Sequence record: PQ536907.1
Source of the DNA: a phage
Reading direction: 5' to 3' (one strand)
DNA length: 64,000 bases
The position numbers were made by a program, and so were the translations under genes. The notes beneath the pieces were generated by a model, which was not told where the DNA came from, did not search any database, and saw only the letters and a program-made list of their open reading frames with translations. Of the stretch, positions 1-64,000 are shown one piece after another; within the stretch, counting starts at the first letter, position 1; each line of letters starts with the position of its first letter.

Positions 1-1
1 T

Positions 2-196
2 GAACAATTTTTAACGGTGAGCGATATGTTATCCAAATGCTTGCTTAAGGTCAATGATGAAGTTAAAGAAATTAATTTTCTTGAGATGCCAGCATTCGTT
101 TTAAAATGGGCAAATGATATTTTTACAACTTTAGCAATTCCTGGCCCTAATGGTCCAATAACTGGAATTGGCAATATTATTGGATTATTTGAATGA
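2..196 (+). CDS. 28: Baseplate hub protein gp28, C-terminal fragment (5' end lies outside the window)
   Basis: Open frame from the window edge to TGA at 194-196, overlapping the gene 29 ATG (ATGA); position upstream of gene 29 matches T4 order 28-29-48-54. Confidence 0.5.
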   Translation, partial: EQFLTVSDMLSKCLLKVNDEVKEINFLEMPAFVLKWANDIFTTLAIPGPNGPITGIGNIIGLFE

Positions 197-1965
197 AAAA
201 GCCACAAGAAATGCAAACGATGCGTAGAAAAGTTATTTCAGATAATAAACCAACACAGGAAGCGGCTAAATCCGCTTCCAATACTTTATCTGGACTTAAC
301 GATATATCTACAAAATTGGATGATGCTCAAGCTGCTTCTGAATTAATTGCTCAAACTGTCGAAGAAAAATCGAATGAAATAATTGGAGCAATTGACAATG
401 TAGAAAGCGCAGTGAGTGATACTACTGCTGGTTCTGAGTTAATTGCTGAAACTGTCGAAATTGGCAACAATATTAATAAAGAAATCGGTGAATCACTCGG
501 AAGTAAATTAGATAAATTAACGAGTTTACTCGAGCAAAAAATCCAGACAGCCGGAATTCAACAAACAGGAACTAGTTTAGCTACGGTTGAAAGCGCTATT
601 CCTGTTAAAGTTGTTGAGGATGATACAGCTGAATCTGTTGGTCCTTTATTACCGGCTCCTGAAGCAGTTAATAATGATCCTGATGCTGATTTTTTCCCTA
701 CCCCTCAGCCAGTTGAACCCAAACAAGAATCGCCAGAAGAAAAACAGAAAAAAGAAGCATTTAACTTAAAATTATCTCAAGCTTTAGATAAATTAACAAA
801 GACTGTTGATTTTGGATTTAAGAAATCCATTTCAATTAGTGATAAAATATCAAGCATGTTATTTAAGTACACCATCAGTGCTGCTATTGAAGCCGCTAAA
901 ATGACTGCAATGATATTGGCTGTTGTTGTTGGAATAGATCTGCTGATGGTTCATTTTAAATATTGGTCAGATAAATTTTCAAAAGCCTGGGATTTATTTA
1001 ATACTGACTTTACTAAATTCTCTAGCGAAACCGGAACATGGGGTCCTTTATTACAGAGCATCTTTGATTCTATTGATAAAATTAAACAACTTTGGGAAGC
1101 GGGAGATTGGGGTGGATTGACAGCAGCTATTGTTGAAGGACTCGGAAGTGTTCTTTTTAATTTAGGAGAGCTTATTCAATTAGGTATGGCTAAATTATCT
1201 GCTGCAATTCTTCGAGTCATTCCTGGTATGAAGGATACCGCTGATGAAGTAGAAGGAAGAGCATTGGAAAATTTCCAAAATTCTACTGGAGCATCTCTCA
1301 ATAAAGAAGACCAAGAAAAAGTTGCAAATTATCAAGATAAACGAATGAATGGAGACCTTGGTCCGATAGCAAAAGGATTAGATAAAATTGCTAATTGGAA
1401 AACTCGTGCATCTAATTGGATTCGTGGGGTTGATAATAAAGAAGCACTAACTACCGACGAAGAACGTGCAGCAGAAGAAGAAAAATTAAAGCAGCTTTCA
1501 CCTGAAGAAAGAAAAAATGCTTTAATGAAGGCTAATGAAGCACGTGCCGCGATGATTCGTTTTGAAAAATATGCTGATTCAGCTGATATGAGTAAAGACT
1601 CAACGGTTAAATCAGTTGAAGCTGCCTATGAAGACCTTAAAAAACGAATGGATGACCCGGATTTAAATAATTCACCGGCAGTTAAAAAAGAACTTGCTGC
1701 TAGATTTTCTAAAATTGATGCTACTTATCAAGAGCTCAAGAAAAATCAGCCTAATGCCAAACCTGAAACTTCTGCTAAATCACCAGAAGCAAAACAAGTC
1801 CAGGTAATAGAAAAGAATAAAGCACAGCAAGCTCCTGTTCAACAAGCATCTCCTTCGATCAATAATACTAATAATGTTATTAAGAAAAATACTGTCGTTC
1901 ATAATATGACACCCGTAACGAGCACGACTGCTCCTGGTGTATTTGATGCGACTGGAGTTAATTAA
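193..1965 (+). CDS. 29: Baseplate hub / tail-length determinator (tape measure) gp29
   Basis: 590 aa, the T4 gp29 length; central hydrophobic segment; followed by 48 and 54 as in T4. Confidence 0.88.
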   Translation: MKKPQEMQTMRRKVISDNKPTQEAAKSASNTLSGLNDISTKLDDAQAASELIAQTVEEKSNEIIGAIDNVESAVSDTTAGSELIAETVEIGNNINKEIGESLGSKLDKLTSLLEQKIQTAGIQQTGTSLATVESAIPVKVVEDDTAESVGPLLPAPEAVNNDPDADFFPTPQPVEPKQESPEEKQKKEAFNLKLSQALDKLTKTVDFGFKKSISISDKISSMLFKYTISAAIEAAKMTAMILAVVVGIDLLMVHFKYWSDKFSKAWDLFNTDFTKFSSETGTWGPLLQSIFDSIDKIKQLWEAGDWGGLTAAIVEGLGSVLFNLGELIQLGMAKLSAAILRVIPGMKDTADEVEGRALENFQNSTGASLNKEDQEKVANYQDKRMNGDLGPIAKGLDKIANWKTRASNWIRGVDNKEALTTDEERAAEEEKLKQLSPEERKNALMKANEARAAMIRFEKYADSADMSKDSTVKSVEAAYEDLKKRMDDPDLNNSPAVKKELAARFSKIDATYQELKKNQPNAKPETSAKSPEAKQVQVIEKNKAQQAPVQQASPSINNTNNVIKKNTVVHNMTPVTSTTAPGVFDATGVN

Positions 1966-1973
1966 GGAATAAT

Positions 1974-3068
1974 ATGGCAATTGTTAAAGAAATAACTGCT
2001 GATTTAATTAAAAAGTCCGGTGAGAAAATTTCAGCCGGACAGAGTACTAAATCAGAAGTAGGAACTAAAACATACACTGCCCAGTTTCCAACTGGGCGTG
2101 CTAGTGGTAATGACACTACAGGGGACTTCCAGGTAACAGATCTATATAAGAATGGATTATTATTTACTGCATACAATATGTCATCTAGGGATTCTGGAAG
2201 TCTTAGATCGATGAGATCTAACTACTCTTCTTCATCTTCGAGTATTTTACGTACAGCTAGAAACACTATTAGTAGTACAGTATCAAAACTATCAAATGGA
2301 TTAATATCAAATAATAATTCAGGAACAATAAGTAAATCTCCTATCGCAAATATTCTTTTACCGAGATCTAAATCTGATGTTGATACATCATCACATAGAT
2401 TTAATGATGTTCAAGAAAGCCTCATCAGTAGAGGCGGAGGTACTGCTACTGGTGTGCTAAGTAATATTGCTTCAACCGCAGTATTTGGGGCGCTGGAAAG
2501 TATAACACAAGGTATAATGGCTGATAATAATGAACAGATTTATACGACAGCCAGAAGTATGTATGGTGGTGCTGAAAATAGAACTAAAGTGTTTACATGG
2601 GATTTGACTCCACGTTCAACAGAAGATTTAATGGCTATTATTAATATCTATCAATATTTTAACTATTTTTCTTATGGTGAAACGGGTAAATCTCAATATG
2701 CTGCTGAAATAAAGGGATATTTAGATGATTGGTATCGTTCTACGTTAATTGAACCTTTATCTCCGGAAGACGCAGCTAAAAATAAAACACTATTTGAGAA
2801 AATGACATCGAGTTTAACTAACGTTCTAGTAGTTTCAAACCCGACAGTTTGGATGGTGAAAAACTTTGGTGCAACATCTAAGTTTGATGGAAAAACGGAA
2901 ATATTTGGCCCATGCCAAATACAGAGCATCAGATTTGATAAAACACCTAATGGTAACTTTAACGGATTAGCTATTGCTCCAAACCTCCCTAGTACATTTA
3001 CTCTTGAGATTACTATGAGAGAAATTATCACGTTAAACCGTGCTTCTTTATATGCGGGGACTTTTTAA
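1974..3068 (+). CDS. 48: Baseplate tail-tube cap protein gp48
   Basis: 364 aa, matching T4 gp48; synteny 29-48-54. Confidence 0.88.
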   Translation: MAIVKEITADLIKKSGEKISAGQSTKSEVGTKTYTAQFPTGRASGNDTTGDFQVTDLYKNGLLFTAYNMSSRDSGSLRSMRSNYSSSSSSILRTARNTISSTVSKLSNGLISNNNSGTISKSPIANILLPRSKSDVDTSSHRFNDVQESLISRGGGTATGVLSNIASTAVFGALESITQGIMADNNEQIYTTARSMYGGAENRTKVFTWDLTPRSTEDLMAIINIYQYFNYFSYGETGKSQYAAEIKGYLDDWYRSTLIEPLSPEDAAKNKTLFEKMTSSLTNVLVVSNPTVWMVKNFGATSKFDGKTEIFGPCQIQSIRFDKTPNGNFNGLAIAPNLPSTFTLEITMREIITLNRASLYAGTF

Positions 3069-4033
3069 TGTATTCTTTAGAGGAATTTAATAATCAAGCA
3101 ATAAACGCAGATTTCCAGCGTAATAATATGTTTAGCTGCGTTTTTGCGACAACTCCATCAACTAAAAGCTCTTCGTTGATAAGTTCAATTAGCAACTTTT
3201 CTTATAATAACTTGGGTCTAAATTCAGACTGGTTAGGATTGTCTCAAGGCGATATTAATCAGGGAATTACCACGCTAATTACTGCTGGCACACAAAAACT
3301 GATAAGAAAATCAGGGGTTAGTAAATATCTTATTGGTGCCATGAGTCAACGTACAGTTCAAAGTTTATTGGGCTCATTTACAGTTGGTACATATTTAATT
3401 GACTTCTTTAATATGGCATATAACTCATCTGGATTGATGATATATTCTGTAAAAATGCCAGAGAATAGATTATCCTATGAAACTGACTGGAACTATAATT
3501 CTCCTAATATTCGTATAACTGGAAGAGAATTAGACCCTTTGGTTATTTCATTTAGAATGGATTCAGAAGCTTGTAACTATCGTGCAATGCAAGACTGGGT
3601 TAACTCCGTTCAAGACCCAGTAACTGGACTGCGTGCTTTGCCACAAGATGTCGAGGCAGATATTCAGGTTAATCTTCATTCTCGTAATGGATTGCCTCAT
3701 ACTGCGGTGATGTTCACCGGATGCATTCCAATATCAGTGAGCGCTCCTGAGTTATCATATGATGGAGATAACCAAATAACTACATTTGATGTTACTTTTG
3801 CGTACAGAGTGATGCAGGCTGGAGCGGTTGATAGGCAAGCTGCGCTTGAATGGCTTGAATCTGCTGCTATAAATGGTATTCAAAGCGTTCTCGGAAATAG
3901 TGGAGGTGTTACTGGACTATCTAATTCGCTTTCACGACTTAGTAGATTAGGAGGGACTGCTGGAAGCATTTCAAACATTAATACTATGACAGGAATTGTT
4001 AATTCGCAGAGTAAAATATTAGGAGCAATATAA
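3068..4033 (+). CDS. 54: Baseplate tail-tube initiator gp54
   Basis: 321 aa (T4 gp54 about 320 aa); start overlaps the gene 48 stop; synteny. Confidence 0.88.
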   Translation: MYSLEEFNNQAINADFQRNNMFSCVFATTPSTKSSSLISSISNFSYNNLGLNSDWLGLSQGDINQGITTLITAGTQKLIRKSGVSKYLIGAMSQRTVQSLLGSFTVGTYLIDFFNMAYNSSGLMIYSVKMPENRLSYETDWNYNSPNIRITGRELDPLVISFRMDSEACNYRAMQDWVNSVQDPVTGLRALPQDVEADIQVNLHSRNGLPHTAVMFTGCIPISVSAPELSYDGDNQITTFDVTFAYRVMQAGAVDRQAALEWLESAAINGIQSVLGNSGGVTGLSNSLSRLSRLGGTAGSISNINTMTGIVNSQSKILGAI

Positions 4034-4037
4034 CAAT

Positions 4038-4066
4038 GGGGACCTTTCGGTCCCCATATTTTTATT
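4038..4066 (+). terminator. Rho-independent terminator after gene 54
   Basis: Stem ggggacc / loop tttc / ggtcccc followed by a T-rich run (atatttttattt), directly after the gene 54 stop. Confidence 0.6.
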
Positions 4067-4352
4067 TACGGAATGAAATGAAAGCAGAAACTGAAGCAAC
4101 TAAACTGTCTTCAATATAAACTTCAATTTTTACCGGAGCTTCTGACTCGAATTTACCTGTTACTACACCTTGGAAAATACTTTCAGTTTGTTCTGGCTTT
4201 GAAAAATTTTCAGAAGGAAAAATTCCGAACTTTTTATCTGTTCCAAAAATTTTGATAAATTCATCATAAACTGCTTCATTAAAAGCATTATCAGCAGGAA
4301 TAACGCCTTCAACTACAAGTTCTTGACCCAAAAAGCGCAAAGAAGATTTCAT
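4062..4352 (-). CDS. Hypothetical protein (96 aa), first ORF of the 54-alt interval
   Basis: ORF with ATG start, preceded by an early-type promoter and leader; position corresponds to the small alt.-n ORFs of T4. Confidence 0.5.
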   Translation of the reverse strand: MKSSLRFLGQELVVEGVIPADNAFNEAVYDEFIKIFGTDKKFGIFPSENFSKPEQTESIFQGVVTGKFESEAPVKIEVYIEDSLVASVSAFISFRK

Positions 4353-4360
4353 TTTGTGTT

Positions 4361-4413
4361 CCTCATGTTATGTCAGTAAGACTACTATAACACAACACGA
4401 GGGACTTGTAAAC
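4361..4413 (-). promoter_or_regulatory. Early-type promoter plus 5' leader cassette (repeat copy 1)
   Basis: On the - strand: GTTTAC, about 17 nt, TATAGT-like -10, then leader ending in a GAGG ribosome-binding site; about 50 nt near-identical to 19682-19734. Confidence 0.5.
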
Positions 4414-6470
4414 TACATCTTGAACTTTTTAGACATTCCGTTGATGTTAACCAAAGAAGCCAAGATTTGAGAAACTTCGTTTTCCTCTTCTTTTGATTCT
4501 TCTACAAGGAATTGATTAAATCCAGCCATTGGACGAACTTTACCAGTTTCCATTAAATGATCGCCATCATATACTGATTCTTCTAATTGTTCAGAAGGAG
4601 GAACGATTGTACCTTCGATTAGATACTTGTTATAAGCAGTTTCTTTCATAAAGTACGTACTTACTTTATTAATCTTCAGTAAAATTCCACGCGGTAGAAT
4701 AACTTCAGCTTCTGATGGAAATCCTGATAAATGACCTGGAACGATAACTTTGATTCGCTCAGCCCCTTTAATTACCATACCTACGCTAGTTTCAGCATCT
4801 TCATTGGCATATGTAGAATGACTACCCATATGCATTAAATCTTCTGCATCAACGGAACCTTCTCCTTCGCCAGAAAATACTGCGCCGGAATCATCTAGAG
4901 CCATATAGTTTTTACCATGCTCACCGAAGATATTTGGTTTAAGTGATGTCGATACGAAGTTCTTGAAATAGAACATTTTGTTTTCAATGTTATGACGCAA
5001 AGTTTTAAAGGTAACTTCTTGTCCACGGTAAAGTGTAGTTCCTGGAGGAAGAACTGATCCTTTGGCAAAGGCAGAATCTAACGTCTCGATGTGATTAATA
5101 GCTCTTTCCATGTATTCTTCACGGGTAGAATCTGGTTTACCCAAAAGGAACGAGTTCATTTCAACATATGAATCTGCACAATAATCTTCAATTACATCAG
5201 ATTCAGCCTGAGTCAGTCCTTTTGGAGTTACTTCGGTGCTTGCGTATTCATATGCCTGAGCAGCAGATTCATTAATCAATTTATAAATGCCATTCATTAC
5301 AAATTGAATAATAGCTGTCTTTTCATCTGATGTAGCTTTAGAATCTTTAACTAAATCATTGATAATTTTCTTAATAACATCAAAGCTATTAGAAATATTA
5401 ATGTCAGCAAGATCGCTTAAAATTTTATCAGTTTTATAATCAAAGAATTCTTTATTCTTTAAATATTCTTGAGAACCTTGATATGTTATATCGCTCTGCA
5501 GCTTGATAGATGGATCGCGTAAACGTGCATGGGTCAATGCAATATGATTTCGGAAACTTTCTAGTTCATAATCATTAGATTTAAAACGAGAAGCACTTCT
5601 CATACCACCGATAGCTCCTTTGCTGAAGTTTGAACCAATCTGGATAACGCCAGAGTTCATTGGTCCTTCTGCTTTATATACCGGAACTTTAGATTCAAAC
5701 TCTTGATATTTCTTGGCAGCGAAGCTATCACCCTGAAGTGAAGCATCAACAGTAGAATATTGAGCTTGTGCTGCTAATCGACGACTAATTTTAGTTTTCT
5801 GAATAACAGCTTGATCAGTGCGCTTATCATTTTCTAAAGCAATAGAAGCAGCAACAGCGACAGCTTTAGGAACAGCATTACCTGTTTTAACGTCTACATA
5901 AACATCACCAACCTTTGATTCAACTTTTGTGAATAACTCAGTTGAAATAGGAGGTACACCTGGAATGTCTTCTAAATTGGCATTTTTACGGTAAACCATA
6001 ATATATGCATATTTTTTATCATAGTCCCAGATTTCCTTTAAAAGAACATATCGACCTGCTCCCTTAGTACGTACTAAACGGTCAGCAATAACTTGCATTT
6101 GACGAGCTGCGCCATTTGTTTTACTTTTTAGTACGCGGAATAGGCATGCGTCGATTTTATACTGTTTCATTGTTTGAAGAGCAGTATCAAAAACAGCATT
6201 AATGACGCCAATTGGATTTCCACCCAAGTTTCTAAGCTTAACCAGCGATAATTTCTCGTTGACACCTATCATTACGATATGCATCATTTTATCGCCCGGC
6301 TTAACGTTTTTATTTGTATCACCACCGGAGGTGTATGTACAAAATCTAAATCCAGGAAGCACGCTTTCTTCGCCGACTTGAATAGCAAAAATTTGTGGTA
6401 TTTTATGCTTAGGATTTAAGTTAACAACCGGCGCCGAAGCGCCGTCAAATAATTCTGTAATAAGTTCCAT
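4413..6470 (-). CDS. Alt-like mono-ADP-ribosyltransferase paralog (685 aa)
   Basis: N-terminus MELITELFD...LNPK.KIPQIF shared with the neighbouring Alt; C-terminal R-S-E motifs (LYRG, STS, EAEVILPRG). Confidence 0.8.
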   Translation of the reverse strand: MELITELFDGASAPVVNLNPKHKIPQIFAIQVGEESVLPGFRFCTYTSGGDTNKNVKPGDKMMHIVMIGVNEKLSLVKLRNLGGNPIGVINAVFDTALQTMKQYKIDACLFRVLKSKTNGAARQMQVIADRLVRTKGAGRYVLLKEIWDYDKKYAYIMVYRKNANLEDIPGVPPISTELFTKVESKVGDVYVDVKTGNAVPKAVAVAASIALENDKRTDQAVIQKTKISRRLAAQAQYSTVDASLQGDSFAAKKYQEFESKVPVYKAEGPMNSGVIQIGSNFSKGAIGGMRSASRFKSNDYELESFRNHIALTHARLRDPSIKLQSDITYQGSQEYLKNKEFFDYKTDKILSDLADINISNSFDVIKKIINDLVKDSKATSDEKTAIIQFVMNGIYKLINESAAQAYEYASTEVTPKGLTQAESDVIEDYCADSYVEMNSFLLGKPDSTREEYMERAINHIETLDSAFAKGSVLPPGTTLYRGQEVTFKTLRHNIENKMFYFKNFVSTSLKPNIFGEHGKNYMALDDSGAVFSGEGEGSVDAEDLMHMGSHSTYANEDAETSVGMVIKGAERIKVIVPGHLSGFPSEAEVILPRGILLKINKVSTYFMKETAYNKYLIEGTIVPPSEQLEESVYDGDHLMETGKVRPMAGFNQFLVEESKEEENEVSQILASLVNINGMSKKFKM

Positions 6471-6473
6471 GAT

Positions 6474-8570
6474 TTATCCTTGAACGAACTTGTAAGGCAT
6501 GTTTGTAATATCTATGCAAGACGCAATAATTCCAAGAGATGATTCTACTTTCTGTTTAACGTTTGATGAAACAAATGATGCAAAGTCAACTCTGTCTTCT
6601 ACTTCAATATCACCTGTCATTGCAACTACTTCACCGGTTTCCATTAAATGGTCTCCGTCATAGATTACCGATTCGGTGAGCTCTTCCGTAGTCATAACTT
6701 CAGCTTGAATGAGTTTTGTATTATTAGATGTTGTTCCGTCATTATTAGAAGCATCAGTTATTTTATTAACTTTGACCATCAATCCACGCGGTAGAATAAC
6801 TTCAGCTTCTGTTGCTATTCCGAGACTTCCTGGATATACAACATTAACTTTATGAGCTCCATCAATTGCCCATCCTATTTGAACTTTAACGTATTCAGGA
6901 TTTTCTTTATACGCTCTTATTTCGTTTGGATTAATAGTTATTCCTTCTTCATTTTTATCAACTGTCAATTCATTACGAGCTTCTGGTTCTAAAAGACCAA
7001 TACCAGCATGTGTAATTCCAAAACGCCCAAAAATGATAGGAGTTAAAGAAGTAGATACAAAATTTCTGAAATAGAACACTTTATTTTTAACTAGCGCTTC
7101 GTATATAGGAGCAGTCATACTTTGAGCACGATAAACTGTAATGCCTTCCGGTATGCGGTCACCATTTTCAAAAGCTGAATCTAAATTATTTATAGCAGAT
7201 TCAATTTCTTTTTCACTCATTACATCATATCGTTCTGGATTGTAACGACCTAAAAGAAGATTATTGATGTCAGTATATCCTGAACCACAATACTCTCTAA
7301 TGCCGCGCTTTTGTGATGGAGTATATTTAGAACCATCACGGGCAATAGTAATATCAATCATTGGACCTGCACCAATTCCAGAAAAACTATAAATCATTCT
7401 TTTGAGGAATTTAGTTTTTGCTGCATTCCAGGCATTTTTAGTTATTTCTTCCCAGACTTCATCTGGCTGCCCTTTACGAGTTTTATTATGTTTATCAAGC
7501 CAATTATCTTTATATTCTTCAAAGAGTTGATTAACAGCTGCTGCGTATTTCTCTAAACATTTTATTGAAGTAGTTGGTTCATTTTTAATCGCATTAAGAA
7601 TTACATCTTTAATTTTTTCAGAAACTTCATTAACCTCACTTTTTGAAAAGAATTTATAGTCATAATGAAGTTCATCTGCAGTTCCTTCAGCAATAATTTT
7701 TGCTGCCTTAGTTTTAGAAGCTAATGAATTAATTCCAATTTTCATTTCTTCTGCTTCGGGAATTAAAGGTGCAGTAGCTGGTTTATTAAAATTAGCTGCT
7801 GTAGATTCATACTTCTGGAATAATTCACTTTCAAATCTAGAAGATTCCAATGACTGGCTTTGTGCAATTGCTCTACGGGAAATTTTAACTTTAACGATTA
7901 CAGCTTGGTCAGAACGTTTATCATTTTCTTGTGCAATAGATGCTGCAATTGCCTCATTTTTGGTTACTTGGGCTCCAGTATCTTTATTGATATAAACATC
8001 ACCGACTTTCGATTCAACTTTAGTAAAGAGCTCGGTACTAATTTCCGGAACTCCTGGAATGTCTTCTAGTGATACATTTTTACGATGTATAAGAATATAT
8101 GCATACTTTTTATCGTAATCCCAGAGTTCCTTAAGAAGGACGTATCTGCCACCTGAACGACTACGGATAAGTCTATCAGCAATAACTTGAATTTGTCGAG
8201 CTTGACCAGCGGTTTTAGACTTAAGAATACGAAGCATACAAGCATCAATTTTATATTGACGCATTGTTTGCATTGCAACAGTAAAAACTGAATTGATATA
8301 ATTAATTGGGCTTGGACCAAGACCTTTTAATTTAGCAATTGAACCTTTAGCAGTTAATGTAAAAGGAACGATATGCATCATTTTATCGCCCATTTTTAAA
8401 TCGCGATTAGTATCACCTCCAGATGTATACGTGCATAAACGAAAGCCTGGTTGTTCAATTGCATCATCAACATGAACTGAAAAAATTTGTGGTATTTTCT
8501 TCTTTGGATTTAAGTTTGTAATCGGAAGAGTAGTATCTTCGTCAAATAATTCTGTAATGAGTTCCATCAT
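6474..8570 (-). CDS. alt: RNA polymerase ADP-ribosyltransferase Alt (698 aa), capsid-packaged type
   Basis: N-terminal MELITELFD resembles a capsid-targeting sequence; C-terminal R-S-E motifs (YRA, STS, EAEVILPRG); adjacent to the ligase as alt is in T4; late promoter upstream. Confidence 0.8.
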   Translation of the reverse strand: MMELITELFDEDTTLPITNLNPKKKIPQIFSVHVDDAIEQPGFRLCTYTSGGDTNRDLKMGDKMMHIVPFTLTAKGSIAKLKGLGPSPINYINSVFTVAMQTMRQYKIDACMLRILKSKTAGQARQIQVIADRLIRSRSGGRYVLLKELWDYDKKYAYILIHRKNVSLEDIPGVPEISTELFTKVESKVGDVYINKDTGAQVTKNEAIAASIAQENDKRSDQAVIVKVKISRRAIAQSQSLESSRFESELFQKYESTAANFNKPATAPLIPEAEEMKIGINSLASKTKAAKIIAEGTADELHYDYKFFSKSEVNEVSEKIKDVILNAIKNEPTTSIKCLEKYAAAVNQLFEEYKDNWLDKHNKTRKGQPDEVWEEITKNAWNAAKTKFLKRMIYSFSGIGAGPMIDITIARDGSKYTPSQKRGIREYCGSGYTDINNLLLGRYNPERYDVMSEKEIESAINNLDSAFENGDRIPEGITVYRAQSMTAPIYEALVKNKVFYFRNFVSTSLTPIIFGRFGITHAGIGLLEPEARNELTVDKNEEGITINPNEIRAYKENPEYVKVQIGWAIDGAHKVNVVYPGSLGIATEAEVILPRGLMVKVNKITDASNNDGTTSNNTKLIQAEVMTTEELTESVIYDGDHLMETGEVVAMTGDIEVEDRVDFASFVSSNVKQKVESSLGIIASCIDITNMPYKFVQG

Positions 8571-8590
8571 ATCCTCTCTAGTGTTTATTC

Positions 8591-8598
8591 TATTTATA
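8591..8598 (-). promoter_or_regulatory. Late promoter (TATAAATA) upstream of alt
   Basis: Exact TATAAATA on the - strand about 20-28 nt upstream of the alt ATG. Confidence 0.55.
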
Positions 8599-8619
8599 AA
8601 ATTAAAGGCCCGAAGGCCT

Positions 8620-8808
8620 TTAATAATCTAGTGGTAAGAGAGTACGATATATTTCAAACTTTGGTCCTTTTTCATAGGCATCAAATGTTTCTGTAAATTT
8701 ATTATAAGCGTATGCATCTACAAATTCGAGAATGACTTGTGATACAGAAGTAGAAACATCTCCACCTTCTTTTTGAGCAATGACAATTGTTTCTAAGTAA
8801 GCTTTCAT
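8620..8808 (-). CDS. Hypothetical protein (62 aa), translationally coupled to DNA ligase
   Basis: ATG overlaps the ligase stop (ATGA); stop lies inside a GC hairpin (aaaggcccgaaggccttt). Confidence 0.45.
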   Translation of the reverse strand: MKAYLETIVIAQKEGGDVSTSVSQVILEFVDAYAYNKFTETFDAYEKGPKFEIYRTLLPLDY

Positions 8809-10268
8809 AGACCAGTTACCTCATGAAAATCACCAAATACATCTTCGAATGTATTAGCTTTAGTTTTATCTTCACGTAAACGAATCGCAATCGGAAGAAA
8901 TAATTTAACGTAATCAGTGCGGCCATCAGATTTTAACCAACCGTTGCATTCGCACTCTAGAATTTTTCCAATATAATAATTTTGGTTTTCCATAATGCGA
9001 GTACGGTCAAGCTCATGTGATTTTACGCCGGCTTTATCTTTTAAGCCTGAACCAGCATTTACTTTAATTTTTCCACACTCTGATTCAAGAATAAATCCAC
9101 CTGCTTTAGTAGGGTCTTTACGGTGAGGATAAATTCCTACAATTTTTAAATCAACATCAATTACTTCTTTAAATTTATAGAGATTTTTTGAACGAGCATT
9201 TTCCCATAATCCATCGATATTTTTGAGAATAATACCTTCAAGACCTTGGTCAATATACTTTTTATAAATTACCTTAGCTTCATCTAGGTTATTTACTACT
9301 TGGTTTTCAATTAAAATTACTTTATCATAGCCTGATGTCATTTGTTCTAGTTTAGAAAAACGTACATCATATTTTAAACGAAATGCTGGAAGACCGTATA
9401 TTTCTACCAACGGAACATAATCCCAGACCTGAAACTTCATGCATTGAGCTTCTTTTTCTGAAATAGTTCCCTTTAAAGATTTATTAGCGATTCCATTAGA
9501 AGTAGTACGTGATTCAGCTACTTCAGCAAACTCTTTAGCTTTACTAATTTCAGGATAAGCATCAAAAAGAAAATCTAGGCCTTCTGGCTCCTTTTTAACT
9601 TGCTCATGGTATACCAATTCGCCATCAATTAACACACCTTCTGGATGAATCTGGCGGGCTTCAGCGGTCATTTTGATTAACTCTTCCTTAAGAAGATCTA
9701 ATCCTAGATATTCATTACCAGCTCGTGATAAAAGACGGACATCATCTAATTCATCACCTCTAACTTCAGCAAAACACCGAGCTCCATCTGCTTTTAATTG
9801 TGCAAAGGCTGGAAATTTGATATTCTTACTAATGCCTTTTTCATCATAAGAACTTGCGAGCATTTGAGGTTGTTCAGGAATTAAACCTGGCCAAACTTTG
9901 TTTGCAATAGATACTGAAGCACCACATTCAAGGTCTCGCATCATCACTCGACGCAAAACTTCAACATCATCTTTTTTACCATCGGTGATATATCCAGATA
10001 ATTCCTCAATTGCCGCATTTCCGGTCAATTTCCGAGTAGCTAACGTGAATTCAATGAAGTCAAGCATATCGGTAAGAGTCAACATTCCAAAACTCTGGGT
10101 AGCAATACCCGGTTTAGGCCATTTCTTGATATAATACTGTAACCCACGAGAATAAGTCAGACGATATACTCGTTTAAGCAATTCATTATCTTTATTCTTT
10201 TCAAGAATTGCTTGCTTCTGCTTAGTTGAACCAATAGATGCTATTTCGTTCAGAATTTTAAGAATCAT
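8805..10268 (-). CDS. 30: ATP-dependent DNA ligase gp30
   Basis: 487 aa; sequence matches my recollection of T4 DNA ligase (MILKILNEIASIGSTKQKQAILEKNKDNELLKRVYRL...); adenylation motif KADG. Confidence 0.95.
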   Translation of the reverse strand: MILKILNEIASIGSTKQKQAILEKNKDNELLKRVYRLTYSRGLQYYIKKWPKPGIATQSFGMLTLTDMLDFIEFTLATRKLTGNAAIEELSGYITDGKKDDVEVLRRVMMRDLECGASVSIANKVWPGLIPEQPQMLASSYDEKGISKNIKFPAFAQLKADGARCFAEVRGDELDDVRLLSRAGNEYLGLDLLKEELIKMTAEARQIHPEGVLIDGELVYHEQVKKEPEGLDFLFDAYPEISKAKEFAEVAESRTTSNGIANKSLKGTISEKEAQCMKFQVWDYVPLVEIYGLPAFRLKYDVRFSKLEQMTSGYDKVILIENQVVNNLDEAKVIYKKYIDQGLEGIILKNIDGLWENARSKNLYKFKEVIDVDLKIVGIYPHRKDPTKAGGFILESECGKIKVNAGSGLKDKAGVKSHELDRTRIMENQNYYIGKILECECNGWLKSDGRTDYVKLFLPIAIRLREDKTKANTFEDVFGDFHEVTGL

Positions 10269-10534
10269 TGTTCATCCTTTAGAGTTTGGTTTACAGCTCT
10301 ATTATAAATCAATTCATCATTAAGCTCAGTCAAAGACCTGTGGTACGTGGTTCTAACTTTATTTCCTTGCATCCAATGCTTGACGTAAATGAAACCTTGC
10401 TCTACACATTTTTTAAAAATTCGTTCGTCTTTTTGAGCTCGGAATTCTGGATTGCATCTAAAAAATTGATTTACGTGACCGTAATCACGTGTAGTATTAC
10501 CTTCATTTTCATAAATAGTGTGAACAACAAACAT
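10265..10534 (-). CDS. Hypothetical protein (30.1-like, 89 aa)
   Basis: ORF overlapping the ligase start region; first ORF of the 30.x cluster. Confidence 0.5.
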   Translation of the reverse strand: MFVVHTIYENEGNTTRDYGHVNQFFRCNPEFRAQKDERIFKKCVEQGFIYVKHWMQGNKVRTTYHRSLTELNDELIYNRAVNQTLKDEQ

Positions 10535-11370
10535 TAGAATGCTCCTTGGAAAATATTATCACCACTAGTAGGTCTATTATACAAATACTCTATACCACCG
10601 GGTTTAATATAGTTCCATGTCTGAAACGGATGCGTCTGATATGGATGATATGGATTATAAGGATTAAATCCAGGAGTTCTCCAGGTAGTGTTCCAACGAA
10701 AAGAATCATTTTTAATCATCTTTTCAATTACATCTTTTATAGCTTTTTCACTATCAAAACTTTCTTTATTTTCCTTCGGTGAAAAAAGCTTATTCTCTAC
10801 ATCGTTCCATGTATAAACTCGCTGAGCGGTTTTTGGAATACTGTCACGTTCCCCTCGAGCCATCCAATACACAGGAACACGTAATATTTCACTCGCATGA
10901 TCGCAGTGGTGAGCGAGATCGTCAATATAACAAATTACGTTATATTTCTCTTTTGCCTTTTTGAACAACTCTTCTTTTGAAGAATCATGACCACACATCA
11001 TTACTTCTGAGAAGGCACCAGGAAAAAGAGCATTCAAATTAAATTGACGATTCAACAGAGCGTCAATAGAATCACCCAATGCTGTAACAGCTACAAAATT
11101 ATAATCTTCTTTTAATTTGTTAATTACACACAGAGCATCTTTATATGGAGACAAGTAACGAATAAAATCTGATCGATTGTATTTTTCAATTAACTTGACG
11201 CCAAGTTCTTCATCACAATTAAAAAGTTTACCTGGAGAAATAAATTTTTCATCCTGGATCATTTTTAAAATATGTTCCAACGGAAGATTATATTTCTGAG
11301 CAAAATAAGGAAGGCCTGATTGCCAGCTTAAACATACTCCATCAATATCAGTTAAAATAGTAGGCTTCAT
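10534..11370 (-). CDS. HAD-superfamily hydrolase-like protein (30.2-like, 278 aa)
   Basis: N-terminal DIDGV motif (HAD motif I, DxDG); ATGA-type coupling to neighbours. Confidence 0.6.
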   Translation of the reverse strand: MKPTILTDIDGVCLSWQSGLPYFAQKYNLPLEHILKMIQDEKFISPGKLFNCDEELGVKLIEKYNRSDFIRYLSPYKDALCVINKLKEDYNFVAVTALGDSIDALLNRQFNLNALFPGAFSEVMMCGHDSSKEELFKKAKEKYNVICYIDDLAHHCDHASEILRVPVYWMARGERDSIPKTAQRVYTWNDVENKLFSPKENKESFDSEKAIKDVIEKMIKNDSFRWNTTWRTPGFNPYNPYHPYQTHPFQTWNYIKPGGIEYLYNRPTSGDNIFQGAF

Positions 11371-11831
11371 AGAGAGTCTCTTAATAGGTTTAACACATCA
11401 ATAAATTCAGCTTCGGTTAGTATTGTATCATCTTTTGTTAGACCACTAGCCATGCTGTGCTTCAAAACTTTTCCTTTCGAGGCTTGTAATGCATCGCGAA
11501 AGCCCCTGTTTTGGAACGCTGCTTCAAAATATGCATTTGTGTATAATTCTTTCCACGCTGGAGAGTATCTTGAAAACGGAACTCCAAGCCAGAAGAGGGT
11601 CCCACGGTCCTGAGCTCTTGCATAAGACCTTCCAGCTTGTTGGGCGGCAAGACCGGATAACCCAAATATACGACGTTGCTGTTCAATATTTTTCACCTTA
11701 CACCCTTGGAGGAATCCTTCGAGACCTCCAAATTGGATACCATCCATAACAAAAGGCCATTGGGCGAAATTACTTAATGCGCATGATGGCCATCTAAAAT
11801 TGCTTCTAATCTCTAACTCAGACATTTTCAA
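11367..11831 (-). CDS. NADAR / YbiA-like (DUF1768) protein (30.3-like, 154 aa)
   Basis: Motif CALSNFAQWPFVMDG resembles the YbiA/NADAR signature (DFSNFAAWPIKVDG) as I recall it. Confidence 0.6.
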   Translation of the reverse strand: MKMSELEIRSNFRWPSCALSNFAQWPFVMDGIQFGGLEGFLQGCKVKNIEQQRRIFGLSGLAAQQAGRSYARAQDRGTLFWLGVPFSRYSPAWKELYTNAYFEAAFQNRGFRDALQASKGKVLKHSMASGLTKDDTILTEAEFIDVLNLLRDSL

Positions 11832-12024
11832 TACTTATAATTTCAACATCAGCCCAATGACCATAGCAAGGAAGACGAAATTCAACTGGCCAGTTAGGGT
11901 CCTTTTCTAATATAATAGACTTAACTTGTGGTTCTTCGTGTTCATCAGTATATGGATTTTTATCTGTTACTTTATATGTGACCTTAATGTACTGAATTCC
12001 AAAAATCTTATTAATTATATTCAT
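11818..12024 (-). CDS. Hypothetical protein (68 aa)
   Basis: ORF tightly packed in the 30.x cluster, overlapping its neighbours. Confidence 0.45.
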   Translation of the reverse strand: MNIINKIFGIQYIKVTYKVTDKNPYTDEHEEPQVKSIILEKDPNWPVEFRLPCYGHWADVEIISIENV

Positions 12025-12218
12025 ACTAATTCCTTTAATCCGTAAATAGGAGATAATTCATCGCCCATACGAAGGTCTTCATTTCCATCTACCCAGGAAA
12101 CAATATAAGCCTCTTTTATTTGAATACCACTCCATTTAAATGGAGGTAGAACCTTAGAAATTAATCCAGGTATACCAACTCCCTTTAATTCAACAGTTTG
12201 ACCTAAAAAGAATTTCAT
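12021..12218 (-). CDS. Hypothetical protein (65 aa)
   Basis: ORF with overlapping start/stop in the 30.x cluster. Confidence 0.45.
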   Translation of the reverse strand: MKFFLGQTVELKGVGIPGLISKVLPPFKWSGIQIKEAYIVSWVDGNEDLRMGDELSPIYGLKELV

Positions 12219-12505
12219 TAGAACCTCATCTGAAAACCGTGCGATTTAACATTACCGCCGCCAATATCAGAAATGTTAATTTCGCGCGCAATTGAAGGGT
12301 CAATGTCAATTTCACGATTGAGTTTAGTGATAGCTAAAGTATCGCGCCCATTTACTGTACGGAATTTTAAAGGACAAACCACATCAACGTAGTTTTTAAT
12401 CGATTCACTGGTAGGCTGCAAATGAGCAGGAAGGTCTTTAGGTGCCTTTGAGAAAACAACTTCACAGAAATTTTTGCGGGTGTCAAAATAAGTAGTCATA
12501 AACAT
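12218..12505 (-). CDS. Hypothetical protein (95 aa)
   Basis: ORF; GC hairpin aggggctaaagcccct immediately upstream of its ribosome-binding site. Confidence 0.5.
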   Translation of the reverse strand: MFMTTYFDTRKNFCEVVFSKAPKDLPAHLQPTSESIKNYVDVVCPLKFRTVNGRDTLAITKLNREIDIDPSIAREINISDIGGGNVKSHGFQMRF

Positions 12506-12546
12506 AATATTTTCCTCAGTAAGGGGCTAAAGCCCCTCATTTTATT

Positions 12547-12924
12547 TTAAATATCAAATTCATTAAGAACTACATCAAAGATTGCTTCAAGATGCTCAGA
12601 TTTGGCTTTGTTACTCAGAATATGACGAATCCAAGTTTTAACTAAGAGTTTACGATTAACGCCATTCCAGCAAGGATGAGTCCCTAAATCGCGTTGACGG
12701 AAATCATCATCCAGAGCGATTTTAAAGTTGGAACCTTCCATTGTGATTGAAACCGTGATACCGTTTTCAAATCGCATATAAACGTAATTAGGAGTCATAT
12801 ACTGATCGATTTCGCATACTGATCCGTTTTGATGTTTCCAGAGGCAAATAGTATCAATAGAACCTGCAATACCATTAGAAACATATTTACGTTCAAAGTT
12901 GATGTAGTTCATTTTATTCTCCAA
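12547..12924 (-). CDS. Hypothetical protein (125 aa)
   Basis: ORF in the 30.x cluster. Confidence 0.5.
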   Translation of the reverse strand: MENKMNYINFERKYVSNGIAGSIDTICLWKHQNGSVCEIDQYMTPNYVYMRFENGITVSITMEGSNFKIALDDDFRQRDLGTHPCWNGVNRKLLVKTWIRHILSNKAKSEHLEAIFDVVLNEFDI

Positions 12925-12979
12925 GATGTTTAATTGCGGTACAGGTATATAATATCATATCCTGTACCAAAGTAAACAA

Positions 12980-13312
12980 TTATTTTACTACTTTCCAATG
13001 CTGCATGTCAAGTTTACCAACTTTTTTCATCTTCTCAATTAAGCGTTCGGCACGTTGGCGAGCTGTAACATAATGCCATTCGCCTAATTCATTTTGTTCA
13101 ATTTTTCCAACGATTACTGTATTCAATTCATAAATCCAACCAGTAAAGAAATTATGAACTTGAATTGTAAAGGTGAAATCTGTTCCCATACCTTCTGTTG
13201 TTTCTACTTCAATAATATCACCTTCAACTGCCATTAAGAACCACATAGTTTCATCATATTTACCATTGAAGCATTTAGTTTTAACTGTAGCGTTCAGATT
13301 AATCGTTTTCAT
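12980..13312 (-). CDS. Hypothetical protein (110 aa)
   Basis: ORF in the 30.x cluster. Confidence 0.5.
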   Translation of the reverse strand: MKTINLNATVKTKCFNGKYDETMWFLMAVEGDIIEVETTEGMGTDFTFTIQVHNFFTGWIYELNTVIVGKIEQNELGEWHYVTARQRAERLIEKMKKVGKLDMQHWKVVK

Positions 13313-13422
13313 TTTATTCTCCTTTGTTTGTGTAAGATAATACTATCACAAAGGAACCGTACTGTAAACAACTTTGTGCAATCTTTGGAAAATAAAAAAG
13401 GACTCCCGAAGGAGTCCTCAAC

Positions 13423-13599
13423 TTATGCTTTCTGCTTACCAAAACGAGAAGCATCATCTCGAAGAACCGCACGTGCTCGGCGCATGATCTTCTCAACAGT
13501 TTGATTGATACGAGAGTTCGACCCACGCTTGTAACCAGCGCGTTTAGAATCACCAACTTTCTTTTCAACTGCTTTCTTTGCTTTAGCTTGTTTTGCCAT
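13423..13599 (-). CDS. Small basic protein (about 58 aa, Lys/Arg-rich)
   Basis: Track ORF trimmed to the internal Met (MAKQAKAKKAVEKK...), which has an upstream AAGAGA ribosome-binding site. Confidence 0.45.
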   Translation of the reverse strand: MAKQAKAKKAVEKKVGDSKRAGYKRGSNSRINQTVEKIMRRARAVLRDDASRFGKQKA

Positions 13600-13887
13600 T
13601 ATAAATTCTCTTTTAAATGAAAATGCAGGACTTATTGGCATTGCCTGCGCAAGCCCTCAAGGGGGTACTTAGGTTTTGAATATTTACCGACAGGATAACC
13701 ATAAACCTCGTCATCATACCACCAAGACTTACACAGATAACACTTTTCTGACGCATGATAGTAACATTCAAGAGGTACACCGTAAAACTGCCGGGGTCTT
13801 AAAACTATAATGATTTGCGAATCATTAATCAGACAGTTCGACGGCTCCTCGATTTAGCTCACACTAAGGCAGTGAATCTCCAATAAA

Positions 13888-14136
13888 TTACTTCAATGTT
13901 ACCACAAAGTGACGAACTGCTTTTCGTGCAGCAGAAGCCAGAGACTTAGCATACTTAAGTTCATCTTTTTCCTGAAGCTCAGCAGCTAATGCAGTTTGAG
14001 CAGGATTCAGATGTTTGAAATAACGCAGGATTTCAAGAGCTTCGGCTTCAACATCAATAGATGCGCCATAGTTTTCGTGACCATTATTCCATGCGTTTCG
14101 TTGCAGTTCAAGAGCGTGTTGTAATTGTTTAATCAT
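13888..14136 (-). CDS. rIII: rIII lysis-inhibition accessory protein
   Basis: 82 aa (T4 rIII length); position between the 30.x cluster and gene 31 as in T4. Confidence 0.8.
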   Translation of the reverse strand: MIKQLQHALELQRNAWNNGHENYGASIDVEAEALEILRYFKHLNPAQTALAAELQEKDELKYAKSLASAARKAVRHFVVTLK

Positions 14137-14262
14137 TTAAAAATTCTCGTTAGAGATTAAAACTCGGTAGTCACGTTCTTCTGAATTTCATCTTCTTTCG
14201 ACAGATCTCTCAGTTGTAGACTACCACATAGAATTGAAACTCAATTCATATTATTATTTATA

Positions 14263-14598
14263 TCACTTATAAAGACACGGAATAGCTTTATAGTGACAGG
14301 TAACAAATTTTTGTTTAATTTCTTTTGGCTGCTTAAGACCCAGAGCTACAAAAGGATGCGGAACGTTTCGAATTTGACCAACTGGAAGAGAAGTCAAATC
14401 ACCAACTTCACAAAAACCTTCAGGAACATCAGGACCGACAGAGTGAATTACACACAGTTCAGGAACTTCACCTTGAACACGTTTACCGATAATAAGTCCT
14501 GATTCTGTAACTTCTTCATCACCGGCTTGTGCAGGTTCAGAAACTAAAATAACATATTCACCGACAGCACGAATTGGTAGCTGTTGTACTTCAGACAT
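14263..14598 (-). CDS. 31: Co-chaperonin gp31 (GroES analogue for capsid folding)
   Basis: 111 aa; GroES-like mobile-loop region; synteny rIII-31-cd. Confidence 0.88.
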
Positions 14599-14654
14599 CG
14601 TTTTTCCTTTTTGTTAACAGATGAATTAATAATAACAAATAATTCTTAAAGCAT

Positions 14655-14963
14655 TTATTTACCAATAAATTGGAGTAAATGCTCAACTTTCATACCATTA
14701 ACAGAAATCAATTTGTCAATAGAAAAACCTCGCCATGCGCCAAGTTCAACATCAAATACTGGAATCATGTCAGTAGATTCTTTCCGAGTAGATTCAGTCA
14801 ATTTACCAGTTTGCATGGTTGGCATAAAGTCTGCATCACGCGTACCTTTCATAGTACGAATAGTACCATCAGACTTTTCAAAAACTACGTTTGAAACACC
14901 CATGGACAGTTTAGTTTTCAAAATTTCACGAATTGCTACTTTCTGCTCAGTTGTCAGTTTCAT
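14655..14963 (-). CDS. Hypothetical protein (31.1-like, 102 aa)
   Basis: ORF downstream of gene 31. Confidence 0.5.
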   Translation of the reverse strand: MKLTTEQKVAIREILKTKLSMGVSNVVFEKSDGTIRTMKGTRDADFMPTMQTGKLTESTRKESTDMIPVFDVELGAWRGFSIDKLISVNGMKVEHLLQFIGK

Positions 14964-15200
14964 TTATTTACCTATCACAGTTTTAATATGAGTTGTTCCA
15001 CGTTCTTTAAGGGTGGAAAGTAATTTTTGGCATTTTTCTAAATCAGATTTCCAACTATATGGTCTATCAATACTAGTCCAATCAGTTTTATAATACTGTT
15101 TCCATTTAGAGAAAAAATACTTCTTATACTCTACAGCAAATGAAATGTTCTCGTTAGAATAAGAACTAATTGCTGTGAGCTGTACCAAACGAAATTTCAT
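14964..15200 (-). CDS. Hypothetical protein (31.2-like, 78 aa)
   Basis: ORF; start overlaps the cd stop. Confidence 0.45.
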   Translation of the reverse strand: MKFRLVQLTAISSYSNENISFAVEYKKYFFSKWKQYYKTDWTSIDRPYSWKSDLEKCQKLLSTLKERGTTHIKTVIGK

Positions 15201-15781
15201 TATTCACCACAGAATTCGTTGATATTTTCCCAATTTAACTTATTCAAGTTTTTCTTAGGAACATTAAACACTTCAATACCTGCATTTCGCAGAATATCAT
15301 CCCAGCCAGGTTTATTTTTATCGTATGTTTCACAATAAACCAGCTTTTTAATTCCAGATTGAGCTATCGCTTTTGCACAATCTGGGCAAGGAGAAAGTGT
15401 TACATACATAGTAGCACCTTCAATAGAAGAACCATTTCGTGCAGCAAACAAAATCGCATTTAGTTCAGCGTGAATTTCATTTTTAGACGACCATTCAGAG
15501 TGAGCGCTACGGTGTTCTTTCGCCAAGACAAAACGATCAGTTGAACCAAACGATACGCATTCAGGCTTATGACCTTGAATGATAGTATGTTTAGGCTTGT
15601 TCAACAACCAGCCTTGTTCAGCAGCATAATCACAGCAATTCACACCACCAGCAGGTGAACCATTATATCCGGTAGAAATAATACGTCCATTCTTTTCAAT
15701 TACTGCTCCTACCTTCCAGGAGCAGCATTTTGATTCTTGCGATACTAAATATGCAATTTGAAGTACTGTACTCGCTTTCAT
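15200..15781 (-). CDS. cd: dCMP deaminase
   Basis: 193 aa; zinc-binding motifs HAELNAI and SPCPDCAK typical of cytidine/dCMP deaminases. Confidence 0.9.
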   Translation of the reverse strand: MKASTVLQIAYLVSQESKCCSWKVGAVIEKNGRIISTGYNGSPAGGVNCCDYAAEQGWLLNKPKHTIIQGHKPECVSFGSTDRFVLAKEHRSAHSEWSSKNEIHAELNAILFAARNGSSIEGATMYVTLSPCPDCAKAIAQSGIKKLVYCETYDKNKPGWDDILRNAGIEVFNVPKKNLNKLNWENINEFCGE

Positions 15782-16116
15782 TTCATAATCACCAGATAAG
15801 CAGATTTAGCAGTTTCTACACGATAAATTTCGTGACGAAGTTTAGTTATACTTTTAATAACAGAACTAATTATATTCTGCCCATCTTTAAAGCGGTTTTT
15901 CTTATCAATAAAAATTGCGCCAACCAGCTTTTTGTGAAGCTCAACTGGATACTTCGTCACAATAATAGCATCATACACAGAAGGATGAATACTATTCACT
16001 AGAGTGTCATTCATTAAAGTTATTCTAATGAACTGTGCTGTTTCAGAGTCAAGCGCTCTATGATCGCCAGTATCATTTTCAAGACAATTATCAATTATAT
16101 CAGTTAAATTCATCAT
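15778..16116 (-). CDS. Hypothetical protein (112 aa)
   Basis: ORF with ATGA overlap to cd. Confidence 0.5.
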   Translation of the reverse strand: MMNLTDIIDNCLENDTGDHRALDSETAQFIRITLMNDTLVNSIHPSVYDAIIVTKYPVELHKKLVGAIFIDKKNRFKDGQNIISSVIKSITKLRHEIYRVETAKSAYLVIMK

Positions 16117-16349
16117 AGTACGCCATACACCCTTTGTGCTTCAACTAATCCATCAAAATCCAATTTGAGATGTGTTATTTGGTCACCATCACCTGGATTC
16201 ACAATTACTAATACTGAACGAGGAGTTTCGGTAATAACGCGAACCGATGTTTCTGGAAATCGTTCAGAAACCTTATTTACCAATTCCTGAGCAAATAGTT
16301 TAACTTTTTCTTGGAATTCTTTAACAGTAATTGGTTTTTCACTTAGCAT
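16113..16349 (-). CDS. Hypothetical protein (78 aa)
   Basis: ORF with overlapping start/stop. Confidence 0.45.
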   Translation of the reverse strand: MLSEKPITVKEFQEKVKLFAQELVNKVSERFPETSVRVITETPRSVLVIVNPGDGDQITHLKLDFDGLVEAQRVYGVL

Positions 16350-16411
16350 TTTGTTTTCCTCATTTGTTTTGGTAGAGCTATAATATCACAACTCTACCGT
16401 AAAGTAAACTG

Positions 16412-16687
16412 TTAAATTGCTTTGAATTCTGATGTCTGTGATTCAAAGCGAATATCGCCTTTGATGACTAGCTCAGCATCAAGACCAAATACGACAATGA
16501 TATGCGCAGAACCTGGATACAGCGTAATGGCAATAGAATCCACCTGGTCTGGAAGCAAAGTGTTCAATACATGAGTCACTTGAGCATGAATTCGAAGCTC
16601 GGCTGCGTTATCAAGCTTTTCAAACATATTATTAGCGATAATTTGGCTAAAAACTACTTCTACGATTTTAGAATAAGTCGGAAACAT
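16412..16687 (-). CDS. Hypothetical protein (91 aa)
   Basis: ORF. Confidence 0.45.
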   Translation of the reverse strand: MFPTYSKIVEVVFSQIIANNMFEKLDNAAELRIHAQVTHVLNTLLPDQVDSIAITLYPGSAHIIVVFGLDAELVIKGDIRFESQTSEFKAI

Positions 16688-16689
16688 AT

Positions 16690-16882
16690 TTACCTCACAT
16701 AATTTTCTTCAAGCCAATCAATAACATCCAACGCATTATCAAAAGTTGAACCATCTACTTTGTCTTCTGTTTCATAATCAAGAACATCTAAGCCTACTCT
16801 TCCATCAACAATAGGCCATAAACAAAATAGATATTTCTTTTCTTTTTCAATTTTATCACAAAGTCGATAAATCTTTTCTATG

Positions 16883-16890
<8 letters not shown>
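16690..16890 (-). CDS. Hypothetical protein (66 aa)
   Basis: ORF. Confidence 0.45.
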
Positions 16891-18305
<1,415 letters not shown>

Positions 18306-18539
18306 TTATTTTTTCTCAACCAATGATTGAATATAATCATGCAGGTCTTTAGATGCTTTACCCCACTTATTTTGATATTCATTTTTGAGATTAGCGCGTG
18401 ATTGAGCTAATAAAACATCATTAGTTGGAGGTAAAGATTCTAATCGCTGAATCTGGCGTCCATAAATCATTGCAGCCATCTCGGATTCATAAATCAATCC
18501 TTTAAGATGTTCAAATTGATGCCATGAAATCATTTGCAT
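18306..18539 (-). CDS. Hypothetical protein (77 aa)
   Basis: ORF. Confidence 0.45.
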   Translation of the reverse strand: MQMISWHQFEHLKGLIYESEMAAMIYGRQIQRLESLPPTNDVLLAQSRANLKNEYQNKWGKASKDLHDYIQSLVEKK

Positions 18540-18829
18540 TTATCCTCTTTTAACTCTTGACGATAATAACATATCATAGTTTTCTGGTCATGTACATATC
18601 GTTTTACATCATTAAGCCAAATACGAAATTCCTGGGAATCTTCAAATGGCATACCGACCCAAGCTTTACCATCAATAACTTTAACTTGCCAAGATAGTTT
18701 AGCTTCATCATATGACTTTATCTGCACAGGCCAATTAGGATGAACTGTTTCTTTCTTTACTTCTAGAGGCTTTGTCGAACAACCAACTAGAAGACCAATA
18801 GATAATATTACTGCTGATAGTCTAATCAT
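18530..18829 (-). CDS. Outer-membrane spanin lipoprotein (o-spanin)
   Basis: Signal peptide plus lipobox (LLVGCS); overlaps the i-spanin ORF by 4 nt; T4 spanins lie in the pseT.2/pseT.3 interval. Confidence 0.65.
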   Translation of the reverse strand: MIRLSAVILSIGLLVGCSTKPLEVKKETVHPNWPVQIKSYDEAKLSWQVKVIDGKAWVGMPFEDSQEFRIWLNDVKRYVHDQKTMICYYRQELKEDKCK

Positions 18830-19179
18830 TTAGAAAGGTCCTGGATGTCTTCTGCGAACTTGTTGAAGGAGTTATTGATTTGTTTTTCAACCAATCCTGG
18901 CTTATGAGCCACCACATCCGCCTTCTTTGCGTCTTTGCGCAGTTTTTCATTTTCACGCTCAATAGCAGCAATTGCCTCACGATTTTTATTATTCATCGCA
19001 TCAATATAATTATACTGAATTCGCAAATTATTTAATGCTAAGGCGTTTTCATTGGCCGTTTTTGTAATTTCAGTAACCGATGTTTCTAATCTTTCTACCT
19101 TATTTTTTAAAATAATAGATGTTCCGCCAAATACTATTACAAGTAATAGCAAACCTGCTGTCGTATTACTTAATTGCAT
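18826..19179 (-). CDS. Inner-membrane spanin (i-spanin)
   Basis: N-terminal transmembrane segment followed by a long coiled-coil-like charged helix; adjacent to the lipoprotein. Confidence 0.65.
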   Translation of the reverse strand: MQLSNTTAGLLLLVIVFGGTSIILKNKVERLETSVTEITKTANENALALNNLRIQYNYIDAMNNKNREAIAAIERENEKLRKDAKKADVVAHKPGLVEKQINNSFNKFAEDIQDLSK

Positions 19180-19676
19180 AAAGTTTTAATAACCTCTATA
19201 ATATCGTCTTGAGAAAGACCGTTAATTAAAATATGATGTTCCGCCGGAGATTTAGAAATTTTAAAGCATGCCGCAACATCTTCTGCCATATCTGATGCAC
19301 TACGATTTGGATTACTAATCCCAAGGCGGTGTTTTCCCGTTAAAGGATTAACGATGATATAGCATTTACAGTTGTTAATATGAACATTAGGTTGAGTCTG
19401 ATTAATGAACACATCACAATCATATTTCGCAAGCTGATTTTCTAAAAAGACTTTCATCTCCTCAACCGCATCAGGAAGCATATCACGGGCTTGCTCAAGA
19501 CGACGATTTCGATATTCTTTAATGGTCGTTTTCCGCTTGACTTGCTTAGCTAAATCTTTCTTAAGATCGGTGATATATCCAACTCGACGATTTCCTTTGA
19601 ATACAGAAATCCCATCTGTAGTATCACCGTATGCTTCAACGACCATTTCAGTAGTAATAAGTTGTAAATCCATCAT
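19170..19676 (-). CDS. alc: Alc-like protein (inhibitor of host transcription on cytosine DNA)
   Basis: 168 aa (T4 Alc 167 aa); position between the pseT block and rnlA as in T4. Confidence 0.65.
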   Translation of the reverse strand: MMDLQLITTEMVVEAYGDTTDGISVFKGNRRVGYITDLKKDLAKQVKRKTTIKEYRNRRLEQARDMLPDAVEEMKVFLENQLAKYDCDVFINQTQPNVHINNCKCYIIVNPLTGKHRLGISNPNRSASDMAEDVAACFKISKSPAEHHILINGLSQDDIIEVIKTLCN

Positions 19677-19681
19677 AAAGT

Positions 19682-19734
19682 CCTCATGTTATGTCAGTAA
19701 GACTACTATAACACAACACGAGGAACTTGTAAAC
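19682..19734 (-). promoter_or_regulatory. Early-type promoter plus 5' leader cassette (repeat copy 2, upstream of alc)
   Basis: About 50 nt near-identical (one mismatch) to 4361-4413, including GTTTAC, a -10-like element and leader up to the ribosome-binding site. Confidence 0.5.
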
Positions 19735-19737
19735 AGC

Positions 19738-21325
<1,588 letters not shown>

Positions 21326-21352
21326 AATAAAATGGGCCTTGCGGCCCACTCC

Positions 21353-22531
21353 TTAAAAGTATTTTTTAAAACTCATCATAACTTTATCATCAACATCATT
21401 ATCAATCTGCGCTACAAGGTAAGATGACAGTTCTACTTCTTGCGGCGCGGATTGAACATTATCAGAATTAAGGTATTCACGAATCCAAGGATATGGATGT
21501 TTAACCGGAGCATCGGTAATTGGGCATGGAAGACCACACTGTTTCATACGAGATACAGTTAAGTAATCAATAAAGCTCCACATGCTATTTGTATTTAATC
21601 CAGGAACATCGCCATTTTTAAATAAATGAACTGCCCAATCTTTTTCTTGGCGGTTAACTTCCATGAAAATATCAACTGCTTCTTGTTCACACTCTTTGGC
21701 AATTTTAACCCATTCATCACCATCCGTGCCAAGTTGAAGTTGACGAATAATATATTGTGTACCTTTAAGATGAAGCTGCTCATCACGTGCAATGAACTTC
21801 ATAATCTTGGCATTACCTTCCATGATTTCCATGTTCTTATGGAAGTTAAAGGTACATGCGAAAGATACATAAAAACGAATAGCTTCCAATGCGTTGATTA
21901 CGTGTAGGCAGAGGTAAAGAGAGCGCATTAGTTCACGTTTCCAATACATTTCATGCTCTATGGCATCTTTAATATCATCTTCGTCTGCATTAATTTCTTT
22001 TTGGTATTCGATATCAGCTTTAGCGTTTTCCCAATAACGAGTTTTAATCAGAACATCATCATAATAGCGTCCAATAGATTCGGCTCGTTTCATGATTGCT
22101 TCATCTAATACAATCTCATCAAATACCTTTGACGGATCAGTATAAAGATTTCGCATGATATGTGTATATGAACGACTGTGAATAGTTTCACTAAAAGTCC
22201 ATGTAGCAACCCATGTATCAAGACTTGGGTCTGAAATTAACGACATAAGTACAGCAGACGGTGCACGACCCTGAATGCTATCTAGAAGTGATTGATACTT
22301 CAGGTTATTAGTAAAAATATCTTGCTGATATTGAGGAAGCTTGTTAAATTGCGCAGCATCCATCATTAAGTTTACTTCTTCAGGACGCCAGAAAAATGAC
22401 AACTGCTTTTCGGTTAAATCTTCAAAAACTTTATGACGTTGAATATCATAACGCGCAATACCAAGGCCTGAACCAAAAAACATAGGTTCTTTTAAAACAT
22501 CAACTGGATTTGTATTAAAAACTGTGCTCAT
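21353..22531 (-). CDS. nrdB: Ribonucleotide reductase small subunit (uninterrupted)
   Basis: 392 aa continuous ORF with a ferritin-like diiron pattern; no intron interruption. Confidence 0.9.
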   Translation of the reverse strand: MSTVFNTNPVDVLKEPMFFGSGLGIARYDIQRHKVFEDLTEKQLSFFWRPEEVNLMMDAAQFNKLPQYQQDIFTNNLKYQSLLDSIQGRAPSAVLMSLISDPSLDTWVATWTFSETIHSRSYTHIMRNLYTDPSKVFDEIVLDEAIMKRAESIGRYYDDVLIKTRYWENAKADIEYQKEINADEDDIKDAIEHEMYWKRELMRSLYLCLHVINALEAIRFYVSFACTFNFHKNMEIMEGNAKIMKFIARDEQLHLKGTQYIIRQLQLGTDGDEWVKIAKECEQEAVDIFMEVNRQEKDWAVHLFKNGDVPGLNTNSMWSFIDYLTVSRMKQCGLPCPITDAPVKHPYPWIREYLNSDNVQSAPQEVELSSYLVAQIDNDVDDKVMMSFKKYF

Positions 22532-22582
22532 AAATTTTCCACTTAGTTAATAGATAGTGACTCGTCCATGAGTCAAATTATA

Positions 22583-24847
22583 TCATAATTTACAGGATGA
22601 ACAATCTTCAGCTTTTGGAGTTTCTATTTCATAATCATCAGTACCAGAACCATCGCGGGTATTATGATAATAGAAATTTTTTCCGCCAAAATACCAAAAA
22701 TACAAAAGGTCATCAATCATTATTGACATTGGAACCTTTCCTTTTGGAAAAATCTGCGGGTCATAATATGTATTCGCCGAAGCTGATTGACAAACCCATT
22801 TCAGCATAATAGCTACCTGCGTAAGATAAGGTTTATTACCTTTCTTAGCTAATTTCCATGTATAATCATAGAGGTCTATGTTATGCTCAATATTGGGCAC
22901 GACTTGATTAAAGGAGCCCTCTTTTGATTCTTTAACAGAGACTGGTCCACGTGGAGGCTCGATACCGTTTGTACTGTTAGAAACTTGGGAAGATGACTCA
23001 CATGGCATAAGTGCTGATAATGTGCTATTACGGATGCCAAAGAGCTTAAGGTCTTCCCGCAGCGACGACCAGTCACAAACGTATTTTGGAGCTGCGATTT
23101 GGTCAATCTTTTTATTGTACCAGTCGATAGGTAATTCGCCTCGAGACCAACGAGTGTCTGAATAATATTCGCAAGGTCCTTTTTCTTTGGCGAGCTTAAT
23201 GGATGCTTTAATGAGTCCATACTGTAATCTCTCAAATAGTTCATGTGTTAAATCGTTAGCATCTTCATAAGAAGCAAAGTTACTTGCCAGCCAAGCTGCA
23301 TAGTTAGTAACACCTACACCAAGGTTTCGACGCTTTTTAGCTTTTTCTGCTTCAGGAACTGGATATCCTTGGTAATCCAAAAGATTATCAAGAGCACGAA
23401 CTTGAACTTCTGCCAATTCATTAATTTTATCTTGGTCTTGCCAATCGAAGTTATCCAGCACAAATGCAGATAACGTGCACAATCCAATTTCAGCATCGGG
23501 GCTATTCACATCATTTGTTGGAATAGCAATTTCACAGCACAAGTTACTCTGACGAATAGGTGCCTTTTCACGAATAAATGGAGTATAGTTATTCGTATTA
23601 TCAATGAACTGTACATAAATCCTTGCTGTTCCTGAGCGTTCAGTCATGAGCAATTCAAATAGTTCACGGGCTTTAATACGCTTTTTACGAATATTAGGGT
23701 CTTTTTCTGCTGCTTCGTATAATTCACGGAAACGGTCTTGGTCTTTAAAATAAGAATAATAAAGCTCGCCACCCATTTCATGCGGACTGAACAAAGTAAT
23801 GTAATCGTTCTTTCCGAATCGTTCCATCATCAAATCATTCAGCTGAACACCATAATCCATATGACGAATGCGGTTTTCTTCTACGCCTTTGTTATTTTTC
23901 AAAACGAGAAGATTTTCAACTTCCAAATGCCAAATAGGATAATAAGCAGTAGCAGCGCCGCCACGAATTCCACCCTGTGAACATGATTTAACTGCAGTCT
24001 GAAAATGTTTCCAAAAAGGAATAACACCGGTATGGCGTACTTCACCCATGCCAATCTTAGAACCTTCAGCACGAATCATACCAACGTTAATACCAATTCC
24101 AGCGCGTTTAGAGATATATTCAACAATTGAAGCGGAAGCCTTATTGATAGACTTTAATGAATCACCTGCCTCAATAACAACGCATGAACTAAACTGTCGA
24201 GTCGGAGTACGGCAACCAGCCATAATAGGAGTTGGCAATGAAATCTGTCGAGTAGATACTGCTTCATAAAAACGGATAACATGTTTTAGTCTATCAACAG
24301 GTTCATCTTGATGCAGTGCCATTCCAATAGTCATAAATGCAAACTGTGGAGTTTCATAAATTTGACCGGTGGTTTTATCTTTAACTAGATATTTTTCTTT
24401 TAATTGCATCGCCCCGGAATAAGTAAATTCCATATCCCGCTCGTGCTTAATTTTTGATTCTAAAAATGTAATTTCTTCTGCTGAATATTTTGACAATAAT
24501 TCAGGGTCATATTTACCTGCATTTACACAATAAGAAATATGGTCAATAAATGAACGCGGTTCATACTGCCCATAAACATGCTTACGAAGAGCGAACATTA
24601 GACAACGTGCAGCTACATATTGATAATCAGGCTCTTCAACCGAAATAGAATTCGCAGCGGCCTTAATGACAATAGTCTGAATATCATCAGTTGTCATTCC
24701 ATCACGGAGATAAGATTTAATATTTTCATATAATTCATAAGGATCTACTGATGTTCCTTCAGCTGCCCAAGATAAAACTTTAATAATTTTTTGTGGGTCA
24801 AAGCTCTGAGAAACACCACTACTTTTGATAACATTGATTAATTGCAT
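22583..24847 (-). CDS. nrdA: Ribonucleotide reductase large subunit
   Basis: 754 aa; class I RNR catalytic-subunit length and organisation; synteny nrdB-nrdA-td. Confidence 0.92.
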   Translation of the reverse strand: MQLINVIKSSGVSQSFDPQKIIKVLSWAAEGTSVDPYELYENIKSYLRDGMTTDDIQTIVIKAAANSISVEEPDYQYVAARCLMFALRKHVYGQYEPRSFIDHISYCVNAGKYDPELLSKYSAEEITFLESKIKHERDMEFTYSGAMQLKEKYLVKDKTTGQIYETPQFAFMTIGMALHQDEPVDRLKHVIRFYEAVSTRQISLPTPIMAGCRTPTRQFSSCVVIEAGDSLKSINKASASIVEYISKRAGIGINVGMIRAEGSKIGMGEVRHTGVIPFWKHFQTAVKSCSQGGIRGGAATAYYPIWHLEVENLLVLKNNKGVEENRIRHMDYGVQLNDLMMERFGKNDYITLFSPHEMGGELYYSYFKDQDRFRELYEAAEKDPNIRKKRIKARELFELLMTERSGTARIYVQFIDNTNNYTPFIREKAPIRQSNLCCEIAIPTNDVNSPDAEIGLCTLSAFVLDNFDWQDQDKINELAEVQVRALDNLLDYQGYPVPEAEKAKKRRNLGVGVTNYAAWLASNFASYEDANDLTHELFERLQYGLIKASIKLAKEKGPCEYYSDTRWSRGELPIDWYNKKIDQIAAPKYVCDWSSLREDLKLFGIRNSTLSALMPCESSSQVSNSTNGIEPPRGPVSVKESKEGSFNQVVPNIEHNIDLYDYTWKLAKKGNKPYLTQVAIMLKWVCQSASANTYYDPQIFPKGKVPMSIMIDDLLYFWYFGGKNFYYHNTRDGSGTDDYEIETPKAEDCSSCKL

Positions 24848-25164
24848 AAGTCCTCAACTTGAAAATCGTCTTTAAACAATCGGTTAACTATATGAGCTAT
24901 TATATCACCATGACACGGCTTTGGTTTACATGTGCATCCTAGCCTCATTCCACGTAAAGGCTCTAAATGTGCTTTAGTTATTTCTCCGGATTTAATTCGA
25001 CGTATAAAATCTTTTTTGAATAATTCAATGGCAGCCTCCCGGCTGCCAGCATCTTTACCGACGTAATTTCCCCAAAATGTACCACGGTGAATATTAACAT
25101 CAAAGTCGGATTTGTATTTATTCACTACCCGGCATAGACGGCCCGGTTGGTAATAATTCTTCAT
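24838..25164 (-). CDS. Hypothetical Cys/His-containing protein (nrdA.1-like, 108 aa)
   Basis: ORF with [11 protein letters not shown] motif; between td and nrdA. Confidence 0.5.
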
Positions 25165-25381
25165 ATTGTTTTTCCGTTAAAACAGTAATATCGTAGTAAC
25201 AGTCAGAAGAAGTTTTAACTGTGGAAATTTTATTGTCAAAATACTCACGAGTCATTTTATGAGTATAGTATTTTTTACCATAAATGGTAATAGGCTGTTC
25301 TGGTCCTGGAACTTCTAACTCGCTTGGGTTAGGAAGTGTAAAAAGAACGACACCAGAAGTATCTTTAAATCGTAAAATCAT
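25118..25381 (-). CDS. Hypothetical protein (nrdA.2-like, 87 aa)
   Basis: ORF overlapping the td stop and the next ORF by 47 nt. Confidence 0.4.
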
Positions 25382-26238
25382 ATTGCCATTTTCCCTTTAA
25401 TTGCTGGATGCGATTCATAATTTTCAAGGATAAAATCTTTCGGTTTCATGTATTCAGTTAACCAGTAAAGCTGTGTTTCGGTGTCACAATTTCCAAACTC
25501 TATAGGCCAATCAATTTTAAGTTCACACAGTTCTTTAGGCTCACGACGTAAAATTTCTTTACATTGCTCAGTATGATTCATATAGATGTGAGTATTACCA
25601 CCAGAAAATATCAAATCTCCTGGGATAAGATTACACATCTTAGCCACAATATGCGTCAAGGCAGCGTACGAGGCAATGTTGAATGGCAAGCCCAAGAAAA
25701 CATCTACACTTCTTTGGTACCATTGTAAATCAAGATAACCATTACGCACATTAAACTGATAGAACATATGACAGGGCGGTAATGCCATTTGATTGGTTTC
25801 AGCTGGATTCCATGCTGAAACGATTTGACGTCGATCAGTTGGTAATTTTTTAATACGATCAATAGTTTCAACTAATTGATCCACACCACCGAAATCACGC
25901 CATTGTTTACCGTATATAGGACCAAGTTCACCACTATGATATCCTAGGTCTTTAGCCTGGTTTTCATAGTTATCGTCCCAAATAGTTTTACCTTGAATAA
26001 GACTACCATGAGTGCGAAGACGTAAATCATTAACATTGGTAGAACCGGAAATAAACCATAGAAGCTCAGCAATACATGCATTCCACGCAAGCTTCTTAGT
26101 TGTTACCGCAGGAAAACCTTTAGTTAAATCCCAGCGTAATTTAGTACCGAACAAAGCAATTGTTCCTGTGCCTGTTCGGTCATCGGTTTCATAACCATTT
26201 TCAAAAATGTCTTTAATTAAATCTTGGTATTGTTTCAT
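25378..26238 (-). CDS. td: Thymidylate synthase (uninterrupted)
   Basis: 286 aa continuous ORF; N-terminus [26 protein letters not shown] matches T4 TS as I recall it; no intron. Confidence 0.93.
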
Positions 26239-26282
26239 TTAGTACCTTATATAAATTATAATACATTTTATGAAGCTAATAA

Positions 26283-26630
26283 TCAATACGGTTTAGCATC
26301 AAATTTTCTCTCAATTTCAGGCGTGAAATATAATTCTTTACCGCGTTTGGAAAAGCGACCAATAATATGATAATTATTCTCATCAAACGTGATATTACCA
26401 ATATCCATAGCTTTCAACCAAATATCGATATTTCTATCCAGCTTTATGTCAAAATTCCAATACGGAGAACTATTACCGAAAATACTACAAGCGGATTCAG
26501 TGAAACAGCTACTATAAATCTTGTCTTTAGGAACTACTAATTGGTAGACACCTTTAATAAACTGAGGACCTTGCCATTTTGGCTGTTTCTCGTCTTTTTC
26601 TAACAGAATAGGGTAATAATTAAAATTCAT
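26283..26630 (-). CDS. Hypothetical protein (115 aa) between frd and td
   Basis: ORF with ATG start 19 nt downstream of the frd stop; no motif I recognise. Confidence 0.5.
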   Translation of the reverse strand: MNFNYYPILLEKDEKQPKWQGPQFIKGVYQLVVPKDKIYSSCFTESACSIFGNSSPYWNFDIKLDRNIDIWLKAMDIGNITFDENNYHIIGRFSKRGKELYFTPEIERKFDAKPY

Positions 26631-26649
26631 ATTTCCGCCACGCGTTATT

Positions 26650-27470
<821 letters not shown>

Positions 27471-27479
27471 TATATTTCC

Positions 27480-27722
27480 TCAAACAGACTTTTTCACAAT
27501 TTTCCAATCAGATTTAAACTGGTCGACGTCAGAATGGTAAATCCAAAATCCTGCGCTTTCTCCGTCTTCATAAAGAGGGCACCCATCACATTCATCTTCC
27601 CATCCCATGCCACGTAAAAGGTGTTCAGCTTTTTCAACAAGTTCAGAATCTTTACCGATGATATTAAAATACCATTTACCTCTAACTTCCGAATCTTTGA
27701 TGCTCTGACGTTGTAATCTCAT
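27480..27722 (-). CDS. Hypothetical protein (80 aa)
   Basis: ORF. Confidence 0.45.
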   Translation of the reverse strand: MRLQRQSIKDSEVRGKWYFNIIGKDSELVEKAEHLLRGMGWEDECDGCPLYEDGESAGFWIYHSDVDQFKSDWKIVKKSV

Positions 27723-27780
27723 TTTATTCTCCTCAAGTTGATAAGGCTATAGTATCATTACCATAGCCCGTTGTAAACAA

Positions 27781-28041
27781 TTATTTTTGAATTTTATCGA
27801 GCCACTTACCAAGCTTAATCATTTCTTTAGTAGCCTTTTCCATACTTCTGAACTTGACCAATAGAGGATAGGTATCGACACCCATAACTAAACTGGTTAC
27901 AAGACTGTGTTCACCCACAAGCCATAACGAATACGTTTGAATATCGAGCCCGTAATTTCTGTCTTTATGGACCCGTACACCCATCACTTCAAATTTCTCA
28001 CTAGCTTTTTCTACCGCATCCAGGAAATCATCTTTAGTCAT
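27781..28041 (-). CDS. Hypothetical protein (about 86 aa)
   Basis: Track ORF trimmed to the internal Met, which sits 1 nt after the upstream ORF stop. Confidence 0.45.
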   Translation of the reverse strand: MTKDDFLDAVEKASEKFEVMGVRVHKDRNYGLDIQTYSLWLVGEHSLVTSLVMGVDTYPLLVKFRSMEKATKEMIKLGKWLDKIQK

Positions 28042-28042
28042 A

Positions 28043-28423
28043 TTAGGCCTTAAAAGTTTTTCGCAAAAGTTCAATGATTTCATCTACATTGTTTTCGTCA
28101 ACAATGCAGTGAATTTTTGTTACGCCAGAAACCTTGTCTTTGACTTCATCTTCTTCAGAAGTCGGTTCTTTATACTCACGAAAACAATGAAATTCATCTT
28201 CGCAAATTTCTAAAAGTCTATCTTTGAGGTAAAAATGCTTTCCATTTGCGCATTCAATGTGTTTTACTGCTTTATATCCATTAGCGACGGAAACTTCTTT
28301 AACTTCAAACCATCCGCCATTCTCTCGAATGGCTTTAACTATTGATGAATTAGAACGTGGGCTATAATTAATAAATGTATCAATAAGTCTTGGAACAAGT
28401 TCATACTTTTTACCGGTATACAT
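28043..28423 (-). CDS. Hypothetical protein (126 aa)
   Basis: ORF; GC hairpin aggggcttgatagcccct just upstream of its ribosome-binding site. Confidence 0.5.
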   Translation of the reverse strand: MYTGKKYELVPRLIDTFINYSPRSNSSIVKAIRENGGWFEVKEVSVANGYKAVKHIECANGKHFYLKDRLLEICEDEFHCFREYKEPTSEEDEVKDKVSGVTKIHCIVDENNVDEIIELLRKTFKA

Positions 28424-28467
28424 TACGGTTTCCTCATTTTAATAGGGGCTTGATAGCCCCTTGATAA

Positions 28468-28695
28468 TTATTGTTCAATCAGTCCCATGTAAAATTCTGC
28501 GTCTTCAGAATCCATACCATCACAATATTCATTAGCCATAAAGCGGGTGAGGTCTTCAAGAGGACCTTCAATAACGATTTGAATACTCCAAAACTTAGAA
28601 TCTTGCACGCTTGTGATACTAAGTTCAGGATAACGATTACGAATAATTTCTTCGATATATTCAAAATCAACGATGTCAATATCAACTTTAGCCAT
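28468..28695 (-). CDS. Hypothetical acidic protein (about 75 aa)
   Basis: Track ORF (non-ATG start) trimmed to the internal ATG with an AAAGAGGAAAAT ribosome-binding site; early-type promoter upstream. Confidence 0.5.
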
Positions 28696-28789
28696 ATTAT
28701 TTTCCTCTTTAATCATCAGCAGTATTGCCGATAGTTGTATAGTACCATGGAAGGACAAGGATGTAAACCGTTTTGTGAAAAAATTTTTG

Positions 28790-28818
28790 AAATAAAAAAG
28801 GGGACCCTAGAGGTCCCC
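28790..28818 (-). terminator. Rho-independent terminator downstream of gene 32
   Basis: On the - strand: stem ggggacc...ggtcccc followed by a T7 run; immediately followed by an early-type promoter. Confidence 0.6.
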
Positions 28819-28840
28819 AATTAATTAGTAATATAATCTA

Positions 28841-29749
28841 TTAAAGGTCATTCAAAAGGTCATCTAGGTCCGTGTCATCAGCACTAGATGAACTGCCAGA
28901 GCTTGAGCTCATAAAATCATCTTCAGTTTTTGTATTGAAGTCATCAACATTGAATGCATCCAAATCATCAGCAACTTTATCAGCTTTCTTAGCAGCAGTT
29001 GCAGCGGCACCGCCCATCACAGCAGTTCCCATGACTTGACCGAATTTAGTGCTCAGTTCTTCAAACGATTTGAATTTATCTTTAGAAGTCATTTCAGAAA
29101 GGTCAACCATTTGTTCGAACAGTTCTTTCTGGAAAGATTCATCGTCAATGTTTGGAATCGCAGATTGATTTAGGAATTTAGATTCATCGTAGTTACTAAA
29201 TCCAGAAACCTGTTTAACTTTCAGTACAAAGTTAGCACCTTCCCACGGACAAGTTACATCAACTGGAGTTTCACCCATTTCAACATCAACCGCAATCATC
29301 GCGTTGATTTTATCCCAGATTTTCTTACCGAAACGATATTTAAATACTTTACCTTCATTTTCTGGAGCAGCTGGGTCTTTTACAACAAGAATGTTAGCCC
29401 AGTAAGAAGTTTTACGTTTAACAAGACTGTACTCTTTATTGTCAGTGTTGTACAGATCATTTTTACTGATGTACTGACATACTGGGCAAGAATCGTAATC
29501 ACCGTGGGTAGATGAACAGTTTTCAATATACCATTTACCATTTTTCTTGAAACCGTGATTTACAAGAATTGCGAATGGTGCTTGTTCATCATTTTTAGAC
29601 GGAAGAAAACGAATTACTGCTTGACCGTTACCCGCATTGTCGAGTTTCAGTTTCCACTCGCCTTTATCTTCAGAAGAAAAACCACCTTTATTTCCAGCCA
29701 GTTTAGCCATTTGTGCAGCGAGTTCAGCAGTAGATTTACGTTTAAACAT
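28841..29749 (-). CDS. 32: Single-stranded DNA-binding protein gp32
   Basis: 302 aa; sequence matches my recollection of T4 gp32 ([17 protein letters not shown]..., acidic C-terminal tail [12 protein letters not shown]). Confidence 0.96.
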
Positions 29750-29848
29750 TTTTATTTCCTTTTTAATTTAATTAACAGTTGGTGCTATGACGATGTATGA
29801 CCTCATAGCTGGTCAGTGAGATAATTATAATCTATTTATAATAAGCAA

Positions 29849-30502
29849 TTAATACTTGCAAGATTTCACAGTTTCAATAAAAACTTTTTTAGCTTCCTGT
29901 GAATCAATATTTAAAATTTTTCTATAAGCCTTTAACTTTATAGAATAATTATTCCAGACTAAATTATCAGTCTGTTCATCATGTTTATCAATTATATTTA
30001 AAAACGAATCAAGCAAGATAAACGTTTCAAACGAAATTATGTTCGATTGCAGAAGTTTAAAAATATAACTTGACTGAACCTTTGGATTATATTCAAAGAT
30101 TTCTTTAAAAGCAGAAACTTCAACTTTTTTACTAAAATAATAAATGTTGCGAATATCTTCTTCAAACTTAAATTTAATTTGCTTTAAGCGTCCGATATAT
30201 TCACGATAAAACACAAGTGCATCAGCGTCAGAGATGTCACCAATCCAAGCATCTTGGTTAGCAACCAAATTACTTATAAAGATTAAAGCAAGTTCCTTTA
30301 ATTTATATTTTTCTGATAACTTCTGGAAAAAATACTTATCCCTTCGCTTTTGATAAGCGGCATCAGACACCCGCATGCACCAATTATACTTAATTACATC
30401 ATACTTTCCATTCATATGCTGTTTTATCATTAAGTATAATTTATAAACTGATTTACCATCAATATATCTTTCACCACCAGCAGGCATGCGGAGTTTAATC
30501 AT
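29849..30502 (-). CDS. 59: Helicase loader gp59
   Basis: 217 aa; position immediately upstream of gene 32 as in T4. Confidence 0.88.
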   Translation of the reverse strand: MIKLRMPAGGERYIDGKSVYKLYLMIKQHMNGKYDVIKYNWCMRVSDAAYQKRRDKYFFQKLSEKYKLKELALIFISNLVANQDAWIGDISDADALVFYREYIGRLKQIKFKFEEDIRNIYYFSKKVEVSAFKEIFEYNPKVQSSYIFKLLQSNIISFETFILLDSFLNIIDKHDEQTDNLVWNNYSIKLKAYRKILNIDSQEAKKVFIETVKSCKY

Positions 30503-30837
30503 AGCAGAAAGTCTAACGTATTCGTTTTTTCACATCTAACAACAGAAGGGCGTAAAAGATTTTCGTCAATAGCTTCTGACTGAATTTTTTCAATTATACC
30601 CGAAGGAATAAATTTAGCAAATTGAGTTTCAGGAATAGAGTTTTCTTCCAAGAATGCTGTCGTAGCTTCAAGATAACTCATTCCAAATTCTTCTACCATT
30701 TTTTCAATAATAAATCCATTTTCTTGGCGGTCAAGAAGCTTTGCAATTTCATCCTTTTCTTTCTTAATTGAAAGTTCTTTTTCTGAAAGCCCGGCCTCAT
30801 CGACCGGGCGAATATCATTTAGAGAAAACTGTGTCAT
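30499..30837 (-). CDS. 33: Late-transcription co-activator gp33
   Basis: 112 aa from the internal Met (MTQFSLNDIRPVDE...); synteny 59-33-dsbA. Confidence 0.85.
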   Translation of the reverse strand: MTQFSLNDIRPVDEAGLSEKELSIKKEKDEIAKLLDRQENGFIIEKMVEEFGMSYLEATTAFLEENSIPETQFAKFIPSGIIEKIQSEAIDENLLRPSVVRCEKTNTLDFLL

Positions 30838-31084
30838 AAAGTTCAACTACCTCTTCGGTTTCAGCTTCAAACACATCACGGTTATCTTTATGATATAGAG
30901 CCAAAAGACGATTAAACATCTTGCCATCAACACCAAGTTCATCTTTGGCACGAATTCGAATATCTTTAATCAATTCATTATAACCAGAAATTTTCAGTTT
31001 ATGATCAGATGCTTCTTTAATAAATTTAGCCAAATCTTCGCCATGGATAGCTTCATCAAATTCAACCATTTCTTTTTTAGCCAT
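30815..31084 (-). CDS. dsbA: dsDNA-binding protein DsbA (late transcription enhancer)
   Basis: 89 aa; position between rnh and gene 33. Confidence 0.8.
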   Translation of the reverse strand: MAKKEMVEFDEAIHGEDLAKFIKEASDHKLKISGYNELIKDIRIRAKDELGVDGKMFNRLLALYHKDNRDVFEAETEEVVELYDTVFSK

Positions 31085-31092
31085 TATTCACC

Positions 31093-32010
31093 TCAAAATT
31101 CATTAATGCTATTAGTTAATTTAGAAAGACCCGCTTTTACAAAATATGAATAAATTTTGCCACGCGGTGGTAATTTATATGAATTATAGTAATTCACAAT
31201 GTTTGAAGCAATATTATCAGGAATATAATCAAAATCAATTAGAACTAGATTTTCTTTATAACGATTATATTCAGATTCTGTGAGAAGCACCTTAGCTTGC
31301 TCACGGTCATTAGCAATAGCTTCAACGATTGAAGTTTTCATTGAAGGAGTTCGTTCACCTTCAACTTTGGTAAACCAAAAGTCAGATCGTACTTTAACTG
31401 AAGCAACGTTATCCTTTTTGTCGCCTTTAAGGATTTTAGTCATACAGTCAATTTCAGCAGAACCGCTTTTAATTTTAACCCATTTCTTGTGCATCGGTGA
31501 CCATTGCTTAACATTTGGGTATTTGTGAAGCTGTGTAAAGTCACCATCCGACGAAATGATTAAAATCTTATGTCCTTCTAAAGAGAACTTTTTAACAAGA
31601 ACAGCAATGTGGTCATCTGCTTCATACTTATCAATATCCATAACAATGTATGGCATATAAGCTTTCAATTCATCTATAACTTTATGACTGGATTCAAAAT
31701 AACCTTCCCAGTCCCAAGTCGATTCTTCTCGTGCTTTTCCACGGTTTTTCTTATAATAATAAGCGAAATCACGACGCCAGTATCCAGATTTCGCGTTATC
31801 AATACACAGTACAATTTTAGTGTATCCAAGCGTTTTTGCTTTTTTGACATTAAACTTAATTGAGTTCAATATCAAATGACGAACCATTGATAAATTAATT
31901 TTTTCTTTATCTGGGAAGTTTACTAAAGCAGTTGAAAGCGCAATTTGACTAAAGTCAATAAAGCAAATTCCTTCTTTGTAATCTTCATCCAGCATCATTT
32001 CTAAATCCAT
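31093..32010 (-). CDS. rnh: RNase H (5'-3' exonuclease, FEN-1 family)
   Basis: 305 aa from the internal Met (MDLEMMLDEDYKEG...); acidic FEN-type residues; divergent from gene 34. Confidence 0.9.
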   Translation of the reverse strand: MDLEMMLDEDYKEGICFIDFSQIALSTALVNFPDKEKINLSMVRHLILNSIKFNVKKAKTLGYTKIVLCIDNAKSGYWRRDFAYYYKKNRGKAREESTWDWEGYFESSHKVIDELKAYMPYIVMDIDKYEADDHIAVLVKKFSLEGHKILIISSDGDFTQLHKYPNVKQWSPMHKKWVKIKSGSAEIDCMTKILKGDKKDNVASVKVRSDFWFTKVEGERTPSMKTSIVEAIANDREQAKVLLTESEYNRYKENLVLIDFDYIPDNIASNIVNYYNSYKLPPRGKIYSYFVKAGLSKLTNSINEF

Positions 32011-32072
32011 ATGAACCTCGTTCAATTAGTGAGATTTCTATTATATACCATCCAAATCTTAAAGTAAACAAG

Positions 32073-32080
32073 TATAAATA
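32073..32080 (+). promoter_or_regulatory. Late promoter (TATAAATA) for gene 34
   Basis: Exact TATAAATA about 35 nt upstream of the gene 34 ATG. Confidence 0.7.
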
Positions 32081-32114
32081 CTTATTATTGAAAACACAAT
32101 AGGAGCCCGGGAGA

Positions 32115-35100
32115 ATGGCCGAGATTAAAAGAAAGTTCAGAGCAGAAGACGGTCTGGACGCAGGTGGTGATAAAATAATCAACGTAGCTTTAGCTGATCG
32201 TACCGTAGGAACTGACGGTGTTAACGTTGATTACTTAATTCAAGAAAACACAGTTCAACAATACGATCCAACTCGTGGATATTTAAAAGATTTTGTAATC
32301 ATTTATGATAACCGCTTTTGGGCTGCTATAAATGATATTCCAAAACCGGCAGGAGCTTTTAATAGCGGACGCTGGAGAGCATTACGTACCGATGCTAACT
32401 GGATTACGGTTTCATCTGGTTCATATCAATTAAAATCTGGTGAAGCTATTTCGGTTAACACCGCAGCTGGTAATGATATTACATTTACTTTACCATCTAC
32501 CCCAATTGATGGTGATACTATCGTTCTCCAAGATATTGGAGGAAAACCTGGAGTTAACCAAGTTTTAATTGTAGCTCCGGTGCAAAGTATTGTAAACTTC
32601 AGAGGTCAACAAGTACGTTCAGTACTAATGACTCATCCAAAATCGCAGATAGTTTTAATTTTTAGTAATCGTCTGTGGCAAATGTATGTTGCTGATTATA
32701 GTAGAGAAGCTGTAGTTGTAACACCAGCAAGTCTCTATCAGGCGCAATCTAATGATTTTATCGTACGTAGATTTACTTCTGCTGCACCAATTAATGTTAA
32801 ACTTCCAAGATTTGCTAATCATGGCGATATTATTAATTTCGTTGATTTAGATAAACTGAATCCACTTTATCATACAATTGTTACTACATACGATGAAACG
32901 ACTTCAGTACAAGAAGTTGGAACTCATTCCATTGAAGGCCGTACATCAATTGACGGTTTCTTGATGTTTGATGATAATGAGAAATTGTGGAGATTGTTTG
33001 ACGGGGATAGTAAAGCACGTTTACGCATTATAACGACTAATTCTAATATTCGTCCAAACGAAGAAGTCATGGTATTTGGTGCGAATAACGGAACAACTCA
33101 AACAATTGAGCTTCAGCTTCCAACTAATATTTCTGTTGGTGATACTGTTAAAATTTCCATGAATTACATGAGAAAAGGACAAACAGTTAAAATCAAAGCT
33201 GCGGGCGAAGATAAAATTGCTTCTTCAGTTCAATTACTGCAATTCCCAAAACGCTCAGAATATCCACCTGAAGCTGAATGGGTTACAGTTCAAGAATTAG
33301 TTTTTAACGGTGAAACTAATTATGTTCCAGTTTTACAACTTGCTTATATAGAAGATTCTGATGGAAAATACTGGGTTGTACAGCAAAACGTTCCAACTGT
33401 AGAAAGAGTTGATTCTTTAAATGATTCTACTAGAGCAAGATTAGGCGTAATTGCTTTAGCTACACAAGCTCAAGCTAATGTCGATTTAGAAAATTCTCCA
33501 CAAAAAGAATTAGCAATTACTCCAGAAACATTAGCTAACCGTACTGCTACTGAAACTCGCAGAGGTATTGCAAGAATAGCAACTACTGCTCAAGTGAATC
33601 AGAACACCACATTCTCTTTTGCAGATGACCTTATCATTACTCCTAAAAAGCTGAATGAAAGAACTGCTACAGAAACTCGTAGAGGTGTTGCTGAAATTGC
33701 TACGCAGCAAGAAACTAATGCAGGAACCGATGATACTACAATCATCACTCCTAAAAAGCTTCAAGCTCGCCAAGGTTCTGAATCATTATCTGGTATTGTA
33801 ACTTTTGTATCTACTGCAGGTGCTACTCCGGCTTCTAGCCGCGAATTAAATGGTACCAACGTTTATAATAAAAACACTAATAATTTAGTTGTTTCACCTA
33901 AAGCTTTGGATCAGTATAAAGCTACTCCAACGCAACAAGGTGCAGTAATTTTAGCAGTTGAAAGTGAAGTAATTGCTGGACAGAGTCAAGAAGGATGGGC
34001 AAATGCTGTTGTAACGCCAGAAACGTTACATAAAAAGACATCAACTGATGGAAGAATTGGTTTAATTGAAATTGCTACGCAAAGTGAAGTTAATACAGGA
34101 ACTGATTATACTCGTGCAGTCACTCCTAAAACTTTAAATGACCGTAGAGCAACTGAAAGTTTAAGTGGTATAGCTGAAATTGCTACACAAATTGAATTCG
34201 ACGCAGGCGTCGACGATACTCGTATCTCTACACCATTAAAAATTAAAACCAGATTTAATAGTACTGATCGTACTTCTGTTGTTGCTCTATCTGGATTAGT
34301 TGAATCAGGAACTCTCTGGGACCATTATACCCTTAATATTCTTGAAGCAAATGAGACACAGCGTGGTACACTTCGTGTAGCTACACAGGTCGAAGCTGCT
34401 GCAGGAACATTAGATAATGTTTTAATAACTCCTAAAAAGCTTTTAGGTACTAAATCTACCGAATCACAGGAAGGTGTTATTAAAGTTGCAACTCAGTCTG
34501 AAACTGTGACTGGAACGTCAGCAAATACTGCTGTATCTCCAAAAAATTTAAAATGGATTGTGCAGAGTGAACCTACCTGGGCAGCTACTACTGCGATAAG
34601 AGGTTTTGTTAAAACTTCATCTGGTTCAATTACATTCGTTGGTAATGATACAGTCGGTTCTACCCAAGATTTAGAACTGTATGAGAAAAATAGCTATGCA
34701 GTATCACCATATGAATTAAACCGTGTATTAGCAAATTATTTGCCGTTAAAAGCAAAAGCTGTAGATAGTAATTTATTGGATGGTCTAGATTCATCTCAGT
34801 TCATTCGTAGGGATATTGCACAGACGGTTAATGGTTCACTAACCTTAACCCAACAAACGAATCTGAGTGCCCCTCTTGTATCATCTAGTACTGCTGCGTT
34901 TGGTGGTTCAGTTTCGGCAAATAGTACATTAACTATTTCTAATACTGGAACGGCAACTCGTCTGATTTTTGAGAAAGGACCTCAAACTGGAACTAACCCA
35001 GCACAGACGATGACTATTAGAGTTTGGGGAAATCAGTTTGGCGGCGGTTCAGATACAACACGTTCTACTGTATTTGAAGTTGGTGATGAAACGTCTAGTC

Positions 35101-35984
35101 ATTTTTATTCCCAGCGCAATAAAGCTGGAAATATAACATTTAATATCAACGGTACAGTAACACCGATAAATGTGAATGCTTCAGGCACATTGACTGCGAA
35201 TGGTGTAGCAACATTCGGTAGTTCAGTCACAGCAACTGGTGAAATTATATCTCGAAACGCAAATGCTTTCCGTGCTATTAACGGAAATTATGGTTTCATT
35301 GTTCGCAATGATGGGTCAGTAACGAATTTTATGCTTACTGCATCTGGTGATCAGACCGGTGGATTTAATGGATTACGTCCATTATCAATTAATAATCAAT
35401 CCGGTCAAGTCACAATTGGTGAAAGCTTAATCATTGCCAAAGGTGCTACTATAAATTCAGGTGGTTTGACTGTTAACTCGAGAATTCGTTCTCAGGGTAC
35501 TAAAACATCTGATTTATATACCCGTGCGCCAACATCTGATACTGTAGGATTCTGGTCAATCGATATTAACGATTCAGCCACTTATAACCAGTTCCCAGGT
35601 TATTTTAAAATGGTTGAAAAAACTAATGAAGTGACTGGGCTTCCATACTTAGAACGTGGCGAAGAAGTTAAATCTCCTGGTACACTGACTCAGTTTGGTA
35701 ACACACTTGATTCGCTTTACCAAGATTGGATTACTTATCCAACGACACCAGAAGCGCGTACCACTCGTTGGACACGTACATGGCAGAAAACCAAAAACTC
35801 TTGGTCAAGTTTTGTTCAGGTATTTGACGGAGGTAACCCTCCTCAGCCGTCTGATATCGGTGCTTTACCATCTGATAATGCTACAATGGGGAATCTTACT
35901 ATTCGTGATTTCTTACGAATTGGTAATGTTCGCATTATTCCTGACCCAGTGAATAAAACGGTTAAATTTGAATGGGTTGAATAA
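32115..35984 (+). CDS. 34: Long tail fibre proximal subunit gp34
   Basis: 1289 aa (T4 gp34 length); N-terminus MAEIKRKFRAEDGLDAGGDKIINVALADR; internal repeats (TPKKL...RTATETRRG.A.IAT). Confidence 0.96.
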   Translation: MAEIKRKFRAEDGLDAGGDKIINVALADRTVGTDGVNVDYLIQENTVQQYDPTRGYLKDFVIIYDNRFWAAINDIPKPAGAFNSGRWRALRTDANWITVSSGSYQLKSGEAISVNTAAGNDITFTLPSTPIDGDTIVLQDIGGKPGVNQVLIVAPVQSIVNFRGQQVRSVLMTHPKSQIVLIFSNRLWQMYVADYSREAVVVTPASLYQAQSNDFIVRRFTSAAPINVKLPRFANHGDIINFVDLDKLNPLYHTIVTTYDETTSVQEVGTHSIEGRTSIDGFLMFDDNEKLWRLFDGDSKARLRIITTNSNIRPNEEVMVFGANNGTTQTIELQLPTNISVGDTVKISMNYMRKGQTVKIKAAGEDKIASSVQLLQFPKRSEYPPEAEWVTVQELVFNGETNYVPVLQLAYIEDSDGKYWVVQQNVPTVERVDSLNDSTRARLGVIALATQAQANVDLENSPQKELAITPETLANRTATETRRGIARIATTAQVNQNTTFSFADDLIITPKKLNERTATETRRGVAEIATQQETNAGTDDTTIITPKKLQARQGSESLSGIVTFVSTAGATPASSRELNGTNVYNKNTNNLVVSPKALDQYKATPTQQGAVILAVESEVIAGQSQEGWANAVVTPETLHKKTSTDGRIGLIEIATQSEVNTGTDYTRAVTPKTLNDRRATESLSGIAEIATQIEFDAGVDDTRISTPLKIKTRFNSTDRTSVVALSGLVESGTLWDHYTLNILEANETQRGTLRVATQVEAAAGTLDNVLITPKKLLGTKSTESQEGVIKVATQSETVTGTSANTAVSPKNLKWIVQSEPTWAATTAIRGFVKTSSGSITFVGNDTVGSTQDLELYEKNSYAVSPYELNRVLANYLPLKAKAVDSNLLDGLDSSQFIRRDIAQTVNGSLTLTQQTNLSAPLVSSSTAAFGGSVSANSTLTISNTGTATRLIFEKGPQTGTNPAQTMTIRVWGNQFGGGSDTTRSTVFEVGDETSSHFYSQRNKAGNITFNINGTVTPINVNASGTLTANGVATFGSSVTATGEIISRNANAFRAINGNYGFIVRNDGSVTNFMLTASGDQTGGFNGLRPLSINNQSGQVTIGESLIIAKGATINSGGLTVNSRIRSQGTKTSDLYTRAPTSDTVGFWSIDINDSATYNQFPGYFKMVEKTNEVTGLPYLERGEEVKSPGTLTQFGNTLDSLYQDWITYPTTPEARTTRWTRTWQKTKNSWSSFVQVFDGGNPPQPSDIGALPSDNATMGNLTIRDFLRIGNVRIIPDPVNKTVKFEWVE

Positions 35985-35992
35985 GAGGTATT

Positions 35993-37108
35993 ATGGAAAA
36001 ATTTATGGCAGAGTTTGGACAAGGATATGTCCAAACGCCATTTTTATCGGAAAGTAATTCAGTAAGATACAAAATAAGTATAGCGGGTTCTTGCCCGCTT
36101 TCTACAGCAGGACCATACGTTAAATTTCAGGATAATCCTGTAGGAAGTCAAACATTTAGCGCAGGCCTTCATTTAAGAGTTTTTGACCCTTCCACAGGAG
36201 CATTAGTTGATAGTAAGTCATATGCTTTTTCGACTTCAAATGATACTACATCAGCTGCTTTTGTTAGTTTCATGAATTCTTTGACGAATAATCGAATTGT
36301 TGCTATATTAACTAACGGAAAGGTTAATTTTCCTCCTGAAGTAGTATCTTGGTTAAGAACCGCCGGAACGTCTGCCTTTCCATCTGATTCTATATTGTCA
36401 AGATTTGACGTATCATATGCTGCTTTTTACACTTCTTCTAAACGAGCTATTGCATTAGAACATGTTAAACTGAGTAATAGAAAAAGCACAGATGATTATC
36501 AAACTATTTTAGATGTTGTATTTGACAGTTTAGAAGATGTCGGAGCTACCGGGTTTCCAAGAAGAACGTATGAAAGCGTTGAGCAATTTATGTCAGCGGT
36601 TGGTGGAACTAATAACGAAATTGTGAGATTGCCAACTTCAGCTGCTATAAGTAAACTCTCTGATTATAATTTAATTCCTGGTGATGTTCTTTATCTTAAA
36701 GCACAGCTATATGCTGATGCTGATTTACTTGCACTTGGAACTACAAATATATCTATCCGTTTTTATAATGCATCTAATGGATATATTTCCTCGACACAAG
36801 CTGAGTTTACTGGGCAAGCTGGGTCATGGGAATTAAAGGAAGATTATGTAGTTGTTCCAGAAAACGCAGTAGGATTTACGATATATGCACAAAGAACTGC
36901 ACAAGCTGGCCAAGGCGGCATGAGAAATTTAAGCTTTTCTGAAGTATCAAGAAACGGCGGCATTTCGAAACCTGCTGAATTTGGCGTCAATGGTATTCGT
37001 GTTAATTATATCTGTGAATCCGCTTCACCTCCGGATATAATGGTACTTCCTACGCAAGCATCGTCTAAAACTGGTAAAGTGTTTGGACAAGAATTTAGAG
37101 AAGTTTAA
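35993..37108 (+). CDS. 35: Long tail fibre hinge connector gp35
   Basis: 371 aa (T4 gp35 372 aa); synteny. Confidence 0.9.
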   Translation: MEKFMAEFGQGYVQTPFLSESNSVRYKISIAGSCPLSTAGPYVKFQDNPVGSQTFSAGLHLRVFDPSTGALVDSKSYAFSTSNDTTSAAFVSFMNSLTNNRIVAILTNGKVNFPPEVVSWLRTAGTSAFPSDSILSRFDVSYAAFYTSSKRAIALEHVKLSNRKSTDDYQTILDVVFDSLEDVGATGFPRRTYESVEQFMSAVGGTNNEIVRLPTSAAISKLSDYNLIPGDVLYLKAQLYADADLLALGTTNISIRFYNASNGYISSTQAEFTGQAGSWELKEDYVVVPENAVGFTIYAQRTAQAGQGGMRNLSFSEVSRNGGISKPAEFGVNGIRVNYICESASPPDIMVLPTQASSKTGKVFGQEFREV

Positions 37109-37113
37109 ATTGA

Positions 37114-37140
37114 GGGAGCCTTCGGGTTCCCTTTTTCTTT
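37114..37140 (+). terminator. Rho-independent terminator after gene 35
   Basis: Stem gggagcc / loop ttcg / ggttccc followed by tttttcttt. Confidence 0.55.
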
Positions 37141-37147
37141 ATAAATA
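37140..37147 (+). promoter_or_regulatory. Late promoter (TATAAATA) for gene 36
   Basis: Exact TATAAATA 24 nt upstream of the gene 36 ATG. Confidence 0.65.
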
Positions 37148-37170
37148 CTATTAAAATAAAGGGGCATACA

Positions 37171-37836
37171 ATGGCTGATTTAAAAGTAGGTTCAACAACC
37201 GGAGGCTCTGTCATTTGGCATCAAGGAAATTTTCCATTGAATCCAGCCGGTGACGATGTACTCTATAAATCATTTAAAATATATTCAGAATATAATAAAC
37301 CACAAGCTGCTGATAACGATTTCGTTTCTAAAGCTAATGGTGGTACTTATGCATCAAAGGTAACATTTAACGGCGGTGTTCAAATACCATATGCTATAAA
37401 CAATACAAATCAATCTGGTATTTATCCTGGTAATGGAGATGCAGCTACTTTTGCTACAGCAAATATTGATATTGTTTCATGGTATGGTATTGGTTTTAAA
37501 TCATCACAGGGTTCAGCAGCCAGAACTGTAGTAATCAATACACGTAATGGTGATATTAGTACAAAAGGTGTTGTATCCGCTGCAGGTCAAGTAAGAAGTG
37601 ATATGCCGACGCCAATTGCGGCGAATGACCTTACTAGAAAGGACTATGTTGATGGAGCAATAAATACTGTTACAGCAAATGCGAACTCTAGAGTGTTGCG
37701 TTCTGGCGACACTATGACAGGTAATTTAACCGCGCCAAACTTTTTCTCGCAGAATCCCGCATCTCAACCTTCACATGTTCCACGATTTGACCAAATCGTA
37801 ATTAAGGATTCTGTTCAAGATTTCGGCTATTATTAA
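37171..37836 (+). CDS. 36: Long tail fibre distal connector gp36
   Basis: 221 aa (T4 gp36 length); synteny. Confidence 0.9.
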
Positions 37837-37844
37837 GAGGACTT

Positions 37845-40800
37845 ATGGCTACTTTAAAACAAATACAATTTAAAAGAAGCAAAACCGCAGGTGCACGTCC
37901 TGCTGCTTCAGTATTAGCCGAAGGTGAATTGGCTATAAACTTAAAAGATAGAACACTTTTTACTAAAGATGATACAGGAAATATCATTGATTTAAGTATT
38001 TCCGCTGGCGGTAATATCAGTGGAAATATCACTCAAACTGGTGATTATTTACAAAATGGAACATATAATCTTAATGGAAACCAGTTTGTTTATGCTGGTA
38101 AATATATTGAATTCCTGCCTAAAACCGCGGGTAATGGTGCTTGGGCAAACCAACATAAAAATAAAGCTCCTATCTTTACCGATTTGAGTTCAACTACTTC
38201 TACTTCAGAATACCATCCGCTAATTAAACAACGCTATAAAGATGGAACTTTTTCTGTTGGTACGTTAGTAAATGAAGGAAGTTTTAAAATTCAATATATC
38301 AATGAATCTGGTGATTCAAAATATTGGACTTTTAATCGAAACGGTAGTTTTATTGTAGATAATGGCAATATTAAAGTTCGTGCTGGTAATATTTCCGCTT
38401 CAGGCAATATTAATTCAGCTACTGGGATGGTTTCTGCTCCACAGATTAATACAAAAACCATAGTTTTTAATACAAAAGCATTCGGACAATATGATTCGCA
38501 GTCATTAGTTCAATATGTTTATCCTGGAACAGGTGAAACAAACGGAATCAATTACCTTCGCAAATTCCGTGCTAAATCTGGTGGTACAATTTATCATGAA
38601 TTAGCTTCTGCGCAAACCGGAAAAAGTGATGAACTTTCTTGGTGGACTGGTAATACAGCGGTTAATAAACAAATGGGCCTTCGCAATGATGGGTCTTTAG
38701 TACTACGACGTTCACTTGCAATTGGTACAATTACAACAGATGAAAACATCAATAACTACGGTTCCACTGGAGCAATGGGCAAATGTTATATAGTTATCGG
38801 TGATGCATCAACGGGTTTATCATACAAAAAAACTGGGGTATATGACTTAGTTGCTAGTGGTCTTTCTGTAGCATCTATTACTCCTGATAGTTTCCGTAGT
38901 ACGCGCAAAGCGATTTTTGGACGCTCGGAAGACCAAGGTGGTACGTGGATTCTTCCTGGTCAAAACGCAGCTCTTCTTTCAGTTCATACTGAAGTTGACC
39001 AAAACAATAATGGAGATGGTCAGACACATATTGGCTATAATAGTAATGGTAAATTTTATCATTATTTTAGAGGCAGAGGAAGAATGGCCATTGGAATGGC
39101 CGAAGGACTTATTGTTGAACCAGGAATTTTAGATATTAAAACTGGTTCAAATACATTAAGTTTGCGTGCTGATGGTACCGTCGCTTCTGTTCAAACATTA
39201 AAGCTTAATAATGGATTATATTTTAATAGTGATGGAACTAACGCTTCTCTAATTTTTAAAGCAGCTTCAGGTATTGATGGTACTAAACAAATACTTTGGG
39301 AAGGTGGTACTCGTGCTGGGCAGAATAAGAGCTATGTAACTGCTAAAGCTTGGGGAAATTCATTTAATTCATCTGGCGATCGTAATCGTGAAACGGTTTT
39401 TGAAGTATCAGATGGACAAGGATATTATTTTTATGCTCAACGTGTAGCTCCTGCACCAGGTTCAACAACTGGAGTAGTTCAATTTAGAGTTGCTGGAGCA
39501 TTATTAACTTCTGGTGGCATTACATCATCCGGTTCTATTGTTACTGAATCTAGTTTAGTTGCTAATAATGGATTATCTGTAAATGGTCAAGCTAAATTTG
39601 GTGGAACAGCAGATGCATTAAGAATTTGGAATGCTGAATACGGCGCAATTTTCCGTCGTTCAGAAGCATCATTACATATTATCCCGACTCCTAAAGATGC
39701 TGGTGAAAGTGGTGGAATAAGTAATCTCCGCCCGCTAAGTATTAGTCTTAATAATGGTATGGTACAAATGCGCCATTCTGTTACGTTAGGCGATGATGGC
39801 ACTGGCGGTAATATGATTACTGTGGACAACGATAACAAACGTGTTGTTGTTGCTAGTAATAGTCGTATTGCTCCTAATTTCAGAATGCAATTAGGACAAT
39901 CATCTTATATTGATGTAGAATGTACTGATGCTGCTCGCCCAGCCGGTGCAGGTTCATTTGCATCCCAGAATGACGCAAACGTAAGAGCTCCAATTTATAT
40001 GAATATAGAGCGTACTGCTGCTTCTGAATATATTCCAATTGTTAAACAGCGGTATGTAAATGGTGATAGTACTTATTCTATTGGCACCTTAATTTCTCAA
40101 GGAGACTTTCGCGTTCATTATCACCAGGGTACTAGTACTACCGGTACTGATTTAAGCTGGGAATTCCGTCGCAATGGTGATTTCCGCGCGGCAGGTAAAA
40201 TTATTGCCGGTGCTGCTACTTTTGGCACTGATGGTAATATTACTGGTGGTTCAGGAAACTTTGCCAACTTAAACAGCACAATTGAATCACTTAAAACTGA
40301 TATTGTTTCAAGTTATCCTATTGGGGCTCCTATTCCATGGCCAACGGATACTCCTCCTGACGGTTACGCTATTATGGAAGGCCAGACCTTTGATAAGTCT
40401 GCGTATCCAAAGCTAGCTGTTGCATATCCTAGTGGCGTTATTCCGGATATGCGCGGGCAAACTATTAAAGGTAAACCGAGTGGTCGTAATGTATTAAGCG
40501 CGGAAGCTGATGGTATTAAGTCTCATACCCATGGAGCATCTGCATCCAATACAGATTTAGGTACTAAAACTACATCAAGCTTTGATTATGGCACTAAGAC
40601 CTCTTCAAGTTTTGACTATGGTACTAAAACCAGTAATACCACAGGTAACCACTCTCATACTGTAAGCGGTACTACGAGTTCTGCTGGTGCACACCAACAT
40701 GCGCGCTCAGGTCCTCAGTTACAAGCCGGCATACCCAATAACATATTCTATGACGGATATAATACTGTAGGTGCAAACGCCAACGCTAAAATCACCGGAT

Positions 40801-41069
40801 CTGTGAGCGGTGCTACTGCAGGGTCAAATATAGCCAAAACTTCTTCAGACGGTGCTCATACTCATACTTGGTCTGGTACTACAAGCACTACAGGTAACCA
40901 TGCTCACACAGTAGGTATTGGTGCTCATACCCATACTGTAGGTATCGGTGCTCATACCCACACGGTAGCAATTGGCTCGCATGGTCATACTATCACTGTA
41001 AATAGTACAGGTAATACAGAAAACACGGTTAAAAACATCGCTTTTAACTATATCGTTCGTTTAGCATAA
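37845..41069 (+). CDS. 37: Long tail fibre distal subunit gp37 (receptor-binding tip, T4 type)
   Basis: 1074 aa; C-terminal tandem His boxes ([24 protein letters not shown]); followed by a 183-aa gp38 chaperone rather than an adhesin-type gp38. Confidence 0.93.
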
Positions 41070-41096
41070 GGAGAGGGGCTTCGGCCCCTTCTGAAC
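41068..41096 (+). promoter_or_regulatory. Translation-initiation-region hairpin between the ribosome-binding site and ATG of gene 38
   Basis: AAGGAG, then hairpin aggggc-ttcg-gcccct, then ATG; folding would bring the ribosome-binding site close to the start codon. Confidence 0.5.
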
Positions 41097-41648
41097 ATGA
41101 AAATTTATCATTATTATTTTGACACTAAAGAATTTTATAAAGAAGAAAATTATAAACCAATTAAAGGATTAGGTCTTCCTGCACATTCAACAACTAAAAA
41201 ACCTTTAGAACCTAAAGAAGGATATGCGGTTGTATTTGATGAAAGAATTCAAGATTGGATTTATGAAGAAGACCATCGCGGCAAACGAGCATGGACTTTT
41301 AATAAAGAAGAAATTTTTATAAGTGACATTGGAAGCCCGGTTGGTATAACCTTTGATGAGCCCGGCGAATTTGATATATGGACTGATGACGGTTGGAAAG
41401 AAGACGAAACATATAAACGCGTTTTAATTCGCAATAGAAAAATTGAAGAATTATACAAAGAATTCCAAGTTTTAAATAATATGATTGAAGCTTCTGTCGC
41501 GAATAAAAAGGAAAAATTCTATTATAAAAACCTTAAGCGGTTCTTTGCTCTTTTAGAAAAGCATGAGCATTTAGGTGGTGAATTCCCTTCATGGCCTGAA
41601 AAAGAACGGAAACCTTGGTATAAGCGTTTATTCAAGCATTACGTATAA
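41097..41648 (+). CDS. 38: Tail fibre assembly chaperone gp38
   Basis: 183 aa (T4 gp38 length); N-terminus MKIYHYYFDTKEFYKEENYKPIKGLGLP. Confidence 0.9.
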   Translation: MKIYHYYFDTKEFYKEENYKPIKGLGLPAHSTTKKPLEPKEGYAVVFDERIQDWIYEEDHRGKRAWTFNKEEIFISDIGSPVGITFDEPGEFDIWTDDGWKEDETYKRVLIRNRKIEELYKEFQVLNNMIEASVANKKEKFYYKNLKRFFALLEKHEHLGGEFPSWPEKERKPWYKRLFKHYV

Positions 41649-41668
41649 ATATCTTAAAAGGAGGGTCT

Positions 41669-42325
41669 ATGGCAGCACCTAGAATATCATTTTCGCCCTC
41701 TGATATTCTATTTGGTGTTCTAGATCGCTTGTTCAAAGATAACGCTACTGGGAAAGTTCTTGCTTCCCGGGTAGCTGTCGTAATTCTTTTATTTATGATG
41801 GCGATTGTTTGGTATAGGGGAGATAGTTTCTTTGAGTACTATAAGCAATCAAAGTATGAAACATACAGTGAAATTATTGAAAAGGAAAGAAATGCACGCT
41901 TTGAATCTGTCGCCCTGGAACAACTCCAGATAGTTCATATATCATCTGAGGCAGACTTTAGTGCGGTGTATTCTTTCCGCCCTAAAAACTTAAACTATTT
42001 TGTTGATATTATAGCATACGAAGGAAGATTACCTTCAACAATAACTGAAAAATCACTTGGAGGATATCCTGTTGATAAAACTATGGATGAATATATAGTT
42101 CATTTAAATGGACGTCATTATTATTCTGACTCAAAATTTGCTTTTTTACCAACTAAAAAGCCTACTCCCGAAATAAACTACATGTACAGTTGTCCATATT
42201 TTAATTTGGATAATATCTATGCTGGAACGATAACCATGTACTGGTATAGAAATGATCATATAAGTAATGACCGCCTTGAATCAATATGCGCTCAGGCGGC
42301 CAGAATATTAGGAAGGGCTAAATAA
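41669..42325 (+). CDS. t: Holin T
   Basis: 218 aa; N-terminal transmembrane segment plus large periplasmic domain; matches T4 T as I recall it. Confidence 0.93.
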   Translation: MAAPRISFSPSDILFGVLDRLFKDNATGKVLASRVAVVILLFMMAIVWYRGDSFFEYYKQSKYETYSEIIEKERNARFESVALEQLQIVHISSEADFSAVYSFRPKNLNYFVDIIAYEGRLPSTITEKSLGGYPVDKTMDEYIVHLNGRHYYSDSKFAFLPTKKPTPEINYMYSCPYFNLDNIYAGTITMYWYRNDHISNDRLESICAQAARILGRAK

Positions 42326-42598
42326 TTATTTGTTCGTATACATCTCTAGATATCGATATACACCCTCAAAACCCTCGTTGAATTCGTCGATGAGGGTTTT
42401 CTTATCTTCTTGAGTTAATTCAGAAACAATTTTACGGAATGAATTCTGATTTAATTTTCTACCTTCATGCGTTACTCCAATCTCATTCAGAAATGCAATA
42501 AAATTAGCACGATTCTCAACAATATCTTCTCTGGAAAATTTAATCAAAATAGACGCAACAGTAATAATTTCACGAACTGTATCAATGTTTTTATTCAT
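42326..42598 (-). CDS. asiA: Anti-sigma-70 factor AsiA
   Basis: 90 aa; N-terminus MNKNIDTVREIITVASILIKFSREDIVENRANFIAFLNEIGVTHEGRKL. Confidence 0.9.
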   Translation of the reverse strand: MNKNIDTVREIITVASILIKFSREDIVENRANFIAFLNEIGVTHEGRKLNQNSFRKIVSELTQEDKKTLIDEFNEGFEGVYRYLEMYTNK

Positions 42599-42610
42599 TA
42601 ACTATACCAC

Positions 42611-42763
42611 TCAATTAGTTGACTTTGTTATAATATCATCAGACGCTTGATTTGTAAACTGGTCTGTGTTATTTTCTTCAAAAATTTTTTCTACGAATTC
42701 CTTGAACGACTTACGTTCCTGAGCTACATTATGCTCGATTACTTTTTCAAGATTATGACTCAT
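42611..42763 (-). CDS. Small hypothetical protein (about 50 aa, below the track cutoff)
   Basis: Hand-translated ORF MSHNLEKVIEHNVAQERKSFKEFVEKIFEENNTDQFTNQASDDIITKSTN; its ATG overlaps the arn stop (ATGA). Confidence 0.4.
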   Translation of the reverse strand: MSHNLEKVIEHNVAQERKSFKEFVEKIFEENNTDQFTNQASDDIITKSTN

Positions 42764-43038
42764 TCGAAATAATCTTCAATTTCATAATCATGGACGTAAA
42801 TCATTATAGTTTTTAATACATCATCAATACTTTTTCCTGGAGCTGGAATTACGTAGAAATATCCTGCTTTTGAGAGGTCTTTATAAGTTCCAATCAAGAA
42901 ATCATTATTCTCAAGATGTAGTTCTTCAACTAATTCATTAACAATTGAATGGTATAGGTTTGGTAGAAACTTATATAGCTTTTCTAGAATATCAATTTTG
43001 ATTGTGTATTGAACCACGGATTGAGAATCAATAATCAT
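42760..43038 (-). CDS. arn: Anti-restriction nuclease Arn (McrBC inhibitor)
   Basis: 92 aa, acidic; position next to asiA as in T4. Confidence 0.8.
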   Translation of the reverse strand: MIIDSQSVVQYTIKIDILEKLYKFLPNLYHSIVNELVEELHLENNDFLIGTYKDLSKAGYFYVIPAPGKSIDDVLKTIMIYVHDYEIEDYFE

Positions 43039-43121
43039 AGACCTTCCCCTTATGTTTCTGTTTGCGATTAGATTCTTTAAACGCTTTCTTCTTATCCTTA
43101 TGAACAGAAGCTTTATTAAAA

Positions 43122-43340
43122 TTATGTTTTGCGACTAAATTGTTCATAGTGCTGAATTACCTCTCTCAAACATTTGCATGTGAATGAAAACTTTTTAGCT
43201 ACACCACATTCAAATATATGTTCTCTTAAATCGTGTGTATCCGTATATCCCATCTCAACAATAAAATGCCGTATTAGATTTTTATCTTTATCATTGAGAG
43301 AATTAAAATAATCAGATTTTGAATTAATTTCCCTGGCCAA
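43122..43340 (-). CDS. Hypothetical Cys/His-containing protein (72 aa)
   Basis: ORF with HxxxC...CxC...H pattern suggesting a small metal-binding protein. Confidence 0.45.
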   Translation of the reverse strand: MAREINSKSDYFNSLNDKDKNLIRHFIVEMGYTDTHDLREHIFECGVAKKFSFTCKCLREVIQHYEQFSRKT

Positions 43341-43620
43341 ATTGAATCACCTTCAGTTGACGTTTTAATTCTTTTATCATTTCTTCGTTCATCGCAATAT
43401 AAAGATCGCGTAAAGCAGGTTTTAGCATGTCATTTATTATAGAACTAAATGGACATACATAATCTTTTCCTACGAGCTTTTTGGTGAATTCCATATCACA
43501 GAACTTAAATCCCGGCTCATTGGTATAAATTCCCCAATTAGTTGACATCATTTTATTGGCATATTCTAGTGCCTGGATTTGATTCATAATTCCATCAATT
43601 TGAAACTTTTTAATATTCAT
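43324..43620 (-). CDS. Hypothetical protein (98 aa)
   Basis: ORF overlapping its neighbours. Confidence 0.45.
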   Translation of the reverse strand: MNIKKFQIDGIMNQIQALEYANKMMSTNWGIYTNEPGFKFCDMEFTKKLVGKDYVCPFSSIINDMLKPALRDLYIAMNEEMIKELKRQLKVIQFGQGN

Positions 43621-44081
43621 TAGTAAAGGTCCTCAGAGTAAAGTTCTTTTTCACTACCACCACGTTCAATACGTACTTGTCCAGCGTAAGTTGCAATAAT
43701 CATTGCTTCTTCACGTGTCCAATAATTACTATATTGGTCAATAAACCCTTGGTCATCATCACAAACTTGTTGAGTAACTAATTGGGGTTTAACTACATCT
43801 AAAACTTCTGCCATATCTTTAGAATAATGACGAGCACCTGGAATAATAAGAGTTCGTCCATCTTTTAATTTAAACCGATTAGCAGCACATACAATTCGTC
43901 GTTGATACTTTTGGTTTTCATCCCAATATGCAGTCTGCCAACAGATTTCAGGAACTTCTTTCAGAATATCTTCTTCTGTGCATTTATAACCGTGTGCTTT
44001 AAATTTTTGAACAAGACTTTCTGGAGTCTCGCGAGATAAAGGAACATTCAGCATTTTTAAACGATTAACAAACGGGTTCAT
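43620..44081 (-). CDS. Hypothetical protein (153 aa)
   Basis: ORF with ATGA coupling. Confidence 0.5.
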
Positions 44082-44407
44082 TTAAACCATCCTTTAATAC
44101 GTTGCCACAAAGTTTTCTGTTGAGCTTTGTTAACACCAATTGAACGAATAACTGGTTGAGATTCCTGGAATTCTTTATAATCAGCAAGGTAAATTTCGTA
44201 AGCTGCATCCGTAAATGAACTTATCGCTGCCATAAAATTATTACGAATACCTACTGGAGCATCTTTACTTTCACGAATAATCATGTATTTACCAGTCTTA
44301 ATCTTTACGATAGTTCCAAGATAAGCTCCATGATACCAGATGTCCCAACCCTCTTGGGTAGGTTCTGCACAACGACGAAGTTCATTAACAATTTCTAACT
44401 TGTTCAT
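44078..44407 (-). CDS. Hypothetical protein (109 aa)
   Basis: ORF with ATGA coupling. Confidence 0.5.
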
Positions 44408-44417
44408 TATTTATTCC

Positions 44418-45053
44418 TCACAGTTCAGATGCTACAGTGATTACTGCTTCAATGTTTTCTACCGAGCGTTTAATGTCAAGATACACATTACCGTTTTTAG
44501 CGATTTTACATGACATTCCGATGTCAGTAAATTTCTGAATATGATGTTCCATCATTTTGTATCCAAAAATTCGCATGTTTCCATTGTTGTTAATTTCAAA
44601 ATTACGAATTCCGTGAGTGCGTTTTTCTAAAATGGCAAGATAATTACTACGATAAGTTTCAACCTTTTTAAGAACAAATCCATTTTCATCTAAAAGTTTT
44701 AACATGAGGTCTTTATCTTCTTCCATATCGGAAGTAATCTCGCGAGCTTTACGAGTTGCTCGTTTTTTCAGTAGTTCCGGAGCATTTTCCTGTGCATATA
44801 AAGTTGCTGCATTTGAAATAATATCCTGAGCTTCACCAGTAATGATTAATCCATCACCAGATTTCTCCACCAGGCCTTTTTTAATCAATACCCCAATATT
44901 ACTATTAACTACTGCGTTACCTAAATCTGGATGCACCTCACGAACTTCTGCAGCTGTAATGAAATCTTTCTTAGCAATAGTAATTAAAATCGCAGCAGTT
45001 TTTTCATTCAGAACATCGTTAGAAGCTTTGATGATGTAAGTTACTTTAGACAT
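44418..45053 (-). CDS. motA: Middle-transcription activator MotA
   Basis: 211 aa; N-terminus MSKVTYIIKASNDVLNEKTAAILITIAKKDF matches T4 MotA as I recall it. Confidence 0.94.
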   Translation of the reverse strand: MSKVTYIIKASNDVLNEKTAAILITIAKKDFITAAEVREVHPDLGNAVVNSNIGVLIKKGLVEKSGDGLIITGEAQDIISNAATLYAQENAPELLKKRATRKAREITSDMEEDKDLMLKLLDENGFVLKKVETYRSNYLAILEKRTHGIRNFEINNNGNMRIFGYKMMEHHIQKFTDIGMSCKIAKNGNVYLDIKRSVENIEAVITVASEL

Positions 45054-45145
45054 TTTTTAATCTCCGTAATTCTGTATCAGTAGTTGATAGTTGTATAGTA
45101 CCACAGTATGCTTTGGTTGTAAACCGTTTTATGAAAAAATTTTTG

Positions 45146-45176
45146 AAATAAAAAAGGGAGAGCCGAGGCTCTCCCT
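45146..45176 (-). terminator. Rho-independent terminator followed by the early promoter for motA
   Basis: On the - strand: stem gggagagcc / loop tcg / ggctctccc plus a T run, then GTTTAC...TGGTACTAT promoter-like elements. Confidence 0.55.
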
Positions 45177-45180
45177 AAAA

Positions 45181-45330
45181 TTACTGCATGACTGTGATAA
45201 CTGTCATGATAACACGTTGAATGCCGAACGCAAGAAGACCTCCTGCTACGGCTGGAACAACACCTACCCCCGCTAGTAAAATGCCGCCAGATACTAATGC
45301 AGCGCTTGTAATACCAATGAATGGACTCAT
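45181..45330 (-). CDS. Small hydrophobic Gly/Ala-rich peptide (49 aa, below the track cutoff)
   Basis: Hand-translated MSPFIGITSAALVSGGILLAGVGVVPAVAGGLLAFGIQRVIMTVITVMQ; its ATG overlaps the gene 52 stop (ATGA). Confidence 0.45.
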   Translation of the reverse strand: MSPFIGITSAALVSGGILLAGVGVVPAVAGGLLAFGIQRVIMTVITVMQ

Positions 45331-46655
45331 TTGATTTCCTCTAAATCTTTAGTGTATTCTGTAACTACATCAGTAGTTTTCCAATATTCGTTTTCTTCTT
45401 TTTTAGCTTTAGCTTCTTCAGCAAGTTTCTTTGCTTCATCAGAAGTCATATGAAAAATATTCATTCCAACTAGTTTATCAACATAAGAAGAATACATCTC
45501 AATTTTAGAAAGTTCTTCGGTCAGTTCTTTACGAGTTTTACCCTGTACAACAATTTCACCTGAAATTACTTTCTTAATGAAATGCGCCTTGGCAAAGGCT
45601 AAACGAAATGCTGATTCAGTTTCTTTGATTTTGTTATCAATTCGTTTTTGGACATAAGTTTTACGAACTTCAACGAAGTCTTTGATTAAATCAACTACGT
45701 TATCGTAAACTTGTAGCTTTCCTTTCTCATTAATAACCGTAATATTCTGAGAACGACGCTCAATCAACCCGAAGTCTTTCATAATTTTTGCATGGCGTTC
45801 TTCTTCATTATCGCTCAAAGAATATTCTTTACGGAATTTAACTTTAAAGCCAAAACCATGCTCACCACAAGCATCATCCCACGTAATGAAGCCTTTATCT
45901 TCAAGTGGGTCTAAGATTTTACTCACATAAGTTTCACGATCATACTTATACGGAATCTCAGTGATATGCATTTGAGTTCGTGAAGTAAACTTGTATGTTC
46001 CACGAATTTCATATTGCCCATCAATCTCAACGACTTCACCACGAAATTCTGGGAATTCTACCTTCGGTTTAGTTACTTTCTTTCCTTGAAGAGCTTGCAG
46101 TACAGCTTTCTTGACAGAAGAAACACTATGAGGAAGAATGTAAGTTGCATAACCAGTTGCAATACCGGAAACACCATTAAGAAGAACAGTAGGAATAATA
46201 GGCAAATAGAAAGCAGGCGGAATGTGTTCTTTATCTTGATGTACTGGAGCATATTCAGTATCTTTATATACGTTATAGAAATTTTTACTTACACGAGCAA
46301 AAATATAACGACTAGCTGCTGCCTTTTGGACAGTACGAGAACCAAAGTTTCCTTGACCATCTAACAAAGGAAAGTTATTATTCCAAGTGTTAGCCATCAA
46401 AGCACCTGCGTCTTGCGCAGAGTTTTCACCATGATGATATCCAAGGTCTGCTACACCGCCTGCAATAGAAGCGAGTTTGTGAAACTTATCTTTATTTCCT
46501 CGTGCCAAATCAAGAGCTCGAGCAATAACAAATCGTTGAACTGGCTTAAATCCATCAATCATATTTGGGATAGCACGATTTTCAACCGTGTACATAGCAT
46601 AAGCCAATGCTTCATTATCAATGATACTTTTTAAATCGCGATTATTCAGTTGCAT
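45327..46655 (-). CDS. 52: DNA topoisomerase II medium subunit gp52
   Basis: 442 aa; type IIA topoisomerase cleavage/religation (GyrA-like) region; synteny motA-52. Confidence 0.93.
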   Translation of the reverse strand: MQLNNRDLKSIIDNEALAYAMYTVENRAIPNMIDGFKPVQRFVIARALDLARGNKDKFHKLASIAGGVADLGYHHGENSAQDAGALMANTWNNNFPLLDGQGNFGSRTVQKAAASRYIFARVSKNFYNVYKDTEYAPVHQDKEHIPPAFYLPIIPTVLLNGVSGIATGYATYILPHSVSSVKKAVLQALQGKKVTKPKVEFPEFRGEVVEIDGQYEIRGTYKFTSRTQMHITEIPYKYDRETYVSKILDPLEDKGFITWDDACGEHGFGFKVKFRKEYSLSDNEEERHAKIMKDFGLIERRSQNITVINEKGKLQVYDNVVDLIKDFVEVRKTYVQKRIDNKIKETESAFRLAFAKAHFIKKVISGEIVVQGKTRKELTEELSKIEMYSSYVDKLVGMNIFHMTSDEAKKLAEEAKAKKEENEYWKTTDVVTEYTKDLEEIK

Positions 46656-46659
46656 AAAT

Positions 46660-46800
46660 TTACCATACTAGTGAATGTAGTGCCATAATAACATCAGAAA
46701 TGAAAAGCACGACTTGAATTAATCCGAACATTACTCCATAATATAGTGCTACCAATAAAGTAGCAAGGGCTAATGAATAGCCCAAGATTTTCTTAATCAT
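46660..46800 (-). CDS. Small membrane peptide (46 aa, below the track cutoff)
   Basis: Hand-translated MIKKILGYSLALATLLVALYYGVMFGLIQVVLFISDVIMALHSLVW; immediately upstream of gene 52. Confidence 0.4.
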   Translation of the reverse strand: MIKKILGYSLALATLLVALYYGVMFGLIQVVLFISDVIMALHSLVW

Positions 46801-46951
46801 TAGTAGATAACAACACAAATGTTAAATATGCACACATACCCTGGGCTAAAGCTTGTGAAAACACACTGCTAGCATCGATACAGATAGTTAAAACACATGC
46901 TACTATCCAACAAATAAATGAAATAACTCCTAATAATTTTGCGATATTCAT
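46793..46951 (-). CDS. Small membrane protein, ac-like (52 aa)
   Basis: Track ORF trimmed to the internal ATG with a GAGGAGAAT ribosome-binding site; hydrophobic; paralogous to the next ORF. Confidence 0.5.
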   Translation of the reverse strand: MNIAKLLGVISFICWIVACVLTICIDASSVFSQALAQGMCAYLTFVLLSTND

Positions 46952-46961
46952 AATATTCTCC

Positions 46962-47117
46962 TCAACTATTTTTAGAACCAATGTACGCGAATAATGATAA
47001 AATCGCTAATACGCCCTGAGCTGATGCTTGCAAAAATACTGAAGTTTCTCCGGTTATTACTGTTCCGATGCATAAAAAGAACCAACAGAAAAAGGCTATA
47101 CCGTGAACAAATTTCAT
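46962..47117 (-). CDS. Small membrane protein, ac-like paralog (51 aa, below the track cutoff)
   Basis: Hand-translated MKFVHGIAFFCWFFLCIGTVITGETSVFLQASAQGVLAILSLF...; GAGGAAAAT ribosome-binding site; shares the FxCW...SVFxQAxAQG pattern with 46793-46951. Confidence 0.45.
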   Translation of the reverse strand: MKFVHGIAFFCWFFLCIGTVITGETSVFLQASAQGVLAILSLFAYIGSKNS

Positions 47118-47124
47118 ATTTTCC

Positions 47125-47205
47125 TCACTGGCGTCCGAAGACGCCTTTGGTTTTAAGATTGTTACGATAGAACTGCATCACATGTTCGTTATGGAAATTA
47201 CTCAT
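47125..47205 (-). CDS. stp: Stp peptide (26 aa; activator of the host PrrC anticodon nuclease)
   Basis: Hand-translated [26 protein letters not shown], which matches T4 Stp as I recall it; start overlaps the ndd stop. Confidence 0.8.
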
Positions 47206-47663
47206 TAATATGCCTGCAAAACAAATTTAAAGTTATCAGCCAACATACGGTTCATTTCTTCAAGTGTTTGATACTCAGAATGATGATTACGAGTAAACGC
47301 TAAAGCTAACTGTCCTTTTCCAAATCCCGTCGTCAAAGGTTTCATCTTAGAAGCAGGCAGATAAAATACTGTGTATGGAACATTGTTATTTGCAATAGTA
47401 CGTGCAAGTTGAGACCGGCGTTGACGAATATGACTTAGAACTGCACTGAATCCTTGCTTAGAACGCTGATTACCTACATAAAATCGTGCAGACACACATG
47501 GATTACTAAATGGACGACCATCTAATTTACACACTAAAAAGTAAAATCCAGGTTTAGATAAAATATCTTTATGCGGAGTTCCCAAAAACCACTCACCACC
47601 CTTGATTGTACCAATAACAGTAGCGCCTGCATTGTTCAGATCAGTAACAGTCATGTATTTCAT
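47205..47663 (-). CDS. ndd: Nucleoid disruption protein Ndd
   Basis: 152 aa from the internal Met ([13 protein letters not shown]...); position upstream of stp as in T4. Confidence 0.8.
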
Positions 47664-47723
47664 AATAATTTCCTCTAAATTATTTTCTACTCCAAGGCCG
47701 CATGAATACACACGGCCATTAAA

Positions 47724-47939
47724 TTAATCGTCGCAGTCGACGCTCAATTCCCAAAACTCTTCTACGGTATAAGTTTCAGTATCATTTTCAATACAGAAAC
47801 GTTCATTACTGTTATTTGCTAAAGTAGCGTTAACTGTCGGTTTCTCGCTAGTGCTCTTAAGAGGTGAAATACGAATTAACTGATCACCGTTATCTAAACA
47901 GAAAATTTCACCAACTTTTACATCTTTAAAAATTTTCAT
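47724..47939 (-). CDS. Hypothetical protein (71 aa)
   Basis: ORF in the ndd-denB interval. Confidence 0.45.
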   Translation of the reverse strand: MKIFKDVKVGEIFCLDNGDQLIRISPLKSTSEKPTVNATLANNSNERFCIENDTETYTVEEFWELSVDCDD

Positions 47940-48054
47940 AATTCACCTCAAGGAGTATAAAATCCGAATGCAGTTGTTGACCATCCCATCCAATATGGAA
48001 AATTTGCACCAATGTAAAACATAAGAATATAAAACCAACCGCTCAGCAAATTCA

Positions 48055-48273
48055 TCATTTTACACCATTCCAAATTGTTTCAACCACAGATTTTAAACCA
48101 TTTTGATGAATATCAATTCCGACTACTGTCATCAAATAGATTCCAACTACAACTGAACCTAAGGCAAAAATCAGCATGAAAATGAATAAAGCCGGAAAAA
48201 TATTATCGAAAAACCATTCAATAAATGTAAAAGCACTGCGTTTACGCTTCATATTTTCCTCACATAAATCCAA
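48055..48273 (-). CDS. Small membrane protein (72 aa)
   Basis: ORF with two predicted transmembrane helices. Confidence 0.45.
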   Translation of the reverse strand: MDLCEENMKRKRSAFTFIEWFFDNIFPALFIFMLIFALGSVVVGIYLMTVVGIDIHQNGLKSVVETIWNGVK

Positions 48274-48373
48274 AGTAAACGTTTAATACATCAATCATTA
48301 AAACGATTGGGAATATACACAAAACTGTTAGTATTATAACTACATTCCATATAGCTTTAACAATCTTTTTCAT
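48260..48373 (-). CDS. Small membrane peptide (about 37 aa)
   Basis: Track ORF trimmed to the internal ATG (MKKIVKAIWNVVIILTVLCIF...) with a GGAGG ribosome-binding site; the longer track start would run through the promoter region. Confidence 0.4.
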   Translation of the reverse strand: MKKIVKAIWNVVIILTVLCIFPIVLMIDVLNVYFGFM

Positions 48374-48616
48374 TTTCTGTTCCTCCGTAGTTGATAGTTG
48401 TATAGTACCACAGAGGAACAGTCTTGTAAACAACTTTTTTAAAAATATTCGTAATAAATGTGAATACCAATCACTACTGCCGAAACTTGTGCAACCAACC
48501 ATGCACACGCAATAAGTACAGAATTCAAAATTTTCATAATAACCTCATCACAAAAGTAAATGTTAAACAAATTACTGGAATACTAATTAACCAAACAAAA
48601 CACCACCATAATGAAC

Positions 48617-48880
48617 TCATAGTTCAATCTCAACGATTTCCAGGTGTTTTTGTTTTATTGCCTTTTTAACACAATCATGGACTAAATATGACCATGAATC
48701 ATTATATTCTCCATTAACTAATCGTTGGAGATCTTCACGTGATGATAAGTAAGGTTGATCTGATTCCCATTTTGATAAAAATACTGCAGTAAAAATATCT
48801 CCTTCACCTGTAGTTGAAGTCGTAAATGCAATAAATTCACCGGTAATTTTATGTTTAGCGTAATAAAATTTAAATTTCAT
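48617..48880 (-). CDS. Hypothetical protein (about 87 aa)
   Basis: Track ORF trimmed to the internal ATG (MKFKFYYAKHKITGEF...) with a GGAGGAG ribosome-binding site; the track N-terminus is translated from a homopolymer tract. Confidence 0.45.
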   Translation of the reverse strand: MKFKFYYAKHKITGEFIAFTTSTTGEGDIFTAVFLSKWESDQPYLSSREDLQRLVNGEYNDSWSYLVHDCVKKAIKQKHLEIVEIEL

Positions 48881-48960
48881 TTTTACTCCTCCGTAGCTGA
48901 TAGTTGTATAGTACCACGGTCCTTGTGGTATGTAAACCATTTTGTGAAATTTTTTTTTTT

Positions 48961-49518
48961 TTAAATGGAAAGATACCATCCGTTGTAGTTGCTTTTTCTT
49001 ACAACCTTACGAAGGTCTTCTCTGTCACCGATGAACTTCGGAGTGTACTGGATGACACCTGGATGAATTTCTTTAGTGTTGAATATAATTATACAGTCAG
49101 CGACTTGATGATTTAGAATGGGCCCTAGATTTATTCCAGAACCGTATGGATACTCTCCGCTGCATCCTGTTGTTACAGAAATCCAACGTGAGTCAGTTTG
49201 GTGTGTCTTAACTTCTACACGAAGCCCGCAGTATCTTGGATGCGCCAATACATCCCATGCGTATGTATACGGGTCATTAACATCCTCTTGGCCTTTATTA
49301 ACATACCCGCTTAACCAATCTGCTACAAAAAATTCTGCGTACACAGCGATACGGCATCTTTCGATAACTTCTGCTTTATCCTGGTTCGGGTTTTGTTTTA
49401 AAGAGTATCTTGCTGTATCAGCAATTTTGACCTTCATTTCACTAGTCAAGTCACTGTTCGATAGGGTAAATGTCGGAATCTGAAATAGTCTCTGTAAACC
49501 CGGATTCGTTTTCTGCAT
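48961..49518 (-). CDS. denB: Endonuclease IV (cytosine-DNA-specific)
   Basis: 185 aa (T4 EndoIV length); position upstream of the ndd cluster and downstream of rIIB as in T4. Confidence 0.7.
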   Translation of the reverse strand: MQKTNPGLQRLFQIPTFTLSNSDLTSEMKVKIADTARYSLKQNPNQDKAEVIERCRIAVYAEFFVADWLSGYVNKGQEDVNDPYTYAWDVLAHPRYCGLRVEVKTHQTDSRWISVTTGCSGEYPYGSGINLGPILNHQVADCIIIFNTKEIHPGVIQYTPKFIGDREDLRKVVRKSNYNGWYLSI

Positions 49519-49581
49519 TTAAACTTTCCTTTATGTCGGAATCATAATTTCTCTTAAAACAAAAGGGCCGAAGCCCTTATT

Positions 49582-49776
49582 TTATTTGAATTGTGCGATT
49601 CTTTTCTCTAGACACTCAGCATAAGATTTCATTGAGATGAACTGTGAAAGCAGCAGTTCTTGCTCAACTGCACTAACCGTTAGAAACTTTGTGCTTTCTA
49701 AAAATTTGCTCAGTGCATTAATTTTGAGCATTAATTGATCGTATTCTTCTTTTACTCGTGCTTGATAACCTAACAT
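49582..49776 (-). CDS. Hypothetical protein (64 aa)
   Basis: ORF flanked by GC hairpins (aagggccgaagccctt) on both sides. Confidence 0.45.
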   Translation of the reverse strand: MLGYQARVKEEYDQLMLKINALSKFLESTKFLTVSAVEQELLLSQFISMKSYAECLEKRIAQFK

Positions 49777-49808
49777 AATTTTCCTTAATATGATAAGGGC
49801 CGAAGCCC

Positions 49809-50747
49809 TTATTTAAATTGTTCAGTAACGTCTTCAACTACTTCGTATTGGCAGGTACGCATTTTAGCATCGTTGTAATCAATCGGAATTGATACTACAT
49901 CACGTGGATGTACTTTAACTTTTACAACTCGGCTGGTTGAACTGCCAAAGTGACGAATATAAGATTTAGAACACACATGCAGACCACGAGAACAAGTTTG
50001 TGTATCATCGTCATTCACACGAGTACGCGGCATTTTAACTACTTTACCAGGACTGTTATCAAAGGTGTTTGAGTGACAGTCAAAGTAGTTGTCACGAACT
50101 ACTTTCCAAGCATAGAAGTAACCATCTTCTGTAATTTCAATATCGTTTGCTACCAAGAAATCAAAGAGTCGAGATACCGCTTTCTGGCTTGGGTTTTCCA
50201 GCAGATTTTCCAAGAACGGAAAATAAAATTCAAAGTTTTCACCTTTTTCCATCGAATCGAGAATACGATCAACTAAACCAGACCGTAATTCGATATTTTG
50301 ATAGAACAAGCTTCCGCCTTCAATTCGAACATCGCCGGAAATATATTTTTCAACAGCGCGACGAACATTAATTTTTTGCGCAGCTTCTTCCAGCTTATCT
50401 GCTACAAGCAGATTAAGAATTTCCTGGAAGTTTGAATGAGTATTAGGAGTTGCGTTATAAGTTACACCGTCAACAGTAATTGAAATGAATTTTTTAGATG
50501 CATTCCAAATAATGTCAGATTTAGCAACTGGAGCAATAACTGCATCGCTATTAACTTTAACTGTAATATCACCGCTAATAGTAACTTTAGGGCGTTTAGC
50601 TTCTTCAGCATTTTTCAAAACACGACGAATTGTGTCAACCGATACACCTTGCCAATCAGCCAATTCCTGTTGGGTGTAATTACCACTTGAATACAGCTTA
50701 ACAATTTCAGCTTGTTCGTTTTTGGTCAGGCATTTAATATTGTACAT
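49809..50747 (-). CDS. rIIB: rIIB (rapid-lysis / membrane integrity protein)
   Basis: 312 aa (T4 rIIB length); immediately downstream of rIIA. Confidence 0.9.
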   Translation of the reverse strand: MYNIKCLTKNEQAEIVKLYSSGNYTQQELADWQGVSVDTIRRVLKNAEEAKRPKVTISGDITVKVNSDAVIAPVAKSDIIWNASKKFISITVDGVTYNATPNTHSNFQEILNLLVADKLEEAAQKINVRRAVEKYISGDVRIEGGSLFYQNIELRSGLVDRILDSMEKGENFEFYFPFLENLLENPSQKAVSRLFDFLVANDIEITEDGYFYAWKVVRDNYFDCHSNTFDNSPGKVVKMPRTRVNDDDTQTCSRGLHVCSKSYIRHFGSSTSRVVKVKVHPRDVVSIPIDYNDAKMRTCQYEVVEDVTEQFK

Positions 50748-50758
50748 AATTTTCCTTA

Positions 50759-52936
50759 TTAGGCCGCAAGGGCCTTCATAGTTTTAGCGATTTGGGAAAC
50801 TTCATCATCACTTAAAGAGTTGCGATAACCGATGAAGTCGGAAACAATACGGAATTTCTTGGTAAACTCAGCAACCATTTTATCACTATTTTTTGAAGCA
50901 TTACGTGATAATTCATCAAAGAGATTAGTTACTGTCCAGATATCATGACCGATGGTATCTTTTCCACCATTGAAATACACACCGCGTAATGAACTAACCA
51001 TATTACCAAGTCGTGTATATTCTTCAGAAACTTCATCTGTACTGAAGTACTTCATCATAAAATCTAGTTCAGGATACTTGATAATTTTATCAATATATCG
51101 TTGAGCTGAACTTGAATAACCTACATACTTATCATAATCTACATCATCAAAAGCATCTACATATAAATCACGCAAAGCTTCAAAAATACATTGGCACTGA
51201 CCAAGCTCTTTTACCTTTTTCTGCAAAAGCGGACGAATAACATAAAATTCATTAATGCCAATAAGATTAGCCATACGAATCAAAATATTCATAGATGGAT
51301 GACAAAGAGATGTAGTACCATCCATAGAGAAAATATCAGAACGATGCATATACGCTACATAACCAGTAATTTCATCTGCTTCTGACGTGAGTGTAAATAG
51401 TTCCTCTTTTTCCCATCGTCCATCTTTAATTTCAAATTTAAATGCTGTAGCAGCTTTAGGACGAGGAGCTTTACTTTTAACTACCTTTGGAATATAGCTT
51501 TTAACTAAAGCTTCAATTTCTGACAAATAATGAATGTTAACTTCATCACTTTCAAACATTGCCATAATATCAGGTAGTAAATCAATCTGCGATTCTACTT
51601 CCGGATTAATAAACAGAAGACGCTCATTGTGATGAATATTTAAAGTGTTATTAAATTCACTATCATCTAACGCATGCGCTAATCCACGGACAATATTAAC
51701 ACGATTTTTAATATTATCAATAACGATATTAATTTTTGTTGTATTAATACCAAACAGACGATAACTTGATGCAACGGCTGAAGTTTCATGGCTTTGCTTA
51801 ATGCGTTTCAGTCGAGGGTCAAGATTTACTTCATACACAACTCCTGCATTGCATAACTTACTGTCAGGTTCAAACATGCTCTGCATCTTTTTATATGACA
51901 GATTTTTAGTCGTGAATTTGACTGAATTACTAATCATATAATCTCGAGCAGAATACCCCATCTTCATTAATTCACGATATGTGTGACGAGGAGATGTAGA
52001 TTCTTTAAATCGTTTTACATCTTCATTAAATGCTTTCTCACTGAGTTCTTTAACTCGTTCAATAATATTTTTACGAGTACGATCATCCAGTGAAAGAGCC
52101 TCGCGAGATGGAGCAATATCAAGTGAACCCATTGGAAACTTAATGTAATTCACTTCATTGCGAATGCTTAGCCAGTTACGGTCTCTAATAACACCATCGA
52201 TAGGATAAACAATACCGCCATAGATAGCATATAATCCACCACGATCAGGCCAGTATCTTTCTGGATTTACACCATAATAATCATCAAAATCAGGAAAATA
52301 ATCAATTTCGCGGTCAAGACCATTAATGATAGCCAAATCTTTGAACGGTCGCATGATATAAGAAACTTCATAAGCAAAGTTTCTAAAGTCTTTTTCTTCA
52401 ACTGGAACTACGATTTCAATACCAGTTTTATCATTTGGACCCATTTCTTTTACGAATGTAGGTTTAATTTGTGGACCATCGCCATCCATGTAAGCTACAT
52501 AACCACGAATTTCGCCTTTATGATATGAAGTAATACTAAATGTATCAGTATAACTAAACGGAGATTTAGAACCTAAACCAAATCCGCCAATGAAATCGTT
52601 AGATTCAGCCTTAGATGAACTAAAGTATGAATTATACAACCCAGGAGAATTATCATCACCTTGAATATCAAAATCGCTCATACCCGGACCAAAATCTCGG
52701 CAAACAAATCGCGGATCTAATCGTCCTGGAACTTGAATGATAAATTTTTCAGGATTTCCATTAAGAGCATGGGCATCAATCATGTTGGTAATCAATTCAC
52801 GGACTACTGCGCGAATCTTGTTTGTATACAAATCAGATGACAGAATTTTAAATACTTTAGGATTTGCTGCGATGCTAAATGCTTTTGATTTAGCACCATT
52901 ACCAAGAATTGTTTCTTTTTCAGTAGTGATAATCAT
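50759..52936 (-). CDS. rIIA: rIIA
   Basis: 725 aa (T4 rIIA length); GHKL/HSP90-like ATPase-type N-terminal region; synteny 39-rIIA-rIIB. Confidence 0.92.
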
Positions 52937-52946
52937 AATTTCCTCA

Positions 52947-53150
52947 TTAATTCATATTGCGTTTAATAACTTCAGCAACTTCTAGTAGTTCATCTTTAGT
53001 TGCGGTGTCGGATTGAATTTTATCTCTAATATCCTTAAAGCGGTTTTTAAACTCTTCGGCTTCTCCCATATCGAAAAAGCGTTGAATGATTCTATATTCT
53101 CGATGAACTGCTTTATCAAAAAGTTCTAAATTTACTTTATATGATTTCAT
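52947..53150 (-). CDS. Hypothetical protein (rIIA.1-like, 67 aa)
   Basis: ORF between gene 39 and rIIA. Confidence 0.5.
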
Positions 53151-53204
53151 TTCAATATCCTCATTTGCCCAATTAATTATACCACATCCTTGTGGTAAAG
53201 TAAA

Positions 53205-55022
53205 CTACTGGCTCATCCATTCTTTACGAAGGTCAGCATTATCTCCCATGAGCATTTCAAAAAGCTCTTTCCAGTTCTCAGGAAGTTTAACAACATCATA
53301 TACTGGATTTTGAATCATCTCACGATATTCAGATTTTTCCAAAGAGCCAAGTCCTTTAATATAACGGATGCTATGTTTAGGTAGAGCATCTTTGGCACTC
53401 TCATATTCAGCGACTGTATAAAACCATTCTTGTTTTTTACCGACCTGAGCGATGATTACCGGAGTTTTGACAAAGCGAATTCGTCCTTGCTCAAACAATT
53501 CTGGCCAATTACTAAAAAACCCGAGCAGAGAAGGATAAATGCTTCCTAGACCATCATGGTCAGCATCAGTCATAATAGCAATATTGCGATAATTCAAGTT
53601 TTCAGCCTTTTCACCAAGAACTAGACCAGTGATTGCGCAAATATCAAATAGTTCTTTGTTTTTAAGCATATCAGCATATGACATACCCCAACTGTTGAGA
53701 ACTTTACCACGCAATGGATAACCACCATGAAGTTCTTTATCACGAACATCAATAAGATATCCGATAGCCGAATCACCCTCAGTCAGGAAAAGAGTAGTGT
53801 CAGCATCTTTACCACAAAGATTCGCTTTGATATGTTTATGAACTTTAGCTTTAGAAGCCTTTTTAGCTGCTTTAGTTTCAGCTGCTTTTTCTGCTGCCAA
53901 TTTACGGGCCAAGGCAGCTTCAATAATTGGCATCAAAATAGCTTCATTATTTAGAATAGCGCGTGAAATCTTTTTAGCATCAAGCTGAATATGACTACGA
54001 ATTTCGCCAAATGGAGAAGTCAAACGCTCTTTAGTTTGAGAATCAAATCGCATGTTTTTCATATCACGAACAAACATAACGATAGTCAAACATTCTTTAA
54101 CACGTGCTTTAGTTACATCAATTTTGAACTTACGTTTGATTTGTGGAATAAGGTCTTCACAAATATCATCCATAACACAGTCAATGTGATGGCCACCATT
54201 CTTAGTGTGAATGTTATTCACGTAAGTTAATTGACGAAATCCATCCGGTGAACGACCAACCGCAATAGAACAATTTTCTTGTTCTTGAACAATAGCATGT
54301 TCATCATACTGTCGTGCATATTTCTTAAAATTGCCCTGAACCTTTTTACCATTAAAGGTAAATTGAATATCAGGATAAACAACAGCAAGTGTCTGGAGAC
54401 GATCTAGTGTAATGTCAAGATAAACTTGGGACAGCTCATTAGTTTCAAATGACATAAAATCTGGAATGAAAGTAACACGAGTTCCTTTCCATTTTCCAGG
54501 AATAGTTTCCCAGGATTTATTTTCCATGCCATTTGAACAACGAACTACAATATTATTTTGACCATCGCCAGTTTCACCGACAAACATCACAGAAAAAATG
54601 TTAGTTAAACTAGAACCAACACCATTCATACCACCGGTGACACGTTCTTTATCATCACCAAAGTTACCACCCGCTTTTGGAATAGTCCAAGCAGCAACTG
54701 GACCAGGAATTTCTTCACCGGTAGGTGTTTTAACCATCGCTTGTGGAATACCACGACCGTTATCTTCAACTGTTACTTGATTGTTTTTAATAGTAACATT
54801 AATTTTATTTGCGAATTTAAACTTAGTACGAATACCTTCATCGACTGAGTTATCGATAATTTCATCAATAAGCTTAACAAGACCAGGTACATACTGAACA
54901 CTTTCCCATTTACCAAACAGAAAGCGCTCATGCATTTCATTAGCAGAAGAGCCAATGTACATGCCACTACGCTTTTTGATATGTTCAATATCGCTCAGAA
55001 TTTTAATTTCATTCTTAATCAT
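53205..55022 (-). CDS. 39: DNA topoisomerase II large (ATPase) subunit gp39, uninterrupted
   Basis: 605 aa from the ATG (the track ORF uses a GTG one codon upstream); single ORF spanning what T4 splits into genes 39 and 60. Confidence 0.92.
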   Translation of the reverse strand: MIKNEIKILSDIEHIKKRSGMYIGSSANEMHERFLFGKWESVQYVPGLVKLIDEIIDNSVDEGIRTKFKFANKINVTIKNNQVTVEDNGRGIPQAMVKTPTGEEIPGPVAAWTIPKAGGNFGDDKERVTGGMNGVGSSLTNIFSVMFVGETGDGQNNIVVRCSNGMENKSWETIPGKWKGTRVTFIPDFMSFETNELSQVYLDITLDRLQTLAVVYPDIQFTFNGKKVQGNFKKYARQYDEHAIVQEQENCSIAVGRSPDGFRQLTYVNNIHTKNGGHHIDCVMDDICEDLIPQIKRKFKIDVTKARVKECLTIVMFVRDMKNMRFDSQTKERLTSPFGEIRSHIQLDAKKISRAILNNEAILMPIIEAALARKLAAEKAAETKAAKKASKAKVHKHIKANLCGKDADTTLFLTEGDSAIGYLIDVRDKELHGGYPLRGKVLNSWGMSYADMLKNKELFDICAITGLVLGEKAENLNYRNIAIMTDADHDGLGSIYPSLLGFFSNWPELFEQGRIRFVKTPVIIAQVGKKQEWFYTVAEYESAKDALPKHSIRYIKGLGSLEKSEYREMIQNPVYDVVKLPENWKELFEMLMGDNADLRKEWMSQ

Positions 55023-55049
55023 CACTTATCCTCGTTTGGTTTCGGGAAT

Positions 55050-55075
55050 ATTATACTCCGGTAATCATAAAGCTA
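55050..55075 (-). promoter_or_regulatory. Putative MotA-dependent middle promoter for gene 39
   Basis: On the - strand: MotA-box-like TAGCTTTA, 11-12 nt, then TATAAT, about 25 nt upstream of the gene 39 start. Confidence 0.45.
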
Positions 55076-55091
55076 AAGGCCCGAAGGCCTT

Positions 55092-55361
55092 TTATTTAAA
55101 ACGAATAGTTGAATCCTTAAAGAACAGCCCAGAACATACTGTTCCTTCTACTTTCTGCCCGGTAGGTCCAATAGCACGAAATCCAGTATGTTGGAAATCA
55201 TTTTCAGAGCAACCGAACCAGTTATATCCAGTGATTTCAATATTAGTAAAACCGCTTGAAGATAAAACTTTGGTTGCATTATCAGCATCAGTACATCCTA
55301 CTAAAGATACTGCTAATACTAATGCTGCAATAGAACGATTAATATATTTCATAATTTTCAC
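55092..55361 (-). CDS. Small lipoprotein (89 aa)
   Basis: Signal peptide with lipobox (LVGCTD); two further Cys residues. Confidence 0.55.
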   Translation of the reverse strand: MKIMKYINRSIAALVLAVSLVGCTDADNATKVLSSSGFTNIEITGYNWFGCSENDFQHTGFRAIGPTGQKVEGTVCSGLFFKDSTIRFK

Positions 55362-55729
55362 TTAAATTTAATGGCTTGAAGAAGACTAATAATTCTCAAG
55401 CGACTTCTTTCATCTTTAACTGTAAAAGAAAGAGGGTCACCAGATTTCATAGTAATAGTACATTCAAAATCAAAATCTTCGGGAACTTCTTCGAATAGGT
55501 CAAATTCTTCATCATAAATTAGAACATTACTCTGAAAACTGTGAAGAATTTTTCCATCATTTCCAGATGCTGTACTAATCATTGTAACATTATTACCTTT
55601 CATATCTTCAACGATAAATTCGCTTGTAGATATTACATTACTAATAGAACCATTCCTATAAATAGCAGAAAATAGATATTTCTTTTCTTCACCTTCGCGA
55701 ATACGATACTTCTTACCGATTTTAAACAT
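55358..55729 (-). CDS. Hypothetical protein (123 aa)
   Basis: ORF with ATGA coupling to the lipoprotein gene. Confidence 0.5.
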   Translation of the reverse strand: MFKIGKKYRIREGEEKKYLFSAIYRNGSISNVISTSEFIVEDMKGNNVTMISTASGNDGKILHSFQSNVLIYDEEFDLFEEVPEDFDFECTITMKSGDPLSFTVKDERSRLRIISLLQAIKFK

Positions 55730-55731
55730 AA

Positions 55732-55908
55732 TTACCCTTTAAGTAAGTCGTAAAAACCGCCATTCACATGCTTAGGAGCAGAAGGCCGACGAGTAGACAG
55801 ACGATGACATTTAGGACAAACATCATTTTCTCGTTCAGAAATCTTTTTAATTTTTTCATATTCATGCCCGCAATCTTCGGATTGGCATTTATAATCATAC
55901 ATTGGCAT
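55732..55908 (-). CDS. FmdB-like zinc-ribbon protein (about 58 aa, below the track cutoff)
   Basis: Hand-translated MPMYDYKCQSEDCGHEYEKIKKISERENDVCPKCH...; the MPxYxYxCxxCG...CPxC pattern is typical of FmdB-family zinc ribbons. Confidence 0.5.
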   Translation of the reverse strand: MPMYDYKCQSEDCGHEYEKIKKISERENDVCPKCHRLSTRRPSAPKHVNGGFYDLLKG

Positions 55909-55910
55909 AA

Positions 55911-56336
55911 TTATTCCTTAAAGTGTGCTTTCAACATCTGATACAAGGACCATGCCTGTTCATTATTTTCAATAGTAACTTTCATGACCGGGAATTCTGT
56001 GAAATCTTCTATTTGTTCTTGCTCTTGCTCTTCCTGCTCTTGCTCTTCAGCTGCCTGATATGGATTTTCCACTTCATCAAAGAACTCGGCTTCGTTAGTA
56101 GAGAGCCAGATAAAGTTTTCGTCAAGGATATCACCATGTGTTGCATATCCAATTGTGCCAGTAAATGACATAATTTTAGTAGGACGACCAAGATGGTCAA
56201 CATCTAAAATTTTAAAAGGATGCATACCTAAACGTCGTGCATAAATTCCGTTATCAGTATGGTCTTTAATAAAAGCTTCTTGAGCTTGTTTATTTTTAAA
56301 TTGATACCATTTATTAACTTCAAATTTAATAGCCAT
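55911..56336 (-). CDS. goF: GoF-like protein (141 aa)
   Basis: 141 aa (T4 GoF length as I recall) with an acidic [12 protein letters not shown] stretch; position after the 39.x ORFs. Confidence 0.55.
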
Positions 56337-56584
56337 TAATAAATTTCCTTCCAGTAAGTTGTACCGTCTTCAGTGATTTCACGGAATACACCATAAATCG
56401 GTTGTTTATCACCAACCTTTTCATACACATAAACCGAAGTCAAGTGAGTAAACTTGATGGTGTGTTCCTTTTGAACTACTACCAAATCTGGATCAAATAA
56501 TACATCTTCAAATTCGTCATTAGTGCAATTCTGAACAATTTTACGTTTCATTACAATTTCCTCATTAATTGAACAGTGGAGCAA
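56336..56584 (-). CDS. Hypothetical protein (82 aa; 71 aa from the internal Met, possibly Cef-like)
   Basis: ORF; the internal Met gives 71 aa, the T4 Cef length; position next to goF. Confidence 0.45.
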
Positions 56585-56846
56585 TGCGTTTCAGAAGAGT
56601 AGCAGCACCTTTGGCGAATTTTACATCATGAAAAACAGTTTCTTCTTCCGTTACAACACGAGCTTTAATGTTTTCACAATCCCAATTTTTACGAACAATC
56701 TTCAAAAGCTGCAGTAAATCTTTACATTCAGCAATATCGATAACACATCCACGAGAATCTTCCATTATCGCACGATAACCATAAGCCATACCATAATCGT
56801 TGAAAGATTGCTCGATGATAATTAAGTTTTCCATTTTATTCTCCAA
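56565..56846 (-). CDS. Hypothetical protein (93 aa)
   Basis: ORF. Confidence 0.45.
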   Translation of the reverse strand: MENKMENLIIIEQSFNDYGMAYGYRAIMEDSRGCVIDIAECKDLLQLLKIVRKNWDCENIKARVVTEEETVFHDVKFAKGAATLLKRIAPLFN

Positions 56847-56931
56847 GTTGTTTTCTGTATCAGTAGTTGATATTGATATAGTACCATAATCAACTACTGA
56901 TGTATATAGTTTTATGAAAAAATTTTAAACT

Positions 56932-57423
56932 TTATGCATAGCGAGCTTTGCTATAGTGTTTAATCCAACTTTCAGGAATGACTTTATATGTTCCTAAAAA
57001 TACCGTGTTGTACAGCTTAACACCGTCTTCTACCCATTGATCGGTAATGTATGCACACATAGCGCGAGTACGGTTAACAACACCTTCCTCACCTTCAGTA
57101 AATTCAAACTCATAAGGAGCAACGAACTTGATAGCTTGACCGAGTTTCCACTTAAAGTCTACACCTACATGCGAAGTATCAATCGTTTCAATTCCTTTAG
57201 CGGGAACAGCTTTCAAAAACGCAGGCTCAAGAAATTTCCATCGAACATAACCAAACTGAGGTTTAGACATTCCATCTTTAGGAATGATACGCACTTTTAC
57301 TTCAGAATCTTCATCTTTAACACCATGTTTAAGCTGAATGCTTACGACTTCAACCAATTTTCCTGCTGCTTTAGAACGGGATTTATCAGATACACGAGCA
57401 ATTTCACCGATATTAATATTCAT
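56932..57423 (-). CDS. MotB-like protein (163 aa)
   Basis: Size and position consistent with T4 motB (162 aa); C-terminal ITDQWVEDGVKLYNTVFLGTYKVIP shared with the next ORF. Confidence 0.5.
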   Translation of the reverse strand: MNINIGEIARVSDKSRSKAAGKLVEVVSIQLKHGVKDEDSEVKVRIIPKDGMSKPQFGYVRWKFLEPAFLKAVPAKGIETIDTSHVGVDFKWKLGQAIKFVAPYEFEFTEGEEGVVNRTRAMCAYITDQWVEDGVKLYNTVFLGTYKVIPESWIKHYSKARYA

Positions 57424-57496
57424 AATTATCTCTCACTTGTTAAAAAGATTTTATACTCCGCAGGACCATTATACTCTGGTCCCAAGAGTTTGTAAA

Positions 57497-58000
57497 CTAG
57501 CTTACACGAACATTAATCACTGCGCTGCGAGGAACTACAGAGTACTCTCCAGCATGAACTACGTTCAGAAGTTCAACGCCATCTTCAATCCACTGGTCAG
57601 TTACCCAACCACCGACCGGATTCGCGAATGGACGACGAATGTAAACCGCCTTACACAACAAATCAGTCGGGTCTTCAATTTTTTCAACTGGTGCCACATA
57701 CATAGAAACTAAATCCATATCAATATGGAATTTTTCCTGTTCTTCTTTTTCAATTTCTGTCAATAGACTAAAATCTTTTTCATAAATAATAAGCGATGAC
57801 ACCATTCCATAATAGTTTCTAATTTCAATATACATCATGCCGATAAGAATTCCGCTATTAACACTAATAACAGTAAAAGGATATCCGCCAGTTAAAGCAA
57901 GAAGTTCACAAAACTTATTATGAGATGTATTAGACAGTACCGGAAAATTCTTAATTTCATCAAATTTTTTCAATTGATAAACAGCATTATTTTTAATCAT
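57497..58000 (-). CDS. Hypothetical protein, C-terminal paralog of the MotB-like ORF (167 aa)
   Basis: C-terminal VTDQWIEDGVELLNVVHAGEYSVVP is similar to the 56932-57423 product. Confidence 0.5.
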   Translation of the reverse strand: MIKNNAVYQLKKFDEIKNFPVLSNTSHNKFCELLALTGGYPFTVISVNSGILIGMMYIEIRNYYGMVSSLIIYEKDFSLLTEIEKEEQEKFHIDMDLVSMYVAPVEKIEDPTDLLCKAVYIRRPFANPVGGWVTDQWIEDGVELLNVVHAGEYSVVPRSAVINVRVS

Positions 58001-58010
58001 AATTTTCTCT

Positions 58011-58562
58011 TTAATCTAAGGTAATAAAGCCTTTTAATTCGGCATGCGATTTGCGGAACATTACTTGATGTCCGCCAATGATAACTTGGTCATCTGGCAC
58101 TTCATAAATCGCAATGTACATTCCACGTTCTTTTAAGTCTTCACGCTCTTCTCGAGTGAACCATCTCATCATATCATATTCACTAGCGAAAGCAAAATGA
58201 TATAATGCAATAAACCATAATGGAATATAATTTTCAATTCGTGAATAATCTTTATTCCATTTAGTTTTAATAACATCATTAGCATTTTCAACTAATAACT
58301 TATCATCGTGTGGAATAGGAATACTTTCATGGCTTTCATAATTATCGCTATGATGATGAAATGACGATGAATTAATACCGCAAAATTTTAGCCAAGTTCG
58401 AGTTTTCATAGAATCAAATCCACGATAAGGAGTTGATTGAACGCATAACTCTTGCCTAATTTTGACTATACCACTATCATCATTTAATGCGCTAAACGAT
58501 GATTCAACACGATAAATTTTCATTTTATTATCCTCAGTAGCTATGGTGTTATAATACCACAA
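58011..58562 (-). CDS. Hypothetical protein (183 aa)
   Basis: ORF upstream of dexA. Confidence 0.5.
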   Translation of the reverse strand: MWYYNTIATEDNKMKIYRVESSFSALNDDSGIVKIRQELCVQSTPYRGFDSMKTRTWLKFCGINSSSFHHHSDNYESHESIPIPHDDKLLVENANDVIKTKWNKDYSRIENYIPLWFIALYHFAFASEYDMMRWFTREEREDLKERGMYIAIYEVPDDQVIIGGHQVMFRKSHAELKGFITLD

Positions 58563-58586
58563 CTAACCGAGGAAGTAAACAACTTT

Positions 58587-59270
58587 TTATCGTTTTGTTG
58601 GAAGAGACAGAGGATCGCAATCTTCCTCTGACGGAGCATCTTCAAGACCCATAGCGTATCGCAAAGCATACTTCATCATCAGGATGTCTTTCGCACAGTC
58701 ATGAATAGAATCATGTGCAACGAATCCATCTAAAGTTCCCTTTGGAAGAGGACACGTGGTCATATCACGAACAAGCAGAAGTGCTTCAATTCTGGTACGA
58801 ATATCACGCTGATTCCAGAATTTACATGGTTCTAACTTAAATGTATCAAGCTCATTCTCGGAAACGCCATTAAGACGTTGAATATCGCGAATGAGATCGA
58901 CTAAAATTGGAAAATCAAACGACATTCCACGGCACCAGCCTTGAGATTTCCAAGGATCGATATTATGTGCATTGATGTAATCGTTGAATTTTGCAATACC
59001 ATCAATGGTGCTTACATCTTCATCGGATGGTGCAATATTTTTTCGAGCTTCAGGAGACTGATTTTTCCACCATTCGATAGTGCTTTTAGTAAAAAGACGA
59101 TGTCCTTTTTGGCTTTTTAAATCAAATTTGATTTTAATGCCACGTGAAACTAGTTCATCGAATGATTCAACTACTTCTGGGTTAGGGTCAAAAGCAATTA
59201 CAGCCAAATCAATAACAGCTGCTTTTTCACCGCTTCCCATTGTTTCAAAATCTATAATAAAATCAAACAT
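58587..59270 (-). CDS. dexA: Exonuclease A (DEDD-type 3'-5' exonuclease)
   Basis: 227 aa (T4 DexA length); N-terminal DFETMG (Exo I D-x-E motif). Confidence 0.85.
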   Translation of the reverse strand: MFDFIIDFETMGSGEKAAVIDLAVIAFDPNPEVVESFDELVSRGIKIKFDLKSQKGHRLFTKSTIEWWKNQSPEARKNIAPSDEDVSTIDGIAKFNDYINAHNIDPWKSQGWCRGMSFDFPILVDLIRDIQRLNGVSENELDTFKLEPCKFWNQRDIRTRIEALLLVRDMTTCPLPKGTLDGFVAHDSIHDCAKDILMMKYALRYAMGLEDAPSEEDCDPLSLPTKR

Positions 59271-59527
59271 TAAATTTTCCTCGCTAAATCACGAATTTGG
59301 CCTACAGTATAGTCTTGAATATAAACTTTATTAATAGGCTCATCAATAAATTTTGCCATAGATTCAATATCTTTTTGTATCTCTTCAAGACTGTATACTA
59401 TCTTTAAAGCTTTTTCGCGAATAGTAACATTATCAGGTCCTGAATTTTCTTGAATGACAGCTTTAACATTTGCCATAAGAGATTTAAACTGGTACCAACT
59501 TAATTCAATCATTAATAATCGCCTCAT
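59270..59527 (-). CDS. Hypothetical protein (85 aa)
   Basis: ORF; weak similarity to the following ORF (LEEIxKDI / LEEIERDL). Confidence 0.45.
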   Translation of the reverse strand: MRRLLMIELSWYQFKSLMANVKAVIQENSGPDNVTIREKALKIVYSLEEIQKDIESMAKFIDEPINKVYIQDYTVGQIRDLARKI

Positions 59528-59765
59528 AAAGATAGCTAATTTCGCCTAAAACGTAATCATTGATTGTAACAGTTTTCACTTCACCACAAAAGAATTCTAA
59601 CGCAATTAAATCTCGTTCAATTTCTTCTAATTGAAGCATCAACTTACTAGATTCAATTTTTACAGTTTCACGATTTTTACCATGAGCAATTTCATAAATT
59701 TCGCTCACTTTATCCTGAAGAAGATAAAACTGATCTTTAGTTATTTCCACGAATAGCTTCCTCAA
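59505..59765 (-). CDS. Hypothetical protein (86 aa)
   Basis: ORF overlapping both neighbours. Confidence 0.45.
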   Translation of the reverse strand: MRKLFVEITKDQFYLLQDKVSEIYEIAHGKNRETVKIESSKLMLQLEEIERDLIALEFFCGEVKTVTINDYVLGEISYLYEAIIND

Positions 59766-59997
59766 ATTTAATTAGTAATTTACAGACACTTTCATCTAGT
59801 GTAATTACCGTATCTGTATTACTGTGATATGATTGTTTTTCAATTCGTTTAATTGCTAATATAGTATCACTTATAAGATAAAGCTTATGAAGGAGCTCAG
59901 CTCCTGTTACCATAACATTAAGATTATCTTGCTTATTAGTATGCTTCCTTATACCATCTATTAGACGATTTAAATATTTTGAATTGATGTTAATCAT
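59737..59997 (-). CDS. Hypothetical protein (86 aa)
   Basis: ORF. Confidence 0.45.
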   Translation of the reverse strand: MININSKYLNRLIDGIRKHTNKQDNLNVMVTGAELLHKLYLISDTILAIKRIEKQSYHSNTDTVITLDESVCKLLIKFEEAIRGNN

Positions 59998-60003
59998 ATA
60001 TCC

Positions 60004-61323
60004 TCACACATAAAACACATCATAACGACCACGGGTAACACCAACATAAAGAAGTTGTTGGGCCAATTCAGCATCTGCATAATGAATACAAGGCGTATAA
60101 ATGAAAGCACGGTCTACAGACATACCCTGAGCTTTATGGAATGTTGATGCAGGAAGTGCTTTCACTTTACTAAACTGTGATTTAGCATCCCAAAAATCAC
60201 TCCACGGAGCTTTTCCGCCTTTGTTCCAATTTTTATAAGTTTCTGCAGTTTTACCTAAAAATAGGTTAAACTTATATAGCTCTTCATCAGATGAAATTAT
60301 TTTAATCTTTTCACGATAATATTCATCATCGCCGTAAGTTTCTACTGTTAAATCCCAATGACGAATTAAGTATTCTCCAGGAACACCACGGGCTTTAACA
60401 AACGTTGATGTATACTCTGCTTCTATAATACGAACTAATTGTCCGTTATTAAAAATAATTTCTGACACAGGCTTTCCATCAATTTTATATGTTTTAATTA
60501 ATGGTTCCTGCATTACAATAATTTCACCTACAATAAAATCTTTATCAGTTTCAAAAATCTTTTTACGAATAATGCTATTTAACTTGTCAACAGATTTATT
60601 CGTAAATGCCATTACGCGATTTTCAAACAAATCATCTAGAGATTTGACGATTGAAAAATAATTTACCATAAAATCGCGTAAAGCGGTATCACCTGTAAAT
60701 CCACGTACTCCATGCCCGTCAACAACTTTATCATAAATCCACTTACCGTTGCGAACATCAGTAGCTACATCAATAATAGGAGCATTACTGCGTTTAACTT
60801 CAGTAAGTTCACACTGATAAAAATCTTTGTGTATAAAGAATGGACTGATATAAGCAGTATTTTCTCCTGGATCAACAGGTCTAATTTGCTTATTATCCCC
60901 TATTCCAATTATGGTACACCATGGCGGGATAGTTGAAAGCAGAATTTTAAATAGCTTTCTATCATACATTGACACTTCGTCGCAGATTAATACCCTGCAT
61001 TTAGCTAAATCTGGTACTTCTTTTTGTTCAAAAAGAACGTTTTCTTCATATGTTACTGGGTTAATTTTAAGAATACTATGAATAGTACTCGCTTCTTTCC
61101 CTGATAGTTTTGAAAGAATCTTTTTAGCCGCATGCGTAGGAGCTGCTAAAATAATACCAGTTTCACCCGTAGATATTAAAGCTTCAATGATGAATTTAGT
61201 AAGAGTAGTCTTACCGGTACCAGCAGGTCCATTAATAGTTACATGATGTTTCTTTTCTTTAATAGCCTTCATAACAATGTTAAAGGCATTTTTCTGGCCT
61301 TCGGTCAAATCATCAAATGTCAT
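60004..61323 (-). CDS. dda: DNA helicase Dda (SF1B)
   Basis: 439 aa (T4 Dda length); Walker A GPAGTGKTT; synteny dexA-dda-srd. Confidence 0.92.
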   Translation of the reverse strand: MTFDDLTEGQKNAFNIVMKAIKEKKHHVTINGPAGTGKTTLTKFIIEALISTGETGIILAAPTHAAKKILSKLSGKEASTIHSILKINPVTYEENVLFEQKEVPDLAKCRVLICDEVSMYDRKLFKILLSTIPPWCTIIGIGDNKQIRPVDPGENTAYISPFFIHKDFYQCELTEVKRSNAPIIDVATDVRNGKWIYDKVVDGHGVRGFTGDTALRDFMVNYFSIVKSLDDLFENRVMAFTNKSVDKLNSIIRKKIFETDKDFIVGEIIVMQEPLIKTYKIDGKPVSEIIFNNGQLVRIIEAEYTSTFVKARGVPGEYLIRHWDLTVETYGDDEYYREKIKIISSDEELYKFNLFLGKTAETYKNWNKGGKAPWSDFWDAKSQFSKVKALPASTFHKAQGMSVDRAFIYTPCIHYADAELAQQLLYVGVTRGRYDVFYV

Positions 61324-61631
61324 CGGAAAGTCCCTGCAATTGGAATACTAACAATACGCCCAGTATCTAAAATTCGCTGATATAATCTTTGTGTGTCTAC
61401 GTCAGGCTTAACATGTTTAACTTCTATTTTATTAAACCAAAACTTGCGTGGAGTCTCAACTAATCTTGGAATTCCCTTACCTAAAGCTAATCGATACTGC
61501 TCTTTAAGAGTAGTAAATACTTTATCAGCAATATTCCATTCAAAAAATACAGCAGGACGATGTTCATCAAGTGGAACTGGCGCCGTAAATCCGTCTTTGT
61601 CTCGGTAAACTATCGCATATACATAAACCAT
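61320..61631 (-). CDS. Hypothetical protein (dda.1-like, 103 aa)
   Basis: ORF with ATGA coupling to dda. Confidence 0.5.
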   Translation of the reverse strand: MVYVYAIVYRDKDGFTAPVPLDEHRPAVFFEWNIADKVFTTLKEQYRLALGKGIPRLVETPRKFWFNKIEVKHVKPDVDTQRLYQRILDTGRIVSIPIAGTFR

Positions 61632-61632
61632 A

Positions 61633-62379
61633 TTATCCTCGGATAAGTTTAAAAATTGAACAATTTAGCGGGTATCCTCTTTTCAGTTTAAGTTTATCAA
61701 TAAAAGACAAGTTTTGATACCGCTCTACACCTTGAATAATTTTATCACACATATCATATTGCATTTCTGCTTCTGACAACTTTTTCACAATTTTCCAATC
61801 CGAGCCTTTAAGAAGAACGTTCAGTTTAACAACTTCAGCGCCTTCTGCTATGCGAGAACCATCAATACGAGCTTTAAGTGCTATAATTCTTAGCTTAATG
61901 TCAGAGGTCTGTTTTGATTTAGAAAGCTGAGAAATGTGTTCAATTCGGTTTTCACGTTTTTTCTGTATAGCTTTAATTTGATTATAAGTCTTTTTGATTT
62001 TAGCCCATTTCTTTTCATCTAAATTTAGTTTATGAACTTTTTTCGCAGATGAACGACCAATTCGCAAAGCAAATAAATCCCGTTTTTCAATCAACTCCTC
62101 TAAAGTATAATCAGAACGAAATGTATTATACTTTTTCTTTACTGCAATAACATTCCCTTTAATGTATCCAACGTTATTATCAAAACGTTCTAATGATAAT
62201 TTCTCTCCTTCAATACGATTATCAAAAGGTTCTCCCGAGTAAGCACAAACTTTTTGATCTAAAATGTTCTTAATGTAATTGAAGTCTAAGTTAAAATCTT
62301 TAGAACGTCTTTTTGCAGATGCCTGAGTATGCTCTAAACGACGTTTAATTTTACGAATTTGATTATTAGACAGCTTCAT
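61633..62379 (-). CDS. srd: Srd-like protein (sigma-similarity domain protein)
   Basis: 248 aa, basic; position between dda.1 and modA as in T4. Confidence 0.6.
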   Translation of the reverse strand: MKLSNNQIRKIKRRLEHTQASAKRRSKDFNLDFNYIKNILDQKVCAYSGEPFDNRIEGEKLSLERFDNNVGYIKGNVIAVKKKYNTFRSDYTLEELIEKRDLFALRIGRSSAKKVHKLNLDEKKWAKIKKTYNQIKAIQKKRENRIEHISQLSKSKQTSDIKLRIIALKARIDGSRIAEGAEVVKLNVLLKGSDWKIVKKLSEAEMQYDMCDKIIQGVERYQNLSFIDKLKLKRGYPLNCSIFKLIRG

Positions 62380-62502
62380 ATTTTTCTCACATCTTACGGA
62401 CGGTTAACTACTTATACTATAACATTTTTACCTTAACTTGTAAACAACTTTATGTAAAAATGCTTTAAAACTTTCATGGTATAATGAATCTAAGTCCTTC
62501 CA

Positions 62503-63105
62503 TTATAGATTAAATCCTTCAAAATCAAGAGTATAGATAGTGTATGTTGAATACTTTTTATACTCATATCTATCTGCAATTCTAAATACACTTCCAGCTG
62601 GTATCATTACTTCTTGTTCATCTGAAACTAATTCCATATTACGATAACGATGGCTATCCGGAAACTTAAAGTTTGGATTGTATTCTTTACAGCGTAGAGC
62701 TTTTATAGCATACTCCTGGAAATTGAATACCATAGGAGCTTTGAATTCAAAAATAACCTGTGTGTTATACTCTAAACCGGAAGCAAAATGTAGAGCTATA
62801 TTTTTATCATATGAAGCTGATACGACTTTATCAAATGTAATAATATCAATTCCTTGATTTAACACCTGCTTAGTCTCAGCTGGAACACCTCTCCAAAGAG
62901 GTTTATCGTTTGGAACCAAACGAGATTTGATTATTTCATTTAACCAAGTATGGTCATCTGGCTTATTAGTAATACAATGAATTAAAAGTTCAATTTCAGA
63001 TAAATTAAACCCTTCAGAAAGCAATTCTTCACGAATAGAAGCACGCACCGATGCATCCATTGATTTTATTTTAAAATCTTTTAGTTGCATTACTGAGTAT
63101 TTCAT
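62503..63105 (-). CDS. modA: ADP-ribosyltransferase ModA
   Basis: 200 aa (T4 ModA length); R-S-E-type motifs (LWRG...EQEVMIP). Confidence 0.85.
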   Translation of the reverse strand: MKYSVMQLKDFKIKSMDASVRASIREELLSEGFNLSEIELLIHCITNKPDDHTWLNEIIKSRLVPNDKPLWRGVPAETKQVLNQGIDIITFDKVVSASYDKNIALHFASGLEYNTQVIFEFKAPMVFNFQEYAIKALRCKEYNPNFKFPDSHRYRNMELVSDEQEVMIPAGSVFRIADRYEYKKYSTYTIYTLDFEGFNL

Positions 63106-63725
63106 TCAACTACCTCAATATCATAAACTTTAAATGTTCCAAACGAATCGTGTAATTTTTCTTTTGAAATAGAAGTTATTCTATACTTTCCAATTGGAAT
63201 CATCCATTCTTGTTCACGCACAATCATCATTAAGTTATCAGTACGCTCTGAATCTAGCCCATCAGTATCTTCATACGTGTACTTGAACTCAGTATTAGGA
63301 GAAGAAAGTATAATATCGCTGATATGGTCAGAATAATTAAAAGCTTTATCAGTTTTTAAGCGAAGTATTATTTTAGTAAAATATTCAGCATAAGAAAAAG
63401 AACATGCTGTGAGTAAACTAGTAGTAAATGAATCTACCCTGTTCGTTGAAAACACTTCTCCAACTTGTAAATCTTTAATAAGTTCTTCTGTTGATTTTGA
63501 TATACCACGATATAACTGATAAGGTGATTTAGTTAAATGCTTTTTAATGATTTTATTCAACTGCCGATGAAGAGCTTCATTCTTTTTGGCTTCCATACAT
63601 TGCCAAAGAACAGACTGCTCAAAGTCAGTAAATTTTTCACAGACTTTTTTATACATATCATATTGAAAATCAACGCTTTCAGCTTTTATAGATAACTGTT
63701 CAACATCTGCAGGATTAATAATCAT
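63102..63725 (-). CDS. modB: ADP-ribosyltransferase ModB
   Basis: 207 aa (T4 ModB length); R-S-E-type motifs (LYRG...EQEWMIP); ATGA coupling to modA. Confidence 0.85.
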   Translation of the reverse strand: MIINPADVEQLSIKAESVDFQYDMYKKVCEKFTDFEQSVLWQCMEAKKNEALHRQLNKIIKKHLTKSPYQLYRGISKSTEELIKDLQVGEVFSTNRVDSFTTSLLTACSFSYAEYFTKIILRLKTDKAFNYSDHISDIILSSPNTEFKYTYEDTDGLDSERTDNLMMIVREQEWMIPIGKYRITSISKEKLHDSFGTFKVYDIEVVE

Positions 63726-63792
63726 GATAGCCTCCGTATACTTCAGAAGCTATCATATCATCGTTAGAAAGGAAAGTAAACAACTTTTTGAA

Positions 63793-63975
63793 TTATTTTG
63801 CCCAGGGAGCCCAAGGCGGAGGGTCAAGATGGTATGAAGCTAGTTCTTCTAGAAGAGCATCTGGGGCTTCAATTCCATAATTCTGTAATACTATACGGTA
63901 CTCTTTCTTATAATCACTAGAATCATTCTGGTTATTCGTAGAATGATTATCTTCTAACATCTCAAATAAATCCAT
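63793..63975 (-). CDS. Hypothetical protein (60 aa)
   Basis: ORF near the window edge, upstream of modB. Confidence 0.35.
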   Translation of the reverse strand: MDLFEMLEDNHSTNNQNDSSDYKKEYRIVLQNYGIEAPDALLEELASYHLDPPPWAPWAK

Positions 63976-64000
63976 ATTAATTCCTAGCGATAAAAACCAA

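Follow-up and report, generated by a model that had tools for sequence, protein, structure and literature searches.

Organization of the alt locus

The window (the whole 64,000-nt stretch of DNA that was analysed) derives from a Tequatrovirus (T4-like phage) and contains two adjacent open reading frames (ORFs) for Alt-type ADP-ribosyltransferases (ARTs). As noted in a preliminary description of this DNA, the ORFs encode 685 aa (4413-6470) and 698 aa (6474-8570) and are separated by 3 nt (TAA-atc-ATG). Because both are located on the minus strand, the promoter-proximal ORF is that of 698 aa, with a YRA motif, and the 685-aa ORF with a YRG motif follows it; the residues had been assigned correctly in the preliminary description, but the YRG copy had been called the first. 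The pair is flanked by DNA ligase/alt.1 on one side and alt.-3/gp54 on the other, and it thereby occupies the genomic position of the Alt family (gene 30/alt.1 to alt.-3/gene 54, with a late promoter). The genes and signals of the locus, in the order of transcription, are:

8604..8621, minus strand: hairpin AAAGGCC-TTCG-GGCCTTT with a T-rich tract behind it, immediately past the alt.1 stop codon (read from the sequence)
8591..8598, minus strand: TATAAATA, T4 late-promoter consensus, upstream of the pair, just after the hairpin and 20-23 nt before the ATGs
8573..8576, minus strand: GAGG ribosome-binding site; the spacing to the ATGs at 8567 and 8570 is 5 and 2 nt, respectively
6474..8567 (ORF to 8570), minus strand: alt, ortholog of T4 Alt, 697 aa, RB32/T6-type allele
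7187..7194, minus strand: internal TATAAATA, within alt and 717 nt ahead of the second gene
6477..6481, minus strand: AAGGA ribosome-binding site of the second gene, in the last alt codons, 6 nt before the ATG at 6470
4413..6470, minus strand: second Alt paralog ('alt.-2' of RB32/T6), 685 aa

The hairpin, which was missed by a simple terminator scan, is likely a terminator or RNA-end structure that parts upstream transcripts from the alt late transcript. The late-promoter motif that follows it is also found 5' of T4 alt (L001 11532-11539). In the AT-rich window TATAAATA is not rarer than expected by chance (9 found, 9.4 expected), so what lends weight to the late promoter is where it lies and that T4 has it too. 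The internal TATAAATA is a possible candidate for another late promoter. It is kept in RB32, T6, and O157kw and absent from the T4-type alt, but this conservation is uninformative because the motif encodes a conserved A-I-N-N. The earlier statement that a promoter lies upstream of the pair and none between the genes is therefore correct for the upstream motif but, for the second part, only with respect to the 3-nt gap. Matches to sigma-70-like promoters in the interval of the pair show no excess over chance (17 versus 18.9 expected).

The 698-aa ORF begins with MM, and the position of GAGG suits the second ATG (8567), which gives a protein of 697 aa. The same start is used in the annotation of alt in RB32 and T6 (2094 nt), so the previously given length of 698 aa describes the ORF but not the probable product. 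The sequence of the AAGGA site at the end of alt is conserved in T4, and its location fits a possible translational coupling of the two genes on one transcript.

Domain architecture and conserved motifs

Each protein is composed of four modules: an N-module of ~240 residues that starts from MELITE, a helical middle region, an ART core with R-S-ExE motifs (C3/Vip2/Vis type), and a C-propeptide. Their boundaries are as follows:

8567-7848, minus strand: alt N-module, residues 1-240
7847-7338, minus strand: alt variable helical middle, residues 241-410
7337-6672, minus strand: alt ART, residues 411-632
6671-6477, minus strand: alt C-propeptide, residues 633-697
6470-5751, minus strand: second paralog N-module, residues 1-240
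5750-5226, minus strand: second paralog own helical middle, residues 241-415
5225-4578, minus strand: second paralog ART, residues 416-631
4577-4416, minus strand: second paralog C-propeptide, residues 632-685

Both proteins start with (M)MELITELFD...LNPK.KIPQIF, and their overall identity is 41%, with 66% in residues 1-240, 12% in residues ~241-410, 32% in the ART, and 34% in the C-terminus/propeptide. The helical middle regions show no sequence relation to each other. The shared start and the divergent centre noted in the preliminary description are both borne out. The same description placed the ART domain at the end of both proteins; its R-S-E motifs are present, but a C-propeptide of 54-65 residues follows an L-x-E site after the ART domain. 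The motifs of alt (697-aa numbering) are YRA at 479-481 with R480, STS at 505-507, and EAE at 587-589 followed by VILPRG. In the second paralog they are YRG at 481-483 with R482 (5027-5025), STS at 507-509, and EAE at 587-589 (4712-4704), with VILPRG next.

The alt product matches Pfam family PF03496 (ADPrib_exo_Tox) with 128.8 bits and the second paralog with 71.1 bits (cut-off 23.4; E values for the two proteins 2e-37 and 1e-19). Both are covered almost entirely by phrog_802 'Alt-like' (residues 1-696 of 697, E 5e-273, for alt; residues 1-685 of 685, E 1e-255, for the second paralog). Structure comparison of the ART fold covered the downstream copy, whose AF2 model (pLDDT 73) matches Vis, C3, Vip2, CDTa, Certhrax, and iota-like ARTs with a probability of 1.00, a target-normalised TM of ~0.6, E values of 4.5e-7 to 1e-4, and 14-21% identity. 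On alignment the ART motifs are undamaged in both copies, and 29 homologues show no variation at R482, S507, S509, E587, E589, E6, and E631 or in the YDGD block; the catalytic and processing residues are at least 90% conserved in 60 more distant homologues. Alt proteins have an unusually long (~80 residues) and divergent stretch from STS to ExE.

T4 Alt is cleaved by the prohead protease gp21 at ITE-6 and LTE-619, which yields a 68.2-kDa protein (PMC5694885). The mature mass computed from these cleavages is also 68.2 kDa, and we mapped the sites onto the window proteins. Judged from this alignment, both keep both gp21 sites of T4 Alt: MELITE|LFD is present in each, and the second site reads EELTE|SVIYDGD in the upstream copy (E632) and EQLEE|SVYDGD in the downstream copy (E631). 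The previously proposed capsid-targeting-like character of the N-terminus is thus supported by homology.

The N-module occurs together with PF03496 in 58 of 60 Alt-family representatives and is almost confined to proteins with the Alt architecture. Its fold may be GNAT-like. A permissive Pfam scan of seven diverse N-modules matched no GNAT family. Its assignment to the GNAT acyl-CoA N-acyltransferases is thus not supported by a sequence profile, nor is it by the Q/R-x-x-G-x-G/A CoA-binding loop; the corresponding loop reads K-T-A-G-Q-A and K-T-N-G-A-A in the window proteins, and the family consensus KKMKGQx has no conserved final G/A. On a speculative reading, the N-module may be distantly related to carrier domains on effectors of other phages, for example a zeta toxin and a deaminase.

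Comparison with T4 Alt and other ADP-ribosyltransferases

The upstream gene is the positional ortholog, between alt.1 and alt.-n, of the gene for T4 Alt (gpAlt, NP_049811), a head-packaged, injected NAD+:arginine ADP-ribosyltransferase. The two genes share the late promoter, the R/STS/ExE motifs, and both gp21 sites, and the proteins are collinear and 70% identical (697 aa versus 682 aa in T4). When they are compared by module, identity is 100% over residues 1-240 and 89% over the C-terminal module (601-697) but falls to 30% in the middle region and 59% in the ART core, with abrupt transitions near residues 241 and 619. By this alignment, the upstream copy carries a distinct allele of the effector core. 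By analogy with T4 Alt, ADP-ribosylation of RNA polymerase alpha Arg265 ('alteration') by the upstream ortholog is plausible.

The downstream gene corresponds to 'alt.-2', or the second 'Alt-like RNA polymerase ADP-ribosyltransferase', of RB32 (YP_803136) and T6 (AXN58232), with the same 2058-nt length, the same position, and no substantive difference (11-15 amino-acid changes). A second Alt-like gene annotated as in RB32 is also carried by RB3, AR1, ime09, 6phi13, and others.

The C3, Vip2, iota, CDTa, Vis, and Certhrax toxins (PF03496) resemble both paralogs in their catalytic fold and in having R, S-T-S, and E-x-E motifs. Alt proteins differ from these toxins in the added 240-residue N-module, the helical middle domain, and the protease-removable propeptides, and also in their route of delivery, the phage head in place of secretion. 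Among T4 proteins, ModA and ModB are R-S-E ARTs as well and modify proteins of host transcription and translation, but they are early cytoplasmic proteins of ~200 aa that have no N-module, propeptides, or late promoter and are not packaged. [quoted passage not shown] In contrast to Alt, they are small and non-enzymatic, have a 10-residue capsid-targeting sequence, and show no homology to it.

Distribution of the second paralog and its loss in T4

The intact pair is present in 402 of ~545 related phage records, T6 included, with 90-99% nucleotide identity of the second gene, and it is the majority state, the commonest in the genus. The same pair is found in RB32, T6, O157kw, BCH953P4, and Dhakavirus dhabil. 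Because the lineage of the second paralog is kept in Dhakavirus (at ~47% identity), it has been maintained since before the split of the two genera. Its 90%-identity cluster comprises 772 member sequences. The dN/dS ratio is 0.04-0.07 overall and at most 0.15 in every module, the paralog-specific middle included, so the second paralog is under strong purifying selection.

About one-quarter of the related genomes are without the gene, and T4 and about 140 related records have a remnant only. As the preliminary description supposed, T4 carries only short alt.-n ORFs beside alt (61-aa alt.-1 and 67-aa alt.-2) and not two intact paralogs. The homology of the remnants (NP_049810, NP_049809) to the downstream gene spans its first ~117 codons, with 94-95% nucleotide identity, and they thus represent a truncated full-length paralog, whereas the T4 record itself describes them as duplicating just the opening part of alt. 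In agreement with this origin, phrog_23015 and phrog_15247, equal in length to T4 alt.-1 and alt.-2, give a far better match to the second paralog than to alt. Two copies of a direct repeat mark the breakpoints of the T4 deletion:

6123..6131, minus strand: upstream copy of the 9-nt direct repeat CTAAAAAGT, 5' breakpoint
4424..4432, minus strand: downstream copy of the 9-nt direct repeat CTAAAAAGT, 3' breakpoint

The T4 remnant is accounted for base by base by a 1-nt deletion, which breaks the reading frame in two, and by a second deletion of 1,699 bp between the CTAAAAAGT repeats, which takes residues ~117-680; through these two events T4 lost the second paralog. In phage sutha it was lost through a separate deletion, and the gene has therefore been lost independently at least two times. 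Shortened variants are also present in the protein database (P0007, 624 aa; P0008, 528 aa; P0010, 415 aa). Given its absence from one-quarter of genomes and these repeated losses, the contribution of the second paralog is conditional.

Proposed function and alternative explanations

We favor, with a probability of roughly 0.75, a reading in which the two tandem paralogous alt genes are co-transcribed, their products are packaged and injected and act on separate targets, and the second gene is a maintained but dispensable accessory gene. From the position of the TATAAATA motif at 8591-8598, a single late message would cover both genes, and the second would be translated from the AAGGA site within the end of alt. 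By homology with T4 Alt, both proteins would enter the prohead core, where trimming by gp21 after E6 and after E632 or E631 would produce mature forms of ~70 and ~69 kDa that would remain in the head and be injected with the DNA. Each enzyme would then move ADP-ribose from NAD+ to arginines of host proteins, and the divergent middle regions, together with the long and divergent STS-to-ExE segments, probably set different target sets. That the substrates of the paralogs differ is suggested by sequence divergence only. In the literature that was searched, there was no virion proteomics, enzymology, or biochemical study of the second paralog.

Packaging and injection are known for T4 Alt only (PMC9026906, PMC5694885), and late synthesis of the second paralog without packaging is conceivable, albeit unlikely; the protein would then act late in infection within the producing cell or as a non-injected partner or regulator of Alt. 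The wholly different middle region would be in line with this, as would the C-propeptides, which are only 34% identical, so core-targeting efficiency could differ between the paralogs. However, MELITELFD is identical to that of Alt and E6 is invariant, conservation extends to the L-x-E site and to the SV(I)YDGDHLMETG block behind it, and the N-module is 66% identical to that of Alt and almost confined to Alt architectures; two protease sites and a propeptide would be of little use in a protein that does not meet the prohead protease. We see little room for the proposal that the second gene is a superfluous copy decaying into a pseudogene, as happened in T4, and contributes nothing distinct. 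The remnants in T4 and about 140 related records, the separate deletion in phage sutha, the shortened variants, and the non-essential nature of T4 Alt itself (PMC9026906) would agree with it, but it is made highly improbable by the low dN/dS in each module, the invariant catalytic and cleavage residues, the 402 records with a gene that is intact and 90-99% identical, and the retention of the lineage in Dhakavirus.

An injected second paralog might also use an acceptor other than protein arginine, such as a nucleic acid, a small molecule, or, as for ModB, NAD-capped RNA in a transfer reaction. RNAylation of proteins is reported for T4 ModB, also an R-S-E ART (Wolfram-Schauerte et al.), crystals of Vis toxin, which is the best structural match, were obtained with the small molecule agmatine, and the STS-to-ExE segment is unusually long and divergent. 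We consider this quite improbable, since the E-x-E motif, which in the C3/Vip2 families is the mark of arginine-specific ARTs, is invariant, the protein is built throughout like Alt, itself a protein-arginine ART, and the sequence has no signs of RNA or DNA binding.

A broader and tentative extension of the favored reading, which we hold to be possible but rather doubtful, is that the alt locus is a modular delivery system in which the conserved N-module and C-propeptide, responsible for prohead targeting and ejection, surround an exchangeable specificity-plus-catalytic cassette. The injected second paralog would then have a target other than RNA polymerase, possibly a host defence component. 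The two Alt alleles with sharp recombination boundaries at ~241 and ~619, the wholly different middle domain of the second paralog, and the existence of some second-paralog variants with N-modules graded towards that of Alt are compatible with such a system.

Implications for T4-like phages

The distinctiveness that the preliminary description implied for the pair is not upheld. The pair is already known, as RefSeq annotates both genes as Alt-like and a 2026 paper describes the same pair with the same interpretation, proposing functional divergence (PMC13600099). As a finding from a genome scan it is correct but ordinary and adds nothing new. T4 is the reference for injected phage enzymes, yet it carries a deleted version of the second gene, so this paralog has been overlooked through decades of T4 work. 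To our knowledge, it has never been studied biochemically. Two different ADP-ribosyltransferases are probably injected by about three-quarters of the close relatives of T4, the classical phage T6 included. Should the second one act on targets of its own, the account of host takeover by T-even phages in the first seconds of infection that is drawn from T4 would be incomplete. The presence or absence of the second gene might also matter for the host range of therapeutic T4-like phages or for their counter-defence.

Organization and expression signals of the tandem alt locus

The surrounding genes identify the phage as T4-like. On the (-) strand, the transcription order is gp30, alt.1, the two Alt open reading frames (ORFs) and alt.-3, and the baseplate genes 54 and 48 come next, on the (+) strand.

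Features of the alt locus, in transcription order
8805–10268, (-): DNA ligase gp30, first in transcription order
8620–8808, (-): alt.1, 62 aa, Pfam 'Phage_blade' PF24647 (E 1.9e-29)
8604–8621, (-): GC-rich hairpin 3' of the alt.1 stop codon, unflagged by a simple terminator scan
8591–8598, (-): TATAAATA, the T4 late-promoter consensus
8573–8576, (-): GAGG ribosome-binding site, suited to the second ATG at 8567
6474–8570, (-): upstream ORF (alt), 698 aa, starting with MM (ORF reading)
7187–7194, (-): second exact TATAAATA, inside the upstream alt and 717 nt before the second gene
6 nt upstream of the second ATG, (-): AAGGA site of the second gene, within the 3' end of alt
4413–6470, (-): downstream ORF (second paralog), 685 aa (ORF reading)
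4062–4352, (-): alt.-3, 96 aa, Pfam DUF5498, directly 3' of the second paralog

In agreement with the preliminary description, the ORFs of 685 and 698 aa are adjacent, with a gap of only 3 nt (TAA-atc-ATG). A start of the upstream gene at the ATG at 8567 gives a protein of 697 aa, which matches the annotation of phages RB32 and T6. The late promoter proposed upstream of the pair was found at 8591–8598, and the same motif precedes alt in T4. As TATAAATA occurs in the window about as often as expected by chance (9 observed, 9.4 expected), the evidential weight of this site comes from its position and conservation. The proposal that nothing resembling a promoter lies between the two genes stood in part: sigma-70-like matches in this region were no more frequent than expected by chance, but an exact TATAAATA lies inside alt at 7187–7194. 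The internal site is kept in RB32, T6 and O157kw and is missing from the T4-type alt; its conservation does not show promoter function, because it sits in a conserved coding motif (AINNLDSAF).

Downstream of the pair, alt.-3 has a sigma-70-like promoter of its own at 4384–4412 on the (-) strand (TTTACA-17 nt-TATAGT with an upstream TG), which starts immediately 3' of the stop codon of the second paralog. T4 mutations that confer escape from the CmdTAC defence system are C-terminal extensions of Alt.-3 (PMC11618068). The convergent genes alt.-3 and 54 are separated by a 9-bp GC-rich hairpin at 4036–4057, which scored as terminator-like on both strands and could therefore act in bidirectional termination.

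Architecture of the two Alt proteins

Both proteins matched Pfam ADPrib_exo_Tox (E 2e-37 for the upstream and 1e-19 for the downstream protein) and, over their full length, phrog_802 'Alt-like RNA polymerase ADP-ribosyltransferase' (E 5e-273 and 1e-255, respectively); NCBIfam contained no family for either. The upstream protein is the positional ortholog of T4 Alt (70% identity), and the downstream protein is the product of the gene named 'alt.-2' in RB32 and T6. Aligned to each other, the two proteins are 41% identical overall. The shared N-terminus noted in the preliminary description is reflected in 66% identity over residues 1–240 (the N-module), and the differing central region in only 12% identity over residues ∼241–410; the identity is 32% in the ADP-ribosyltransferase (ART) core and 34% in the C-terminal part. 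Alignment also resolved the concern that the ART motifs of one copy might be disrupted, as the catalytic arginine, S-T-S and E-x-E motifs are intact in both proteins. They are invariant in 29 homologues and at least 90% conserved in 60 more distant members.

In its AlphaFold model (mean pLDDT 73), the downstream protein comprises, from N- to C-terminus, an alpha/beta N-domain (residues 12–232), a disordered linker, a helical region (∼250–470), the ART core and a disordered C-terminal tail. The modeled ART part matched the structures of Vis, C3, Vip2, CDTa, iota-like toxin and Certhrax with a probability of 1.00. A phmmer search of PDB sequences (E up to 1) retrieved neither a structure of Alt nor one of a close relative. 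The N-module was also considered as a generic delivery domain carried by many effectors, which was rejected at the sequence level. It had only 69 matches in 1.84 billion cluster representatives, nearly all of them proteins of 600–712 aa, and the ART domain was present in 58 of 60 N-module proteins. A fold search with the N-module gave weak hints of relatives within other large phage proteins.

Loss of the second paralog in T4 and sutha

As stated in the preliminary description, T4 carries only short ORFs next to alt, namely alt.-1 (61 aa) and alt.-2 (67 aa), which the T4 record and Nolan et al. 2006 (PMC1524935) explain by an old duplication covering the first part of alt. Our alignment shows that this remnant equals the second gene of the window with two lesions: the loss of 1 nt at window position 6311 and a 1,699-bp deletion, the ends of which fall within the 9-nt direct repeat CTAAAAAGT at 6123–6131 and 4424–4432. 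The lengths agree exactly, since 2058 − 1699 − 1 gives the 358 nt that the T4 remnant measures. The two lesions together with this arithmetic account for the T4 remnants, which are therefore a truncated full-length paralog. In line with this, phrog_23015 and phrog_15247, two families equal in length to alt.-1 and alt.-2, match the downstream protein far more strongly.

In Escherichia phage sutha (PV245934; positions 4474–6677 of its record, L007), a different deletion of ∼1.9 kb removed the second paralog. There, an intact alt of the RB32/T6 type is succeeded by just the last ∼125 nt of the second gene, which carry the annotation of an 'Alt-like' ORF of 38 aa. The deletion has other breakpoints than that of T4, and the loss in sutha is independent of that in T4.

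Distribution, selection and mosaicism

The arrangement is common, and the finding was known before. Nolan et al. 2006 (PMC1524935) noted that other T4-like phages have full-length duplications of alt, and in numerous genomes RefSeq labels both genes 'Alt-like RNA polymerase ADP-ribosyltransferase'. The literature that we found on the second paralog consists of genome-annotation statements (PMC1524935, PMC13600099), with no experimental study among it. The segment missing in T4 was covered to at least 80% in 402 phage records, out of ∼545 that matched the interval at all. The whole window arrangement was matched by 368 records and the T4-type arrangement by 174, some of which (e.g. BCH953P4) pair an Alt of the T4 type with a second paralog that is intact. 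The paralog-specific middle region was found at ∼47% identity in 44 further records, including Dhakavirus dhabil, where the same tandem pair is found at this position; the duplication is therefore older than the split of Tequatrovirus and Dhakavirus. The intact pair is both the ancestral and the majority state.

When the window was compared with RB32, T6, Ec_O157kw and BCH953P4, the second paralog had a dN/dS of 0.04–0.07 overall, at most 0.15 in each module and 0.01–0.10 in the paralog-specific middle region. On these values, pseudogene status was rejected. Its 90%-identity cluster contains 772 member sequences, and the second paralog is, as judged from these sequence comparisons, a functional gene.

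The upstream alt has a composite relationship to T4 alt (L001, the T4 record). Nucleotide identity is 92–100% for residues 1–240, 38–73% for residues 241–618 and 89–98% from residue 619 onwards, and protein identity by module is 100%, 30%, 59% and 89%. The divergent part (window 6672–7847, (-) strand) is sharply bounded at residues ∼241 and ∼619. Upstream Alt is a mosaic, with the middle region and ART core of an allele other than that of T4, a pattern that indicates cassette-like recombination, in which the effector core is exchanged between terminal modules that stay conserved. The N-modules of P0003–P0006, database homologues of the second paralog, are 74, 83, 91 and 96% identical to that of Alt, compared with 66% for the window paralog. 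These values suggest that gene conversion has taken place between the tandem copies, although these homologues come mostly from metagenome assemblies, in which chimeric assembly is possible.

Predicted packaging and processing

T4 Alt is cut by the prohead protease gp21 after ITE-6 and LTE-619, which yields a mature protein of 68.2 kDa, as determined by mass spectrometry (PMC5694885; also PMC9026906). Our computed mass for T4 Alt residues 7–619 is likewise 68.2 kDa, which validates the site mapping. Both window proteins retain MELITE|LFD and have an L-x-E site (EELTE-632 in the upstream and EQLEE-631 in the downstream copy) right before the conserved SV(I)YDGDHLMETG block. In the homologue alignment, neither E6 nor E631 varies. 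The predicted mature masses are 70.1 kDa for the upstream and 69.3 kDa for the downstream copy. By homology, the second paralog would enter the prohead and be processed like Alt, and the conserved gp21 sites are the strongest computational argument for this. Overall, the interpretation in the preliminary description is supported by computation and, as an inference for its functional steps, the two proteins would be packaged and injected and would have distinct substrates.

Follow-up and report, generated by a model that had tools for sequence, protein, structure and literature searches.

Analysis of a 64,000-nt stretch of phage DNA (PQ536907.1; hereafter, the window) revealed a 54-nt cassette which is present in two nearly identical copies, one upstream of alt.-3 and the other upstream of alc, and in which an early promoter, an RNA hairpin and the Shine-Dalgarno (SD) sequence of the next gene constitute one interlocked unit; an earlier note on this DNA had recognized the repeat but overlooked the hairpin behind the identity of the leaders. 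We consider it on balance probable that, owing to the cassette, alc and alt.-3 are translated only from the early RNA of their own promoters, and we are more confident that the hairpin itself is a selected part of the unit.

A duplicated cassette in Tequatrovirus genomes

Self-comparison of the window showed that the minus-strand segments 4360-4413 (copy A) and 19681-19734 (copy B) are identical at 53 of the 54 nt, the single difference being at position 11 (C in copy A, T in copy B). Copy A (minus strand, 4360-4413) has the sequence GTTTACAAGTCCCTCGTGTTGTGTTATAGTAGTCTTACTGACATAACATGAGGA, and both copies (minus strand, 4413-4360 and 19734-19681) can be written as GTTTACAAGT(C/T)CCTCGTGTTGTGTTATAGTAGTCTTACTGACATAACATGAGGA. 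The two are direct copies separated by 15.3 kb, and their identity, which is one base longer than first given, extends from the G of GTTTAC to the A of the SD sequence GAGGA, with unrelated flanks beyond these points in both cases. Exactly two matches to the 54-nt element were found in the window at up to three mismatches, and none in 100 dinucleotide shuffles. The cassette pair is an outlier among the 14 early-type promoters of the window: the next best pair shares 40/54 positions and the median is 25/54. Consequently, the possibility that the repeat is just one of many equally similar early promoters is rejected, and the claim of the earlier note that identity through the leader exceeds what a promoter consensus would give is borne out. 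Indeed, the T4 early promoter consensus (UP, -35 GTTTAC, TGn and -10; Hinton, 2010, PMC2988021), to which the GTTTACA, 17-nt spacer, TGn and TATAGT of the cassette conform, accounts for identities of ~25-40/54, but not for 53/54 or for an identical spacer and leader.

The window is a segment of a Tequatrovirus (T4-like) genome: positions 3000-6000 are 98-99% identical to phages JK38 and slur07, and ~500 T-even records match. A 94-nt query matched 589 records at 1088 places, with two places in almost every Tequatrovirus record, and both copies, upstream of alt.-3 and alc, are found in T4, T2, PST and ~500 other records of the genus. The alc copy of T4 is the same as the alt.-3 copy of the window, and the alt.-3 copy of T4 carries one other change, G to A. 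Scans of IMG/VR with the two halves of the cassette yielded nine loci on seven contigs; since these were few, the comparative loci were drawn from GenBank phage records. The features of the two loci in the window are as follows.

Copy A locus (alt.-3)
4360-4413, minus strand: cassette copy A, 54 nt, taking up all of the space that separates the Alt-like gene from alt.-3
4407-4413, minus strand: -35 element GTTTACA of T4 early type (TTTACA at 4407-4412)
4384-4392, minus strand: extended -10 element TGTTATAGT (TGn followed by TATAGT at 4384-4389), 17 nt after TTTACA
4377, minus strand: predicted transcription start, an A, the seventh nucleotide after the -10 element
4361-4402, minus strand: predicted RNA hairpin (dG -22 kcal/mol, z -5.8)
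4389-4402, minus strand: 5' arm of the hairpin, formed by the promoter spacer together with base 1 of the -10 element
4383-4386/4375-4378 (stem) and 4379-4382 (loop), minus strand: apical part of the hairpin, above an AU bulge
4361-4374, minus strand: 3' arm of the hairpin, comprising the leader and including GAGG
4360-4364, minus strand: SD sequence GAGGA of alt.-3, 7 nt before the ATG at 4352
4062-4352, minus strand: alt.-3, 96 aa, equivalent to T4 alt.-3
4413-6470, minus strand: Alt-like ADP-ribosyltransferase paralogue, 685 aa, the putative source of readthrough RNA into copy A
6474-8570, minus strand: alt, 698 aa, in tandem with the Alt-like gene
8591-8598, minus strand: late-promoter motif TATAAATA, just upstream of alt

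Copy B locus (alc)
19681-19734, minus strand: cassette copy B, 54 nt, with T rather than C at position 11, beginning 4 nt past the stop codon of gene 63/rnlA
19705-19713, minus strand: extended -10 element TGTTATAGT (-35 element GTTTAC at 19729-19734)
19698, minus strand: predicted transcription start
19678-19728, minus strand: predicted RNA hairpin (dG about -24 to -27 kcal/mol, z about -5)
19170-19676, minus strand: alc, inhibitor of host transcription, with the SD sequence GAGGA at 19681-19685
19738-20862, minus strand: gene 63/rnlA, RNA ligase 1, the putative source of readthrough RNA into copy B
20910-20914 (TGCTT) and 20889-20894 (TACTAT), minus strand: putative middle-promoter-like elements upstream of gene 63/rnlA

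The start codon annotated for alc in T4 corresponds to the second ATG of the gene in the window, at 19673. The full-length, tandem Alt-type genes upstream of copy A share DNA blocks that are 70-80% identical, which make up five of the repeat families of the window (D2, D3, D6, D7 and D17); T4 retains only fragments (alt.-1/alt.-2) of the second Alt-type gene, and PST has a single alt.

Promoter, hairpin and SD sequence are interlocked

Three functions appear to be packed into the 54 nt of the cassette, namely, a strong sigma-70 early promoter, an 18-bp RNA hairpin and the SD sequence GAGG(A), which is located in the 3' arm of that hairpin. The promoter scan identified TTTACA and TATAGT separated by 17 nt, with TG before the -10 element, and, by its sequence, the promoter is of the T4 early type of extended sigma-70 promoters. 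The first base of GTTTACA in copy A is also the last base of the TAG stop codon of the Alt-like gene (4413-4415), so that the cassette constitutes the entire intergenic region, and copy B starts 4 nt past the rnlA stop codon, which leaves no room for any other signal. At both loci, the sequence upstream of the -35 element, where an AT-rich, UP-like tract would be expected in a PeSL cassette (see below), is the 3' end of a coding gene; an A-run, CTAAAAAG, lies ~15 nt upstream in copy A and an AT-rich tract further upstream in copy B.

In the lower stem of the hairpin, CCUCGUGUUGUGUU pairs with GACAUAACAUGAGG over 14 bp, including three G-U pairs, and, above the AU bulge, AGUA and UACU pair around the loop GUCU. 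The promoter spacer supplies the 5' arm and the leader supplies the 3' arm, with the -10 hexamer topping the stem, such that the GAGG of the SD sequence, which lies 7 nt before the ATG at both loci, is paired with CCUC of the spacer in the predicted fold. Copy B forms the same 42-nt hairpin (19682-19723), extended by AAGU/ACUU from the local flanks. The hairpin of copy A alone (52 nt) has a free energy of -22.0 kcal/mol (z -5.8), and, when folded in a 76-nt context, copy A gives -23.6 kcal/mol (z -4.9) and copy B -27.3 kcal/mol (z -5.1); in each of these three cases, none of 200 shuffled sequences folded as well. The need for complementarity to the spacer explains why both copies have the same leader, and the unit can therefore move only as a whole.

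We also searched the cassette for other known signals. Neither stem is followed by a U-tract, the sequences past them being AACACAAAAUG and ACUUUAUGAUG, the GC content of the stem is no more than moderate and the terminator scan reported nothing at the cassette, though it detected the bidirectional terminator hairpin at 4036-4057, between the convergent genes alt.-3 and 54; accordingly, an intrinsic terminator, which the cassette resembles in being a stable stem-loop directly after a stop codon, is rejected. A late promoter inside the cassette is likewise rejected, given that TATAAATA is missing there, as is a RegB target, for which the cassette lacks GGAG. A search of the whole window against Rfam 15 produced no family match at the gathering score, only chance-level miRNA matches with E about 1.

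A candidate switch based on the origin of the transcript

Transcription from the cassette's own promoter would begin inside the hairpin, yielding an mRNA devoid of the 5' arm and with a free SD sequence, whereas RNA reading in from the upstream gene would contain both arms and have its SD sequence locked away. We infer the start site from its spacing to the -10 element, but any start 5-9 nt past that element would fall in the loop or on the 3' side of the hairpin, beyond the 5' arm. For RNA beginning at the predicted +1, the folding energy is a mere -2 kcal/mol or so, and in 261-nt readthrough contexts the predicted probability that the SD sequence is unpaired is ~0 at both loci, consistent with its occlusion in vivo. 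The weaknesses of the hairpin are the three G-U pairs and the bulge; furthermore, a ribosome terminating at the upstream stop codon, 11 nt before the stem, could open the hairpin partly.

The readthrough RNA would originate from rnlA before alc, and from alt and the Alt-like gene, driven by a late promoter, before alt.-3; the late-promoter motif at 8591-8598 is the likely origin of late transcripts toward alt.-3. In time-course omics of T4 (PMC9697503), alt.-3 and alc behave as early genes in terms of both RNA and protein, alt as a late gene and alt.-1/-2 as middle genes; rnlA is early as RNA and late as protein. Both cassettes are thus located directly behind later-transcribed genes, with no space for a terminator. 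If the proposed mechanism holds, the synthesis of Alc and Alt.-3 would be essentially confined to immediate-early RNA initiated at their own promoters, despite the middle and late RNA reading through from upstream, and polycistronic phage RNA would thereby have a simple, protein-free means of timing its translation. The mechanism would also account for the conservation of some T4 early promoters well past the polymerase contacts. From a practical standpoint, such cassettes might serve as compact, insulated expression units for phage engineering and should be recognized by annotation pipelines.

Pairing between spacer and SD sequence at alc in other genera

Orthologues of Alc were identified by tblastn in many genera. 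The order rnlA-alc is kept across genera: in the rnlA-linked loci (nine orthologues), alc is found ~60 nt past the preceding gene, with GTTTAC-N18-(-10) in the gap; the arrangement differs in CJ20, which has no GTTTAC, and in S13, which has TTGACA. Pairing of the promoter spacer with the SD sequence of alc, by arms of different sequence, is predicted in the following seven lineages.

Tequatrovirus: z about -5 to -5.8
Karamvirus: z -6.4
Citrobacter phage Ursula: z -4.9
Klebsiella phage Phi_KR1: z -3.4
Dhakavirus Bp7: pairing seen in the fold (no z-score)
Klebsiella phage Biddle: z -4.2
Marfavirus R3_1: pairing seen in the fold (no z-score)

In every one of them, the end of the 3' arm coincides exactly with the SD sequence. 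Alignment of the alc promoter regions of eight phages, and of trimmed hairpins, with MAFFT followed by RNAalifold did not register the stems, because the offsets of the arms from the -35 element vary by genus and the alignment locks on the -10 element; the energies of cognate and non-cognate duplexes were compared instead. Across five independent lineages, cognate spacer-leader duplexes have a mean energy of -20.6 kcal/mol versus -11.6 kcal/mol for non-cognate ones, and the true assignment of spacers to leaders is the best of the 120 permutations. This covariation of spacer and SD region across lineages argues that the pairing has been selected.

The SD sequence is left free at alc in Mosigvirus, Serratia phage PS2, Acinetobacter phage Stupor, CJ20 and S13. 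Given that these phages, as well as all examined alt.-3 orthologues from outside Tequatrovirus, leave the SD sequence free, its sequestration is not indispensable. The alc leader of Mosigvirus (CAACAACACGAGG) forms a Watson-Crick duplex of -21.7 kcal/mol with the Tequatrovirus spacer and pairs at only -3.6 kcal/mol with its own, which suggests that the upstream (promoter) half of the Mosigvirus alc promoter has been exchanged.

Variation within Tequatrovirus

Both loci were compared in T4, T2, PST, SHFML-26, BCPShso_001 and HY03, together with the IMG/VR contigs. The genomes of the genus are 95-99% identical at these loci, and conservation among orthologues alone therefore says little. Within the 14-bp lower stem, five kinds of substitution were observed (C3U, C5U, G6A, G30A and, on the U5 background, G40A), all five of which keep the pairing, the last being a compensatory exchange of C-G for U-A; the remaining changes affect the bulge, the loop or the apical stem of 4 bp. 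Such a pattern is consistent with selection on the stem, albeit weakly on its own, since five pairing-preserving kinds would be expected with a probability of about 0.61^5 (~0.08) if transitions were random. Depending on the genome, the paralogous copies differ by 0, 1, 3 or 5 bases, and strict concerted evolution of the two is accordingly rejected; those genomes in which the copies are 3-5 bases apart still retain the lower-stem pairing. A few derived states are common to both loci, namely, T at position 11, G6A in SHFML-26 and G22A in T2, and could reflect either occasional gene conversion or recurrent transitions.

Hairpins at other early promoters of the window

We surveyed the 14 minus-strand early promoters of the window that are followed by an SD sequence and an ATG. 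A hairpin straddling the -10 element is predicted at 8 of the 14 with z of -4.4 or lower and at a ninth with z -2.8, and in six to seven of them, the SD sequence pairs with bases upstream of the predicted start. With a fixed 55-nt window, z of -4 or lower was obtained for 6/14 promoter-bearing gene starts versus 0/61 promoterless ones (Mann-Whitney p = 2.4e-4). The alc/alt.-3 cassette is a duplicated instance of this wider design.

Apart from the cassette, the minus-strand promoters located in hairpins with z of -4.4 or lower have their -35 elements at 63781, 58580, 48431, 27778, 16409 and 12977, and further hairpin promoters have theirs at 13369 (z -2.8) and 28768 (z -1.8). Pairing between the spacer and the downstream SD sequence occurs at five of these promoters (63781, 58580, 48431, 13369 and 28768); for instance, CUGUUCCUC is paired with GAGGAACAG at 48431. 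The hairpins at 27778, 16409 and 12977 cover the -10 element and stop short of the SD sequence, which points to a second or different role of such stems, for example, attenuation, as proposed for PeSLs (see below).

A possible, if doubtful, generalization is that T4-type early promoters are, as a rule, built into hairpins which pair the spacer with the ribosome-binding site of the next gene, amounting to genome-wide translational insulation. Under this tentative scheme, the early genes that are lined up in long co-directional transcription units would each be translated mainly from transcripts of their own promoters and readthrough RNA would be silent, with alc as the conserved prototype. Movement and recombination would then be restricted to whole or half cassettes, owing to the interlocking, and this would account for both the copying from alc to alt.-3 and the chimeric Mosigvirus promoters described below, and the role of PeSL stem-loops would be in translation rather than termination.

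Two further sequence families were noticed among the early promoters. Five of them (family D1; 28730-28802, 45086-45158, 48393-48465, 48899-48971 and 56869-56941), with pairwise identities of up to 86% over 73 nt, have in common the extended -10/start region TGGTACTATACAACTATC and an upstream A/T tract and differ in their spacers. In addition, an in-spacer hairpin of the type CCAC-AAGGA(N)-GTGG, with the SD-like AAGGA in its loop, occurs at 53205 and 48937 of the window, in other genera and in the Mosigvirus alc promoter.

Alternative roles of the hairpin

The hairpin might mainly attenuate or terminate RNA polymerase arriving from the upstream gene, with the overlap of the SD sequence being secondary. 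This role has a precedent in the PeSL stem-loops of RB49 and phi1, which are positioned between the -35 and -10 elements or over the latter and cut the expression of a downstream lacZ like a strong terminator (PMC2839356), and would suit the three hairpin-bearing early promoters of the window in which the SD sequence is not in the stem. Nevertheless, termination would not need a 3' arm ending exactly on the SD sequence in seven alc lineages, and, with neither a U-tract nor a hit in the terminator scan at the cassette, we hold attenuation to be unlikely as the principal function. It is improbable, in our opinion, that the hairpin instead forms a stabilizing 3' end or processing site of the rnlA and alt mRNAs, guarding them against exonucleases after cleavage and exerting no regulation downstream. 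A stable stem placed directly after the upstream stop codon at both loci is what such a role would call for, but it leaves unexplained why the -10 element is in the apical stem and the SD sequence in the base, both at alc in several genera and at several promoters of the window, and why the same hairpin follows two unrelated upstream genes and always precedes a gene with its own early promoter.

Alternatively, the identity of the copies could be no more than the footprint of copying or gene conversion, the palindrome being incidental and its conservation a consequence of the low divergence within Tequatrovirus. The 95-99% identity of the genomes and the derived states common to the two loci, which hint at conversion, fit such a history; however, spacer-SD pairing is kept with different sequences at alc of distant genera, hairpins with z of -4 or lower are confined to promoter-bearing starts, and the lower stem stays paired even where the paralogues have drifted 3-5 bases apart, all of which render an incidental palindrome very improbable. 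Hardly any credence can be given to a DNA-level role, in which the inverted repeat would act as an operator or cruciform over the -10 element, perhaps in the shut-off of early promoters. A dyad is centred on the -10 element at 8/14 early promoters of the window (z of -4.4 or lower), and the mechanism of early-promoter shut-off has been described as not fully understood (PMC3014915), but the arms differ completely between promoters and genera, so that there is no common protein-binding site, and the stems use G-U pairs, swapped for A-U or G-C, which fits pairing in RNA and not in DNA. Sequestration of the SD sequence on readthrough RNA is the reading that we favour in the comparisons below.

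Relationship to known promoter-hairpin systems

PeSLs (promoter-early stem-loop cassettes) of T4-type phages are composites of an early promoter, a stem-loop and an SD sequence, are repeated ahead of unrelated small genes and bring about the shuffling of genes (Arbiol et al., 2010, PMC2839356; Comeau et al., 2014, PMC4122927). In RB49 and phi1, their stems are often located between the -35 and -10 elements or over the -10 element and have been interpreted and tested as terminators (PMC2839356), and in PST and T4, the stems have been placed upstream of the promoter (PMC2839356; PMC4122927). The comparison with such cassettes, to which the earlier note had pointed, proved apt: the element described here is a compact, intergenic sigma-70-type early promoter (~17 bp spacing) with a stem-loop over the -10 element and the SD sequence and start codon of the next gene at its 3' end, it precedes unrelated genes, and the junctions of PeSL exchange fall between the SD sequence and the -10 element, as in the chimeric Mosigvirus copies. 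It differs from PeSLs in that its stem reaches and includes the SD sequence, in that each genome carries two copies 15 kb apart, one of which precedes the well-characterized alc, and in the lack of clustering in hyperplastic regions beside ORFans, of a link to indel or replacement junctions and of a layout as flanking pairs able to give mini-circles. If sequestration is indeed the function of the cassette, a concrete, testable role would also be at hand for the stem-loops in the PeSL-type cassettes by which T4-like phages exchange genes.

Hairpins that sequester the ribosome-binding site and have a promoter embedded in them are known in T4 for e, soc, 49, 25/26, I-TevI/II/III and segB (PMC3014915; PMC2988022). 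As in e, soc, 49 and I-TevI, the helix of the cassette is predicted to bury the SD sequence on RNA started upstream, and the promoter inside the hairpin would yield RNA without the 5' arm. Edgell et al. describe every such case as a late gene carried on polycistronic RNA of the early or middle class (PMC2988022). In these genes, the embedded promoter is a late one (TATAAATA), whereas that of the cassette is an early sigma-70 promoter, and the RNA to be silenced would come from early, middle or late transcription upstream, reversing the temporal logic. Given that the embedded promoter is of the early type, that alc and alt.-3 are early genes and that TATAAATA is missing, the cassette is a variant rather than a member of the T4 class of late promoters in hairpins. 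If correct, our proposal would turn around the logic of the lysozyme, soc and I-TevI hairpins, treated in reviews as a feature of late genes, and bring early genes of a very well studied phage under the same paradigm.

Origin and mobility of the cassette

In Gaprivervirus, Mosigvirus, Marfavirus and Kanagawavirus, the alt.-3 orthologues are preceded by a different early promoter, located directly after alt, which contains only a small in-spacer hairpin (of the CAC-AAGGA-GTG type) and leaves the SD sequence free. Because the SD-pairing design is found at alc in many genera and at alt.-3 only in Tequatrovirus, we infer that the alt.-3 copy most likely derives from copying of the alc cassette in an ancestor of Tequatrovirus. 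The junctions of the copied segment would lie in the common GTTTAC and GAGGA consensus, and purifying selection would have held the alt.-3 copy nearly unchanged ever since.

Between denB and ndd in Mosigvirus, an unrelated ORF of 66 aa follows a segment (TATAGTAGTCCTACTGAAACATGAGGAACACAAAATG) that nearly matches the alt.-3 version of the cassette from the -10 element to the ATG. This chimeric promoter has a different spacer with a short hairpin of its own, GUAGGA/UCCUAC, which does not cover the SD sequence. Together with the alt.-3 copy, it indicates that the unit or its halves have moved, and the view of the cassette as portable gains from the two unrelated genes that it serves and from the third, in Mosigvirus, preceded by its -10-to-ATG half. 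By contrast, the suggestion that it is a recombination hotspot is only weakly supported, and for the present genomes it is unsupported: neither an indel junction nor a rearrangement breakpoint was found at the cassette in T4, T2, PST, SHFML-26, BCPShso_001 or HY03, and the chimeric Mosigvirus promoters are the only hint of past exchange. Were the two direct copies to undergo a crossover, ~15 kb would be lost, and with it genes 30 (DNA ligase) and 31 (co-chaperonin). In HY03 (KR269718.1), at ~16006, the region upstream of the Alt-like fragment is joined, in inverted orientation, to genes of the rI/tk/regB/e region; this join is either a rearrangement or an assembly artefact, and its junction is ~1 kb from the cassette rather than at it.

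Other repeats in the window

Two pairs of near-identical terminator hairpins with a GC clamp were observed, at 8591-8624/55062-55095 and at 49548-49588/49780-49820, of the GGCCCGAAGGCC and GGGCCGAAGCCC types. Finally, three tandem 27-nt repeats (CATGCTCACACAGTAGGTATTGGTGCT and variants thereof) are present at 40899-40979, apparently in a plus-strand coding region, and, being in phase, would encode a repeated 9-residue motif containing His.

Follow-up and report, generated by a model that had tools for sequence, protein, structure and literature searches.

The window, meaning the whole 64,000-nucleotide stretch of DNA analysed here (record PQ536907.1), comes from a Tequatrovirus, a T4-like phage, and the two genes discussed below, 30.3 and 30.2, both lie on its minus strand. 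Gene 30.3, or adfN (11367..11825, minus strand), encodes a phage-type NADAR of 152 residues, predicted from the function of the T4 orthologue to be a guanine-ADP-ribose glycohydrolase (PMC11825919); its N-terminal NADAR signature segment, CALSNFAQWPFVMDG, covers residues 15-29 (11739..11783, minus strand). Gene 30.2 (10534..11370, minus strand) encodes a predicted HAD-superfamily phosphatase of 278 residues, with a DIDGV motif at residues 8-12 (11335-11349, minus strand). The genes share four nucleotides at 11367..11370 (minus strand), where direct reading gives CTATGAAG: the TGA stop of 30.3 together with the ATG start of 30.2. Each of the two proteins has homologues in more than 1400 phage records, so neither reading frame is a chance one. 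The first-pass annotation had given the smaller frame 154 residues, as in the open reading frame listing, where it begins with a TTG at 11831; the gene is real, but this start was dropped, since in the annotated T4 genome and in every full-length homologue the protein begins two codons on, at an ATG (MSELEIRS...) that lies here at 11825 and yields 152 residues.

Directly upstream, gene 30.4 (11818..12024, minus strand; 68 residues, phrog_2042) overlaps the start of 30.3 by 8 nucleotides, and its product is 97% identical to T4 gp30.4. Downstream of 30.2, with an overlap of one nucleotide, comes gene 30.1 (10265..10534, minus strand; 89 residues, DUF3045, PF11243 at E 2.9e-64), followed by gene 30 for the ATP-dependent DNA ligase (8805..10268, minus strand; 99% identity to T4 gp30); the order from 30.6 to 30 as a whole is that of T4. 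Two full-length Alt-like genes (PF03496; 6474-8570 and 4413-6470) lie about 2 kb downstream of the 30.3/30.2 pair. The HAD-type frame with its DIDGV motif, the coupled junction, and the nearby ADP-ribosyltransferase genes that had been described for this interval were all found, on the minus strand. In a consensus scan only, the sequence closest to a sigma-70 promoter (TTGACA/18/TAAAAT) is at 12982..13011 (minus strand), upstream of 30.7, and would be a candidate early promoter for the run of genes from 30.7 to 30; in the same scan, promoter and terminator site counts were no different from those in shuffled sequence, and the promoter count was not above the shuffled expectation.

gp30.3 as a phage-type NADAR

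The product of 30.3 is 97% identical to T4 gp30.3 (148 of 152 residues) and matches PF08010, "Phage_30_3", over the entire model (positions 1-138 of 138; E 4.8e-69, 231 bits against a cut-off of 36 bits)—a family that the literature calls phage NADAR. The canonical NADAR model, PF08719, gives no match to gp30.3 at E<=0.1, and 13 of 75 members of the gp30.3 family match it, below threshold only (best E 1.2e-6). A profile search for DUF1768/NADAR, proposed earlier as a check, therefore has a divided outcome: the canonical model fails, but PF08010 matches and a profile of the gp30.3 family (64 sequences) finds Escherichia coli YbiA as its top match in the PDB (E 0.0011). At the level of sequence the links to YbiA are borderline, with E-values from 0.058 to 0.0011, and single-sequence phmmer searches of gp30.3 and gp30.2 against the PDB returned nothing significant. 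In the profile-versus-PDB alignments CALSNFAQWPFVMDG is paired with the YbiA segment FSNFAAWPIKVDG, and N19 of gp30.3 is invariant in the 64 family members.

The fold points the same way. In an AlphaFold2 (AF2) model of gp30.3 (pLDDT 83.3, pTM 0.81) the YbiA fold, an alpha-helical core with small beta-hairpins at its flanks, is present, and a Foldseek search of the PDB with this model places three solved NADARs at ranks 1-3—2b3w (YbiA), 8bat (G. lovleyi) and 8bau (P. nicotianae)—with every other match at E>6. The catalytic residues are also in place: across 64 family sequences E36 is invariant and K43 at least 90% conserved, and in YbiA they are matched by the E and K within SEHYFQAQK. The corresponding Glu and Lys (E43/K50 in PnNADAR, E36/K43 in AdfN) bind the distal ribose and pyrophosphate (PMC11543638, PMC11825919). 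H123, at least 90% conserved in the family, sits in the model's last strand (120-124), at the place where phage NADARs have a His instead of the Glu found in YbiA and the Asp found in DarG1 (PMC11125620, PMC11543638). The C-terminal helix (138-151) is present in this full-length protein of 152 residues. The proposal of a NADAR/YbiA-like protein is thus borne out by the PF08010 match, the profile link to YbiA, the three NADAR structures as best folds, and the retention of E36, K43 and H123.

YbiA (2b3w; PF08719, NADAR/DUF1768) is the best relative of gp30.3 by both fold (Foldseek E 2.4e-5) and profile, and has the SNFxxWP...E..Q..K motifs in common with it; however, the two proteins are only 18% identical, the last-strand residue of YbiA is Glu, and the YbiA family model misses gp30.3. 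YbiA has been linked to an N-glycosidase activity on riboflavin intermediates and to swarming. It does not rescue DarT1 toxicity (PMC11125620). A second comparison is with DarG1 and the other DarT1-associated NADAR antitoxins (BC4488 family; Schuller et al., Mol Cell 2023, PMC11543638), which resemble AdfN in fold, in hydrolysing guanine-N2-ADP-ribose in DNA, and in neutralising DarT1 enzymatically instead of binding it. AdfN differs in being a bare core domain that lacks the N-terminal additions of DarG1, in carrying His at the position of the catalytic Asp, in being encoded away from any toxin gene, and in its failure to substitute for DarG1 in uninfected cells (PMC11825919).

A probable counter-defence against DarTG1

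Published work on T4 gp30.3 names it AdfN and describes it as a glycohydrolase that acts on guanine-ADP-ribose in DNA (Johannesman et al., Nat Commun 2025, PMC11825919). Once adfN is deleted, neither T4 nor T2 forms plaques on DarTG1 hosts, AdfN supplied alone rescues RB69, and the purified enzyme strips ADP-ribose from DNA while the E36A variant does not; the RB69 allele, which lacks the last 15 residues and with them the C-terminal helix, is inactive, and a two-hybrid assay found no interaction between AdfN and DarT1 (PMC11825919). In vitro the T4 enzyme acts on guanine-ADP-ribose in DNA and RNA, leaving thymine- and cytosine-ADP-ribose in place (Toxins 2024 and 2026; PMC11125620, PMC12945103). 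Transposon data for T4 agree: 30.3 is dispensable in the absence of DarTG1 and strongly required in its presence, with a log2FC of -7.25 (q 0) in the dataset of the HIDEN-SEQ preprint table that we recognise as DarTG1 by its place in the file and the 30.3 signal rather than by a printed header (10.1101/2025.11.20.689424). Insertions in 30.4 are mildly depleted on DarTG1 (log2FC -1.79, q 0.014; 10.1101/2025.11.20.689424), probably through a polar effect on 30.3.

The earlier suggestion of a counter-defence against ADP-ribosylating host toxins is therefore supported by experiment for the 97%-identical T4 protein (PMC11825919, PMC11125620, PMC12945103, 10.1101/2025.11.20.689424), and it was right about 30.3, although this role is already known from the literature. 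The present protein shares with its T4 orthologue the gene order 30.4-30.3-30.2-30.1-30, the residues E36, K43 and H123, and the intact C-terminal helix; it departs from it at four positions, all conservative (V47I, I104F, K107R, I125M), its activity being predicted from sequence, and this phage has also lost the ATG of 30.3', an internal out-of-frame reading frame of T4. No DarT gene lies beside 30.3, whose neighbours are 30.4, 30.2, 30.1 and the ligase gene; the nearest ADP-ribosyltransferases are the Alt-like PF03496 proteins, an arrangement that fits the published description of AdfN as an orphan antitoxin.

We consider it very probable that 30.3 encodes an AdfN-type NADAR glycosidase and that 30.2 encodes a HAD phosphomonoesterase on which the anti-DarTG1 mechanism does not depend. 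On this model both genes in the interval would be early genes of the T4-like phage. Host DarT1 would ADP-ribosylate guanine N2 in replicating phage DNA, and AdfN, as a minimal N-glycosidase of the NADAR fold, would hydrolyse the ribose-guanine bond, releasing ADP-ribose and returning the DNA to its unmodified state so that replication can proceed; it would do this as an orphan antitoxin, without binding the toxin. For this phage we infer the mechanism from the 97% identity to T4, the intact catalytic residues, and the C-terminal helix; the intact allele predicts resistance to DarTG1. The mechanism appears to lack one element: in E. coli that carries no phage AdfN fails to neutralise DarT1, and it helps T5 or Bas25 only weakly (PMC11825919), and thus a further T-even factor or context is missing from it. 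We considered gp30.2 as this required factor and dropped it, since T4 with an insertion in 30.2 is unaffected on DarTG1.

gp30.2 and the meaning of its position

The neighbouring protein is 98% identical to T4 gp30.2 and carries all four HAD motifs (D8xD10, T96, K132, D150-D151): among 37 homologues D8, D10 and K132 are invariant, with conservation of 90% or more at T96, D150 and D151. Its AF2 model has a Rossmannoid HAD core (pLDDT >90 over the core), with a capped, NT5C-like core from residue 1 to about 220 followed by a disordered aromatic and Pro-rich tail. A fold search of the PDB gives 110 matches at E<=0.001, with HAD-type enzymes among the matches listed and a 5'(3')-deoxyribonucleotidase, 2jao, as the best (E 1.7e-8). 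The HAD assignment made from the DIDGV motif thus stands. A profile of the gp30.2 family also finds 2jao first in the PDB (E 0.025), aligned on the motif DxDGVLxxWxSGL, and fold neighbours from viruses carry 5' nucleotidase annotations; haloacid dehalogenases score almost as high as 2jao. Pfam gives no family match, PF06941 included, NCBIfam gives a spurious sub-threshold match only, PHROG 420, to which the protein belongs, is annotated "unknown function", and a literature search on gp30.2 returned nothing relevant.

The probable nearest relatives are the deoxyribonucleotidases cdN and mdN (NT5C, PF06941; 2jao, 2i7d, 1mh9), which share with gp30.2 the HAD core with its alpha-helical cap inserted behind motif I, the sequence DxDGVLxxFxSGL, and the DD of motif IV, with TM-scores of about 0.64-0.71 when normalised to the target. 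In contrast to these enzymes, to which it is just 14-19% identical and whose family model, PF06941, does not recognise it, gp30.2 has an extra C-terminal tail of 60 residues. We would describe gp30.2 as a putative, catalytically intact, cap-bearing HAD phosphomonoesterase closest to the 5'(3')-deoxyribonucleotidases, whose substrate is most likely a small molecule of nucleotide type that it dephosphorylates; the gene is closely packed among 30.3, 30.1 and the ligase gene, with which it would be co-transcribed.

Genetic data argue against a required role of 30.2 in the defence. In T4 all 72 of its 72 TA sites are hit, so the gene is non-essential, and insertions are neutral both on DarTG1 (log2FC -0.12, q 1, 71 sites) and in minimal medium (-0.10) (10.1101/2025.11.20.689424). 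From these published transposon data, 30.2 is not needed for anti-DarTG1 defence. The layout also says less than it might seem to. Translational coupling had been read as a sign of partnership, and we dropped this argument because ATGA overlaps are ordinary T4 gene packing: of 90 same-strand junctions in the window, 30 overlap, 15 of them by four nucleotides. The ATGA overlap is real, but as a functional argument it is weak, given such generic overlaps, a ligase gene that is the more faithful neighbour, and the neutral insertions. Co-occurrence of 30.2 and 30.3 across genomes was likewise set aside as uninformative, because both belong to the quasi-core of Straboviridae and their profiles across genera are the same (1440 versus 1511 records).

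The strongest alternative concerns gp30.2 alone and has close to an even chance, falling somewhat short of it: a (deoxy)nucleotidase of nucleotide-pool or DNA metabolism, grouped with DNA ligase and nucleotide genes, with no link to ADP-ribose and with its adjacency to 30.3 an inherited synteny. Across T4-like phages no other neighbour of 30.2 is as constant as DNA ligase—its gene adjoins gp30.2 homologues in 72 of 77 IMG/VR loci, compared with 29 of 77 for 30.3, and does so on the opposite side in L092 and L096-L101. The closest structures, cytosolic and mitochondrial 5'(3')-deoxyribonucleotidases, favour such a role, as do the nucleotidase annotations of the viral neighbours and a quasi-core status that empties the co-occurrence with 30.3 of information. 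It is opposed by the absence of any 30.2 phenotype in rich or minimal medium, and it leaves conserved NADAR-NT5C fusions unexplained.

Those fusions are the core of a second, unlikely alternative, in which gp30.3 and gp30.2 form a two-enzyme module for processing ADP-ribose: the NADAR would cut the base-ribose bond and the NT5C-like HAD enzyme would take a phosphate off the product or a by-product, as an accessory, non-essential step that improves fitness. Its substrates may include ADP-ribosylated or released (d)GMP (that is, ADP-ribosylated guanine mononucleotides), phosphoribosyl remnants, or ADP-ribose phosphates. One fusion protein, P0135, joins PF08010 to a PF06941 NT5C domain (E 1.6e-16), the two following each other from N to C terminus as the genes do in T4, and its full-length relatives occur in genomes of about 27 species of gut Bacteroidales. 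In four of the five fusion loci examined an ADP-ribosylglycohydrolase gene is adjacent, which hints at a non-essential link of 30.2 to ADP-ribose chemistry, and at L105 another NADAR and RtcB are among the neighbours. The gp30.2 profile aligns with the fusion HAD domain on DxDxVLVxFQSGL (hhalign E 1.9e-4, probability 47%); a gp30.2 HMM run against multidomain proteins of the gp30.3 family gave no matches and left the fused NT5C domains undetected. The HAD domains of the fusions are of the canonical NT5C kind rather than the gp30.2 kind.

Within phages, the order 30.3-30.2-ligase is kept in divergent T4-like genera that have lost the flanking 30.1 and 30.4 (for example L069, L072, L074, L076, L079, L080, L086 and phage Aeh1), and in L021 the order is the opposite, with the gp30.2 homologue placed 0.7 kb upstream of the NADAR gene. 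The need of AdfN for a further T-even factor (PMC11825919) would also suit a module. Against it stand the neutral effect of T4 30.2 insertions on DarTG1 and the activity of purified AdfN alone in vitro, together with a 58-kb separation of the two genes in Karamvirus and the mostly missing gp30.2 near gp30.3 homologues of about 40% identity. The closest relatives of the window's two alleles differ (ES12 and PhiZZ6), and therefore the alleles recombine independently. HAD domains are so common that chance fusions are expected, and some fusion members have degenerate HAD motifs. It is accordingly doubtful, in our estimate, that the split T4 pair is the counterpart of a conserved, undescribed Bacteroidales NADAR-NT5C fusion with gp30.2 as the accessory partner of the NADAR.

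The targets of Alt, ModA and ModB are protein side chains. That gp30.3 mainly tempers these enzymes of the phage itself rather than host toxins is highly improbable: 30.3 lies near two alt-like genes, and a comparative study has T4-like NADARs expressed early along with the ADP-ribosyltransferases (PMC9503650), but the requirement for 30.3 follows DarTG1, the substrate on which activity has been measured is guanine-ADP-ribose in DNA and RNA, and alt insertions are neutral on DarTG1—the last two being the results that left the earlier idea of a regulator of the phage's own ADP-ribose chemistry unsupported.

Our preferred reading, an AdfN-type glycosidase beside a HAD phosphomonoesterase that the defence does not require, makes 30.3 a published, experimentally characterised anti-defence gene with an intact allele in this phage, and leaves gp30.2 as the only part outside the literature searched. 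If gp30.2 does cooperate with NADARs, the reversal of ADP-ribosylation on nucleic acids would gain a second enzymatic step, and a gene of some 1400 sequenced T4-like phages would gain a function, in a role that the genetic data argue is non-essential.

The 30.3–30.2 locus

The window is Tequatrovirus (T4-like phage) DNA; at nucleotide level the interval shares 98–99% identity with many T4-like phages of Escherichia, Shigella, and Citrobacter, and the gene order of the T4 reference NC_000866 is reproduced (alt - alt.1 - 30 (DNA ligase) - 30.1 - 30.2 - 30.3 - 30.4 - 30.5 - 30.6). Gene 30.3 (11367-11825, minus strand) encodes 152 residues, 148 of them identical to T4 gp30.3, and gene 30.2 (10534-11370, minus strand) encodes 278 residues with 98% identity to T4 gp30.2. 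The ORF listing alone gives gene 30.3 as 11367-11831, with the TTG start adopted in the first-pass annotation; we replaced this start with the ATG at 11825, two codons downstream, because the T4 annotation and full-length homologues begin there. The remaining features described in that annotation are present: both ORFs, their motifs (gp30.3 residues 15–29; gp30.2 residues 8–12), a 4-nt overlap (ATGA) at their junction, and nearby ADP-ribosyltransferase genes—two Alt-like genes (PF03496) about 2 kb downstream.

The Alt-like genes are full-length and in tandem (4413-6470 and 6474-8570, minus strand), whereas T4 has one alt gene and the short remnants alt.-1 and alt.-2. Of the two products, one shares 70% identity with T4 Alt, its ends nearly unchanged and its middle diverged, and the other shares 41%. 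Elsewhere in the cluster, a strong terminator-like hairpin lies between 30.9 and 30.8 (13398-13419, minus strand; GAGGACTCC-TTCG-GGAGTCCTT, then a T run), and upstream of 30.7 a site (12982-13011, minus strand) comes close to the sigma-70 promoter consensus. Both calls are consensus matches only; together they may delimit an early transcription unit holding 30.3 and 30.2.

T4 also annotates an internal out-of-frame ORF within 30.3, named 30.3' (75 aa, +1 frame; 11462-11689, minus strand). Its ATG is ATA in the window—the same base change gives V47I in gp30.3—and the first possible start left is a TTG. Nine of ten homologues with 84–99% identity retain the 76-codon open frame; in one 45%-identity homologue its length is 66 codons, and homologues at about 40% identity do not retain it.

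gp30.3 as a NADAR and anti-DarTG1 factor

gp30.3 is a NADAR, as the first-pass annotation proposed. Taken literally, the profile check suggested there is negative: PF08719 (DUF1768/NADAR) gave no match to gp30.3 at E ≤ 0.1, and the protein falls in PF08010, ‘Phage_30_3’ (score 231 bits, cut-off 36). Several lines of independent evidence nevertheless link the PF08010 family to NADARs. The structure prediction also suggested there, an AlphaFold model built from a 10-sequence alignment (pLDDT 83, pTM 0.81), has meaningful PDB matches only to E. coli YbiA (2b3w, E 2.4e-5), a Geobacter lovleyi NADAR (8bat), and a Phytophthora NADAR with ADP-ribose bound (8bau); all others have E > 6. YbiA is likewise the top PDB sequence match of the family profile (E 0.058 with 11 sequences, 0.0011 with 64), with the SNFxxWP...E..Q..K segment spanned by the alignment. 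Searching 1.84 billion cluster representatives with a profile gave 1449 relatives; among those scanned, PF08010 matched 75 of 75 and PF08719 also touched 13 of 75, below threshold. Across 64 family sequences E36 is invariant, and K43 and H123 are each conserved in at least 90%. E36 and K43 have been named as ADP-ribose-contacting catalytic residues, and the hallmark of phage NADARs is a last-strand histidine, at the position occupied by Glu in YbiA and by Asp in DarG1 (PMC11825919, PMC11125620, PMC11543638).

Published T4 work shows the proposed counter-defence against ADP-ribosylating host toxins to be correct; the finding is real and correctly interpreted, yet it is an already known anti-defence gene. 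Earlier comparative work, as cited in PMC11825919, had counted T4 30.3 among NADARs. Purified T4 gp30.3 removes ADP-ribose from DNA guanine, not thymine (PMC11125620), and does not remove cytosine-linked ADP-ribose (PMC12945103). Johannesman et al. renamed the gene adfN, for anti-DarT factor NADAR: without it T4 and T2 cannot plaque on hosts carrying DarTG1 (the DarT1 toxin with its DarG1 antitoxin), and supplied adfN rescues RB69, in which the native allele carries a frameshift and is missing its final 15 residues (PMC11825919). In the same study AdfN was weakened by E36A and by K43A, did not bind DarT1, removed ADP-ribose from DarT1-modified DNA in vitro, and appeared to need an additional T-even factor for full activity (PMC11825919). 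A T4 transposon screen on DarTG1 agreed: 30.3 insertions were strongly depleted (log2FC -7.25, q=0; 10.1101/2025.11.20.689424, Extended Data Table 6); we identified the control-vs-DarTG1 sheet by file layout and the 30.3 signal, then cross-checked it. The window's allele is full length, retains the C-terminal helix (residues 138–151), and differs from T4 solely by V47I, I104F, K107R, and I125M.

The alternative that the NADAR regulates the phage's own ADP-ribose chemistry finds no support, because the activity measured was against guanine adducts, and insertions in alt were neutral on DarTG1 (10.1101/2025.11.20.689424). Gene 30.4 (11818-12024, minus strand) overlaps the start of 30.3 by 8 nt; in T4, the mild but significant depletion of insertions in it on DarTG1 (log2FC -1.79, adjusted p 0.014; 10.1101/2025.11.20.689424) is therefore most simply explained by polarity or translational coupling affecting adfN.

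gp30.2 and its pairing with 30.3

The HAD assignment of the neighbouring ORF holds: gp30.2 is predicted to be a genuine HAD phosphatase, with conserved motifs I–IV and HAD-type fold matches, and searches of Pfam and NCBIfam found no family for it. Of the motif residues, D8, D10 (both motif I), and K132 (motif III) do not vary across 37 aligned homologues; at least 90% of these also keep T96 (motif II) and D150-D151 (motif IV). The AlphaFold model, confident at residues 1 to ~220, has as its top PDB fold match the cytosolic 5'(3')-deoxyribonucleotidase 2jao (E 1.7e-8), ahead of further NT5C-type proteins and generic HADs (110 matches in all at E ≤ 0.001); 2jao is also the profile's best PDB match (E 0.025, aligned on DxDGVLxxWxSGL), and viral fold neighbours carry 5' nucleotidase annotation. 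In HAD enzymes a helical cap points to a small-molecule substrate, not a nucleic-acid end; the ~80-residue insertion between motifs I and II forms such a cap and would thus point to a small molecule for gp30.2. The aromatic- and Pro-rich tail (residues ~220–278; 10534-10710, minus strand) is predicted to be disordered (pLDDT below 50); W, Y, P, and N abound in it, and its length differs widely across homologues. Near the C-terminus of divergent members the short motif G-(T)-G-IEYL-x-x-(Q/R)PT recurs, a possible docking peptide.

Translational coupling had been read as a sign of partnership. The ATGA overlap is present, but such overlaps are generic; on most of the evidence the pairing means nothing beyond the usual close packing of T4 genes. 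Among 90 pairs of adjacent same-strand ORFs in the window, 30 overlap (15 by 4 nt), and in T4 nearly every junction of the 30.x cluster does. Across 77 IMG/VR loci gp30.2 tracks ligase more than 30.3: the ligase gene adjoins the gp30.2 homologue in 72, and a gp30.3 homologue lies within ~1.5 kb in 29. The two genes lie apart in some lineages: in Karamvirus (Pet-CM3-4) 58 kb separate 30.2 from the gp30.3 homologue, which is located in the tRNA region, and gp30.3 homologues at ~40% identity mostly lack a neighbouring gp30.2. Each gene occurs in about 1450–1500 phage records with an identical genus profile; both are quasi-core in Straboviridae, so their co-occurrence is uninformative. For gp30.3 the window's allele matches that of phage ES12 at 100% identity; for gp30.2 it matches that of Citrobacter phage PhiZZ6 at 100% but that of ES12 at just 91%. 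The two alleles thus recombine independently, and the interval (10534-11825, minus strand) is mosaic, implying a recombination junction near the gene boundary.

Published genetics settles the role of 30.2 against DarTG1: insertions at 71 TA sites were neutral (log2FC -0.12, q=1), as they were in minimal medium, and the gene is non-essential (10.1101/2025.11.20.689424). This neutrality rules out gp30.2 as the T-even factor that AdfN seems to need for full activity.

A NADAR–NT5C fusion family in Bacteroidales

One gp30.3-family representative, P0135 (330 aa), joins an N-terminal PF08010 domain to a C-terminal NT5C domain (PF06941, E 1.6e-16)—the T4 gene order, 30.3 then 30.2—and has P0140 and P0246 as relatives. 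Scanning one genome per species, we found full-length relatives in ~27 gut Bacteroidales genomes (Prevotellaceae, Bacteroidaceae, Muribaculaceae, and Rikenellaceae); our literature search found no description of this architecture. The fusion genes, members of a conserved family with NADAR plus NT5C-type HAD domains, lie at 6001-6993 of the P0135 contig (L105) and around 5001-5960 of loci L111, L113-L116, L118, L126, and L131. An ADP-ribosylglycohydrolase gene (PF03747) adjoins the fusion in four of five loci examined, and neighbours of P0135 include a second NADAR and RtcB. The gp30.2 profile aligns weakly with the fusion HAD domain (hhalign E 1.9e-4, probability 47%), and the gp30.2 HMM did not detect that domain.

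The fusion is evidence of the Rosetta-stone type for possible cooperation between gp30.3-type NADARs and NT5C-type phosphatases in chemistry related to ADP-ribose. By analogy, T4 gp30.2 might cooperate with the NADAR in such chemistry; we consider this unlikely, and given the neutral genetic data any such role would be non-essential.

Follow-up and report, generated by a model that had tools for sequence, protein, structure and literature searches.

A conserved structured non-coding RNA in the rIII–30.9 intercistronic region of T-even phages

The rIII–30.9 spacer and its coding potential

The DNA analysed here, a 64-kb stretch of a phage genome (64,000 nucleotides of record PQ536907.1, referred to as the window), derives from a Tequatrovirus, and the region of interest is 99.8% identical to slur02/slur04 and 98.5% identical to T6. 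On the minus strand, it carries the genes for gp31 (14263–14598), rIII (13888–14136, with the stop codon at 13888–13890), the 58-aa basic protein gp30.9 (13423–13599, with the start codon at 13597–13599), and 30.8 (12980–13312). Between rIII and 30.9 lies an untranslated minus-strand spacer of 288 nt (13600–13887), delimited by the ORF listing and by the annotation of the gap in T4 and T6. The surrounding transcription signals are found on the same strand. A T4 late-promoter box (TATAAATA, 14255–14262), which we located by our own pattern scan and which is annotated in SA79RD, stands upstream of rIII. A strong intrinsic terminator after gp30.9 (13398–13419; 9-bp stem, UUCG loop, and U run), detected by a terminator scan and also annotated in phages wV7 and NBG2, closes the rIII–30.9 transcription unit. 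Our literature search returned nothing on the spacer between these genes.

A preliminary description of this DNA had singled out positions 13642–13887 as an ORF-poor, locally GC-richer island of about 250 bp. Both features were confirmed: with an ORF cut-off of 60 aa or more, this 246-bp segment is the largest stretch of the window without an ORF on either strand, and its GC content of 42.3%, compared with a window mean of 35.6% (SD 3.7% for 246-bp windows), places it at about the 96th percentile. The longest ATG-initiated frame (MRQKSV..., inside a 55-aa GTG ORF at 13613–13780) has 47 aa, as had been stated. The upper limit of the island also stands, and its lower limit was shifted to 13600, because 30.9 starts at 13599 and an alternative start at 13641 is not conserved. 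This ATG, which some records use for a 72-aa gp30.9, reads ACG in RB69 and Dhakavirus and falls within a hairpin loop; the T4 RefSeq record uses the 58-aa start. Comparison with the rIII–30.9 region of T4, as suggested earlier, identified the same gap, likewise unannotated, in T4 (244 bp, with a 44-nt deletion) and in T6.

The minus strand of the spacer contains a 73-codon stop-free frame (IEEPSNCLIND...RRQCQ), which is missing from the ORF list because it has no ATG, GTG, or TTG start. That this frame, or the 55-aa GTG ORF, represents a decayed or unconventional gene seems hardly credible. The 73-codon frame is fairly long given the AT-rich DNA, tblastn finds it in 671 phage records at 40–100% identity, always at this locus of T4-like phages, and small proteins are annotated here in some GenBank records. 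However, the window offers no canonical start codon with a ribosome-binding site for it, and the frame is broken in relatives by the 44-nt deletion in T4, by a stop codon in L011, and by +6, +1, and −1 indels in RB69 and Dhakavirus that place its halves in different frames, while the spacer nucleotides remain 90–98% identical. Similarly, RB69 and the window differ in the frames in which the two ends of the GTG ORF are read. Searches of Pfam and PHROG (E up to 1) gave no match for either conceptual translation, and changes cluster at paired positions with compensation rather than following a third-position pattern. Since the frame is not kept in relatives and belongs to no protein family, we rejected the coding reading; a conserved coding ORF, which the preliminary description had named as counter-evidence, was not found in the spacer.

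Annotation of the locus in public records is heterogeneous. The wV7 record lists a 66-aa protein derived from the 73-codon frame, and other records label the spacer “hypothetical protein” or even “1,4-alpha-glucan branching enzyme”. These small-protein labels are artefacts of automatic annotation.

Conservation and modular structure of the spacer

The spacer is better conserved than the genes that flank it. M2, the largest of the structural modules described below, is 92–98% identical to RB69 and Dhakavirus, whereas in rIII the same comparisons give 61–67% identity at third codon positions and 95–98% at second positions. Across M2–M6, identity to Mosigvirus and Dhakavirus is about 90–98%, with a lower stretch of 0.80–0.85 against Dhakavirus at 13700–13661. 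Along the Dhakavirus comparison, identity amounts to 0.90–0.95 over most of 13860–13621, compared with 0.72–0.82 in the 3′ part of rIII and 0.47–0.65 in the 5′ part of 30.9. As a block, the modules evolve several-fold slower than neutral-like sites in adjacent rIII. The lack of conservation that would have argued against a functional element was therefore not observed.

It is very improbable that the block has no function and is conserved merely through recent exchange between phage genera by recombination. T4-type phages recombine freely, and in RB69 the high identity continues into and through 30.9; some of the conservation in this lineage could stem from recent exchange. In Dhakavirus, however, the high-identity block ends at the edges of the non-coding modules, and the same block is kept in Tequatro-, Mosig-, Dhaka-, and Gaprivervirus. 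In addition, the substitutions in the helices are compensatory, which neutral drift after transfer does not predict.

Folding of the spacer compared with dinucleotide shuffles gave a z-score of −2.33 for the minus strand and −1.27 for the plus strand. Moreover, the helices contain G-U pairs, which would be C-A mismatches if read on the opposite strand. The minus-strand score and the G-U pairs therefore indicate an RNA of gene sense and not a DNA cruciform. Folding and covariance analysis across relatives, which had been proposed as a check, revealed compensatory changes that support helices on the gene strand. Taken together, the comparative data show that the spacer is a structured RNA of gene sense that encodes no protein and is kept by strong purifying selection. 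Its architecture is modular, with the self-contained, stem-closed units M1, M2, M3′, M4, M5, and M6, in which helices are kept by compensatory substitutions while loops and linkers are nearly invariant. Judged by such substitutions, the predicted M2 and M4 helices are well supported, support for those of M1, M3′, and M6 is thinner, and the putative M5 helix offers hardly any base changes by which to judge it. In the following paragraphs, the modules are described in the direction of transcription; all are on the minus strand.

M1 is a 4-bp hairpin, UCAC-UGCCUUAGU-GUGA (13859–13875), with a conserved 9-nt loop, and was read by eye. Its stem is UCAC/GUGA in the window and in T4, UCGC/GCGG in L019 and L023, and UUGC/GCAG in L029. 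A GGAG motif stands immediately upstream of it. The module is absent from RB69, L015, and L024.

M2 is a 92-nt three-part hairpin (13764–13855) defined by covariation and by RNAalifold, which recovers the same helices unguided. P1 pairs GAGG (13847–13850) with CCUC (13772–13775), P2 pairs 13832–13844 with 13780–13792, and P3 (13808–13827) has the form UAAUGAUU-cgca-AAUCAUUA. In an alignment of 16 distinct sequences (A6), 99.2% of the cells of the 24 pairs are paired and seven pairs are changed on both sides, values that were reached in none of 500 shuffles. In phage PTK, a matched insertion adds one A and one U on opposite strands of P2. The variable positions of M2 are mostly paired positions with compensation, together with the P3 loop, and the linkers are invariant. 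A single copy per genome is found in 614 phage records, from Tequatro-, Mosig-, Dhaka-, and Gaprivervirus, practically none of which annotate it; a pattern scan of IMG/VR for further variants returned mainly already-known contigs plus chance matches.

This fold also clarifies the three GC-rich palindromic segments highlighted in the preliminary description. All three exist, but only CCCUUGAGGG forms a local hairpin, which corresponds to M5 (13654–13663). The other two, “ccggggtc” and “cgacggctcctcg”, are strands of the long-range M2 helix and have their partners 40–70 nt away. The helices that matter are thus mostly different from the local palindromes.

M3′ is a two-step hairpin (13717–13763) obtained from the consensus fold. 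Its outer helix joins UACUAUCA (13756–13763) with UGGUGGUA (13717–13724), and its inner helix is CAGA/UCUG (13734–13750), which changes to CAGC/GCUG in L014, SA79RD, and L032.

M4 comprises a hairpin and a tail (13672–13716). Its stem, GAC-G-AGG/CCU-GUC (13689–13712), was defined by covariation and encloses a conserved 11-nt loop (UUUAUGGUUAU); it contains a bulged G and is followed by a conserved A-rich tail (GGUAAAUAUUCAAAACC, 13672–13688). In an alignment of 15 sequences from several genera (A4), four of the six stem pairs are changed on both sides, and the covariation score of 0.457, compared with 0.126 in shuffles, was reached in none of 500 shuffles. Compensated −1/+1 indels between T4 and T6 make the bulged G change sides, leaving the 5′ strand of the stem for the 3′ strand. 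We considered these indels as a sign of a conserved reading frame and rejected this view, as the shift of the bulge across the stem explains them better: its position fits the stem better than it fits a frame. The loop bases GGUU (13697–13700) are complementary to AACC in the tail (13672–13675), an invariant 4-bp match in the window that extends to 11–12 contiguous base pairs in L029, L037, and L020. A partner-shuffle test of the outer loop–tail positions was not significant (P = 0.13). Because of this result and of the 4-bp length in the window, we regard an H-type pseudoknot formed by GGUU and AACC as possible only.

M5, a small hairpin of G and C pairs, has the sequence CCC-UUGA-GGG, and the bases on either side (GUAC... 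and ...CUUG) are conserved. Every lineage with a spacer possesses it, some of them immediately after the rIII stop codon. Its stem is nearly invariant among close relatives, and the variant CCUC/GAGG in L028 fits the pairing.

M6 is a terminator-like hairpin followed by a U-rich run (13615–13648), with the hairpin GCAGG-CAAUGCCAAUAAGU-CCUGC at 13625–13648 and the run AUUUUCAUUU at 13615–13624. In L020 and L035, the stem changes to GAACUGG/CCAGUUC and the loop remains CAAUAAG. The module has two compensatory pairs, which probably reflect a single evolutionary event, and its covariation score was reached in 1 of 500 shuffles. The stem has 5 bp and the conserved loop 14 nt, and it is because of this loop length that the terminator scan makes no call; the positional counterparts of M6 in L032 and L046 are canonical terminators. 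Two competing pairings were discarded. A single-sequence fold joins the 5′ end of the spacer (UUAUUGG...) with the M6 loop, but RB69 lacks the 5′ partner and keeps the loop. An RNAalifold alternative, AGGGCUUG/UAAGUCCU, is disfavoured, since L020 and L035 break this pairing and keep the M6 stem.

The last predicted helix covers the ribosome-binding site of 30.9 (13597–13624). It pairs AUUUUC (13619–13624) with GAGAAU (13605–13610), followed by the AUG at 13597–13599. Its bases are nearly invariant, and we therefore infer this helix from folding models. We folded the 95 nt that precede the 30.9 AUG in 18 lineages by minimum free energy. In most lineages that possess a spacer, the fold has a stable hairpin, then a U-rich run, and beyond it a paired ribosome-binding site, whose GGAAG/GAGA sequence is matched by CUCC-type bases. 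This order is kept even where the hairpins are non-homologous.

Relatives and the optional module M3

Many relatives carry a further structured RNA of 140 nt, named M3, at the junction of M2 and M4. It consists of a closing helix and four internal helices, with 42 predicted pairs, of which 15 are compensatory among 12 sequences. M3 was found in 403 phage records, and a scan of 185,579 representative genomes of bacteria and archaea did not detect its invariant 20-mer. The module has no Rfam match; short k-mer resemblances to RNase P RNA, tmRNA, and 4.5S RNA are not collinear, lack Rfam support, and were dismissed as chance. M3 is lacking in the window, T4, T6, and RB69. At the same junction, the window, T6, and RB69 have M3′, and T4, owing to its 44-nt deletion, has neither. 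T4 grows normally, and since it has lost M3′, this module is dispensable.

No M3-like sequence is present elsewhere in the window, and blastn of the spacer against the whole window retrieved nothing beyond the spacer and chance matches no longer than 24 nt. A repeat or mobile element was rejected on the basis of the missing second copy in the window and the absence of the M3 20-mer from the scanned cellular genomes. The window is thus an allele of a modular locus that lacks the optional M3. Of the candidates put forward in the preliminary description (a structured small RNA, a regulatory leader, or a remnant element), structured RNA is borne out by the compensatory changes, and a remnant holds only in the sense of an allele without M3.

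The more distant enterobacterial T-even lineages, which infect Klebsiella, Enterobacter, Citrobacter, and other hosts, lack M2. They retain M4 and M5 along with a hairpin resembling a terminator, in some cases in another order, and most of them have the arrangement of hairpin, U-rich run, and covered ribosome-binding site ahead of the 30.9 AUG. The spacer is missing altogether from T4-like phages that are still further removed; in L040, 30.9 begins a few bases after rIII, so that expression of 30.9 does not need a spacer.

Transcription, possible roles, and comparison with known RNA systems

Pattern scans of the spacer found neither a late box, even with one mismatch allowed, nor a middle promoter of the MotA type, and its sigma-70-like matches reach 8/12 at best, below the chance level from shuffles. 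Considered as an independent small-RNA gene, the spacer has no convincing promoter of its own. With no convincing internal promoter, the simplest reading is that it is co-transcribed with its neighbours.

One promoter-like motif deserves separate discussion. TTTACG-N17-TACTAT (13786–13758) fits 8/12 positions of sigma-70 and 11/12 of the TTTACW-N17-TAYWAT consensus of the PST/T4 PeSL promoters (PMC4122927). The spacer resembles PeSLs (Arbiol 2010; Comeau 2014, PMC4122927) in being intergenic, in having a stem-loop upstream of such a motif (the P3 hairpin, with a U run, lies just upstream of it), and in lying at a junction where related phages swap cassettes: the M3, M3′, and T4-deletion junction falls inside the motif. 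These features would fit a PeSL-type cassette, or another DNA-level recombination module that swaps M3, M3′, or nothing and has no RNA function of its own. By the published definition, however, a PeSL carries a ribosome-binding site and a start codon directly after the promoter, and a genome contains many copies of the motif (PMC4122927). The spacer is a single-copy element in the 64-kb window and measures 288 nt instead of about 60; no ribosome-binding site or start codon directly follows its motif, with the 30.9 start (13599) about 155 nt downstream of the −10-like box. The motif itself is lost in T4 through the 44-nt deletion and in RB69 through a 6-nt insertion. We therefore did not file the spacer as a PeSL, given the destroyed motif in these two phages, the 155-nt distance, and the single copy. 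The sigma-70 matches below chance and the G-U-containing helices with compensation, which indicate selection at the RNA level, also speak against a DNA module, and we consider this explanation unlikely.

We lean toward a role in cis, in which the spacer would serve as the 3′-UTR of rIII and the leader of 30.9. This reading, drawn from the anatomy of the locus, is favoured because no convincing internal promoter exists and the spacer would thus be co-transcribed, because it is always directly upstream of 30.9, and because it ends in a terminator-like hairpin and pairs the 30.9 ribosome-binding site. Under this proposal, the spacer would be part of the minus-strand transcript of rIII and 30.9, remain untranslated, and act as RNA. 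M6 and its U-rich run may be a leaky terminator or a 3′-end stabiliser for rIII transcripts, and the final small helix would hide the ribosome-binding site of 30.9 and so set the amount of gp30.9. At the conserved loops and linkers of M1, M2, M4, and M6, a protein or further segments of the RNA could make contact and thereby control processing, stability, or read-through. Against a cis role, these invariant loops and linkers exceed what a simple stabiliser or terminator needs, and they fit a trans-acting RNA or a ribonucleoprotein equally well. The spacer-less 30.9 of L040, the dispensable M3′, and the weak 5-bp stem and 14-nt loop of M6 also count against it.

T4 cuts tRNAs and stable RNAs from one precursor, and the spacer may, at a distinctly lower probability, likewise be a precursor of stable trans-acting RNAs or of an RNA–protein particle, cut from the rIII–30.9 transcript. 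Each module is a self-contained, stem-closed domain, arranged like beads, whose loops and linkers are invariant while stems covary, and modules are present, absent, or reordered independently across lineages. In addition, M3 is a compact multi-helix RNA restricted to phage records in our scans, and 30.9 is expressible without any spacer. Conversely, no promoter or strong terminator bounds a separate RNA gene, no target complementarity or partner protein was identified, and gp30.9 has no Pfam or NCBIfam family and no relative of solved structure; the constant place directly upstream of 30.9, with its paired ribosome-binding site, fits a leader. In a broader, equally tentative form of this proposal, the spacer of enterobacterial T-even phages would be a modular locus for undescribed functional RNAs, with M2, M4–M6, and M3 processed to stable RNAs or a ribonucleoprotein. 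The particle might include the 58-aa gp30.9, and the RNAs might act in trans on host or phage expression, conceivably as a decoy against host defence, a polymerase-modifying antiterminator, or a sensor.

Antitermination in cis has also to be weighed. A connection between T4 delayed-early expression and read-through at termination sites has long been drawn, and the spacer is a multi-hairpin RNA with conserved loops and bulges upstream of terminator-like structures. A processive antitermination RNA like the put RNAs of HK022, whose nascent hairpins would bind RNA polymerase, could allow read-through of M6 and of the post-30.9 terminator into 30.8–30. Yet the spacer has no similarity to any Rfam family, by sequence or model, and the presence and order of its modules vary, unlike those of a polymerase-docking element. 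We regard such an antitermination RNA as quite improbable, and retain the leader and 3′-UTR role as the preferred reading.

Few genomes have been studied as thoroughly as those of T4 and its relatives, yet this 288-nt block, conserved about as tightly as second codon positions, is blank or mislabelled in hundreds of GenBank records. If it controls the expression of rIII and 30.9, it would be a new cis-regulatory RNA of T4 and provide a handle on gp30.9; should the modules instead work in trans, an overlooked family of non-coding RNAs would exist in T-even phages. The alleles with M3, M3′, or neither, in otherwise near-identical phages, provide a natural experiment. The setting in the T4 model system and the pointer to the undescribed M3 RNA in relatives add to the interest of the spacer, which is a conserved structured non-coding RNA of a phage intercistronic region.

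Comparisons with known RNAs showed that the spacer belongs to no described RNA family. Searches against Rfam 15 with an E cut-off of 10 for 13600–13887 and of 1 for 20 related loci were both empty, the L029 spacer searched alone yielded nothing noteworthy, and no hit in the entire 64-kb window reached the gathering score of its family. Scans of the relatives for tRNA and tmRNA were likewise negative. Several described systems are similar in some respects. Like the RNase III sites of T7 early mRNAs (R1.1), M2 is an irregular intercistronic hairpin with an asymmetric internal loop between its lower and upper stems. By contrast, processing of T4 mRNA involves mainly RNase E and RegB, and the strong RegB consensus is GGAGRAYARAA (PMC3014915). 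Neither of the GGAG motifs of the spacer, UUGGAGAUUCAC in M1 and GAGGAGCCGUCG in M2, fits this extended consensus.

Another parallel is the expression platform of attenuators and riboswitches, in which an intrinsic terminator is followed by a helix that sequesters the ribosome-binding site. Most spacer lineages have a comparable series directly before the 30.9 AUG, namely a stable hairpin, a U-rich run, and a helix that covers the site. They differ in that Rfam reveals no known riboswitch ligand-binding domain, M6 of the window would be a weak terminator, and no alternative anti-terminator pairing was identified in the spacer. The T4 RNAs rnaC and rnaD (species 1 and 2) are encoded at another locus, the tRNA cluster, and have no similarity by eye to the spacer or M3, but they are likewise phage-encoded structured RNAs, and they are cut from a longer transcript. 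Finally, the autoregulatory leader of the T-even gene 32 mRNA has, ahead of the start codon, an H-type pseudoknot and then an A/U-rich stretch. It has no sequence similarity to the spacer, in which the possible second stem of M4 has 4 bp and five further modules are present. The two nevertheless resemble each other as conserved, structured, untranslated RNAs upstream of a small T-even gene, and the M4 hairpin loop can pair with AACC past an A-rich linker in the same topology.

Sequence variation among the hairpin modules of the spacer

The hairpin modules of the non-coding spacer between rIII and 30.9 (minus strand, 13600-13887) vary among related phages. In the window, the 20-nt palindrome that forms helix P3 of M2 (13808-13827) matches exactly, in reverse complement, the sequence that nearly all relatives carry; the stems are identical, and the loop reads cgca where those relatives have tgcg. 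This flipped hairpin occurs only in slur-type phages (9 records at at least 99% identity). The inversion of a hairpin with identical stems suggests that the sequence of the P3 loop tolerates change and that the stem does not.

Further along the spacer, most of M3' has been lost from T4 through a 44-nt deletion (about 2115-2160 of the T4 locus, corresponding to 13720-13763 in the window), while the region is retained in T6, wV7, and the window. T4, the reference phage, is therefore unrepresentative for this spacer. The adjacent M4 hairpin is annotated in phage SA79RD (546-584 of its locus; 13676-13714 in the window) as a rho-independent terminator, with a prediction program as the source. No U run is present downstream of this SA79RD hairpin, and both its loop and its tail are conserved, which makes the terminator label doubtful.

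Boundaries and annotation of the spacer

Some records, such as those of T6 and NBG2, annotate a 72-aa gp30.9 (13423-13641) that starts at the ATG at 13641, which falls within the M6 loop. RB69 and Dhakavirus have ACG in place of this ATG. The conserved form of gp30.9 comprises 58 aa and starts at 13599. In a distant T4-like contig (locus L040, 1735-1869), the start of a 44-aa homologue of gp30.9 lies 8 nt past rIII, and a canonical terminator follows. The spacer is wholly missing there, and this contig represents a useful natural control for the contribution of the spacer.

Two database problems affect the region. GenBank entries of EC128, T4_ev240, AV122, and UTI-E2 carry the label "1,4-alpha-glucan branching enzyme, GH-13-type" on the non-coding spacer, which is an annotation artefact. 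In addition, MG065689.1, "Campylobacter phage A110a", shares 97% amino-acid identity with a conceptual translation of the coliphage spacer, a match suggesting that this entry is mislabelled or contaminated.

Other intergenic and ORF-poor stretches of the window

The 126-bp gp31-rIII intergenic region (14137-14262), which contains a T4 late-promoter box (TATAAATA, 14255-14262), is about 20 bp shorter in the window and T6 than in many other phages, including T4 and wV7. Four further stretches of 137-223 bp (46982-47204, 46656-46792, 55730-55910, and 42599-42759) are free of ORFs, defined as having no covering ORF of at least 60 aa. Across the entire 64-kb window, Rfam returned no matches at the gathering score.

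The M3 RNA of related phages

M3, a 140-nt multi-helix RNA, is absent from the window. In 403 phage records, it occupies the M2/M4 junction of the spacer (for example, 699-838 in L007, 1865-2004 in L029, and 1758-1897 in L025, all loci of related phages). Hosts of these phages include Klebsiella, Escherichia, Enterobacter, Shigella, and Yersinia, among others. Its fold comprises 42 predicted pairs, 15 of which are compensatory across 12 sequences. M3 had no match in Rfam, and a scan of 185,579 representative genomes of bacteria and archaea found no copy of its invariant 20-mer. M3 looks like a phage RNA family that has not been described before.

Follow-up and report, generated by a model that had tools for sequence, protein, structure and literature searches.

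An old accessory gene between frd and td of T4-like phages, probably lost from T4 by deletion between short direct repeats

Introduction

In the T4 reference genome, frd ends at position 145109 and td starts at position 145112; the two genes share a 4-nt ATGA overlap of stop and start codons, nothing lies between them, and td is split around I-TevI. In other T-even phages a small gene occupies this position. It is recorded as RB32ORF229c or RB14ORF231 in T2, T6, RB14, RB51, wV7 and hundreds of Tequatrovirus genomes, and the RB14 GenBank record, where it is named RB32ORF229c, describes it as 'flanked by 9 bp repeat'. Both the gene, which has hundreds of database entries, and its flanking repeat are already known. 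In T4, deletions between short direct repeats arise by illegitimate recombination, as is the case for rII deletions. The intergenic regions of T4-type phages also contain PeSLs, mobile regulatory cassettes composed of a promoter plus a stem-loop, which are found at many sites.

The window analyzed here is the whole 64,000-nt stretch of a phage genome, record PQ536907.1, given as one strand. Its 115-aa ORF between frd and td is the same gene as RB32ORF229c: it has the frd-td position and the flanking repeat recorded for RB14, 227 records share 99-100% protein identity, and no material difference between the window and this family was found.

Gene organization of the frd-td region

According to the ORF list, frd, the 115-aa ORF and td are all located on the minus strand. 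The frd gene (26650 to 27231, minus strand) encodes a dihydrofolate reductase of 193 aa, is annotated as frd in RB14, T2 and T6, and showed 96.5% nucleotide identity with T4 frd when the last 200 nt were compared. It ends in ESVYK followed by a stop (GAA TCA GTA TAT AAA TGA), with the TGA at 26652-26650. A 19-nt spacer (26631 to 26649, minus strand) containing a weak GGA Shine-Dalgarno-like motif precedes the ORF (26283 to 26630, minus strand), which starts with the ATG at 26630, stops at 26283 and belongs to the RB32ORF229c/PHROG 1928 family (paralog A below). The stop of the ORF is 44 nt from the start of td (25378 to 26238, minus strand), a thymidylate synthase gene of 286 aa in one uninterrupted frame, without the group I intron and I-TevI. 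Downstream of td are nrdA.2, nrdA.1 and nrdA (Pfam DUF5496 and DUF4326).

A first-pass annotation, made from the letters alone, had noted the ATGA overlap of T4 and the absence of the ORF from that phage, and the T4 reference agrees on both points. It had also placed about 410 bp between frd and td and the ATG of the ORF 19 nt past the frd stop; by coordinates, 411 nt (26239-26649) separate the frd stop from the td start, and the distance to the ATG is exactly 19 nt. Its statement that td has no group I intron likewise held, since td is a single 286-aa frame and no Rfam match to a group I intron was obtained in 24500-28000. The sole Rfam match was to an insect lncRNA model at 19.8 bits; this was regarded as noise, and the 411-nt interval was not taken to contain a non-coding RNA.

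Upstream of frd, an 80-aa ORF with a GTG start (27228-27470, minus strand; PHROG 4308, annotated RB14ncORF233c) has a stop codon that overlaps the frd start. T4 is also without this ORF, and has just a 71-nt gap between frd.1 and frd.

The spacer between the ORF and td contains candidate expression signals. A 31-nt segment, TAGCTTCATAAAATGTATTATAATTTATATA (26248 to 26278, minus strand), is promoter-like and absent from phage F2 in the junction alignment. The promoter-like elements TTGATT (26286-26281) and TATTAT (26263-26258) are separated by 17 nt and give 9/12 matches, and a MotA-box-like sequence, ATTAGCTTCA (26280-26271), lies 12 nt before TAATTT. A promoter scan yielded 14 sites against 11.1 expected in shuffles, which is not above background, and the record of phage Lutter has a 'promoter' feature annotated at the equivalent position. 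A promoter before td is thus a prediction only. No second copy of the 29-nt promoter-like core was found in the 64-kb window with 3 mismatches allowed, and no terminator-like stem-loop was found in the spacers. A repeated regulatory cassette of the PeSL type was rejected, since the window holds the promoter-like segment only once. An AAGGT motif (26244 to 26248, minus strand), 5 nt before the ATG of td, resembles a Shine-Dalgarno sequence and would substitute for the frd-td translational coupling of T4.

Conservation of the 115-aa ORF

To judge from its pattern of substitutions, the 115-aa ORF is a real, strongly conserved gene and not a chance frame. Pairwise dN/dS values among the Tequatrovirus copies (window, RB14, T2, T6, AdolfPortmann and F2) were 0.00-0.05, and 31 synonymous and 11 non-synonymous changes were counted between the window and F2. 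Many public accessions contain the exact protein, in each case as a 'hypothetical' or 'uncharacterized' protein. It matched PHROG 1928 with an E value of 3.1e-36, residues 4-111 aligning with profile positions 2-125 of 126.

A HMMER search of 1.84 billion representative proteins returned about 20 diverged clusters of stand-alone relatives of 95-116 aa; two long repetitive matches (P0021 and P0024) were dismissed as spurious. Because these relatives are all stand-alone, there are no domain fusions to exploit. Within the family, Q16, W19, G27, G91, K95 and G97 are invariant and L9, Y29, R92, F93 and F102 nearly so, and the motifs of the ORF are LLExDxxQxKW and IIGRFxKxGxxxxF. The first-pass annotation had recognized no motif in the protein; in line with this, scans of the ORF protein and its relatives against Pfam, NCBIfam and PADLOC gave no matches. 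A PDB profile search gave chance matches only and no sequence relative.

Distribution and paralogs

A tblastn search of 50,697 phage records was used to examine the distribution of the ORF. It was found in 363 records with an identity of 90% or more, including T2, T6, RB14, RB6, RB18 and RB51, and in 227 records of other genera with an identity of less than 60%; the matches fell at one place per record. In at least eight further T4-like lineages the frd-td slot is occupied by homologs 31-46% identical to the ORF, the loci being those of Jiaodavirus PKO111, Mosugukvirus PM2, Moonvirus Merlin, Kanagawavirus ZX14, Gelderlandvirus CGG4-1, Marfavirus R3_1 and EI, Edwardsiella phage PEi26 and a metagenomic contig. 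The frd-td placement was seen in the window and in 14 of the 14 related loci inspected. In the other genera, the start and stop codons of the homologs usually overlap those of the neighboring genes.

Most of the distant loci have a tandem pair of genes, one of about 105-111 aa and the other of about 115-119 aa, which share the motifs L(L/I)xxDxxQxKW and GRFxKxGxxxxF. Comparison of the A and B families by hhalign gave a probability of 99.4% and an E value of 2.9e-21, and A and B are therefore paralogs. The pairs in Merlin (260/259), PM2 (gp191/gp192), Kanagawavirus, Gelderlandvirus, Marfavirus and PEi26 resemble the window gene in slot, in length class and in the QxKW and GRFxKxG motifs. In Moonvirus, Mosugukvirus, Kanagawavirus, Gelderlandvirus, Marfavirus and PEi26, the two tandem copies have start and stop codons that overlap frd and td, whereas the window has copy A only, spacers of 19 nt and 44 nt, and the promoter-like insert before td.

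Identities between the window and the other genera were 31-46% for the ORF (paralog A), 44-50% for Frd and 71-81% for Td; with F2, a divergent Tequatrovirus, they were 92% for the ORF, 87% for frd and 88% for td. The ORF has diverged in step with frd and td. On these record counts, possession of the ORF is the common state in the T4 genus, and most T4-like phages carry a gene of this family at the position.

The T4-type junction and the direction of change

The block that distinguishes the window from T4 is bracketed by a direct repeat. The left copy of TAAATGAAA (26648 to 26656, minus strand) includes the frd stop codon and the right copy (26233 to 26241, minus strand) the td start codon, both identified in the sequence and by a repeat search. 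The match extends to 11 of 12 nt (TAAATGAAAtAA), and the search reported a 12-nt repeat of 92% identity at a spacing of 415. Compared with T4, the window has 415 extra nt between the two copies of TAAATGAAA: the T4 junction reads cagtataTAAATGAAAcaataccaag, and that of the window reads cagtataTAAATGAAAtaacgcg, the ORF, and then aaggtacTAAATGAAAcaataccaag. TAAATGAAA is single at the fused junctions of T4 and RB69 and double in the window. The frd and td flanks of T4 are nearly identical to those of the window up to the junction (1 mismatch in about 75 nt upstream and 0 in about 40 nt downstream), and nothing in this alignment points to an ORF-less haplotype that has long evolved apart. Unlike the window, T4 has one TAAATGAAA, no gene between frd and td, and the td intron with I-TevI.

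The first-pass annotation had taken the ORF for a small lineage-specific acquisition, a reading that the comparison reverses. Alignment of the frd-td region with the T-even phages placed the ORF in T2, T6 and RB14 as well, with T4 flanks essentially identical. A 40-nt probe that matches the fused junction only detected the T4-type junction in just 32 records, as against 363 with the ORF, while the same slot is occupied in at least eight lineages and T4 is nested among the ORF-bearing phages. About half of the 32 are T4 isolates or sequence fragments; the others include RB55, RB59, vB_EcoM_112, HY03, SG1, G28, F1, JEP6, FN, FL12, FL18 and G2133. The dS of frd was 0.11-0.18 between T4 and the ORF-bearing phages and 0.8-1.1 between any of them and F2, and the dS of the ORF between F2 and the others was 0.78-0.97. 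Since the ORF dS to F2 matches the frd dS, the ORF predates the split of F2, and T4 is nested within the ORF-bearing group. Recombination among T-even phages can blur this nesting argument. The lineage-specific event is most simply a loss in T4 and not a gain in the window, and the best account of the T4 overlap is that it is a derived minority allele.

The T4 junction would have arisen when 415 bp were precisely deleted between the two TAAATGAAA copies in a T6- or T2-like ancestor. A single remaining 9-nt copy is as expected from the short-repeat deletions of T4, with the difference that the deletion here is deduced by comparison; a duplicative insertion would leave the same footprint. The repeat is also of a common kind. 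TAAATGAAA is a generic stop/start junction, TAA-ATG-AAA, made up of a TAA stop, an ATG start and a Lys codon. It occurs 10 times in the window (at 3546, 10386, 13614, 14958, 18300, 26233, 26648, 46915, 60098 and 62934) against 3.8 expected, and 10 occurrences were reached in 0 of 100 shuffles. Because TAAATGAAA is common at the gene junctions of this genome, cassette losses and swaps would be easy, and shared gene-boundary motifs like it could provide general microhomology for cassette loss and exchange.

The opposite direction, a recent and lineage-specific entry of a foreign small gene into an overlapping frd/td junction with duplication of a 9-12-nt target, would account for the bounding direct repeat that occurs once in T4 and RB69 and was already flagged by the RB14 annotators. 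The left copy, read in another frame as ATG AAA TAA, moreover resembles a decayed td start (ATGAAAtAA vs ATGAAAcAA). However, the same slot is filled in at least eight other lineages with a divergence parallel to that of frd, F2 and the T2/T6/window group, within which T4 is nested, descend from an ancestor that already had the ORF, and records with the ORF outnumber those without it by 363 to 32. We consider such an acquisition unlikely; the most that is left of it would be a re-insertion long ago, in the stem of the genus, and not a gain specific to this phage. As for a transposable insertion, a target direct repeat is present at both ends (TAAATGAAA twice, 415 nt apart); the ORF has no transposase similarity, no terminal inverted repeats were found at the ends, and there is one copy per genome.

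RB69, a Mosigvirus, has a fused junction, GTATAAATGAAACAATACCAA, that is exactly of the T4 type. The RB69 junction region (L021:6350-6430) reads TATAAATGAAACAATACCAA, the same as in T4 though the genus is different. For this junction the choice is between a separate loss at the same microhomology and an old state that the two phages share. The fused state of RB69, together with the likeness of the left copy to a decayed td start, makes it possible that an ancient insertion in the stem of the genus, with a 9-12-nt duplication, was reversed in T4. Either way, under deletion or ancient insertion alike, the state of the window is not a recent gain.

As a whole, the locus is probably best explained by an old accessory gene at frd-td that T4 lost through a deletion between repeats. 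The ORF is an accessory gene of T4-like phages (Tevenvirinae), the first of the A/B pair of small paralogs, with a fixed home between frd and td; it is under strong purifying selection and would be read from the frd transcript. It is dispensable, because T4 and RB69 are without it.

Allelic variation around the frd-td slot

A third allele of the locus was found in 135 records at 90% identity or more (fPS-2, EC121, Sf21 and others), in which the slot corresponding to 26239-26649 of the window holds a 68-aa ORF, MSNKLKVKDVPNAMALFICRQMHQG (L015:2534-2740 in Yersinia phage fPS-2). Its ATG overlaps the frd stop and its stop overlaps the td start. The 68-aa gene is 78% identical to the gene that follows A and B in Marfavirus, whereas Frd is just 48% identical, which suggests horizontal exchange. 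It is also present, at about 43% identity, in Phapecoctavirus-like phages.

The 3' end of frd is polymorphic as well. In the junction alignment, RB14 and F2 have TATAAAAATGAAATA, and the window, T2 and T6 have TATAAATGAAATA. An A-run of 3 in the window, T2, T6 and T4 (26650-26660 in the window) gives a 193-aa Frd, and one of 5 in RB14 and F2 gives 204-205 aa: the two extra A's in the Lys codon run cause read-through of 11-12 codons that overlap the start of the ORF, and frd is 615 bp long in RB14 and 618 bp in F2. The change in the A-run looks recurrent, because RB14 and T6 differ very little otherwise (ORF dS 0.08).

Two deep allele classes of td were observed, one in the window, RB14, AdolfPortmann and fPS-2 and the other in T4, T2, T6 and HY03. 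When the 5' 540 nt of td (25699-26238) and the first 576 nt of frd (26656-27231) were compared, the between-class dS of td was about 0.6-1.0, whereas that of frd in the same phages was 0.06-0.25. This contrast points to a recombination boundary near the border of the ORF and td. The td classes do not follow the presence of the td intron. An I-TevI-like gene lies inside td in CGG4-1 (L007:3333-4064), T6, fPS-2 and HY03, and in PKO111 (L003:3668-4399) a free-standing homing endonuclease gene lies after td on the opposite strand. Unlike in several of these relatives, no homing endonuclease gene was found in the td region of the window.

Predicted fold and function of the ORF product

An AlphaFold2 model of the ORF protein, built from a 31-sequence alignment, had a pLDDT of 93 and a pTM of 0.85. 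The order of elements was E6-12, E27-34, E62-64, H68-76, E80-82/86-96 and E99-104, which suggests a small beta-barrel with the OB-like strand order b1-b2-b3-helix-b4-b5. The only BFVD matches were uncharacterized proteins of T4-like phages. The proteins have a pI of 7.7-9.6 and are rich in aromatic residues. By topology, the invariant or near-invariant residues W19, Y29, R92, F93 and K95 would be located in the loop between b1 and b2, in b2 itself and in the b4-b5 hairpin, a placement that would match the usual ligand face (L12/b2/b3/L45) of OB-fold domains such as S1, RPA, SSB, PriB, RecO and HIN.

On this model, we tentatively suggest that the ORF product could be a non-enzymatic binder of single-stranded nucleic acid or of a protein partner, made in step with Frd and Td, although the odds are against this reading. 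The partner would belong to the nucleotide-synthesis or replication machinery, and the amounts of the protein would be coupled to those of Frd and Td. The adjacency to frd and td is weak functional evidence, because the gene order of the whole region is conserved.

The same collinearity bears on a more specific role, that of an accessory of the thymidylate cycle acting as an adaptor that bridges or modulates DHFR and TS in the dNTP complex, like the linker of protozoan DHFR-TS. The gene always lies between those for DHFR and TS, the overlapping codons imply co-translation in matched amounts, purifying selection is strong and no catalytic motif is present. The position nevertheless says little in a region that is collinear throughout, T4 and RB69 manage without the gene, and the T4 complex has been studied in its absence; such an adaptor role is unlikely. 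It is an equally speculative proposal, and one we hold with little confidence, that A and B constitute an unrecognized OB-like family, either a third partner of DHFR-TS or a binder of single-stranded nucleic acid in the replication/dNTP complex, which was overlooked since T4 deleted the gene.

The early and middle genes of T-even phages include many small optional ones that are host-specific counter-defense or host-takeover factors. The ORF is dispensable, polymorphic within the genus, small and without known relatives, and its slot holds alternative cassettes, among them the 68-aa ORF that looks horizontally exchanged. Genes of that type, on the other hand, are usually fast-evolving and mobile, and the ORF has a fixed locus, a dN/dS of at most 0.05 and ancient tandem paralogs. 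There was no PADLOC match, the library consisting of defense and not anti-defense proteins, and the accessory-gene screen papers searched did not mention the gene. A counter-defense function is regarded as an unlikely alternative.

Some GenBank records of the BASEL collection label the ORF a 'putative homing endonuclease', and an optional ORF that is polymorphic in presence and lies between conserved genes, beside the known homing target td, might be expected to be a free-standing homing endonuclease gene or its remnant, spreading by cutting ORF-less frd/td junctions. But no GIY-YIG, HNH, LAGLIDADG or PD-(D/E)XK match was obtained in 31 members at E values up to 10, there are no PDB or NCBIfam relatives, and no nuclease was matched in the PDB, either by sequence or by fold. 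The protein has just 115 aa and a predicted small beta-barrel fold. Its gene occupies a single fixed locus in all genera and not scattered sites, with coupled overlapping codons in the other genera, and its dN/dS is very low, with a vertical-looking divergence parallel to that of its neighbors. We regard a homing endonuclease as extremely improbable.

Discussion

The type of finding is a common one: a hypothetical phage gene that is conserved and belongs to a well-constrained family missing from the model phage. In the literature searched, no study of RB32ORF229c, of phrog_1928 or of a frd/td junction gene among T-even accessory genes was found, and four points appear not to be described there: the reading that the T4 overlap is a derived minority allele, the existence of three alleles at the locus, the relationship of A and B as paralogs, and the predicted fold. 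The locus illustrates a reference bias, in that the textbook overlap of T4 is uninformative about a gene that strong selection maintains in most relatives of this phage. It also offers a clear natural case in which a gene is lost and cassettes are exchanged at a stop/start microhomology. A family with a confident predicted fold and no relatives of known function or structure is a reasonable and cheap target for study. The current view of phage biology is unchanged unless a function of the ORF is found.

Several public annotations of the locus are in error. The ORF is given as a 'putative homing endonuclease' or a 'reductase', labels without support in the sequence; the records with annotation errors are MZ501046, MZ501050, MZ501066 and MZ501106 (BASEL phages), PP526941 and KR269718 (HY03). 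In the HY03 record, frd and td are mislabeled as head proteins.
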